A stretch of DNA of 32,000 bases, from contig NC_013967.1 of the NCBI RefSeq assembly GCF_000025685.1, positions 2,070,001-2,102,000 on the forward strand, read 5' to 3'. Shown here piece by piece: positions 1 to 32,000 of this stretch. The notes under the pieces were generated by a model. The model ran no database searches and was not told the origin of the DNA. It worked only from the letters and a program-made list of their open reading frames with translations. Position 1 is the stretch's first letter. Every line of letters begins with the position of its first letter. Position numbers and translations under genes: made by a program. Source of the DNA: Haloferax volcanii DS2 (GTDB taxonomy: Archaea; Halobacteriota; Halobacteria; Halobacteriales; Haloferacaceae).

Positions 1-99
1 CGGCGCGTCGGCGTCGTCGGGGGTGACGGCGAGCAGTCGCTCCACGTCGGCATCGTCGATAGTCAGGTCGACTCCGTACTCGTCGGCACCCGTGAACAT
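1..99 (-). CDS. First 33 codons of a gene that runs off the left edge of the window; function not assignable
   Basis: ATG at 99..97 on the minus strand. The translation MFTGADEYGVDLTIDDADVERLLAVTPDDADAP is acidic and GC3-rich like the neighbouring genes. A TATA-like element lies 24-29 nt upstream. Confidence 0.5.
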   Translation of the reverse strand, partial: MFTGADEYGVDLTIDDADVERLLAVTPDDADAP

Positions 100-122
100 A
101 TCTCTCGGTGCGTGACGAACCA

Positions 123-128
123 CTAAAA
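123..128 (-). promoter_or_regulatory. TATA-like box (TTTTAG on the minus strand) for the gene starting at 99
   Basis: An AT-rich hexamer in otherwise GC-rich DNA, at -24..-29 from the ATG. The same spacing recurs at many starts in this window, consistent with leaderless haloarchaeal mRNAs. Confidence 0.35.
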
Positions 129-414
129 GCGTGTCATTCGCGGCGATACGGCGGCGTCGAGACCGAAGCGCGGAAGTCGAGTTCGGGACCGGATAGTTGG
201 TGCCAGACACGTCTCCGGCCCGTCCGAAGCGCCGTCAGGCGCTCGCCCCGAGTTGGTTGCGAGTGAGACTCGCGTCGTCGTCGCGACGTTCGGACTCCAC
301 TTCGACTCTCGCGTCGTCTTCGCGACGCGGGAGCGCGCGGCGCACGTTGCCTCAGTTCCCGCCGGGCAGACGGACAACCGCGCCAGACACTGTTTATCGC
401 GGACCGTTAAGGTC

Positions 415-1035
415 CTATCGGCGCTCGCGGACGGCCTCGACCCGACCGGACCCGCGTGCGAGCCGGACGCCGGCGTCGACCAGCCACTCGCGGGCCCGCC
501 CCTCGCCGTGGACGAGCACTTCGACGAGGTCGCTCGGCTCGTCCACGTCGACGGCGAGTCGCATCGAGTCCACCTCGGCGAACGAACAGCCGGCGTCGCG
601 GGCGATTCGTCGGTGGTCGAGAATGGACGCGCCGTGGTAGTCCACGGAGAACTCGGGGTGGCGGACGACGAGCGCGTTCGTCCCTCCGCCGAGACCGGGC
701 GCGGCGACCACGTCGGCGTCGGTTTCGAACAGCCGCGACAGCGCCGCGGGCGTCGCGAGCGCGAGGTCGGCCATGACGACCGCGACGGGGCCGCCGCCGA
801 GGTCGTCGAGTTCGCCGCCCACGACTTCGGTGAGCGGTCGGTCGTCCACGGTGACGGGCGCATCGACGGTCACGAGCGCGTCCGCGACGACCGCCGGGTC
901 GCCGCCGACCGCGCGGACCGCGTCGAGCACGTCGCGGAGCATCGAGACGGCGAACTCGCGTCGCTCGTCGGCGTCGAAAAACGGGGCGAGTCGGGTCTTC
1001 GGATCGCGTCCCCCGAAGGGAACGACGACTCGCAC
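415..1035 (-). CDS. cofC: 2-phospho-L-lactate guanylyltransferase (coenzyme F420 biosynthesis)
   Basis: 206 aa with a GTG start. The N-terminal VVVPFGG..KTRL...ER..F...ML.DV and the later PGLGGGTNALV match the CofC/MobA-like nucleotidyltransferase pattern. The start lies 6 nt after the stop of the upstream gene. Confidence 0.8.
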   Translation of the reverse strand: MRVVVPFGGRDPKTRLAPFFDADERREFAVSMLRDVLDAVRAVGGDPAVVADALVTVDAPVTVDDRPLTEVVGGELDDLGGGPVAVVMADLALATPAALSRLFETDADVVAAPGLGGGTNALVVRHPEFSVDYHGASILDHRRIARDAGCSFAEVDSMRLAVDVDEPSDLVEVLVHGEGRAREWLVDAGVRLARGSGRVEAVRERR

Positions 1036-1041
1036 GGAGAA

Positions 1042-1836
1042 TCAGCCCAGTTTGTCGTAGGTCGTCTGCTGGGACCGCCAGTAGAGGAATCCACCGACGA
1101 TGAGCGCGACGACGAGCAGACCGCCCGCCGCGTAGATGAGCAGTTGGGTCGTCTGACTGGACTGCCGGGCCTGGTTTGCGCTCGTCTCCGCCTCGTTGGC
1201 GAGGTTCGTCGTGAGACTGAACTCCTCGCCGTTGAACGCTTCGACAGCGTTGGCAAACGTCTGCTCGGCTTGTTGCGTGTTGGCCCCACTCGCACGCTCA
1301 ATCGCGTCCCGCGCGCTGTCGAGTTCGTCCCGTGCGGCGGCACTTTCTTCGGTGTAGTGGTGGACCGACCACGAGTCGATATCGTTACTGGAGCCACCTT
1401 CGCGGGTCTGGTCGAGCGAGATTATCGTGAACGTCTGTGCGGGGTCGTAGCTGAACGACTCCACTTCGGGAACGATTCCCGTTACGGTGACCTCCACTTC
1501 GCTCGTCCCGTCGGCAGTGGCGATCTGCGCGCCGCTGAAGTTCTGCCCGTCAAAGGACTGCTGGTCGACTCTCGCGCCCGTCTGGTCGTAGTACGCGACG
1601 GTCCACGTCACGTCCTCCAGGTCGGTCTGACCCGCGAGCGTCCACGATTCGAGTTGTGGGCTCCGGTACAGTTCTTCGAGGGTGACCGACGCGGTCACCT
1701 GCGAACCGACCTGCGCCTCGTCGGGGACGTCGTCGGACGCGACGCTCACCGCCCCTGCTTGCCCTGCGAAGGCCGACAGGAGTACGACGAGCGCGAGCGC
1801 CAGCTTAGAAAAGCGACTCCAGTTCGTCCTCGTCAT
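1042..1836 (-). CDS. Secreted, C-terminally membrane-anchored protein of unknown function
   Basis: 264 aa. It has an N-terminal Sec-type signal peptide (MTRTNWSRFSKLALALVVLLSAFAGQAGA), a beta-rich region, then a helical Q/S/T/A-rich region. A single C-terminal TM (LLIYAAGGLLVVALIVGGFLYW) is followed by a 13-aa tail. The ATG at 1836 overlaps the last 32 nt of cetZ. Confidence 0.75.
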   Translation of the reverse strand: MTRTNWSRFSKLALALVVLLSAFAGQAGAVSVASDDVPDEAQVGSQVTASVTLEELYRSPQLESWTLAGQTDLEDVTWTVAYYDQTGARVDQQSFDGQNFSGAQIATADGTSEVEVTVTGIVPEVESFSYDPAQTFTIISLDQTREGGSSNDIDSWSVHHYTEESAAARDELDSARDAIERASGANTQQAEQTFANAVEAFNGEEFSLTTNLANEAETSANQARQSSQTTQLLIYAAGGLLVVALIVGGFLYWRSQQTTYDKLG

Positions 1837-2992
1837 CGTTTATGAGGGTCTCCAGATTCGAATCACTCTCTTGACGGATCTCTTCGATGTTATCCTGTGC
1901 TTCGATGGCGACCTGCTGCAGCTCCTTGATGCGCGGGACGTTCGTCACGCCCGACAGAAGGATGACACCCGCCACCTTCTCCGCGCCAGGGATGGGGTAG
2001 TCGCCGCCGCGAACTTCCATGGAACCGGTCTGCTCCTCGATCCACTTCCGCCCGCGCTCTATGCCTTTCCGGTTCAGATGCTCCGGCGGACCAGCGAGCA
2101 CGAGCAGCGCGCGCTCCGCGCCTTCGATTTCACACGGGAGCGTGAGCCGACCGAGCGCGGCCTTGCGGACGAGGCTCGTGATTCGGTTGGTCGTGTGGGC
2201 GGTGTCGAGATTGTCGTCGGGCTCGTCGCCGCCCGTCAGCCGAGACAGGAGGCCGCCGCCGTTGTTCTTCCGCGGCTCGACCCCCTCGGAGGCGTAGCCG
2301 ACCGTCGAAACGCCGCCGCCGGCCAGCGTGTTGATAATCTCCGAGGAGTCGACGACGGACTCCGCGACTTCCTGTCCGTCCTGGACTTCGCCGGCTCCGA
2401 AGAGCACGCCGAACCGGTTGACGATTTCCTCGTTGATCTCGTCGTATCCCCCCTGTACCGACTCGCCGGTCTTCCGCCAGGCGTCGTTGTCGAACACGAG
2501 GAGGTTGTCGACCTCGCGGACGAACGTCTGGAAGGAGCGCGCGGCGTTGAGCGTGTAGATACCACCCTCGTCGGACCCCGGCAGGATGCCGAGCCCGTAG
2601 ACGGGTTCGGTGTAGATGCGCTTGAGGTGTTTCGCGAGGACCGGCGCGCCGCCGGAGCCGGTGCCGCCACCGAGCCCGGACACGACGAGGAAGGCGTCGA
2701 CTTCGTGGACGGGGATGCTGTCGATGGCACCCTGTACCTCGTCGATGTCCTCCTCGGCGATTTCGGCACCGAGTTCGTTGTCCGCACCGACGCCGTGTCC
2801 CTTCACGCGGGATTGGCCGATGAGGACGCGCTGGTCCTTCGGGATGTTCTTCAGTCCGAGCAAGTCGGCTTTCGCGGAGTTCACCGCGACCGCAGCGCGG
2901 ACGATTCCGGCGTTGCGTTCCCGGTCGTACTCGACGAACTTGTCGACTACTTTTCCCCCGGCTTGCCCGAATCCGATCATTGCGAGCTTCAT
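1805..2992 (-). CDS. cetZ: CetZ-family tubulin/FtsZ-superfamily cytoskeletal GTPase (probable CetZ1 orthologue)
   Basis: 395 aa. Starts MKLAMIGFGQAGGKVVDKF and carries the tubulin signature GLGGGTGSGGAP, the T7-like region NDAW, and an acidic C-terminal tail DDEDELESLF. The overall sequence matches my recollection of Haloferax CetZ1. Confidence 0.93.
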   Translation of the reverse strand: MKLAMIGFGQAGGKVVDKFVEYDRERNAGIVRAAVAVNSAKADLLGLKNIPKDQRVLIGQSRVKGHGVGADNELGAEIAEEDIDEVQGAIDSIPVHEVDAFLVVSGLGGGTGSGGAPVLAKHLKRIYTEPVYGLGILPGSDEGGIYTLNAARSFQTFVREVDNLLVFDNDAWRKTGESVQGGYDEINEEIVNRFGVLFGAGEVQDGQEVAESVVDSSEIINTLAGGGVSTVGYASEGVEPRKNNGGGLLSRLTGGDEPDDNLDTAHTTNRITSLVRKAALGRLTLPCEIEGAERALLVLAGPPEHLNRKGIERGRKWIEEQTGSMEVRGGDYPIPGAEKVAGVILLSGVTNVPRIKELQQVAIEAQDNIEEIRQESDSNLETLINDDEDELESLF

Positions 2993-3203
2993 AGGTTCAG
3001 TCCCCTCGCCATTGCGTGAATTGCAGTACGAACGCGGACATAAGCGTTGTGATGGGGACGTGTCGAACCACCATCAGATTATCGGCGGAACGCGGCGACT
3101 CGAAACCGGTGTTAATCAGTCGTTATCCCGTGAGAACCGCTAATCCCGGTAAGATGAGCCGCAGTTCACGGCTGCTTAACGCCGCCGAGTCGTCACTCCG
3201 GTG

Positions 3204-4109
3204 TCAGTTCCGCTCGCCGAGATACGCGCCGAGCGTCTTCATCGACGAGGTGTCGACGCCGAAGACGCCCACGTCGTTCCGGTCGGTCGTGTTGTCGAAC
3301 TGGAGCGACCGGTACTGGTCTTTCCCCATCGGGAAGCCGGGGACCGCCCCGAGGACGGTCAGGCCGACGCCCGCGAGACCCATCGGCAGCGGAACGATGG
3401 TGATGGACTTGTTCTCGGCGTCGTACACCATCTCCGTGATTTCGCGGAGCGTGAGCTTTTCCGGGCCGCCGATGCGGTAGGTCTCGCCGGCGTGGTCGTC
3501 GCCCTCGACGGCGTCCGCGAGCATCGGCACGAGGTCTCCGACCCAGATGGGTTGGAACCGCGTCTCCCCGTTGCCGGGAAGCGGGTAGAGCGGGACGCCG
3601 GGCGCGAACATCCCCTTGAGCCGCTTCGTGAAGGAGACGAACTCGCCGCCGTCTCCGAAGACGACCGAGGGCCGGAAGATGACCCAATCGAGCCCGGACG
3701 ACTTGACCGCCCCCTCGGCTTTCCCCTTCGAGCGGATGTAGGCCGTGTCGCCGTCGGAGTCGGCTCCGAGCGCGCTCATCTGGACGAGTCGGGGCACGTC
3801 GTTGGCCTCCGCGGCCTTCACGACGTTTTCGGTCCCCTGCCAGTGGACGATGTCGTGCATTCGATTGCCGCCGCTCGGTTCGAACAGCGGCGACAGCGCG
3901 ACGAGGTTGACGACCGCGTCTTTCCCCTCGAACGCGCCCGCGATGGAGTCGTAGTCCGTCACGTCCCCCATCGCCTTTTCGACGCCGTCGGGGAGGTCCT
4001 CGCTGTTCGGACTCCGCGACATCGCGGTCACGCTGTGTCCCCGCGATTGTAGTTCGCGGCAGAGGTGGCTCCCGATGAATCCGCTTCCGCCGACAACAAG
4101 GACTTTCAT
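3204..4109 (-). CDS. NAD(P)-binding epimerase/dehydratase-family protein (NDUFA9-like / NmrA-like)
   Basis: 301 aa with the Rossmann motif VVGGSGFIGSHL at the N-terminus and SDR-extended-like Y..SK (YIRSKGKAE). CTTTAC lies at -25..-30 (4134..4139). Confidence 0.8.
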   Translation of the reverse strand: MKVLVVGGSGFIGSHLCRELQSRGHSVTAMSRSPNSEDLPDGVEKAMGDVTDYDSIAGAFEGKDAVVNLVALSPLFEPSGGNRMHDIVHWQGTENVVKAAEANDVPRLVQMSALGADSDGDTAYIRSKGKAEGAVKSSGLDWVIFRPSVVFGDGGEFVSFTKRLKGMFAPGVPLYPLPGNGETRFQPIWVGDLVPMLADAVEGDDHAGETYRIGGPEKLTLREITEMVYDAENKSITIVPLPMGLAGVGLTVLGAVPGFPMGKDQYRSLQFDNTTDRNDVGVFGVDTSSMKTLGAYLGERN

Positions 4110-4255
4110 GCCGTAATATTCGGCGGAATGGGGGTAAAGCTAACGGGGAATCGGGGTCGATTTCGCCGGAGAACACCCCGATGGGAACGACGCTCTTCCG
4201 GGCGGGCGCGTCAGACCGCGCCACCGGCCCGCACCCGCGCCGCCCGCGACCGCGC

Positions 4256-4534
4256 TCAAAACAGTATCGAGGGCGCGACCGGTCCGTCGGTGCGTTTCAC
4301 CATCCGACCGACTCGGTCGTAGGCGACGAGCTCCTCGGACGGGTCGGGGCAGTCGTCGGGCGCGTCGGCCGGGTGGTCGACCTCCGTCTGCTTCGTCGCG
4401 AACGACGCGTCCGTCGGGGGGACGCTCTCGTCGAACCGGACGACGGTGAACGGCTTTTCGCTCGGACGGAGGCCGTCCCACCGCTCGCGGGCGGGTGGCA
4501 CACCACACATGCCGGGTCGCGTTGACATTATCAT
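4256..4534 (-). CDS. Small conserved-looking hypothetical protein (92 aa)
   Basis: An internal ATG of the 225-aa track ORF; the longer form would overlap tmk. The product MIMSTRPGMCGVPP...DRVGRMVKRTDGPVAPSILF is acidic. The ATG at 4534 is exactly 26 nt from the centre of the T5/A5 tract shared with tmk. Confidence 0.55.
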   Translation of the reverse strand: MIMSTRPGMCGVPPARERWDGLRPSEKPFTVVRFDESVPPTDASFATKQTEVDHPADAPDDCPDPSEELVAYDRVGRMVKRTDGPVAPSILF

Positions 4535-4557
4535 TGCGGCGTCTCGCTTCGGCGCGC

Positions 4558-4562
4558 TTTTT
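4558..4562. promoter_or_regulatory. Single T5/A5 tract, candidate shared bidirectional TATA element
   Basis: It is the only AT-rich element in the 51-bp divergent intergenic region 4535..4585. It lies -24..-28 from both the tmk ATG (4586) and the minus-strand ATG (4534). Confidence 0.35.
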
Positions 4563-4585
4563 CCGGAGCGCCGAGTTGGTAGGAT

Positions 4586-5179
4586 ATGCTCGTCACACTC
4601 GAAGGGCTCGACGGGAGCGGGAAGACGACCGTCTGGGAGGCGCTCCACGACGCGTACCCCGACGCCGTCTTCACGCGCGAGCCCACGTCGGACTCGTGGT
4701 ACGGAGAGGCCGTCAACCGCGCCATCGACGACGACGGCGCCGACCCGCTCGCCACGCTGTTTCTCTTCACCGCCGACCACGCCGACCATCTCTCGCGGGT
4801 CGTCCGACCCGCCCTCGCCGACGGGAAGCTCGTCGTCTCCGACCGCTACTCCGACTCGCGGTACGCCTATCAGGCCGCCGCGCTGCGCGACAGCGACCTC
4901 AGACGCCCGATGGAGTACATCAGAGGCATCCACACGGCGTTCACCCGTCCGCCGGACAAGACTATCTACCTCGACGTGGACCCCGAGACGGCCGCCGCGC
5001 GCAGCGGCGCGACGAACAAGTTCGAACAGGCGGCGTACCTCGCGGACGTGCGCGAGAACTACGAGCGACTTGTCGAGGCCGAACCGGAGCGGTTCGTCCG
5101 CATCGACGCGACGCAGTCGCCCGAGGACGTGCTCGACGCGGTCGAAGCGGCGCTCGAAGCGATTCTCGCGGAACAGTAG
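4586..5179 (+). CDS. tmk: Thymidylate (dTMP) kinase
   Basis: 197 aa with the P-loop [11 protein letters not shown], the DRY motif ([12 protein letters not shown]), and a lid-like region. Confidence 0.92.
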
Positions 5180-5198
5180 CCGCCGACCGACTCGCAGT

Positions 5199-5519
5199 TC
5201 ACCGCGAGTTCGGGAGGTTCTCGTACTCCTCCGGCGGCGGGACGTAGAGCGTGTCGATGGTGAAGCCGAGCGCGAGCGGCATCCCTATCATCACGCCGAG
5301 GGCGGCCGTGGGGCTGCCGAGGTTCACGCCGATGCCGAAGACGCCGGAGAACACCAGCGTCGAGACGAGTAGCACGAGCGGAATCAGAAACAGGGCGTAC
5401 AGGATGTACCCCCACTGCGTCTTCAACCGCAGGCGGAAAAAGCGGGTCATGACCGCCGCGATGAGCGTGTGGAGGACGATGAGCGCGCCCATGAGCACGA
5501 GGTTGACCACCGAGACCAT
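5199..5519 (-). CDS. Small integral membrane protein (3 predicted TM segments)
   Basis: 106 aa with an ATG start. It has three long hydrophobic stretches, high GC3, and an acidic/proline C-terminal tail PPPEEYENLPNSR. Confidence 0.65.
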   Translation of the reverse strand: MVSVVNLVLMGALIVLHTLIAAVMTRFFRLRLKTQWGYILYALFLIPLVLLVSTLVFSGVFGIGVNLGSPTAALGVMIGMPLALGFTIDTLYVPPPEEYENLPNSR

Positions 5520-5628
5520 AGCCGACGTAGGGAGGCGGTGGTCTTTGGCCTGTCGCTCTCGGCGGCCCGCTCGTCCCGCGCCGCCGTCGGTCGAACCGCC
5601 AGCCGGGTCCGCCCCCGCAACGGGTGAC

Positions 5629-5634
5629 GTTTAT
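5629..5634 (+). promoter_or_regulatory. TATA-like box TTTATC for the E1-alpha gene
   Basis: Located at -30..-25 from the ATG at 5659. Confidence 0.4.
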
Positions 5635-5658
5635 CACGAAGGACCGTGACTCACCGCC

Positions 5659-6705
5659 ATGCACCGACTCATCGCAGAGCGCGGGCTGGACGATACGGAG
5701 TTCACCGCAGACGACGCCCGCGCCGCCCTTCGCGACATGATTCGAGCGCGACGGTTCGACGAGCGCGCACTCGCCCTCCAGCGACGCGGCTGGATGAGCG
5801 GCTATCCGCCCTTCCGCGGACAGGAGGCCTCGCAAATCGGGGCCGCCCACGCCATGCGCGACGACGACGTGTTGCTGCCGACGTATCGGTCGAACGCCCT
5901 CCAACTCGCCCGCGGCGTGCCGCCGAGCGACATCCTCCTCTTTCGGCGCGGTCACGCCGAGTACGCCTCGGACCACGACGTGCCGGTGTTCCCGCAGGCG
6001 GTCCCCATCGCCTCGCAGATTCCCCACGCCGCCGGCGTCGGCATGGCCGCGAACTACCGCGGCGACGACCGCGCGGCGCTGGTCTGTTTCGGTGACGGCG
6101 CGACCTCCGAGGGCGACTTCCACGAGGGGCTGAACTTCGCCGGCGTCTTCGACGCGTCGGTCGTCTTCTTCTGCGAGAACAACGGCTGGGCGATTTCGCT
6201 CCCCCGCGAGCGCCAGACCGCAAGCGAGTCCATCGCGGCGAAGGCCGACGCCTACGGGATGGACGGGATGCAGGTCGACGGCAACGACCCGCTGGCGGTC
6301 AGGGAGGCCGTCGAGCGCGGCTTCGAGAAGGCCCGCGCCGGGGAGCCGGTGCTCATCGAGAGCCTCACCTACCGGCAGGGACCGCACACGACCGCCGACG
6401 ACCCCTCGCGCTACCGCGACGACGAGCCGGACCTCCCCGAGTGGCGGACGCGCGACCCCCTCGACCGCTTCGAGTCGTTCTGCCGCGAGGCGGGCGTCGT
6501 CGACGACGCGGCGCTCGACGCCATGCGCGACGACGCCGACGAGGAACTGCGCGAGGCCGTCGAGCGCGCCGAGGCGACGCCCGAACCGGGGACCGACGAG
6601 CTGTTCGACAACGTCTACGAGGAACTGCCGCCCGAACTCGCCCGCCAGCGCGAGGAACACGTCGCGTTCGTCGAGCGCACCGGCCCGTTCGACATCGAGC
6701 GCTGA
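5659..6705 (+). CDS. Thiamine-diphosphate-dependent 2-oxoacid dehydrogenase E1 component, alpha subunit (PDH/BCKDH type)
   Basis: 348 aa with the TPP-binding motif GDGATSEGDFHEGLNFAGV...FFCENNGWAIS (GDG-x(n)-NN) and E1-alpha family sequence throughout. No E1-beta, E2 or E3 gene is adjacent. Confidence 0.88.
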   Translation: MHRLIAERGLDDTEFTADDARAALRDMIRARRFDERALALQRRGWMSGYPPFRGQEASQIGAAHAMRDDDVLLPTYRSNALQLARGVPPSDILLFRRGHAEYASDHDVPVFPQAVPIASQIPHAAGVGMAANYRGDDRAALVCFGDGATSEGDFHEGLNFAGVFDASVVFFCENNGWAISLPRERQTASESIAAKADAYGMDGMQVDGNDPLAVREAVERGFEKARAGEPVLIESLTYRQGPHTTADDPSRYRDDEPDLPEWRTRDPLDRFESFCREAGVVDDAALDAMRDDADEELREAVERAEATPEPGTDELFDNVYEELPPELARQREEHVAFVERTGPFDIER

Positions 6706-6721
6706 GCCGCGGCGAGTCGTC

Positions 6722-6955
6722 TCAGTCGTCCAGCGAGATGTACGTCTTCGTGTCTGCGACGCCCTCTAACCCCTGCACGCGGCTCGACGCGGTCTTCAGC
6801 ACCTCGTAGACCGCGTCGGTGTCGACCTCCGCGATGATGTCGTACGCGCCCGCGACGATGTGGGCCTCGGTCACCGTCTCGAAGTCGCGGATGGGACCGA
6901 GCAACTGTTCCGACTCGCCGGCTCCGGTCTTCACCATGATGAACGCGTGAACCAT
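6722..6955 (-). CDS. Stand-alone RAM (Lrp/AsnC ligand-binding) domain protein
   Basis: 77 aa, MVHAFIMVKT...AHIVAGAYDIIAEV...TKTYISLDD. This is the beta-alpha-beta-beta-alpha-beta AsnC_trans_reg pattern without an HTH. CTTTTG lies at -26..-31 (6981..6986). Confidence 0.8.
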   Translation of the reverse strand: MVHAFIMVKTGAGESEQLLGPIRDFETVTEAHIVAGAYDIIAEVDTDAVYEVLKTASSRVQGLEGVADTKTYISLDD

Positions 6956-7032
6956 GCGTGAAATATTCTACCACAGTCGTCAAAAGCCTTGCTTCGACCG
7001 AGCGCGGCCCGTTCGTCCGAGCCGGGGGAAGG

Positions 7033-7038
7033 TTATTT
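7033..7038 (+). promoter_or_regulatory. TATA-like box TTATTT for trkA
   Basis: Located at -31..-26 from the ATG at 7064. This supports the shorter start rather than the track start at 6989. Confidence 0.4.
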
Positions 7039-7063
7039 GTCTCCGCCGACATACCGTCTTATC

Positions 7064-7747
7064 ATGCGGTTCGTTATCATTGGTGCTGGACGGGTTGGGC
7101 TGCGCACCGCTCGCGTCCTCCGCGAGGAGGGTCACGACATCGTCCTGGTGGAGTTGGACCGCGACCGGGTCGAGCGGGCCCGCGAGGCGAACTTCGAGGT
7201 GTCCGAAGGCGACGGCTCCCGCGAGGAGGTGCTCGTCGACGCCGGCATCGAGGCGGCCGACGCCCTCGGCGCGCTCACTGCCGACCTCAACGTGAACTTC
7301 GCGGCCTGCATGATCGGCAAGCACTTCGGCTGTCGGACGGTGCTCCGGGTCGACGAGGACTACCGCGAGGTGGTGTACCAGAAGTACGCCAAGGAGGTCG
7401 ACGAAATCGTCTACCCCGAGCGCCTCGGCGCTATCGGCGCGAAGAACGCGCTGCTCGGCGGCTCCATCCGCGCCATCGCGGATATCGCCCAACACTTGCA
7501 GGTCATCCTCGTGACGGTGACGGAAGAGTCACCGATGAACGGGTACAGTATCGAAGAGGTTGCGCTCCCGGCGAACGCCCGCATCCTCGCGTTCGGGAAG
7601 AAAGACGGGCCGATGGGCATCCCGCTTTTGGACGACTCGCTGGAGACGGGCGACCGCGTGGCCGTCCTCGCGGACTTCGACGTACTCAACGACGTGCGAC
7701 AACTGCTCGTCGGCGACGAGGTCGTCACCGCGGCGGGGGGTGCGTGA
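7064..7747 (+). CDS. trkA: TrkA/RCK-family K+ transport regulatory protein (TrkA-N plus TrkA-C)
   Basis: 227 aa from the ATG at 7064. It has the Rossmann motif MRFVIIGAGRVGLRTARVL and a C-terminal TrkA-C-like segment (GYSIEEVALPANARILAF...GDRVAVLADFD). No TrkH-type membrane subunit is in the window. Confidence 0.85.
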   Translation: MRFVIIGAGRVGLRTARVLREEGHDIVLVELDRDRVERAREANFEVSEGDGSREEVLVDAGIEAADALGALTADLNVNFAACMIGKHFGCRTVLRVDEDYREVVYQKYAKEVDEIVYPERLGAIGAKNALLGGSIRAIADIAQHLQVILVTVTEESPMNGYSIEEVALPANARILAFGKKDGPMGIPLLDDSLETGDRVAVLADFDVLNDVRQLLVGDEVVTAAGGA

Positions 7748-7749
7748 CG

Positions 7750-7986
7750 ATGGTCTACGCCTACGTCATGGTCAAGGCCGCGCCCGTCTCCGACGGCATC
7801 GACCAGTTGAAACAGGATCTCTTGGCCGTCTCCGACGGCATCGTCAGCGCGCACATCGTCGCCGGCGACGTGGACTTCATCGTGAAAGTCGAGGTGGACT
7901 CGCCCGCCGACGTGAAGGGCATCGCCGGTGGCATCCAGTCGGTGGCGGGCATCGAAGACACCCAGACGTACATCGCGATGGACTGA
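7750..7986 (+). CDS. Stand-alone RAM (Lrp/AsnC ligand-binding) domain protein, paralogue of 6722..6955
   Basis: 78 aa, MVYAYVMVKA...AHIVAGDVDFIVKV...TQTYIAMD. The ATG is 2 nt after the trkA TGA (7745..7747), implying co-transcription. Confidence 0.8.
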   Translation: MVYAYVMVKAAPVSDGIDQLKQDLLAVSDGIVSAHIVAGDVDFIVKVEVDSPADVKGIAGGIQSVAGIEDTQTYIAMD

Positions 7987-8045
7987 GTCGGCGCGTCGCC
8001 ACGCGGCGGTCGCCCCGGCCCGACCGACTGTCACCGACTTGTTCT

Positions 8046-8543
8046 TCAGAATCCTGCGCCGGCGGCGTCTTTCGCGTTCTGAATGAGGCTCGTCACCGGT
8101 TCGCCGTAGTCGTAGCCGGGGATGATGCCCTCGACGAACGTACCTTCGACGTAGTCGATGACCGCGCCGGCGTCGTCGACGCCGCGGCGCTCGTTGATGT
8201 CGGCAAAGCTCGCCCGAACGACCGCCTCGTCGCCCGCGAGAGTCACGTTGGGGTCGAGGTCGTGGTCGCCGGCGACGACGCCGTTTACGTCTTCGAGGCG
8301 GAGTTCGAACGTCTCGTACCAGCCGTCTTCGACCACGGGGGCCACGTCGTCTGCGACCGCCGAGAGCATCGGGACGCGCACCTCCACGTCGAACTCGACG
8401 CGGCCGCTGTCCTGCGCCGCGACGCCGACGGTGCCGTCGAACGGCGTCGTCACGGACTCGAAGGTTCGGTCATCGACCCGCTCGAACGACCCGTGGTCGC
8501 CGAACGCGCGGCGGACTCGACCGGGGATGTCGTCTTCGCTCAT
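8046..8543 (-). CDS. Acidic hypothetical protein (165 aa)
   Basis: An internal ATG at 8543 (MSEDDIPGRVRRAFGDHG...). The upstream extension of the track ORF is Arg-rich junk. CTTTTC lies at -24..-30, and the product has typical halophilic acidic composition. Confidence 0.65.
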   Translation of the reverse strand: MSEDDIPGRVRRAFGDHGSFERVDDRTFESVTTPFDGTVGVAAQDSGRVEFDVEVRVPMLSAVADDVAPVVEDGWYETFELRLEDVNGVVAGDHDLDPNVTLAGDEAVVRASFADINERRGVDDAGAVIDYVEGTFVEGIIPGYDYGEPVTSLIQNAKDAAGAGF

Positions 8544-8873
8544 GCCCGGACGAAGGTCCCGACGGGAGAAAAGCCCGTTGCGTCGCGAGCGCTCCCGAAT
8601 CGCCCGCCTGCGGCGGTTTTGGGTGAATGGCGGCACGTTTAAGTATCTCGCGGCACTCCGTTCAGGTGACGCTTCGCTTTGGAGGGCCGAAGCGTCAGCG
8701 GGGACCAATCTAGGGCGGCATTTGCCGCGCGGGCCGCTCCCGTGCGGCTGCCTATCCCTTTCTCGCGAAACTCACACCGGAGAGCCGCCGGCTCGTATTC
8801 GCGCGCGCTCGAATCGAACCAATCGACCCGAGCGACAGCCGACCAACAACACTTCGACAGCGACGCGGCCGCG

Positions 8874-11267
8874 TCAGTTCCCGTCCGGACTGTCGTCGGC
8901 GGCTTTGCGTTCTCCCGGGTCAGATCCGTCCTCGATAGACTCGTCTCCGCCCGAGCCGTCGGCCGCGAGGTCGGCCATCGTCGTCGACGACCTCGACTCG
9001 GAGTTCGTCCCGTCCGCGAGCGCGGTTTCAGTATCCTCGTCCCCGAGTTTCACCGCGTCGGCGACGCCGTCACGCGCTCCCTCCTCGCGCACCTCGAACC
9101 GGTCCGCGAGCGCCCGCAGTTCGTCGGTCGCCGACGACAGTTCCTGCATCTGCCCGGCGACGGTGACCATCGCGTCGTTCTGCTCGTGGGCCGCGCCGGC
9201 CGCGTCGGCGGCCTCGTCGCGCGTCTCGTCGGCGATGTCGGCCGCCTCGTCCGCGAGGCGCGCGACCGACTGCGCGGCCGACGCCTGCGAGGTGGTCGCC
9301 TCGTCGACGGCGGCGACGCCGTGGTCCACCTCCTCCAGTCGGTCGACCGCCTCGTCGATGGCCGTGACGCCGGCTTCAACCGTCTCGGAGCCCTGCGCGA
9401 CGCGCTCTCGCGCGGCTCTCACCGCAGCGACCGTCTCGTCGGCCGTCCCCTCGACGGACTCGATGGACGACTCGATGTCGGTCGTCGCGTCGGCGGTCTC
9501 CTCGGCGAGCGCCTTCACTTCGTCGGCGACGACGGCGAAGCCGGAGCCGGCCTCGCCGGCACGAGCGGCCTCGATGGAGGCGTTGAGCGCGAGCAGGTCC
9601 GTCTGCTCCGCGATATCCTCGATGAGGTCGACCACCTCTCCGATGTCCGCTACCTCCTCGCGGAGCGCTTCGACGCCCTCGGCCGCGGTCGCGACGCGCT
9701 CGTCGATGTTCGCCATCTCGTCGTGGACGGCGGCGCTCGCGTCGCGGCCGGCCTCGCCGCGCTCCGCGGCGTCGCCGGCGAGGTCAGCGAGTTCGTCGGC
9801 GGAGGCGGCGACCTCCTCGACCGTCGCCGAGAGGTCCTGCATCTCCGCGGAGACCTCCGCGAGGAGCGACGCCTGCTCGGCCGCGCCCTCGGAGATATCG
9901 GCGGTCGCCGTCTCGACCCGCTCGGAGGCGGCGCTGACCTCCTCGGTGCCGGCGGTGACGCGCTCGCCCGCCGCGTCGACGGTCGCCGCGAACGACGCGA
10001 CCCGCCCGATAGTCGCTTCGAGGTCGGAAAGCATCGCGTCGATGCCGTCGCCGACGGCCGCCATCGCCTCGTCGTCCGATTCGACAGACGTGCGCACCGT
10101 CAGGTCGCCCGTCGCCGCGGCGTCCATCGTCTCGCGGTAGTTCTCGGCGGCGCGCGCGAGGTCGCGGCGGGCGTCTTCGGCCGCTTCGATGCGTTCCCGG
10201 AGGCCGTCTCGCATCTCGGCGAACGCCTCGGTCAGCGCGCCGAACTCGTCGACTCTGCGGGTTTCGAGGTCCACGTCGAGGTCGCCGCCGGCGAGCGCCT
10301 CGGCTCTGGTCCGGAGCCGTCGGAGCGACAGCACCGCGTTGCGGCCGATGACGACGCCGACCAGCGCGAGGCCGGCGAGCGCCACGCCGATGAGGACGGC
10401 CACGTCGCGCTCGACGACCTGCGCGACCGCGTAGGCGTTGGTCTGCGGCGCTTCCACGAGGACCGCCCAGTTCGTCCCCGAGACGGGGGCGTAAGCGACG
10501 ACGTCGCCGCCGGCGTCCCCGTCGCCCTCGCGTTCGACGACGCCCGTCTCGCCGTCGACCGCAGCGTCGAGCGCCGGCGTCGCCGCCCCGTCGCGGTACG
10601 TCGTGAGGACGTTTTCGCCGTACTTGTCGAAGGCGATGACGCCCGTATCGGTCACCACGCGGGTTTGGGACCCCTCGACCGGCTCGCTCAGCATCTCGGC
10701 GTGCTTCGTCGCGTCCACGACGACCATCACCGCCCCGTCGCGTCCCTCGACGGGACTGAGGAACGCGAGGCGCTCGCTGCCGCCGTAGCGGTAGACCTCG
10801 GAGACGGCCACTTCGTCGGGGTCGGCCATCGTCAGCGACCCGGTCGTCCACGACAGGTCGAGGGCGGAGACCGATTTGGTCTCTATCACGCCGTCGGTGC
10901 TGCGGACGATATCGCGGCTCGACGGGTTCACGTAGTGGATCGCCACCACCTCGGCGGGCAGGGTGTCTCTCTCGCGTTCGAGCGCCTCGTCGATGGCGTC
11001 GGGGTCGCCCGTCCGGACGGTCTCGTACGCCGAGAGCATCCGGGCCGTCCGAGCGTAGCCGTCCATCCAACTCGACAGCCCCTCGGCCTCCAGTGAGGCG
11101 ACCATCTCCAGGTCGCTGTGCGTGTCGGCTCTCACCTCGGTCCCGACCACGTCCGAGACGTACAGGCCGAACCCGCCCATCACCGCGGCCACGAGGAGGA
11201 TAACGAACAGAAACTTCCGGAGGTAACTCCGCCTGAGTACCCTCGGAACCAGCGTGGCGAACTTCAT
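8874..11267 (-). CDS. Membrane-bound methyl-accepting chemotaxis transducer (Htr/MCP) with a periplasmic double-Cache-like sensor and HAMP
   Basis: 797 aa from the ATG at 11267. The order is TM1 ([19 protein letters not shown]), a ~260-aa extracellular domain, TM2 ([20 protein letters not shown]), a HAMP-like linker, then the MCP signalling domain. The tip sequence is [34 protein letters not shown] and there is a methylation-type site ATVEEVAAS. Confidence 0.92.
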
Positions 11268-11291
11268 GGCACTCGGTAGCAAGAGACCGAC

Positions 11292-11297
11292 GTAAAG
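11292..11297 (-). promoter_or_regulatory. TATA-like box CTTTAC for the membrane MCP gene
   Basis: Located at -25..-30 from the ATG at 11267. The same hexamer occurs at the same spacing upstream of the gene starting at 4109. Confidence 0.4.
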
Positions 11298-11380
11298 CGT
11301 TGTCCCGCTAACTATCAGTTCTGATAGCAGAGGGGACCCGATATGCGCCGCTCTCACCGAAGGACGAGTTCCGTGAATCG

Positions 11381-11557
11381 TTACAGTTCGCTCACGGTGA
11401 CCCCGAGTGCGAGGGCGGCGGCCCCGGTCGCACCGCCGCCCGCGGCCAGCGCCGTCGGCAGCGCGGACAGGACGCCGGCGACGGCCCCGGCGAGGAGACA
11501 GACGGCCATGCCGAGGAGCGTGGCGTCGAAACGCGTGATGAGGAGTCCGGGTGACAC
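11381..11557 (-). CDS. Candidate small hydrophobic protein (58 aa from GTG 11557, or 42 aa from ATG 11509); not in the supplied ORF track
   Basis: My own translation gives [58 protein letters not shown] with a TAA stop. It has high GC3, two hydrophobic segments, and an AT-rich AAATATTTT about 32-40 nt upstream of the GTG. Confidence 0.35.
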
Positions 11558-11626
11558 GGTCTAATTACAACTCATTATCCGAACTGTCAAAATATTTGCG
11601 GGTGCGGCCCTACTCGCCTCCCTCTC

Positions 11627-11925
11627 TCACGCCCGGGCGTCAGAGGCGTCCGCGTCGGCGTAAGCGACCGCCCGGCCGAAACTGTCGATAGCCTGCTCGT
11701 ACTCCTCGATGGCGACGTAGGCCAGTCCGACCTCGACGAGCGCCGCCGGGTCGACCCCTCGGGGTCGATTCCCGCCGCGTCCACGAACTCGCTGAGAACG
11801 TGGTCGTCCATCGGGTCGACGAGTCGCCCGTTGACCCGATACGTCGGCGGGTCGAGGCCGAACCCGTCGTAGGGGTCTCCGAACCCCTGTCCCTCCGAAT
11901 AGCGGTGTCTACGCGTCGAAGCCAT
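11627..11925 (-). pseudogene. Frameshifted small gene (about 99 aa if repaired); pseudogene, assembly error or -1 frameshift
   Basis: From ATG 11925 the first 57 codons read plausibly (MASTRRHRYSEGQGFGDPYDGFGLDPPTYRVNGRLVDPMDDHVLSEFVDAAGIDPEG). The same frame then becomes S/R/T-rich junk. The -1 frame continues with VDPAALVEVGLAYVAIEEYEQAIDSFGRAVAYADADASDARA and stops at 11627..11629. Confidence 0.5.
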
Positions 11926-12039
11926 TCGTACCAGTTGGCGGGGAACCGAGATAACGTGGTCGGCGGTCTCACGAGGACCCGGGCGACAGAGACGAAGCGG
12001 GAACGCGTCGCTCGGTTCACCGTCGCTCGGCGACGAAAA

Positions 12040-12124
12040 TGCGGGGGACGAGATTCGAACTCGCGAACCCCTACGGGAGCGGATCTTAAGTCCGCCGCTT
12101 TTGGCCTGGCTCAGCCACCCCCGC
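12040..12124 (-). tRNA. tRNA-Leu, anticodon UAA, class II with long variable arm; no encoded CCA
   Basis: Hand-folded cloverleaf. Acceptor GCGGGGG/CCCCCGC plus discriminator A; D stem GCU/AGC; anticodon stem GCGGA/UCCGC with loop CUUAAGA; variable arm CCC-GUA-GGG; T arm GCGAG-UUCGAAU-CUCGU. Confidence 0.93.
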
Positions 12125-12148
12125 GCACTCTTCCGTTCTTCGAGGGGG

Positions 12149-12155
12149 AGAAAAG
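12149..12155 (-). promoter_or_regulatory. TATA-like element (CTTTTCT on the minus strand) upstream of tRNA-Leu
   Basis: Located 25-31 nt upstream of the mature tRNA 5' end (12124), within the 41-nt gap after the ferredoxin-like gene. Confidence 0.3.
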
Positions 12156-12165
12156 TGCTTTCGCT

Positions 12166-12510
12166 TTACCAGTCGACCGAGAGCGTCCCGTCGCCGTGGG
12201 GGTCCGGCGAGAGCTCCTCGTCGGTTCGGCGGTCGATGACGTGGATGACGCCGCGACCCTTCTTCGCCGGGCAGACCTCCGCCGCCTCGACGTTTTCGTC
12301 GAGTTCGTCCTCACCGACGAAGTACGATTTGGCTCGGGCGAGGCCGGTTTCGAGGTCCATCTCCCAGTTGTCGGCGACCTCCGCGCACCGGCCGGCCCCG
12401 AAGCACTTGTTCGCCTCGAAGATTATCTTGTAGGGCTTTTCCTCGACCGGCGGGGCGTTCTCGTCGGTTCCGAAGTCGCTCGGCTTCGGACGGTCGGACT
12501 CCTCGCTCAT
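12166..12510 (-). CDS. Small ferredoxin-like protein (single Fe-S cluster type, three Cys)
   Basis: 114 aa with an acidic N-terminus. The Cys pattern C-x5-C ... C-P (CFGAGRC ... EVCPAK) resembles mono-cluster ferredoxin domains. Assignment is by motif only. Confidence 0.55.
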   Translation of the reverse strand: MSEESDRPKPSDFGTDENAPPVEEKPYKIIFEANKCFGAGRCAEVADNWEMDLETGLARAKSYFVGEDELDENVEAAEVCPAKKGRGVIHVIDRRTDEELSPDPHGDGTLSVDW

Positions 12511-12771
12511 CGTCGGCCCTTACCGCGCGGTGGTCTTTGCGCTGTCGGTCGCGCGGCGACGGCGCGCCCCGGAACCCGCGAGACGCCTCGAACTTCTGGT
12601 ACATCTGTCGAAGCCCGCTTGTCGTGCTTCGAATCCGAGCGACAGCAAGCGGGCGTACCGTATTCTATCCGTGGTATCACGTAACAGTGGGATACTCCCG
12701 TCACATGAATCATCGATAGACACAGTACCAGTCACGAATTCGTTCTCAGATATGATACCCGAGAGCGTGGT

Positions 12772-12777
12772 CTTATC
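12772..12777 (+). promoter_or_regulatory. TATA-like box CTTATC for the soluble MCP fusion gene
   Basis: Located at -30..-25 from the ATG at 12802, at the end of a ~150-nt visibly AT-richer stretch. Confidence 0.4.
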
Positions 12778-12801
12778 ACTCACCAGAAATCTTCTGGACC
12801 A

Positions 12802-15363
12802 ATGGACGACGACAGCCAGCTCCGGAGACGAGCGTCGTCGGTTCGCGCCTCCGTCCGGGCCGCGCTCGGCGCACGCGCGACCGACGACGAATCCGAATCG
12901 GACGCCGCAGACGAGACGGCGCGCGTCGACGACGCGCGAAGCGACGGCGGGGGCACTCCCTCGGTCGCCGTCGAATCGGGACGCGGGGAGTCTCCCGCCG
13001 ACGATGTCGCCGCGTCGTCGGCCCCGGACGCCGCCGCGCTCGACGGTCTCGACGACTTCTCCGCGGCCATCGAGCGCTGCATCGAGGGCGACCTGACGGT
13101 CCGCGTCGACGTTCCCGACGACCCGGCGCTCGCGCGTCACGGCCGCCTCCTCAACGAACTGTTCGAGGAGTGGCAGACCGCCATGCGGAACGTCGACGCC
13201 TTCGCAGACCAGGTCTCGGCGTCGACCCGAATCGTGGCCGACGCCGCCGAGGAGAGCCGCGAGGAGAGCCGGTCGGTCGCCGCCTCCGTCGACGGCATCG
13301 CGGCGGGCGCGCGCCGGCAAAGCGAGAGCGTCGAGGAGGTCGCAGACGAGATGCGGAACCTGTCTGCGACCATCGAGGAGGTCGCCGCCTCCGCCGACGA
13401 AATCAGGCACGCGACCGACGAGGCCGTCGAGCGCGGCGACCGCGGCAAGCGCGCCGCCGAGACCGCTATCGACGAGTTGGCGGTCATCGGCGAGCGGACC
13501 GACGCGACCGTCGAGCGCGTCGCGGAACTCGACGACCACATCGACGACATCACCGGCATCGCGACCAAAATCTCCGACATCGCGGAGCAGACGAACATCC
13601 TCGCGCTCAACGCCTCCATCGAGGCCGCCCGCGCCGGCGAGGCCGGCTCCGGCTTCGCCGTCGTCGCCGACGAAGTGAAGGCGCTCGCCGAGGAGACGCA
13701 GGCCGCGACCGCCGACATCGAATCGACCATCGAGACGGTTCGGACCCGGTCGGCCGCGACGGTCGAGGACATCACCGACACGAGCGAGCGCCTCGACGAG
13801 GGCAGCGAGACGATTCAGGAGGCGCTGTCGGCGCTCGACGGCGTCGTCTCCGACCTCGAAGAGACGAACGGGAGCCTCCACGAGATTTCCGACGCCACGG
13901 ACTCGCAGGCGGCGACCTCCCAAGAGGTCGTGAGTCAGGCCGACGGCGTCGGCGAGATAAGCGACGAGACCGCGGCGCTCGCGGCCGACGCCGCGGGGTC
14001 GGCGCGCCGCCAGACCGTCTCGCTCTCCGAGGCGGTGACGAAGATAGACGCGCTTTCGGACCAGGCCGACCACCTCCGGGACTCCATCGACGACTACCGC
14101 CTCCACGCCGAGGCGACCGACTCGGGCCAGACCGTCGTCCAGTTCTGGCACGGCATGTCCGGCGACAAGGCGGCGGTCCTGGAGTCGCTCGTCGACGAGT
14201 TCAACGCCGACCACGACGGCGTCCGCGTCGACACCGCGTCGAAGGGGAGCTACCGCGGCACGTTCGACGCGACCCTCGCCGCGGCCCGGTCGGGGACGCC
14301 GCCGACCATCGCGCAACTGTACGAGGTCGGCACCCAGCGCGCCCTCGACAGCGGGGCGTTCACCCCCGTCGAATCGGTGCTTCCGGACAGGGCATCGGCG
14401 GGCGAACTCGTCCCCGAAATCGCCAACTACTACCGCCACGACGGCGCGCTCTGGTCGATGCCGTTCAACGCCTCGAACCCCGTGTTGTACTACAACGCCG
14501 ACGCGTTCGAGCGGGCCGGCCTCGACCCCGACGACCCGCCGGCGACGTTCGACCAAGTCACCTCGGCCGCGGCGACGCTGAAGACGAGCGGGGCGGTCGA
14601 CTACGGCGCGGCGTGGGCGAATTACAGTTGGTTCGTCGAGCAGTGGTTCGCGGCCGCCGGGGAGTGTCTGTTCGACGCCGACAACGGCCGGAGCGGCACC
14701 GCCCGCACCTCGAACCTCGACGGCCCGGTCGGGACGCGCGTGTTCGAGTGGTGGCGCGACCTCGAACGGAACGACTTGCTGTTCGACCCCGGCGTCGAGG
14801 CCCGACGAGACGCCCGCGAGGCGTTCCTCGACGGCCGCGCCGCGATGCTCGTGGACTCCAGTTCGAGCGCCGCGTCGGTCGTTCGGGGGGCCGCCGACCG
14901 CGGGTTCACCGCCGAAGTCGGCCGGTTCCCCGCGCCCGGGTCGTCCCGCGAGGGCGTGGTCGTCGGCGGCGCGTCGCTGTGGGTCGCAGACGGCGTCGAA
15001 TCCCGGAAACGGGCCGCCGCGGGCGAGTTCATCGCGTGGCTGACCCGCCCCGAACAACAGCGTCGCTGGCACCGCCGGACGGGCTACTTCCCGGTTCACC
15101 GCCGGACGAGGGGCCTCCTCCGCGACGACGGCTGGTTCGACGAACACCCCGGCTTCGCGGTCGCGTTCGACCAACTGGCCGAGACCGACGACACCCCGGC
15201 CACCCGCGGCGCTCGCGTCGGCCCCTTCACGACCGTCAGGACCATCGTCTCCGAGGGCCTGTCCGAACTGTTCGACGGCCGCGACCTCGACGCCGTGTTG
15301 GCGACGATGGACGAGCAGGTGTCGGCCCGCCTGTCGGAGTACGAGCACTCAGCGAACCGCTGA
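12802..15363 (+). CDS. Soluble methyl-accepting chemotaxis transducer fused C-terminally to a family-1 solute-binding protein (UgpB-like) domain
   Basis: 853 aa with no hydrophobic segment or signal peptide visible. Residues ~85-435 form a HAMP-like remnant plus the MCP signalling domain. That domain carries the tip [34 protein letters not shown] and methylation-type sites ATIEEVAAS and ATSQEVVS. Residues ~441-853 carry SBP motifs shared with E. coli UgpB as I recall it: [56 protein letters not shown] and WHRRTGYFP. Confidence 0.9.
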
Positions 15364-15400
15364 CTCGGCGCGGGCGCAACCGACCCGACCGCGTCAGTGT

Positions 15401-15430
15401 CGACCGACCCCGACCGACCCCGACCGAACC
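15401..15430. repeat. Short tandem repeat, 10-mer x3 (cgaccgaccc, cgaccgaccc, cgaccgaacc)
   Basis: Read directly from the 114-nt intergenic region between the MCP fusion gene and the next gene. Confidence 0.9.
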
Positions 15431-15477
15431 GCGACTCGCCCGGTGATGCTTTCGCCATCGAGTCCTAATTCAGAGCG

Positions 15478-16821
15478 ATGCGGCAGTCCCGTCGCTCGCG
15501 CTTCGGCGACCTGATTCGCGCCGCCGGCCCCAGCGACCGCCGCCGATTTCTCGCCGACCTCTGGACCGCCCGCGGGTGGGAGACGACCGTCGAGGGGTCC
15601 GTGGTCGTCGCCCGCCGCGGCGACCGAACCGAGCGACTCGCGGTCGTCTCTCGGTCTCGGCTCCGCCCGTCGCCAACGGTCCCCGCCGAGGCGACCGTCG
15701 TCGTCGCCCTCGGCGACCCCGAGCGAACCCGGCGCGCGGCCCCCGACGACGCCCGGGTTCTCTCGGTCGACGAGTTCTACGACCTCGTCCGGTACGGTCT
15801 CCCGGCGGGCCGCGGCGACGACCTCGTCGCAGACCACTTCGGCGTCCGCCTCGACGACCTCCCGGCCGATGACCGCGGCGTCGGTGCGAGGGGTGCGGAC
15901 GAGGCGGGTGGCGCAGTCGTCTCTCCGCTTTCTCGCCGGCTTTCGTCGCTCCCGGTCGCGCCGCTCGTCTTCGTCGCGCTCCTACTCGCGGCGGTCGTCG
16001 TGACCGCCGGGCCGGGCGGTGTACCGGTGCTCGGCGAGGCGCTGGGCGGTCATGGGTCGTCGACACCGACGCCGGCGGCGACGACTCCCGAGCCGACGCC
16101 GACGCCCGAGCCGCGGGCGGTCGCCCCCGGCGTGACAACCGCGGGCGTCGAGAACGCGACGCGCCTCGCGGCGGCCCACCGCCGGGCCGCGGCGAATCGG
16201 TCGTACCGCTGGACGCTCGGCTACCGCGAGTCAATCGCCGGCGACGAGACGGGCCGCGAGGTGGAGGTCGTCCGCGTCGAGGCCCCGCACGTCTACGTCT
16301 CGGAGGTCCGGCGCACCGGGCGACTCCGGGCTTTTCCGCGCCCGACCGCCTCGGAGGACTCCTACGCCGACGGGACCACGCGCTACGCCCGCCGGCCCGC
16401 CGAACCGGACGGCGTCGCCGCCCGCGTCCTCGACCCCGACGTGCGCGACGGCCCGGGGCGGCAGGCCTCCCGCGCCGCCCGCTATCTCGACTGGTATCTC
16501 TCGACCGACGAGACGAGCGTGACGCGCGTAGAGAGCGTGACGAACGAGACTGCCGAAAGCGGGACCGCGCTGTACCGAGTTCGGGGACTCGGCACCGACT
16601 TCCCGCGGTCGCGCGACTATCGGGTCGAAGCAGTCGTCGAAGAAAGCGGGTTCGTCCGCTCGATGCGCGTCGCCTACGAGACCCGCGACGGCCTCGGCGT
16701 CGAGGTCTGGTTCGCGTACGACGCGGTCGGCGGGACGACGGTCACGCGACCGGCGTGGCTCGACCGCGCCGACGGGTCGACCGGCGGTCGGACTGTGGTC
16801 CCGACGAACGCGAGCGGGTAG
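15478..16821 (+). CDS. Bitopic membrane protein: Arg-rich cytoplasmic N-domain, one TM, Thr/Pro linker, extracellular domain; function unknown
   Basis: 447 aa with an ATG start and high GC3. The TM is LPVAPLVFVALLLAAVVVTAG, followed by the linker SSTPTPAATTPEPTPTPEP and a ~230-aa C-terminal domain. Confidence 0.7.
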   Translation: MRQSRRSRFGDLIRAAGPSDRRRFLADLWTARGWETTVEGSVVVARRGDRTERLAVVSRSRLRPSPTVPAEATVVVALGDPERTRRAAPDDARVLSVDEFYDLVRYGLPAGRGDDLVADHFGVRLDDLPADDRGVGARGADEAGGAVVSPLSRRLSSLPVAPLVFVALLLAAVVVTAGPGGVPVLGEALGGHGSSTPTPAATTPEPTPTPEPRAVAPGVTTAGVENATRLAAAHRRAAANRSYRWTLGYRESIAGDETGREVEVVRVEAPHVYVSEVRRTGRLRAFPRPTASEDSYADGTTRYARRPAEPDGVAARVLDPDVRDGPGRQASRAARYLDWYLSTDETSVTRVESVTNETAESGTALYRVRGLGTDFPRSRDYRVEAVVEESGFVRSMRVAYETRDGLGVEVWFAYDAVGGTTVTRPAWLDRADGSTGGRTVVPTNASG

Positions 16822-16869
16822 CGACCGGGCGCGTGCCACCGGCCGAGGTCGTCCCGAGGTTCGCGGCGT

Positions 16870-17388
16870 TTACTGCTCGACGTCGACCGATTCGAGGACC
16901 ACGTCGGACACCGGCTTGTCCTCGCGGTCGGTCGGGACCGAGCCGATGTCCTCGACGACGTCCATGCCGTCCGTGACCTTCCCGAAGACGGCGTGCTTGC
17001 CGTTGAGATGGGGCTGGGCGTCGAGCGTGATGAAGAACTGCGAGCCGTTCGTGTTGGGGCCGCGGTTCGCCATCGAGAGCACGCCGGGGCCGTCGTGGCT
17101 GAGGTCCGAGTGGAACTCGTCGTCGAAGGTGTAGCCGGGGCCGCCGCGGCCGGTTCCCGTCGGGTCGCCGCCCTGAATCATGAAGTCCGAGATGATGCGG
17201 TGAAAGAGGATGTCCTCGTAGAGAGGCTCGCCCTCCATCGTCTCGTCCGTCTCGGGGTGGACCCACGTCTTCTCGCCCGTCGCGAGGCCGACGAAGTTCT
17301 CGACCGTGTTCGGGACCTTGTCCTCGAAGAGTTCGACCGTGATGTCGCCCTTGTTCGTGTGGAGCGTGGCCGTTGGGTTGTCGCTCAT
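16870..17388 (-). CDS. ppiA: Cyclophilin-type peptidyl-prolyl cis-trans isomerase
   Basis: 172 aa with [25 protein letters not shown] and [24 protein letters not shown] lies at -25..-30. Confidence 0.93.
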
Positions 17389-17595
17389 ACTCGACCCGTC
17401 GGGCGGGCGAGTGAAAACCGTGCCGCCTCGGGGTCGGTCGCCGGCGACGCGGCGCTTGTTTCATCCTCGGTGACACGACTCCGTTCGGTCCGCGTCTTTC
17501 GGTCGGCACCGCTGACTGTCACACCGACAGACGTTTCTCTCCCCCGCGACCGAGTGGTGTGAGATGACATCACAATTCCACGGAGGGCGGTCGGA

Positions 17596-18573
17596 ATGAA
17601 CGCCCGCTCGACCCTCGAACGCCTGTCGGAACTCGCCAACACCTACTTCGTCGGCCTCGTGCTCCTCGCGTCGGCCGCCGCGTTGGCGCAGCCGGACCTG
17701 TTCACGTGGATTGCGCCCTACATCTCGCCGCTCCTCGGGCTCATCATGCTCGGGATGGGGCTGACACTCCAGCCCGTTGACTTCCGTCGACTCGCGGAGC
17801 ACCCGCGAGACGTGGCCATCGGCGCGCTCGCCCAGTGGCTCATCATGCCGACCGCCGCCTACGCGCTCACGGTGGTTCTCTCACTGCCGCCGGAGCTCGC
17901 GGTCGGCGTCATCCTCGTCGGCGCGGCCCCCGGCGGCACCGCCTCGAACGTCATGGCCTACCTCGGCAAGGGGGACGTGGCGCTCTCGGTCGCCATCACG
18001 ACCGTCACCACGCTGGCCGCGCCGCTGGTCATGCCCGCGTGGGTCGTCGCGCTCGCCGGCGAACAGCTTCAAGTCGGCTTCGTGGACCTGTTTCTCAATA
18101 TCGTCCAAATCGTCTTCATCCCGGTCGTCCTCGGCTTCGCGCTCCGAGTCGTGCTCGACCGCAACGCGCCCGAGGTTGCCGAAGTCGGCCTCGACGTGTT
18201 CCCGCTCGTCTCGGTCCTGAGCATCGTCGCCATCGTCGCGGCCGTCGTCGGCCTCAACGTCGATACCATCCTCGGCGCGGGCGCGGCCGCCATCGGAGCC
18301 GTCGTCCTCCACAACGCTATCGGCCTCGGCACCGGCTACGGCACCGGCCGCCTCGCCGGGATGTCCGCGGACCGCGTCAGAACGACCACGTTCGAAGTCG
18401 GCCTCCAGAACAGCGGGCTCGCGGCGGCCCTCGCGCTGTCGTTCTTCTCGCCCGCCGCCGCCCTGCCGCCCGCGCTGTTCAGCGTCTGGCACAACATCAC
18501 CGGCCCGCTCCTCGCCAGCTACTTCGCGCGAACTGCGAGCGACTCCGCCGGTGACGCGCCGGCTGACGACTGA
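17596..18573 (+). CDS. Bile acid:sodium symporter (BASS/SBF) family transporter
   Basis: 325 aa with about 9-10 hydrophobic helices and family-typical segments (LGLIMLGMGLTL, GAAPGGTASNVM, EVGLQNSGLAAALA). GGAGGG lies 8-13 nt upstream of the ATG. Confidence 0.88.
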   Translation: MNARSTLERLSELANTYFVGLVLLASAAALAQPDLFTWIAPYISPLLGLIMLGMGLTLQPVDFRRLAEHPRDVAIGALAQWLIMPTAAYALTVVLSLPPELAVGVILVGAAPGGTASNVMAYLGKGDVALSVAITTVTTLAAPLVMPAWVVALAGEQLQVGFVDLFLNIVQIVFIPVVLGFALRVVLDRNAPEVAEVGLDVFPLVSVLSIVAIVAAVVGLNVDTILGAGAAAIGAVVLHNAIGLGTGYGTGRLAGMSADRVRTTTFEVGLQNSGLAAALALSFFSPAAALPPALFSVWHNITGPLLASYFARTASDSAGDAPADD

Positions 18574-18642
18574 ATCGTTCGTCGCAGTCTCGTCGTTGCG
18601 CCCCGTCTCGTCGGGTCGGAACCGATTCGGGGGTAATGTATT

Positions 18643-18900
18643 GTGTGGAGTAAACATCACTGTGTGATTCGAAACGTCGGCACACTCGACCGGACTGTTC
18701 GCCTCGCGCTCGGCGCGCTCCTCGTCGTCGGCGTCGGAAGCTACGCGGGGCTGTTCTCGCTCGGGTTCGGCCCGGTTCCCGCGGCGCTCGGTGCCGCGTT
18801 CGTCGCCGTCGCCGGCGTCGTCCTGCTCGTGACCGGGGCCGGCCGGATTTCCCCGCTGTACCTGCCGTTCGGCATCGACACGTTCGACGACCGGGACTGA
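18643..18900 (+). CDS. DUF2892 (YgaP-like) small membrane protein; a start at GTG 18664 is equally or more likely
   Basis: The NVGTLDRTVRLALGALL motif is followed by two hydrophobic helices. Both candidate starts are GTG. An AT-rich TAATGTATTG at 18624..18633 favours the 18664 start. Confidence 0.6.
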   Translation: MWSKHHCVIRNVGTLDRTVRLALGALLVVGVGSYAGLFSLGFGPVPAALGAAFVAVAGVVLLVTGAGRISPLYLPFGIDTFDDRD

Positions 18901-18986
18901 CGCCTGCGGCTCGCCCCGCCGCGCTCCGCTCCGTCTGCCTTTCTCGCTCCCCTAACTACAAGACACCCCACCGCGATGCGTCGGAT

Positions 18987-20012
18987 ATGCACACCGCGGA
19001 GACCGTGACGCTCACTCGCCTACCCTCCGGCGTCCCGGTACAGACGACAGTTCACACCTACGAACCAGCCGACGGGACCGACGGTCCCACGCTCTACGTG
19101 CAGGCCGCCCAGCACGGCCGGGAAATCAACGGCACCGAAGTGCTCCGCCGACTCCACGGCCACCTCGAACGCGCAGAGCTCTCGGGCCGCGTCGTCGCCG
19201 TCCCCGTGGCCGACCCGCTGACGTTCGACCGCGTCTCCTACGTCACCCCCGAGGTGCTCGACTCCGTCAACTCCAACATGAACCGCGTCTGGCCGGGCGA
19301 CCCCGACGGCTCGCTGCACCAGCGCATGGCCGCGACGCTCTGGGAGTACATCAGCGACGCCGACGCCATCGTCGACCTCCACACGGGGAGTCCGGACATG
19401 CTCACCCACACGGTCTACCTCCGGGGCGACGAGGAATCCCGCGACCTCGCGCGGGCGTTCGGCGTCGACATCCTCCTCGCGGAGGCCGCCGGCGACGAAG
19501 CCGACGACGAGTGGACCGAGCGGAGCTTCGACGGCAAACTCCGCGTCGCGGCCACGAACGCGGGCATCCCCTCCATCACGCCCGAACTCGCCCACAACAA
19601 ACAGCTCGTCGAGCCGGCCATCGTCGCCGGCGTCGAGGGCGTCCTCAACGTCTGCCGCGACATGGGCATCCTCTCGGGCGCGGTCGAACCGTGGGACGGC
19701 CGCACCTATCGCAACCACCTCGGCCGCGTGCAGGCCGCCGCCTCGGGCCTGTTCGTCGCCCGCGAGGACGTCGAACTCGCCCGCGAGGTCCGCCCCGGCG
19801 ACCACCTCGGCTGGGTGTACGACCCGACCACCTACGAGGTGCTCCAAGAGGTCGAAGCCGAGCGCGCGGGTCTCGTCTACTCTATCGCCCGCGAGGCGAC
19901 CGTCACGGCCGGCGAGACGCTCGTCGGCATCGCGCTCCCGCTGGACGACGGCGAGGGCGACGGCGAGGAAGACGACCCCTTCGACGAGGCCGACGGCGAC
20001 CTCGACATCTAG
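18987..20012 (+). CDS. Succinylglutamate desuccinylase/aspartoacylase (AstE/AspA, M14-like) family deacylase
   Basis: 341 aa. The pattern VQAAQHGREINGTE ... NRVWPG ... DLHTG is the family's H-x-x-E ... H zinc-ligand arrangement. The C-terminal tail is acidic. Confidence 0.8.
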   Translation: MHTAETVTLTRLPSGVPVQTTVHTYEPADGTDGPTLYVQAAQHGREINGTEVLRRLHGHLERAELSGRVVAVPVADPLTFDRVSYVTPEVLDSVNSNMNRVWPGDPDGSLHQRMAATLWEYISDADAIVDLHTGSPDMLTHTVYLRGDEESRDLARAFGVDILLAEAAGDEADDEWTERSFDGKLRVAATNAGIPSITPELAHNKQLVEPAIVAGVEGVLNVCRDMGILSGAVEPWDGRTYRNHLGRVQAAASGLFVAREDVELAREVRPGDHLGWVYDPTTYEVLQEVEAERAGLVYSIAREATVTAGETLVGIALPLDDGEGDGEEDDPFDEADGDLDI

Positions 20013-20046
20013 AAAAAAGCCGGTCGGTCGAACGGGAGGGACCGGC
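20013..20046 (-). terminator. Hairpin plus U6 terminator candidate for the minus-strand TrpD-like gene
   Basis: A 7-bp stem gccggtc/gaccggc (20019..20025 / 20040..20046) with a 14-nt loop. On the minus strand it is followed immediately by TTTTTT (20018..20013), 36 nt after the stop codon. Confidence 0.45.
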
Positions 20047-20081
20047 GTGTCGAAGCGAAAGCGTTCGAGTCGACTGCGACT

Positions 20082-21164
20082 TCAGAAGTCGCGCAGGTCT
20101 TCGAGCACGGCTTCCGCGTCGCCGGAGGCGATGGTCTCGCGGGCCATCTCCAGCCCCTCGTCGATGGTTTCCGCGTCCTCGCGGGCGTAGATGCGGAGCG
20201 CCGCGTTGAGGGCGACGGCGTCGGCGAAGCGGTCCTCGCGCTCGCCGGCGAGCACGGCTTCGGTGATTTCGGCGGAGTCGCCGGCCACGTCGTCCTCGTC
20301 GACGCCGAGGTCGTCGTACTCGAAGTCCATGCCGTACTCGGCGGTCTCGATGTCGAAGTCGTCGAAGGTGGTCTCGCCGTCGTCGCCGGTGGTCCACTCG
20401 GCGACCTTCGTGTAGCCGGGGCGGATGTCGTCGTAGCCCTCCATGCCCTGGAACATGAGCACGCGGTCGAGGTCGTGGTGCTCGCTCGCCTCGAAGGTGT
20501 TGACCATCTTCTTGGCGAACGCGAGGTGGTAGAACGACCCGAGGTGAACCGAGGCGTTCGCGGGGTTGGCGATGGTCTCGATGGTGTTGACGAACGTCCG
20601 AACGCCCATGTTGTCGCGGCGCTCCCAGAGCGCGTGGATGGCGGGGTTGAACCGCGGCTGGTAGTAGAAGCCGAAGCCGGTGTCGTCGACCATGTCGGCG
20701 GACTCCTCGGGGTCGAGTTCCGTGCGGACGCCGAGTTCGTCGAGGACGTGCTTGTAGGCGTCCTGCTTCTGGGTCGGGACGCGGTCGCCGGAGTGGACGA
20801 CGACGGGCGTGCCGGCCGCGGCGGCGACGACGCCGGCGGCGACGCCGAGGATGGCGGTCGTGCCCTTGCCGTCGTAGTTCGCGCCGCAGTCGACGGGGTC
20901 GGCGTCGGGTTCGGCGTACTCGACGTGCTCGGCCATCACGTCGGCGTAGGCGGCGAGTTCCTCGGCGTTGTTGTGCTTCCAGCGGTTGGCGAGCCAGAAC
21001 GCGCCGAGCGTCGTGTGGTCCGGTTCGCCGGCGAGGATGCGGCGCATCGCCTCGGACGCCTGCTCGCGGGTCATGTCCTCGGCGGACTTCGTGCCCGTGC
21101 CGACGACTTCCGTCATCAGACGCTTCAGCGGCCATTCCCCGAACTCGCTTTCGACTACTGCCAT
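20082..21164 (-). CDS. Anthranilate phosphoribosyltransferase-like (glycosyltransferase family 3) paralogue with a divergent active-site region
   Basis: 360 aa. The N-terminal helical domain and Rossmann-like core align in pattern with TrpD. The canonical GTGGD and KHGN motifs are replaced by DCGANYDGKG and VVVHSGDR. Confidence 0.75.
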   Translation of the reverse strand: MAVVESEFGEWPLKRLMTEVVGTGTKSAEDMTREQASEAMRRILAGEPDHTTLGAFWLANRWKHNNAEELAAYADVMAEHVEYAEPDADPVDCGANYDGKGTTAILGVAAGVVAAAAGTPVVVHSGDRVPTQKQDAYKHVLDELGVRTELDPEESADMVDDTGFGFYYQPRFNPAIHALWERRDNMGVRTFVNTIETIANPANASVHLGSFYHLAFAKKMVNTFEASEHHDLDRVLMFQGMEGYDDIRPGYTKVAEWTTGDDGETTFDDFDIETAEYGMDFEYDDLGVDEDDVAGDSAEITEAVLAGEREDRFADAVALNAALRIYAREDAETIDEGLEMARETIASGDAEAVLEDLRDF

Positions 21165-21188
21165 GCCCCTGTGTTCGGGCGAGCGGTC

Positions 21189-21194
21189 AAAAAA
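21189..21194 (-). promoter_or_regulatory. T6 TATA-like tract for the TrpD-like gene
   Basis: Located at -25..-30 from the ATG at 21164. Confidence 0.35.
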
Positions 21195-21272
21195 CGTCCC
21201 GTTCGGTCTCGTCGCCCGGGAGCGTCGACACCGTCCGAAAGCGATAGGCTTCCCGACTCCTAACGCCGGATA

Positions 21273-22316
21273 ATGAGCGCGTTGTCGGATGATTGGCGGG
21301 ACGCCATCGACGAGGTCGATGCGGCGCTTATCGACGGCTACCAGAGCGGCTTTCCGGTCGAGCGACGGCCGTTCCGCGTCGTCGCCGCGGAGCTAGGTAT
21401 CGACGAGGACGACGCCCTCGACCGCGTCCGCCGGCTCCGCGACGACGGCGTCTTCCGGCGGTTCGGGCCGGTGCTCAACCCGCCGGTCATCGGGAGTTCG
21501 ACGCTCGCGGCCGTCTCCGCGCCCGAGGAACGCTTCGACGAGGTCGCGGAGATTATCAACGGCTACCGGCAGGTGAACCACAACTACCGCCGCGCCCACG
21601 ACTGGAACATGTGGTTCGTCGTCACCGCCGGCTCCCGCGAGACGCGCGACCGCATCCTCGACGAAATCGAGGAGCGCACGGGCTGCGAGGTGCTGAACCT
21701 CCCGATGCTCACCGACTACTACATCGACCTCGAATTCCCCATCGTCAACGACGACCGCTTCGCCCGCGAGAGCCTCGGCGCGACCGACGTGAGCGCCACC
21801 CGCATCTCCGAGGACGCGACCGGCGACCTCTCGGACCTCGAAGCCCGCCTGCTCGTGGAGATTCAGGGCGGTTTCCCGCTTACGAAGACGCCCTACCGCG
21901 ACGTGGCCGACGCCCTCGACGCCGCGGTCGACGACGTGCTCGTCGCCGTCGAGCGCCTGCTCGCGGACGGCTGTATCAAGCGCATCGGCTGCGTCGTCAA
22001 CCACATCGTCACCGGCTTTCGGAACAACTGCATGGTCGTCTGGAACGTCCCCGACGACGAACTCGACGCCCGCGGCGAGGCCGTCGGCAGCCTCCCGTAC
22101 GTCACGCTCTGTTACCACCGGCCGCGCCGCCCCGAGCAGGGCTGGGAGTACAACCTGTTTACCATGATTCACGGCCGGGACGCCGACGCCGTCGACGAGA
22201 AGATAGACGAACTCGCCGCCGACCACCTGCCGTTCGACCACGAGCGACTGTACTCGACGGCGAAACTCAAGCAGACCGGCGCGCAGTACGAGAAGCTCGT
22301 GGGTTCTGACGACTGA
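21273..22316 (+). CDS. Siroheme decarboxylase-type protein: tandem AhbA/AhbB (NirD/L-like, Lrp/AsnC-derived) domains in one polypeptide
   Basis: 347 aa built from two homologous halves (IDGYQSGFPVERRPF...NHNYRR... and LLVEIQGGFPLTKTPY...VTLCYHRP...). This is typical of alternative heme biosynthesis AhbA/B and NirDL proteins. Confidence 0.75.
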   Translation: MSALSDDWRDAIDEVDAALIDGYQSGFPVERRPFRVVAAELGIDEDDALDRVRRLRDDGVFRRFGPVLNPPVIGSSTLAAVSAPEERFDEVAEIINGYRQVNHNYRRAHDWNMWFVVTAGSRETRDRILDEIEERTGCEVLNLPMLTDYYIDLEFPIVNDDRFARESLGATDVSATRISEDATGDLSDLEARLLVEIQGGFPLTKTPYRDVADALDAAVDDVLVAVERLLADGCIKRIGCVVNHIVTGFRNNCMVVWNVPDDELDARGEAVGSLPYVTLCYHRPRRPEQGWEYNLFTMIHGRDADAVDEKIDELAADHLPFDHERLYSTAKLKQTGAQYEKLVGSDD

Positions 22317-22374
22317 GGACAGAACAAAATTCGCGTTTCGACGCCCGCGCCGCCGTCCGCGCCGAATCAGGCCG

Positions 22375-23244
22375 CTACCGCGACAGCGGCGACAGCCGGT
22401 AGAGCATCCGCGCGGCCTGCGCGACGCCCGTCTTCGCCAGCGACCCGCTTTTGAGCGCGCCGAGTTTCGCGTAGTAGCCGGACTTGAACGCGCCTTTCTT
22501 GGCGAGGAGCGCGCTCCCGAGCGCCCCGCGCTTGGCGTAGTACGCGGACTTCCGGCCGGCCGCGCCGGCGTAGTGTTTGGTGCTCGTCGGAATCGGCGTC
22601 CGGCGGCCCTGTACCTCGGTCGAGCCGCTGCGGATGGCGGTCAGGATGTCGTCGGCCGTGAGCGAAGCGCGCGACACGTCGGGGATGTCGATTTCCGTGT
22701 AGGCGCGGCCGACGTACCCGACCCGGTGGGCGTCGCTGCCGGCGACGCCTGGGTACTGGCGCTTCGCCGCGAACCGGCGGGCGCGGCGGTTCTTGTAGCC
22801 CGTGAACAGCCACGAGTTGTACGTCTCGATGGCGTCGAAGGCGTCGCCGCCCGCGGCGTCGTGATACCGGCCGAGCCGACGGCGACCGATGCCGTGTCGG
22901 CTCCGCTGGAACGGGTGGGGGACGATGGCGACGCCGCCGCGCTCGCGCACCCAGCGCGCCGTCTCGTCCAGCGGGCGACGCCGCGGCGGTAGCTCCTCCA
23001 CGCCGAGCGCGAGCAGGTGGCCGTCGGCCGTCGAGACTTCCACGCCGGGGATGCCCACGAGACCGTACATGGGGGCGAGTTGCGCCGCTCGGAGCGACTC
23101 GTCGATGACGTCGTGGTCGGTGACGACGACGGCGTCCAACCCGATTTCGGCGGCCTGCTCCAAGATGAGCTCCACCGAGTCGTGCGCGTCGTACGAGCCT
23201 TCCGAGTGTACGTGGGGGTCGATGCGGACGGTCAGCGCGGACAC
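22375..23244 (-). CDS. PHP-domain metal-dependent phosphoesterase with a Lys-rich repeated C-terminal extension
   Basis: 289 aa with a GTG start. PHP motifs are IDPHVHS, VVVTDHD, VPHP and GSDAH. The last ~65 aa contain two 22-aa repeats. Confidence 0.85.
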   Translation of the reverse strand: MSALTVRIDPHVHSEGSYDAHDSVELILEQAAEIGLDAVVVTDHDVIDESLRAAQLAPMYGLVGIPGVEVSTADGHLLALGVEELPPRRRPLDETARWVRERGGVAIVPHPFQRSRHGIGRRRLGRYHDAAGGDAFDAIETYNSWLFTGYKNRRARRFAAKRQYPGVAGSDAHRVGYVGRAYTEIDIPDVSRASLTADDILTAIRSGSTEVQGRRTPIPTSTKHYAGAAGRKSAYYAKRGALGSALLAKKGAFKSGYYAKLGALKSGSLAKTGVAQAARMLYRLSPLSR

Positions 23245-23380
23245 GACTCCTCGTTAGGCTTCGGCAACGAAAAAGACACGCCCGAATCGTGCTAGCTCGC
23301 GGCACTCCCAGCGGACGGCGTCTCAGTCGGGGCAGACACGGTACTCCGGCGGCGGAAACGTCGAACTGTGTCCGCGGGCG

Positions 23381-24415
23381 CTACTGCTCGGCGATTCGCT
23401 CGCCCGCGTCGACGCCGCTCCAGAGCGCGGCGTGGACCCGGCCCTCACCGACCGTCCAGTCGCCAGCGAAGTAGAGGCCGTGAGACTCCCCGCGGCGGAG
23501 TATCTCGCGGTCGGCGACGCCGTCGGGCAGCGCGTACCGCCAGCCCTGGTCGTCCACCCAGTCGGGGTCGCGCAGGCGCTCGTCGCCGAGGAGTCCAGCG
23601 ACCATCCCCGCGACCTCGTCGGCCGCGTCAGAGAGCGGGTCGTCGTAGTGCGCCTCGGACCACTCGGGGCTCGGTTGGACGACGAGCAGGCTCTCGCCGT
23701 CGGGGACGTGGCCCTCCTTGCACTCCTCGCGGGCGACCCAGCCGACCGGGTGGGTCTTGTCGGTGTTGACGAGCGCGTACCACGGCTCCTCGCGCTCGAA
23801 GGGGTAGTGGAGGACGACGGTTCGAATCGTCCGGTGCTCGACGCTCCCGATGGCCTCGCGGAGCGCGACCATGCACTGGTCGCCCCAGCCCATCTCGGTG
23901 AGAATCCCGGCCGTCTGCGGGGCCGGCGGCGTCAGGAGCACCGAGTCGAACGGGCCGTGGCGCGTCCCCGCCTCGTCGACGACGGACCAGTAGCCGCTGT
24001 CGGGGTTGTGGTCGATTGCGGCGACGCGCGTCTCCCGCTCGACGGTCGCGTCGGTCTCCGCGAGCAGGCGCTTCGCCAGTTGGGTGATGCCCTCGGTCCA
24101 CGTCCACTTGTGTTGGTCGCGGTCGTCGCCCTCGGAGACGACGCCGTCGCCGTCGAACGTCCAGACCGGCTCTTCGATGTCGACCAGCCCCTCTGTTCCC
24201 AGTCCGCGGACGAGCCGTTCGGTGCGGCGGTCGTAGTCTTTCACGTAGTTCGCGCCGTGGTCGTACCGACAGCCGTGTCGGCGGCGCGTCGCGGCGCGCC
24301 CGCACACCCCGCGGCTCTTCTCGAGAATCGTGACGTTCGCGTTCGCCTCGCGGAGCGCGTAGGCCGCGCCAGCCCCAGCGGCCCCGGCTCCGACGATGCA
24401 CACGTCGCGAGTCAT
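23381..24415 (-). CDS. FAD/NAD(P)-dependent oxidoreductase (amine-oxidase/renalase-like fold)
   Basis: 344 aa with an N-terminal dinucleotide-binding motif VCIVGAGAAGAGAAYAL..E and a C-terminal FAD motif LYFAGDW. Confidence 0.8.
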   Translation of the reverse strand: MTRDVCIVGAGAAGAGAAYALREANANVTILEKSRGVCGRAATRRRHGCRYDHGANYVKDYDRRTERLVRGLGTEGLVDIEEPVWTFDGDGVVSEGDDRDQHKWTWTEGITQLAKRLLAETDATVERETRVAAIDHNPDSGYWSVVDEAGTRHGPFDSVLLTPPAPQTAGILTEMGWGDQCMVALREAIGSVEHRTIRTVVLHYPFEREEPWYALVNTDKTHPVGWVAREECKEGHVPDGESLLVVQPSPEWSEAHYDDPLSDAADEVAGMVAGLLGDERLRDPDWVDDQGWRYALPDGVADREILRRGESHGLYFAGDWTVGEGRVHAALWSGVDAGERIAEQ

Positions 24416-24571
24416 CTCGCCACCCCGCGTGTGAGTCCAGCCAGCATCGGTCAGACGTGAGGCTTCGAGGCGCTAAAAGACTCGCAACGCGGCGTGATTG
24501 GTGACCGTGTTCGCGCCCGCGACCGCGCCCGGAGGCGAAAACGATTCACGTCGCGCCGCCGGAGTCCGTGT

Positions 24572-25312
24572 ATGTACGACTCGGTCATCTTCGACCACGA
24601 CGGCGTGTTGACGACGCTCGTCGCACTCCCTCCCCTCCGCGACGCGACGTGGGACGCCTTCGACGAACTCGGCGTTTCGGACCCCGACCCGGACCACGTC
24701 GAGCAGGTGGTCATCCACGTCACGCCCGAGGACGTGCGCGCCGCCGCCGAGCCCTACGGCCTCGACCCCGAGGCGCTGTTCCGCGTCCGCGACGAACGCC
24801 AGTCGGCCGCCCAACGGCGGGCCATCGCCGACGGCCGGAAAGTCCCCTACGACGACTTCGACGCGCTCCGCCGCATCGACGCCCCGATGGGCATCGTCTC
24901 CAGCAACCAGCAGGCGACCATCGACTTCGTCGTCGACCACCTCGACGCCGCGGACCTGTTCGGCACCGCCTACGGCCGCGAGCCCTCGATGACGAGCCTC
25001 CACCGCAAGAAACCCGAACCCTACTACCTCGAACGCGCCATGGCCGACCTCGGCGTCGAGTCGCCGCTGTTCGTCGGCGACAGCGACAGCGACATCGCCG
25101 CCGCCGAGGCCGCGGGCGTCGATTCCGCGTTCATCTGTCGGGGCCACCGCGCCGACCACACGCCGACGCCCGACCCGACCCACGAAATCGCCGGCCTCGA
25201 CGACCTGCTCGAACTCGACGGCGTCCCGGTCGCGGCCGGCGAGGCGGGCGCGTCCGCACCGTCCGACCCCGCGGCCGACGGCGGCCGCGAGGGCGGAGCG
25301 TCGTCCCGATGA
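24572..25312 (+). CDS. HAD-superfamily hydrolase (phosphatase-like)
   Basis: 246 aa from the ATG at 24572. Motif I is VIFDHDGVL, motif II is GIVSSN, and motif IV is VGDSDSDI. The stop overlaps the next start (ATGA). Confidence 0.8.
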   Translation: MYDSVIFDHDGVLTTLVALPPLRDATWDAFDELGVSDPDPDHVEQVVIHVTPEDVRAAAEPYGLDPEALFRVRDERQSAAQRRAIADGRKVPYDDFDALRRIDAPMGIVSSNQQATIDFVVDHLDAADLFGTAYGREPSMTSLHRKKPEPYYLERAMADLGVESPLFVGDSDSDIAAAEAAGVDSAFICRGHRADHTPTPDPTHEIAGLDDLLELDGVPVAAGEAGASAPSDPAADGGREGGASSR

Positions 25313-26085
25313 CCGCCTCGCTCCCCCGCATCGGTCTCGGGACGATGGGCCTCGACACGCCCGACGAGGCCGCCGCCGTGACGACGGCGCTGGAGTTGGG
25401 TTACCGACACGTCGACACCGCGCAGATTTACGGGAACGAGGCGGTCGTCGGCGACGCGCTCGCGGCCGCCGACGTCCCCCGTGAGGACGTGACGCTCGCC
25501 ACCAGGGTCTGGGCGGACAGCCTCGCGCCCGCCGACGTGCGCCGGACGACCCGCGAGAGCCTCGAAAAGCTCGGAACCGACTCCGTCGACCTCCTGTACG
25601 TCCACCGCCCCATCGACACTTACGACCCCGAGGCGACGCTTGCGGCCTTCGACGAACTCGTCGACGACGGCCTCGCCCGTGGGGTCGGCGTGAGCAACTT
25701 CACCGCCGCCGAGTTGGACGAGGCGCTCGACCTGCTCGACGCACCGCTCGTCGCTCACCAGACGGAGTACCACCCGCTGTTCCAGCGCTCCGAACTCCTC
25801 GACCACGCCGAGGAACGCGGCTACGACGTGGTCGCGTACTCGCCGCTTTCGGGAGGCCGCGTCCGCGACGTGGACGAAGTCGTCGCGGTCGCGGAGAAAC
25901 ACGACGCGACGCCCGAGGCGGTGAGCCTCGCGTGGCTGGCCGCGAAGGGGCTGTGTCCCATCCCGAAGGCGTCGAGCGAGCGCCACCTCCGGGCGAACCT
26001 CGACGCCGTCTCGCTGGAACTCGACGCGGCCGACGTGGCGGCCATCGACAGTATCGAATCTGAAGTCGAACTGTTTCCCGAGTGA
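25309..26085 (+). CDS. Aldo/keto reductase
   Basis: 258 aa with LGTMGL, GYRHVDTAQIYGNE, DLLYVHRP, GVSNF and PIPKASS. The ATG at 25309 overlaps the HAD stop by 4 nt. Confidence 0.9.
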   Translation: MTASLPRIGLGTMGLDTPDEAAAVTTALELGYRHVDTAQIYGNEAVVGDALAAADVPREDVTLATRVWADSLAPADVRRTTRESLEKLGTDSVDLLYVHRPIDTYDPEATLAAFDELVDDGLARGVGVSNFTAAELDEALDLLDAPLVAHQTEYHPLFQRSELLDHAEERGYDVVAYSPLSGGRVRDVDEVVAVAEKHDATPEAVSLAWLAAKGLCPIPKASSERHLRANLDAVSLELDAADVAAIDSIESEVELFPE

Positions 26086-26142
26086 CGATTCAGCCGCTCG
26101 GTGCCGTCTCGAAGTCTCAATTTCGATACCGGTCCCGGAACG

Positions 26143-26149
26143 ATTATAA
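26143..26149 (+). promoter_or_regulatory. TATA box ATTATAA for the KaiC-like gene
   Basis: Located at -29..-23 from the ATG at 26172. It is the best TATA match in the window and supports the shorter start. Confidence 0.5.
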
Positions 26150-26171
26150 CACGGCGGGCGAGTGTCCGACC

Positions 26172-26876
26172 ATGCGGATTCCGAGTGGGGTAAGCGGGTT
26201 CGACGAGCTCATTCAGGGTGGCTTCCTTCCGCGCCGACTGTACGCCCTGAGCGGACCGCCGGGGAGCGGAAAGACGACGTTCACGGCGCAGTTCATGGCC
26301 GAGGGACTTCGTAACGGCGAGAAGTGTATGTACATCACCATGCACGAGACCGAAGACGAACTCGTCAACGACATGTCGAGTTTCGACTTCGGCTTCGAGA
26401 CGCTCGCTAGTTCCGAGGGCTTTCGCTTCATCAACCTCGTGAGCCCGAAGGGGAAACACATCCTCAATCAGTTCTCACAGACCGGAGGGTCGTCGAGCGT
26501 CCAGAGCCTCACCGACAAAATCGTCGCGTTCGTCAACTCCCGGCAGGTCGACCGCCTCGTCATCGACTCGACGATGCTGCTTCGGCTGTTTTTCGCCAAC
26601 GGCTCCGAGGAGATGACGCGGTTTCTGACGGCGCTCAAGCAGGGCGACGCCACGACGCTTCTCATCTCCGAGATGACGGACCCCTCGTCGTACTCCGACG
26701 AGCACTTCCTCGCCCACGGCGTGGTGTTCTTCCACAACTATCTGGAGGCGACGGGGATGACACGCGGCATTCAGGTCATCAAGATGCGCGGAACGAACAT
26801 CGACTGCGACATCCGGTCGCTCGAGTTCACCGACAACGGACTGGTCGTCGACCCCCGGTCGAAGGTCGACCTCTGA
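26172..26876 (+). CDS. Single-domain KaiC/RadA-like RecA-superfamily ATPase
   Basis: 234 aa with GFDELIQGGF, Walker A GPPGSGKTT, Walker B RLVIDS, and a C-terminal IQVIKMRGT motif typical of the KaiC family. GC content is visibly lower than in the flanks. Confidence 0.88.
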   Translation: MRIPSGVSGFDELIQGGFLPRRLYALSGPPGSGKTTFTAQFMAEGLRNGEKCMYITMHETEDELVNDMSSFDFGFETLASSEGFRFINLVSPKGKHILNQFSQTGGSSSVQSLTDKIVAFVNSRQVDRLVIDSTMLLRLFFANGSEEMTRFLTALKQGDATTLLISEMTDPSSYSDEHFLAHGVVFFHNYLEATGMTRGIQVIKMRGTNIDCDIRSLEFTDNGLVVDPRSKVDL

Positions 26877-26886
26877 GGTAACAACA

Positions 26887-27303
26887 ATGTACGAACGGGT
26901 CTTCGGAACGGACTGGCGGACGATTTCGGACGAGGAGGCCATCCGCCGGATGTACGCCCTCGGCGTCTCCAGCGCGCTCGGCCACCCGAACCGCGGGGAG
27001 TTCGAGCGCATCCGCCGGCAGGCCGGCACCGCCTACGGTCGGAGCGTCCTCCAGCTCGCCTTCGAGGAGGGCAAACAACGCGTCGCCCGCAACGAGTCGG
27101 AGTACGACTCGAAACAGGACGTGTGGGAGGCGCTCGTCGACGAGGAGACGACGCCCGCCACGACGGGTCGCGCCGACGTGACGATGCAGAAGCCGACGGA
27201 CAAACAGGGCATCCCCGCCGCCGTCGGTCGGGCGTCCGCCCTCGACGGCGGCGGCGACGACTTCTCTCGGATTCGGCTGCCGGAGTTCCTCCGACGCGGG
27301 TAG
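26887..27303 (+). CDS. Hypothetical protein, apparent operon partner of the KaiC-like ATPase
   Basis: 138 aa. The ATG is 10 nt after the KaiC-like stop, with GAGGT overlapping that stop. It has a helical N-terminal part, an acidic/Thr linker and a basic C-terminal peptide FSRIRLPEFLRRG. Confidence 0.65.
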   Translation: MYERVFGTDWRTISDEEAIRRMYALGVSSALGHPNRGEFERIRRQAGTAYGRSVLQLAFEEGKQRVARNESEYDSKQDVWEALVDEETTPATTGRADVTMQKPTDKQGIPAAVGRASALDGGGDDFSRIRLPEFLRRG

Positions 27304-27366
27304 CCGGCCACACGGCCGACGCGGGTAGCCGACGAACCTTTGGGCGTCCGAACCTTCTCTCGACGC

Positions 27367-27768
27367 ATGAGCGACAGCGAATTCAGCCTCTCCGAGTCCG
27401 AGTGGCGCGAGCGACTCTCGGAGGACGCCTATCGCGTCCTCCGCGAACAGGGGACCGAGCCGCGGTTCTCCGGCGAGCACGTCGACCGGAGCGACGACGG
27501 CGTCTACCGATGCGCCGGCTGCGGGGCCGAGCTGTTCGACTCGGAGACGAAGTACGACTCGAACTGCGGGTGGCCGAGCTTCTACGCCGCCGAGGACTCG
27601 AACATCGAGCTTCGGCGCGACCTGAGCCACGGCATGGACCGCACCGAGGTCGTCTGTTCGACCTGCGACGGCCACCTCGGGCACGTCTTCGACGACGGAC
27701 CGGAGCCGACCGGCAAGCGCTTCTGTATCAACTCGGTCGCGCTCGACTTCGAGGCGGACGAGAACTAA
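27367..27768 (+). CDS. msrB: Peptide-methionine (R)-S-oxide reductase
   Basis: 133 aa from the ATG at 27367 (the track start at 27340 is TTG). It has two CxxC zinc motifs (CAGCG, CSTCDG), GWPSF, and the catalytic RFCINS. Confidence 0.93.
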
Positions 27769-27817
27769 GCGCCGACAGAACCAGAACGCCGAACCACCGA
27801 ACACCACCCCGCCTTCC

Positions 27818-28270
27818 TCACGCCGAACTCTGGTACGTGAGGAACGTCACGGCGACGGCCGCAAACAGGTCGGGCAGGAACGTGAAGGGTCCCAGCCCGC
27901 TGCCTCTGAACCCGAGGAACAGCGATGCCAGCGGGTTCGACGTGAGTGCGTACAGGAGCAGCGCCGCCGTAAAGAGGAGTAAGCTCAGCGTAAAGCGGTT
28001 CGGCAGCTCCCGGTAGAGCATCGCGTAGGTGCCCGCGAGGAAGCCGAGCGCGACGAGGTTGTACGTCGAGACGAACAGCTTCAACTGGATGAACAGGTCC
28101 GGGATGGGCGGACCGCCGTGGCCGCCCGGCTTGTGCGGGCCGAACAGGTCGGGGGCGAACCACGCCACGAGGTCGGGCGTGAACCACGTCACGAGCGCCG
28201 CGATGGCGAGCGAGACGCCCACGACGACCGCGGTCCGCCGAACCGGGTCGCGGTTGGACGTGTCGCTCAC
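27818..28270 (-). CDS. Four-TM membrane protein of unknown function
   Basis: 150 aa. The GTG start overlaps the upstream gene's TGA (GTGA). It has four hydrophobic helices and a His/Gly/Pro-rich loop, GPHKPGGHGGPPIPD. Confidence 0.7.
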   Translation of the reverse strand: MSDTSNRDPVRRTAVVVGVSLAIAALVTWFTPDLVAWFAPDLFGPHKPGGHGGPPIPDLFIQLKLFVSTYNLVALGFLAGTYAMLYRELPNRFTLSLLLFTAALLLYALTSNPLASLFLGFRGSGLGPFTFLPDLFAAVAVTFLTYQSSA

Positions 28271-28575
28271 GCGTCGTCACCTCCGACCGTCACGTCGTCT
28301 AAGTCGGCCTTTCGAGCCACCTCGTCGAGTACGTCGAGGTTGGCTTCCATCTGGTCGGTCAGAAAGTACGTCTTTCCGTAGTTGTCACCCATAGTCATCA
28401 ACACGTTGTTCTCGACGAGGAGTTCCAAGTGGTGCTGTGTGGTCTTGTAGTCGAGGTCGAGTTCGTTCGAGAGTTGGTTGGCGTTCATCGGCATGTCGTC
28501 GAGCGCGCGGATAATTCGCAGGCGGTTTCGTCCCCCGCGCGACCCGCCGATAAGCCACCACAGCACACGTCGCAT
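28267..28575 (-). CDS. Winged helix-turn-helix (ArsR-like) transcription regulator
   Basis: 102 aa. It has GGSRGGRNRLRIIRAL followed by NANQLSNELDLDYKTTQHHLELLVENNVL (HTH plus wing) and an acidic tail. Confidence 0.8.
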   Translation of the reverse strand: MRRVLWWLIGGSRGGRNRLRIIRALDDMPMNANQLSNELDLDYKTTQHHLELLVENNVLMTMGDNYGKTYFLTDQMEANLDVLDEVARKADLDDVTVGGDDA

Positions 28576-28600
28576 CCGGCTAACTCGTCAAATCCGGACG

Positions 28601-28608
28601 TAATAAAA
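28601..28608 (-). promoter_or_regulatory. TATA box TTTTATTA for the wHTH-membrane operon
   Basis: Located at -26..-33 from the ATG at 28575. Confidence 0.45.
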
Positions 28609-28730
28609 CGGCAGGCCTCGACTCCGCGACTTCGGCGGCCCGCAGTGGAGTCGTGTGTGGCGGGAGTCGGGCGAGTGGATGTGTTCGGCATGGGGACTGA
28701 GGGAGTGCGTCGGTCGCGTTGGGGGGCGGT

Positions 28731-28772
28731 CGTCAGCGAGGGACACGGGGGCGTCAGCGAGGGACACGGGGG
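28731..28772. repeat. Perfect 21-nt tandem duplication (cgtcagcgagggacacggggg x2)
   Basis: Read directly. It abuts the TAA stop (28773..28775) of the minus-strand secreted-protein gene. Confidence 0.95.
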
Positions 28773-29213
28773 TTAGTTACCGCGCGGCCCGAAGCCGCCG
28801 GGTGCGCCGGGGCCGCCCGCGTGTTGTCGTGGGCCGCCACCGCCGTCGCAGGCGAGCGTCGACGTGTCGACGCCGAACTCGGTGAGTTGCTCGTCGACGG
28901 CGGTCCGAATCTCCTCGGCCGTCGCGCCGTCGTCGCGCATGTCGGCGACGAGCGTCCAAACCTCGTCGGTCTGCTCGTCGGTCAGGTCGTAGCGGTCTTG
29001 CAGGCGGTCGCCCGGGGCGTATCGGGTTTCGTTCGCGGACCCGTTGAACGGGCCGTGCCAGCCGCCGGCGGCTCGGACGGCGGTCCCGTCGGTCGCGTAG
29101 ACGGTCTCCGAGGCGTGGGTCTGGGCCGCGAGGCCGCCGGCGGCGGCAACCGTCCCCGCGAAGACGAGCGAGGCGACGACGAACGCCACCCCGAGCGTTG
29201 TGAGTCTGTTCAT
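28773..29213 (-). CDS. Small secreted protein with a Gly-rich C-terminus, function unknown
   Basis: 146 aa with the signal peptide MNRLTTLGVAFVVASLVFAGTVAAAGG, an acidic helical core (DLTDEQTDEVWTLVADMRDDGATAEEIRTAVDEQLTEFG), and the tail CDGGGGPRQHAGGPGAPGGFGPRGN. Confidence 0.65.
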   Translation of the reverse strand: MNRLTTLGVAFVVASLVFAGTVAAAGGLAAQTHASETVYATDGTAVRAAGGWHGPFNGSANETRYAPGDRLQDRYDLTDEQTDEVWTLVADMRDDGATAEEIRTAVDEQLTEFGVDTSTLACDGGGGPRQHAGGPGAPGGFGPRGN

Positions 29214-29462
29214 GATTCGTTCCTCGTCTGTCCGGTCGTTGGGCGGTTAAAAGAGGATTTTCCGAACTCGAACACGAGTCGGTCGTGAATCCGCCCGGGG
29301 TTAGGCCCAAATCACGCCGAAAACCGCTCGCCCGGCGCGGACGAACTGCCGGCGCGCACGACGCATCGAGAAGCCCGCTTTCGCGGCGGTAGGACGGGTC
29401 TAACGCACACTCCTTGTGGGTAGTCGACACGTACCAAACTAGGGTGGCAACGTACGTGCTGT

Positions 29463-29735
29463 ATGTCTCGCAGCTACCCGGCCAGTCGTCACCCGACACG
29501 GCGGGGCCCGCCGTTCACGCCGTACGCCCTCGTCGTCGCCGGTCTCGTGACGTTCTGTATCGCCGTCCTCGCTCCCGTCGCCGACCTCTCGGCGGGCCTG
29601 ACGGTGATGAACGTCGCCGTCAGCGGGGCGACCCCGGCGTTCGACGGCGGCACGCTGGTCCTCAGCGGCGGCCTGCTGCTCATCAGCGCCGCCTCGACGT
29701 TCTTCGGCGTCCTCCTGTTGCTCCTTCGGCTCTGA
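29463..29735 (+). CDS. Small membrane protein (2 TM)
   Basis: 90 aa with an ATG start, high GC3 and two clear hydrophobic helices. Confidence 0.55.
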   Translation: MSRSYPASRHPTRRGPPFTPYALVVAGLVTFCIAVLAPVADLSAGLTVMNVAVSGATPAFDGGTLVLSGGLLLISAASTFFGVLLLLLRL

Positions 29736-29873
29736 ATCGCGGTTTGACCCCGGGGCACGCGGCGAGACTCGAAGGTCGGTCGAACTCGGGAAACCGCAGA
29801 AGAGTACGCGAGACGCGGGACCTCGGAACCCGCTTCGGTGGTGCGACGTGTTCGCCCACCCGGCGCGGCCGGA

Positions 29874-30302
29874 TTACTGTCGTTCGATGGGGGTGGCGAG
29901 CACGGGTATCTTCGACTGGACGACGACCGACCGCGAGACGCTTCCGAGGATGTTGTCCTCGAACCGGGCGTGGGTGCCCATCGAGATGAGCGCCGCGTCT
30001 ATCTCCTCGGCGAACGCGAGAATCTCCTCGGCCGGGTCGCCGCGGCGGAGTTCGGTGGCGGCGTCGACGCCGTACTCGGCCATCGTCTCGGCGGCCTCGG
30101 TGAGCGCGGCCTCGCCCTGCGACCTGAGTTCCTCGTACACCTCGTCGACGCGCTCGTCGGCGAGCGTCAAGAAGGCTCGTTCGTCGACGACGTAGAGCAG
30201 GGAGACGGCGGCGTCGCGCTCTGCGGCGAGTTCCGCGGCGTCTTCGACGACCGGCTGCATCGAGTCGCTCCCGTCTATCGGCACGAGGATTGTGTCGTAC
30301 AT
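29874..30302 (-). CDS. Universal stress protein (UspA family)
   Basis: 142 aa from the ATG at 30302. It starts MYDTILVPIDGS and carries C-terminal ISMGTHARFEDNILGSVSRSVV (a G-x2-G-x9-GS-type ATP motif). Confidence 0.9.
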   Translation of the reverse strand: MYDTILVPIDGSDSMQPVVEDAAELAAERDAAVSLLYVVDERAFLTLADERVDEVYEELRSQGEAALTEAAETMAEYGVDAATELRRGDPAEEILAFAEEIDAALISMGTHARFEDNILGSVSRSVVVQSKIPVLATPIERQ

Positions 30303-30422
30303 CAACTGGGGATTAGGCGGGGACAGTATCACCCTCTTCGCCAGTTCCCGCGCGATGGGAACTACGCGGGACGAGTCTCGACCGGGGAGACGCGATTCCG
30401 GAGACGGGTGCGGTGCAGGCGG

Positions 30423-31256
30423 CTACCCGTCATCGGTCGCGTCGTCGGTCTCGTTTTCGGTGTCTACGTCATTCTCCGGTTCGGTATCACCGTCCGCGGC
30501 CTGTTGCTCGGCGTACCGCTCGGCCCGCCGTTTCCAGTCGGTGACCCGCCGCGCCGACACGTCCGCGGCGGCGGCGAGTTCCTCGTCCGACGCCTCGCGG
30601 AGCGCCGTCACGGTGTGGATGCCCGCCGTCCGGAGCCGGGTCGCGTACGCCTCGCCGATGCCGCGGATGTTCCGCGGGTCCTCGGGGTCGCGTGCTTCTT
30701 CGGCCTCCTCGGCATCGACGCCGCCAGCCGAGACGACCGCCGCGAGCTGTTCGGTCATCGCGTCCACCCGGCCGTCGAGACCGTCAACTCGGCCGTCGAT
30801 TTCGTCGATGCGCGCCGCGAGGTCGTCGTGAGTGTGCTCGGTCTCCCGGTCGGCGACGCCGGTCACGCCGGCCACGTCCGGGTCGACCCCGGCTTCGACG
30901 GTGGTCCGGTCGGAGTCGTCGCTGCCGCTGTCGTCTGTCTCGCCGTCGCCGGCCTCGTGTTCGTCTCCGGCATCGTCGGCTTCGCCCTCGTTTTCGTCTT
31001 CGTCACCTTCGGACGCGTCGTCCGCATCGGTGTCGGCGTCGTCGTCTTCGGGCTCGTCTCCGTTGCCGTCGTCCGCATCGGCGAGCGAATCGCCCGGTGC
31101 CACGTCGTCGGGGAGGACGTAGACCAGCGCGTCCGCCGGCACGTAGCCGACGACCTGTTTGCGCTTCCTGTCTGCGGTGAGGACGACCCCGCCGGAGTCG
31201 AGCGCCTTGTAGCCGCCGCACTCGAAGCTGGTTCCGTCTGTGAGACACACTTTCAT
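30423..31256 (-). CDS. Acidic protein with a small N-terminal domain, long D/E-rich linker, short coiled-coil repeat and C-terminal helix-hairpin-helix domain
   Basis: 277 aa from the ATG at 31256 (the track start at 31262 is TTG). HhH-like segment: NIRGIGEAYATRLRTAGIHTVTALREASDEEL. Repeat segment: IDEIDGRVDGLDGRVDAM. Confidence 0.7.
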   Translation of the reverse strand: MKVCLTDGTSFECGGYKALDSGGVVLTADRKRKQVVGYVPADALVYVLPDDVAPGDSLADADDGNGDEPEDDDADTDADDASEGDEDENEGEADDAGDEHEAGDGETDDSGSDDSDRTTVEAGVDPDVAGVTGVADRETEHTHDDLAARIDEIDGRVDGLDGRVDAMTEQLAAVVSAGGVDAEEAEEARDPEDPRNIRGIGEAYATRLRTAGIHTVTALREASDEELAAAADVSARRVTDWKRRAERYAEQQAADGDTEPENDVDTENETDDATDDG

Positions 31257-31352
31257 AATCAATCATTGGATTCGGGGCAGAATGAGTGTTGCCGCTCCCG
31301 TTGTGTGAGAACGAACGGCGGTTTTTCACCGATTCCGCGCCGATATTCGGGC

Positions 31353-31568
31353 ATGATCCGAGCCCTGTTGGCGGCGTTCGGTCTGGTGGAACTGCTCGTT
31401 CCGGATAAACTAGTCGCCGTGATGACGCGCCTCGCCTACGAGGACGGCGGCGAGATGACGGCGAAACCGTGGGTGACGACGGCGGCGCGCGTCGAGGGAG
31501 CGGTGCTCCTGTTGGTCGCGCTCGTCGGCCTCCGCGGTCGGTGCGGCGGTGACGGCGACGACGCATAA
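31353..31568 (+). CDS. Candidate small membrane protein (71 aa)
   Basis: The C-terminal part of a long junk track ORF. The ATG at 31353 is preceded by TTTTTC at -31..-26. It has two hydrophobic segments and high GC3. Confidence 0.45.
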   Translation: MIRALLAAFGLVELLVPDKLVAVMTRLAYEDGGEMTAKPWVTTAARVEGAVLLLVALVGLRGRCGGDGDDA

Positions 31569-31716
31569 CTGCGTCTCGCGGGCGTCGCGACGCCGGTAAT
31601 CCGGCCCGCGAAAGAAGCGACCGCGGCGAGAGAATATGAGACTGTGCGCAGCAGTCGGTCGCCGAGCGACTCGTGGTCCGGCGCGTCAGCGCGTCGGCGC
31701 GACGCGTGCGACCGAT

Positions 31717-32000
31717 TCAGGCGAGTCGCGCGAACGCGAGCGACCCGCTCGTGTTCTTGATGTAGATGCGGACGGTCTGTCCTTCCTGCGCGCCGGGCAC
31801 GAAGATGGTGTACTTCCCGCGCTGGGCGACGCCGTCGCCCTTGCGGCCGGTCCCGGTGATTTCGACCTCGTAGGTGCGACCCTCTTCGACGGCCTCGCGC
31901 TGGCGCTTGTTGCTCACGCTGGAGCGCTTCTGGACCGGGCGGAAGGCACCGCAGGCCTCACAGCGAAGCATGTCGACGCCGTCCTCGGTGACGAGGCGAG
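31717..32000 (-). CDS. C-terminal part of a translation initiation factor aIF-2 beta subunit fused to a TRAM RNA-binding domain (5' end outside the window)
   Basis: The frame stays open to the window edge. The sequence ..RLVTEDGVDMLRCEACGAFRPV is the aIF2-beta zinc-ribbon end. It is followed by the TRAM pattern YEVEITGTGRKGDGVAQRGKYTIFVPGAQEGQTVRIYIKN. Confidence 0.8.
   Translation of the reverse strand, partial: RLVTEDGVDMLRCEACGAFRPVQKRSSVSNKRQREAVEEGRTYEVEITGTGRKGDGVAQRGKYTIFVPGAQEGQTVRIYIKNTSGSLAFARLA

Follow-up and report, generated by a model that had tools for sequence, protein, structure and literature searches.

The htr38 Locus

The window analyzed here is a 32,000-nt stretch of the Haloferax volcanii DS2 genome (contig NC_013967.1, positions 2,070,001 to 2,102,000 of the forward strand). 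The features of the gene under study are collected in Table 1. The 853-aa open reading frame that an earlier sequence-only reading had placed here was present exactly as described, with an ATG start and a stop codon after the last residue. Its translation is identical to the database entry named "Transducer protein Htr38", and several H. volcanii assemblies carry identical copies of the gene. Because an in-frame stop lies 33 codons 5′ of the ATG, htr38 has no hidden N-terminal extension. An antisense ORF of 942 aa overlaps the gene (12520..15348, minus strand). Its translation is R/G/A/V-rich nonsense, which is typical for DNA of ∼70% GC, and the coding strand at this locus is the plus strand.

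Table 1. Features of htr38 and its product, with positions counted from the first letter of the window.
Feature	Residues	Position	Strand	Basis
htr38 (HVO_2220) CDS		12802..15363	+	ORF list and translation; exact match to ADE03092.1 / D4GVT6 (H. volcanii DS2; UniProt)
Acidic, predicted-disordered N-terminus	1–74	12802..13023	+	Composition, hydropathy, AF2 pLDDT
HAMP-like helix-loop-helix (closing letters LNELFEEW)	75–126	13024..13179	+	AF2, homologues
MCP signaling hairpin	127–431	13180..14094	+	Pfam (2e-40); AF2 helix
Methylation-site consensus match (E192/E193), ten residues	188–197	13363..13392	+	Regex
Flexible tether between last MCP helix and SBP	432–443	14095..14130	+	AF2, low conservation
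Complete UgpB-like class-II solute-binding domain (CUT1-type)	444–853	14131..15360	+	Pfam, UgpB alignment, AF2, Foldseek
Aromatic clamp segment W-A-N-Y-S-W	605–610	14614..14631	+	Alignments, comparison with free SBPs
Other pocket residues	Y484, E508, S558, S686, G723, Y762, R813	span 14251..15240	+	Alignment

A 2018 review gave Htr38, among the H. volcanii transducers, 0 transmembrane (TM) segments and no known stimulus; most transducers of this species were without an assigned stimulus in the same review. At the transcript level, htr38 was upregulated along with the arl and che genes (log2FC 1.54). The protein has been detected in proteomes and was reported among stress-regulated proteins. 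Literature searches found no functional study of Htr38 (HVO_2220) and none of glycerol chemotaxis in Haloferax.

The N-Terminal Half Carries a Conserved Signaling Hairpin

The N-terminal segment is the least conserved region of the Htr38 family, with 19% mean pairwise identity over residues 1–74, and contains a short basic helix at residues 4–24. The first 90 residues include 21 D+E, and AF2 pLDDT was below 50 at residues 1–11 and 23–76. The composition and the low pLDDT at 23–76 bear out the acidic, disordered N-terminus that had been proposed. For the following module, AF2 predicted a helix at residues 75–94, a loop at 95–107 and a next helix starting at 108. G96, D97, and L98 in the loop are at least 90% conserved across the family. 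The Pfam HAMP model gave no match within residues 71–143 or 1–93, even at E ≤ 10, while PF00672 is recorded in several Htr38 homologues. The label "HAMP-like" was thus given from the AF2 secondary structure and the homologues. The HAMP-like remnant suggested earlier was supported in part, as a predicted helix-loop-helix and through its homologues, but not as a Pfam match in Htr38 itself.

The Pfam MCPsignal core (PF00015) was matched at residues 217–380 with E = 2e-40 and 138.9 bits, versus a cutoff of 34.6 bits, and AF2 modeled residues 108–431 as one continuous helix. The 18-residue kinase-control tip, with E280 at the turn, is the most conserved region of the family (71% identical), and N270, A271, A275, G282, G284, and F285 are invariant. 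With PF00015 and this conserved tip, Htr38 belongs to the MCP/Htr receptors, and the complete signaling hairpin of the sequence-only reading was confirmed. The hairpin was estimated to be of the 44H heptad class, an estimate taken from helix lengths (tip at E280, arms of ∼172 and ∼151 residues). As for the two methylation-type sites claimed before, the first is an exact consensus match in which S188 and E193 are invariant across the family. The second, at ∼370–379, is a candidate site, a ten-residue near-match read by eye from the translation that the regex scan did not report.

The Binding Domain Is Cytoplasmic and Flexibly Tethered

Hydropathy analysis gave a highest 19-residue Kyte–Doolittle mean of 0.88 in Htr38, compared with ∼1.6 for a TM helix. 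Residues 1–90 contain no Cys and hence no lipobox. A Tat signal was not found in Htr38 either, the N-terminal "RRR" being followed by an Arg-containing, non-hydrophobic stretch. These results agree with the earlier statement that TM segment, signal peptide and lipobox are all missing. Among 102 homologues, about 20–25 have an N-terminal hydrophobic segment, which in one of them (P0068) resembles a Tat/lipobox motif. No hydrophobic segment was found between the MCP and SBP parts, or anywhere past the N-terminus, in any of the 102, and export of the SBP domain was rejected on this ground. Moreover, the upstream MCP module must reach cytoplasmic CheA/CheW, and the SBP domain of Htr38 is therefore cytoplasmic. 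With no TM segment and the SBP domain placed after MCPsignal, Htr38 falls into the class of cytoplasmic chemoreceptors with a C-terminal ligand-binding domain (LBD).

The two halves are joined by a tether with AF2 pLDDT below 50 at residues 431–440 and 23% mean identity across the family. The stretch spanning it is 32 to 37 residues long, with rare longer members of 38, 39, and, in one case, 59 residues. The tip-to-SBP spacing is near constant among fused homologues (∼183–191 residues).

The C-Terminal Half Has a Predicted UgpB Fold and Conserved Pocket Residues

In Pfam searches, the C-terminal half matched SBP_bac_8 at residues 463–765 (4e-43) and SBP_bac_1 at 458–753 (7e-32), so that both these families and MCPsignal were found as predicted. 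The NCBIfam UgpB model PRK10974 (NF008211) matched residues 440–828 with E = 4e-73; the score of 246.3 bits is under its equivalog cutoff of 411 bits. The best sequence match of the domain was E. coli UgpB 4AQ4 (E = 2e-65, full-length alignment). AF2 pLDDT was mostly above 90 across the domain, and Foldseek on the predicted fold returned E. coli UgpB 6X84 as the best match (TM 0.92, 1.9 Å). Further UgpB matches were Phaeobacter UgpB-G1P 9LFF (TM 0.88) and E. coli 4AQ4 (TM 0.87). The 6X84 entry is a W169S/W172S structure of UgpB.

The residues of Phaeobacter UgpB that contact glycerol-3-phosphate (G3P) and glycerol-1-phosphate (G1P) are Tyr64, Glu88, Ser143, Trp188, Trp191, Ser266, Gly303, Tyr342, and Arg393 (PMC12718374). 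The pocket was compared by alignment to this list with a verified offset of +20, and its geometry was judged from the alignment. Eight of the nine residues are identical in Htr38. The seven outside the clamp (Table 1) correspond in order to Tyr64, Glu88, Ser143, Ser266, Gly303, Tyr342, and Arg393, and each is invariant or present in at least 70 of 71 family members. In this alignment, the predicted Tyr/Ser/Ser/Tyr phosphate cradle, the Glu/Gly/Arg contacts to the glycerol hydroxyls and the second clamp Trp are all kept. The likeness of the C-terminal half to UgpB, noted in the sequence-only reading, is seen in both the predicted fold and the ligand residues. The aromatic clamp carries a 2-residue insertion relative to the W-x-x-W of enterobacterial and Phaeobacter UgpB, which would alter its geometry. 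In the alignment, the place of the first clamp Trp, which is Trp188 in Phaeobacter UgpB and Trp169 in the E. coli protein, is taken by N607, and W605 and Y608 lie close by. The family-wide motif of this segment reads [F/W]-A-[N/T]-Y-[S/A/G]-W; Y608 never varies, and W610 is kept in 70 of the 71 members. With 57% mean identity, the SBP domain ranks second in conservation within the family, behind the tip.

The Fusion Is Widespread and Recurs Within Glycerol Gene Clusters

The MCP-SBP fusion is kept in about 100 clusters at 90% identity from many genera of Halobacteria. A split into two separate genes was never seen among them, which answers the check on domain order that had been proposed. An assembly or annotation artefact was rejected: across many genera, complete genomes encode the fusion as a single ORF, and the H. 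volcanii copies are identical. The fused SBP domains form one clade. Their sister group consists of Tat-lipoprotein UgpBs with Tat/lipobox signals and ugpBAEC-GDPD operons. For one sister UgpB, the gene comes first in a ugpB-permease-permease-ATPase-GDPD operon located next to glpK/glpABC.

In 7 of 22 genomes, drawn from at least three genera and showing two different gene orders, the fused gene is located within a glycerol catabolic cluster; the 22 genomes are a sample, not a census, and are phylogenetically non-independent. The seven include members of Haloarcula, Halohasta, and Halonotius as well as two unclassified haloarchaea, and the cluster comprises glpA/B/C, glpK, DUF7973, ptsH, ptsI, and dhaK/L/M. 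The glycerol-3-phosphate idea gains independent support from this arrangement, because the orthologues sit inside a cluster for glycerol kinase, G3P dehydrogenase and DHA kinase. Glycerol genes were absent near the fused gene in H. volcanii, Halorubrum, Halapricum, Halogeometricum, Halobiforma, and Haloarcula rara. In Halapricum, the fused gene lies beside glycogen phosphorylase, GH77, and PGI. The H. volcanii neighborhood of htr38 has genes for an MCP, a DUF protein, a cyclophilin and an SBF transporter, and no permease, ATPase or separate SBP gene adjoins htr38. By tblastn, the downstream 447-aa DUF7537-like ORF, the upstream 294-aa ORF and the SBF gene are conserved only within Haloferax. 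The cyclophilin recurs ∼7 kb downstream of the fused gene in Halapricum L001, and tblastn of the Haloferax neighbors gave no conserved operon partner.

Discussion

Htr38 shares the two-lobe CUT1-type fold of the E. coli (4AQ4) and Phaeobacter (9LFF) UgpBs (TM 0.87–0.92), and the alignment gives it the same cradle, hydroxyl contacts and second clamp Trp. In contrast to UgpB, the domain has neither signal peptide nor lipid anchor, is fused to an MCP and has no adjoining permease or ATPase genes. The clamp insertion, which displaces the first Trp, and the score under the equivalog cutoff also set it apart. As in H. salinarum BasT/BasB and CosT/CosB and in E. coli Tar-MBP, a transporter-type binding protein would give the receptor its specificity. 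In those systems, the binding protein is a polypeptide of its own, either a secreted lipoprotein or a periplasmic protein, and docks on an extracellular domain of a membrane receptor, whereas the Htr38 binding domain is covalently fused, cytoplasmic and C-terminal. Other soluble MCPs sense the inside of the cell, as Htr38 would; examples are H. salinarum Car (Htr11, arginine), HemAT, and H. pylori TlpD. The sensing region of Car is N-terminal and unrelated to the Htr38 SBP. In TlpD, the C-terminal CZB domain is a characterized sensor placed after the signaling domain. We know of no characterized cytoplasmic chemoreceptor that uses an ABC-transporter binding-protein fold as its sensor. Periplasmic-binding-protein folds have been recruited as cytoplasmic sensors fused to an output module in LacI/GalR and LysR-type regulators. 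There, the output is DNA binding and the folds come from other PBP subfamilies, whereas the output module of Htr38 is a chemotaxis hairpin. Binding-protein-dependent chemoreceptor systems are tabulated in PMC8050422. According to archaeal surveys, 44% of MCPs are cytoplasmic and some have C-terminal LBDs, SBP_bac_8 among them. In the table of a 2022 survey (PMC9680633), SBP_bac_8 appears among the C-terminal cytoplasmic LBDs of haloarchaeal chemoreceptors.

On balance, we lean toward Htr38 being a soluble transducer whose UgpB-type domain is a predicted sensor of intracellular glycerophosphate, giving glycerol taxis. Htr38 probably steers swimming by the cell's own glycerol metabolism. The domain matches, the lack of TM segments, the UgpB fold, the pocket alignment and the synteny support the cytoplasmic metabolite-sensing transducer proposed by the sequence-only reading, with glycerophosphate as its putative ligand. 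Htr38 would join CheA/CheW arrays via the conserved hairpin tip. The UgpB-type domain may have lost its Tat/lipobox export signal and become tethered, by a flexible linker of ∼10 residues, to the C-terminal end of the signaling bundle. Because this end of the hairpin adjoins the N-terminal HAMP-like module, the sensor lies at the usual "input" end despite the inverted order. We infer that the most likely ligand is an intracellular glycerophosphate, the best candidate being sn-glycerol-3-phosphate from glycerol kinase; sn-glycerol-1-phosphate or a glycerophosphodiester may serve instead. Venus-flytrap closure on the ligand would alter the docking of the tethered domain on the HAMP/adaptation region, as an in-cis version of the docking of binding proteins on Tar or BasT. 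The change in docking would modulate CheA, leading to metabolism-dependent taxis toward glycerol. The clamp change, the missed equivalog cutoff and the lack of glycerol genes near the fused gene in H. volcanii and the five other taxa named above count against the glycerophosphate model. The flexible, unconserved linker also weighs against it, as it offers no obvious route from SBP closure to the kinase-control tip.

The same receptor design could sense a different cytoplasmic metabolite, for which a polyol or sugar, another phosphorylated compound and inorganic phosphate are candidates, and its output would then be unlinked to glycerol. This is unlikely in our judgment, but it deserves some weight. 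A clamp that differs from those of characterized UgpBs and the missed cutoff would fit it, and near structural neighbors bind dinucleotides, mannitol or oligosaccharides. The carbohydrate genes beside the Halapricum fusion and the absence of glycerol synteny from most sampled genomes also point this way. However, the four phosphate-coordinating and three hydroxyl-contacting residues are invariant or nearly so, GDPD is part of the ugp operon in the sister clade, and the glp/dha synteny recurs in several genera.

Given how strongly the pocket is kept, it seems improbable that the SBP domain has moved past small-molecule sensing and now works as a protein-interaction, localization or chaperone-like module. 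Such a module might bring the receptor to a partner, for example a transporter or an enzyme of the glycerol pathway, or might just stabilize cytoplasmic arrays. The flexible, unconserved linker argues against rigid conformational coupling and so favors this reading. It also draws on the best structural match being the W169S/W172S structure, on the report of Htr38 among stress-regulated proteins, and on the review "Stress-Responsive Periplasmic Chaperones in Bacteria" (PMC8144458), which mentions UgpB 49 times and discusses the E. coli protein as a chaperone. On the other hand, the pocket residues buried between the lobes are invariant among members only 37–50% identical overall, as expected of retained ligand binding rather than of a surface role. 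An exported or surface-exposed domain sensing external G3P, or a fusion arising from annotation or assembly, is scarcely credible. The RefSeq name "extracellular solute-binding protein" and the hydrophobic N-termini of some homologues, including the Tat/lipobox-like P0068, would suit it. They are outweighed by Htr38 itself, which has no TM segment, signal or lipobox, by the 102 homologues without a hydrophobic segment between MCP and SBP, by an MCP module whose cytoplasmic position fixes that of the domain downstream, and by the single ORF in complete genomes.

The gene and the architecture of Htr38 are already known. The novelty implied by the sequence-only reading was overstated: htr38 is a named gene of a model organism, SBP_bac_8 as a C-terminal LBD was already in the 2022 survey, and TlpD already offers a characterized sensor behind the signaling domain. 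Since the gene has a name and its domain composition is given in databases as well as in that survey, the finding has limited value as a discovery. What is new is the evidence from spread, clade, fold, pocket and synteny. As a more tentative proposal, for which we claim somewhat less than an even chance, Htr38 may be the first chemoreceptor shown to employ a domesticated ABC-transporter binding protein as an intracellular sensor, one that reads G3P or discriminates between G3P and G1P. Glycerol taxis would then depend on docking of the sensor, gated by its ligand, to the HAMP/adaptation region of the same receptor, and not on piston-type transmission.

Dunaliella releases glycerol in salterns, where it is the dominant carbon source. 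Because the pocket residues are defined and H. volcanii is amenable to genetics, the glycerophosphate hypothesis can be put to a direct test. If G3P sensing is true, chemotaxis would be linked to glycerol catabolism in the dominant organisms of hypersaline brines, and receptors would have a new route to specificity, in which the binding protein of a transporter is captured in cis.

htr38 Encodes a Soluble Fusion of MCP and SBP Domains

The ORF list and translation placed the 853-codon htr38 ORF at the first possible ATG; its reading frame is closed by a stop 33 codons upstream, thus no N-terminal extension is concealed. The G+C content of the DNA is ~70%. An antisense ORF covering the whole gene (942 aa) was rejected as a typical high-GC shadow ORF, because its translation is Arg/Gly/Ala/Val-rich nonsense for which no family match is expected. 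The element TCTTATCAC, centered ~27 nt 5′ of the ATG, would fit a haloarchaeal TATA-like box of a leaderless transcript.

The protein sequence matched exactly H. volcanii DS2 ADE03092.1/UniProt D4GVT6, "Transducer protein Htr38," whereas RefSeq/PGAP names it "extracellular solute-binding protein." The latter name is misleading, because the protein is soluble and signal-less. The locus is HVO_2220, to which the review "Taxis in archaea" gives 0 TM and neither a partner nor a stimulus. In a provirus-free, hyper-motile strain, its mRNA was elevated (log2FC 1.54) alongside those of archaellum and che genes, and the protein was detected in proteomes. The literature search found no paper on the Htr38 ligand, SBP domain or mutant phenotype.

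Both MCPsignal and SBP_bac_8/SBP_bac_1 were found by HMM search, in the order that the sequence-only reading had described. The NCBIfam UgpB model aligned to residues 440-828 (E=4e-73), and the score of 246 bits falls short of its equivalog cutoff (411 bits). The maximum 19-residue Kyte-Doolittle score was 0.88, residues 1-90 contain no cysteine, and the N-terminal "RRR" precedes a non-hydrophobic stretch containing Arg. These results indicate that Htr38 is soluble, and the earlier claim that TM and signal sequences are absent was borne out.

An AlphaFold2 model was built from 71 family members (mean pLDDT 79.9). It reproduced the disordered acidic N-terminus that had been proposed. For the proposed HAMP-like remnant, the model gave a helix-loop-helix and HAMP is on record for several homologues, but the Pfam HAMP search of this region returned no scoring match in Htr38. 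The hairpin arms are ~172 and ~151 residues, lengths that would suit the long heptad classes usual in haloarchaeal Htrs. One exact match to the methylation consensus was found. Because the hairpin brings the C-terminal end beside the HAMP-like module, the SBP sensor would occupy the usual input end despite the "inverted" gene order.

Coordinates of features in the window, in Htr38 and in the compared genome loci (L-numbers)
Feature	Position	Strand	Evidence or remark
CetZ tubulin-like gene	window 1805..2992	-	CetZ_C 6e-82, Tubulin 4e-31
Membrane-type MCP gene, 827 aa	window 8874..11357	-	weak dCache_1 match, HAMP, MCPsignal
Antisense ORF	window 12520..15348	-	rejected
TCTTATCAC	window 12771..12779		putative TATA-like box
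htr38	window 12802..15363	+	ORF list, translation
Acidic disordered segment	residues 23-76		AlphaFold2
HAMP-like unit	helix 75-94, loop, helix from 108		AlphaFold2
MCP helical hairpin, unbroken	residues 108-431		AlphaFold2; turn at E280 within invariant tip
Methylation consensus	residues 188-197		exact match
MCPsignal	residues 217-380		Pfam, E=2e-40
Tether, low confidence	residues 431-440		AlphaFold2
Two-lobe domain, confident fold	residues 444-853		AlphaFold2, pLDDT mostly >90
SBP_bac_8 and SBP_bac_1	within residues 458-765		Pfam, E=4e-43 and 7e-32, respectively
AAA_16 ATPase gene	L003 (Halohasta salina) 6755-7924; L084 7667-8833; L085 14375-15550; L087 14410-15585; L007 7061-8215		~390 aa
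Glycerol kinase, two ORFs	L003 4107-5642		FGGY_N 302 aa, FGGY_C 182 aa

The membrane-type MCP gene, probably Htr36/HVO_2214, lies ~1.4 kb upstream of htr38 and is divergent from it, so two htr genes are clustered here. The cetZ gene is ~10 kb from both transducer genes; in H. volcanii, CetZ proteins have been connected with motility and the rod cell shape. Both the MCP and the CetZ genes fit the chromosomal region of HVO_2220.

The Fusion Is Conserved and Its Sensor Groups With UgpB

The order MCP-then-SBP was retained across many genera of Halobacteria. Searching of 5.8 billion proteins gave ~102 clusters at 90% identity with this order, from Haloferax, Halogeometricum, Halapricum, Halohasta, Halonotius, Haloarcula, Halorubrum, Halovenus, Salinigranum and many metagenomes, beyond which the matches fell off sharply to ordinary MCPs. 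The SBP part starts at a constant distance from the tip motif (~183-191 residues). Mean pairwise identity within the family was 71% for the tip, 57% for the SBP domain, ~45% for the helical arms, 30% for the HAMP-like region, 23% for the linker and 19% for the N-terminus. The linker-spanning stretch is 32-37 residues, with rare exceptions of 38 and 39 residues and a single one of 59. The metagenomic representative P0141 (467 aa) lacks the entire MCP hairpin, its N-terminal/HAMP-like part being joined almost directly to the SBP, and may be a deletion variant or assembly artefact.

About 20-25 members of the Halohasta/Halonotius type (900-945 aa; homologues P0021, P0068, P0121 and ~20 others) carry an N-terminal hydrophobic segment at residues ~20-60, probably a membrane hairpin, that is absent from the Haloferax protein. 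The P0068 segment, RRTRLLLGVLGAC, is Tat/lipobox-like, though the MCP part must remain cytoplasmic. No hydrophobic segment separates MCP from SBP in any family member, indicating that the SBP domain is cytoplasmic throughout.

When the SBP domain by itself was used as the query against 1.84 billion cluster representatives, fusion within the top 150 matches was confined to the Htr38 clade. Next in rank came free proteins of 440-480 aa that bear classical haloarchaeal Tat-lipoprotein signals, e.g., SRRGFLTTAGAVGALGLAGCS. A neighbour-joining tree of 140 sequences united all 71 fused domains and two fusion fragments in one clade, with P0123 and the free UgpB of Haloarculaceae archaeon H-GB1-1 as its sister group. 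This UgpB carries a Tat/lipobox signal, and its gene is the first of an operon with two permeases, a MalK/UgpC-type ATPase and a glycerophosphodiester phosphodiesterase, directly adjoining glpK and glpABC. The simplest history is that a haloarchaeal UgpB lipoprotein was captured once, with the MCP replacing the export signal.

The Predicted Ligand Pocket Resembles That of UgpB

The best PDB sequence matches of the SBP domain were E. coli UgpB 4AQ4 (2e-65) and Phaeobacter UgpB 9LFF (1e-50). The best structural matches were also E. coli and Phaeobacter UgpB (TM 0.92, 0.88 and 0.87), in agreement with the UgpB-like fold expected by the sequence-only reading. Nine contact residues were named for UgpB bound to G1P and G3P (PNAS, 2025; PMC12718374), and the numbering offset was confirmed because all nine have their stated identity. 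By alignment, the phosphate contacts Tyr64, Ser143, Ser266 and Tyr342 correspond to Htr38 Y484, S558, S686 and Y762, the glycerol hydroxyl contacts Glu88, Gly303 and Arg393 to E508, G723 and R813, and the aromatic clamp Trp188 and Trp191 to N607 and W610. Eight of the nine are identical, and each of these is shared by no fewer than 70 of the 71 family members. The only mismatch is the first clamp Trp, where a 2-residue insertion makes the segment W-A-N-Y-S-W; most genera have F-A-N/T-Y-S/A/G-W with Y608 invariant, and the same spacing occurs in the sister free UgpBs (W-P-N-H-S/T-W) and many bacterial homologues. Therefore, the predicted pocket keeps the full phosphate cradle and diol contacts, with a variant aromatic lid.

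htr38-Like Genes Recur in a Glycerol Cluster

The htr38-like gene lay in a glycerol cluster in 7 of the 22 genomes examined, in two gene orders; by chance, ~1% of genomes would have a random gene no more than 10 kb from the cluster. Halohasta salina and Halonotius terrestris both have glpCBA <- -> glpK, DUF7973, AAA_16, htr38-like, ptsH, continued in H. salina by ptsI and dhaMLK. Halonotius pteroides (glpK, DUF7973 and AAA_16 upstream, ptsH downstream) and MAG A07HN63 (glpCBA and a glpK fragment upstream, ptsH downstream) share this order as far as their contigs extend. Haloarcula marina and a JGI metagenome contig have glpCBA <- -> htr38-like, glpK, DUF7973, AAA_16, and one Halobacteriales MAG has glpCBA, htr38-like, glpK. 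No such linkage was found in the other 15 genomes (Haloferax, Halorubrum, Halapricum, Halogeometricum, Halobiforma, Haloarcula rara and a short Halobellus contig). The H. volcanii neighbors are unrelated, and most of them are conserved only within Haloferax; the cyclophilin gene is also found near the Halapricum gene.

The uncharacterised AAA_16/Cdc6-lid-like ATPase is a conserved cluster member. Its gene directly adjoins the htr38-like gene in Halohasta and Halonotius, is close to the free ugpB in L007, and lies ~3 kb downstream, past glpK and DUF7973, in Haloarcula marina and the JGI contig. Glycerol kinase, which Halonotius and Haloarcula encode as one gene of 510-516 aa, was called as two ORFs in H. 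salina, possibly through a frameshift, pseudogenization or sequencing error.

Discussion

Htr38 is very probably a cytoplasmic chemoreceptor whose UgpB-like sensor is functional. Judging from family membership and co-regulation, it would enter chemosensory arrays via the hairpin tip. The sensor would bind a glycerophosphate, most plausibly G3P made by GlpK from imported glycerol, and the closed ligand-bound domain would dock on the adjacent HAMP/adaptation region or a partner subunit, as a proposed in-cis analogue of MBP-Tar or BasB-BasT. Docking is favored over rigid helical transmission because the tether is short, flexible and unconserved. Such signaling would yield metabolism-dependent glycerol taxis and would in concept resemble that of Car, which reads arginine intracellularly ("Taxis in archaea").

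A glycerophosphate ligand is somewhat better than an even guess, and ligand-gated docking is less certain than the ligand. The variant clamp, the missed UgpB equivalog cutoff and a Halapricum gene adjoining glycogen and PGI genes would suit a sensor of some other metabolite, which we consider unlikely. That the domain does not sense at all and serves as a scaffold or chaperone-like module is still less probable; the flexible linker would allow it, but invariant buried pocket residues fit it poorly. Export of the SBP or a fusion artefact is effectively excluded.

C-terminal sensors are already known in cytoplasmic MCPs, e.g., TlpD-CZB, and PBP folds are familiar as cytoplasmic sensors in LacI and LysR regulators. 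A 2022 comparative-genomics survey of archaeal chemoreceptors (PMC9680633) included "SBP_bac" among LBD families, and its supplementary table records MCPs of Haloarcula and Halorubrum with SBP_bac_8 or SBP_bac_1 as a cytoplasmic domain at the C-terminus. Since the gene is named in databases and the domain order tabulated there, gene and architecture were already catalogued, though not the function, and the novelty first claimed for this design does not fully hold. What is new is the specific functional hypothesis, already put forward with caution in the sequence-only reading, that a G3P-like metabolite may be sensed in the cytoplasm. The conserved pocket residues, the phylogeny and the synteny with the glycerol cluster support this hypothesis, and a model archaeon allows it to be tested directly.
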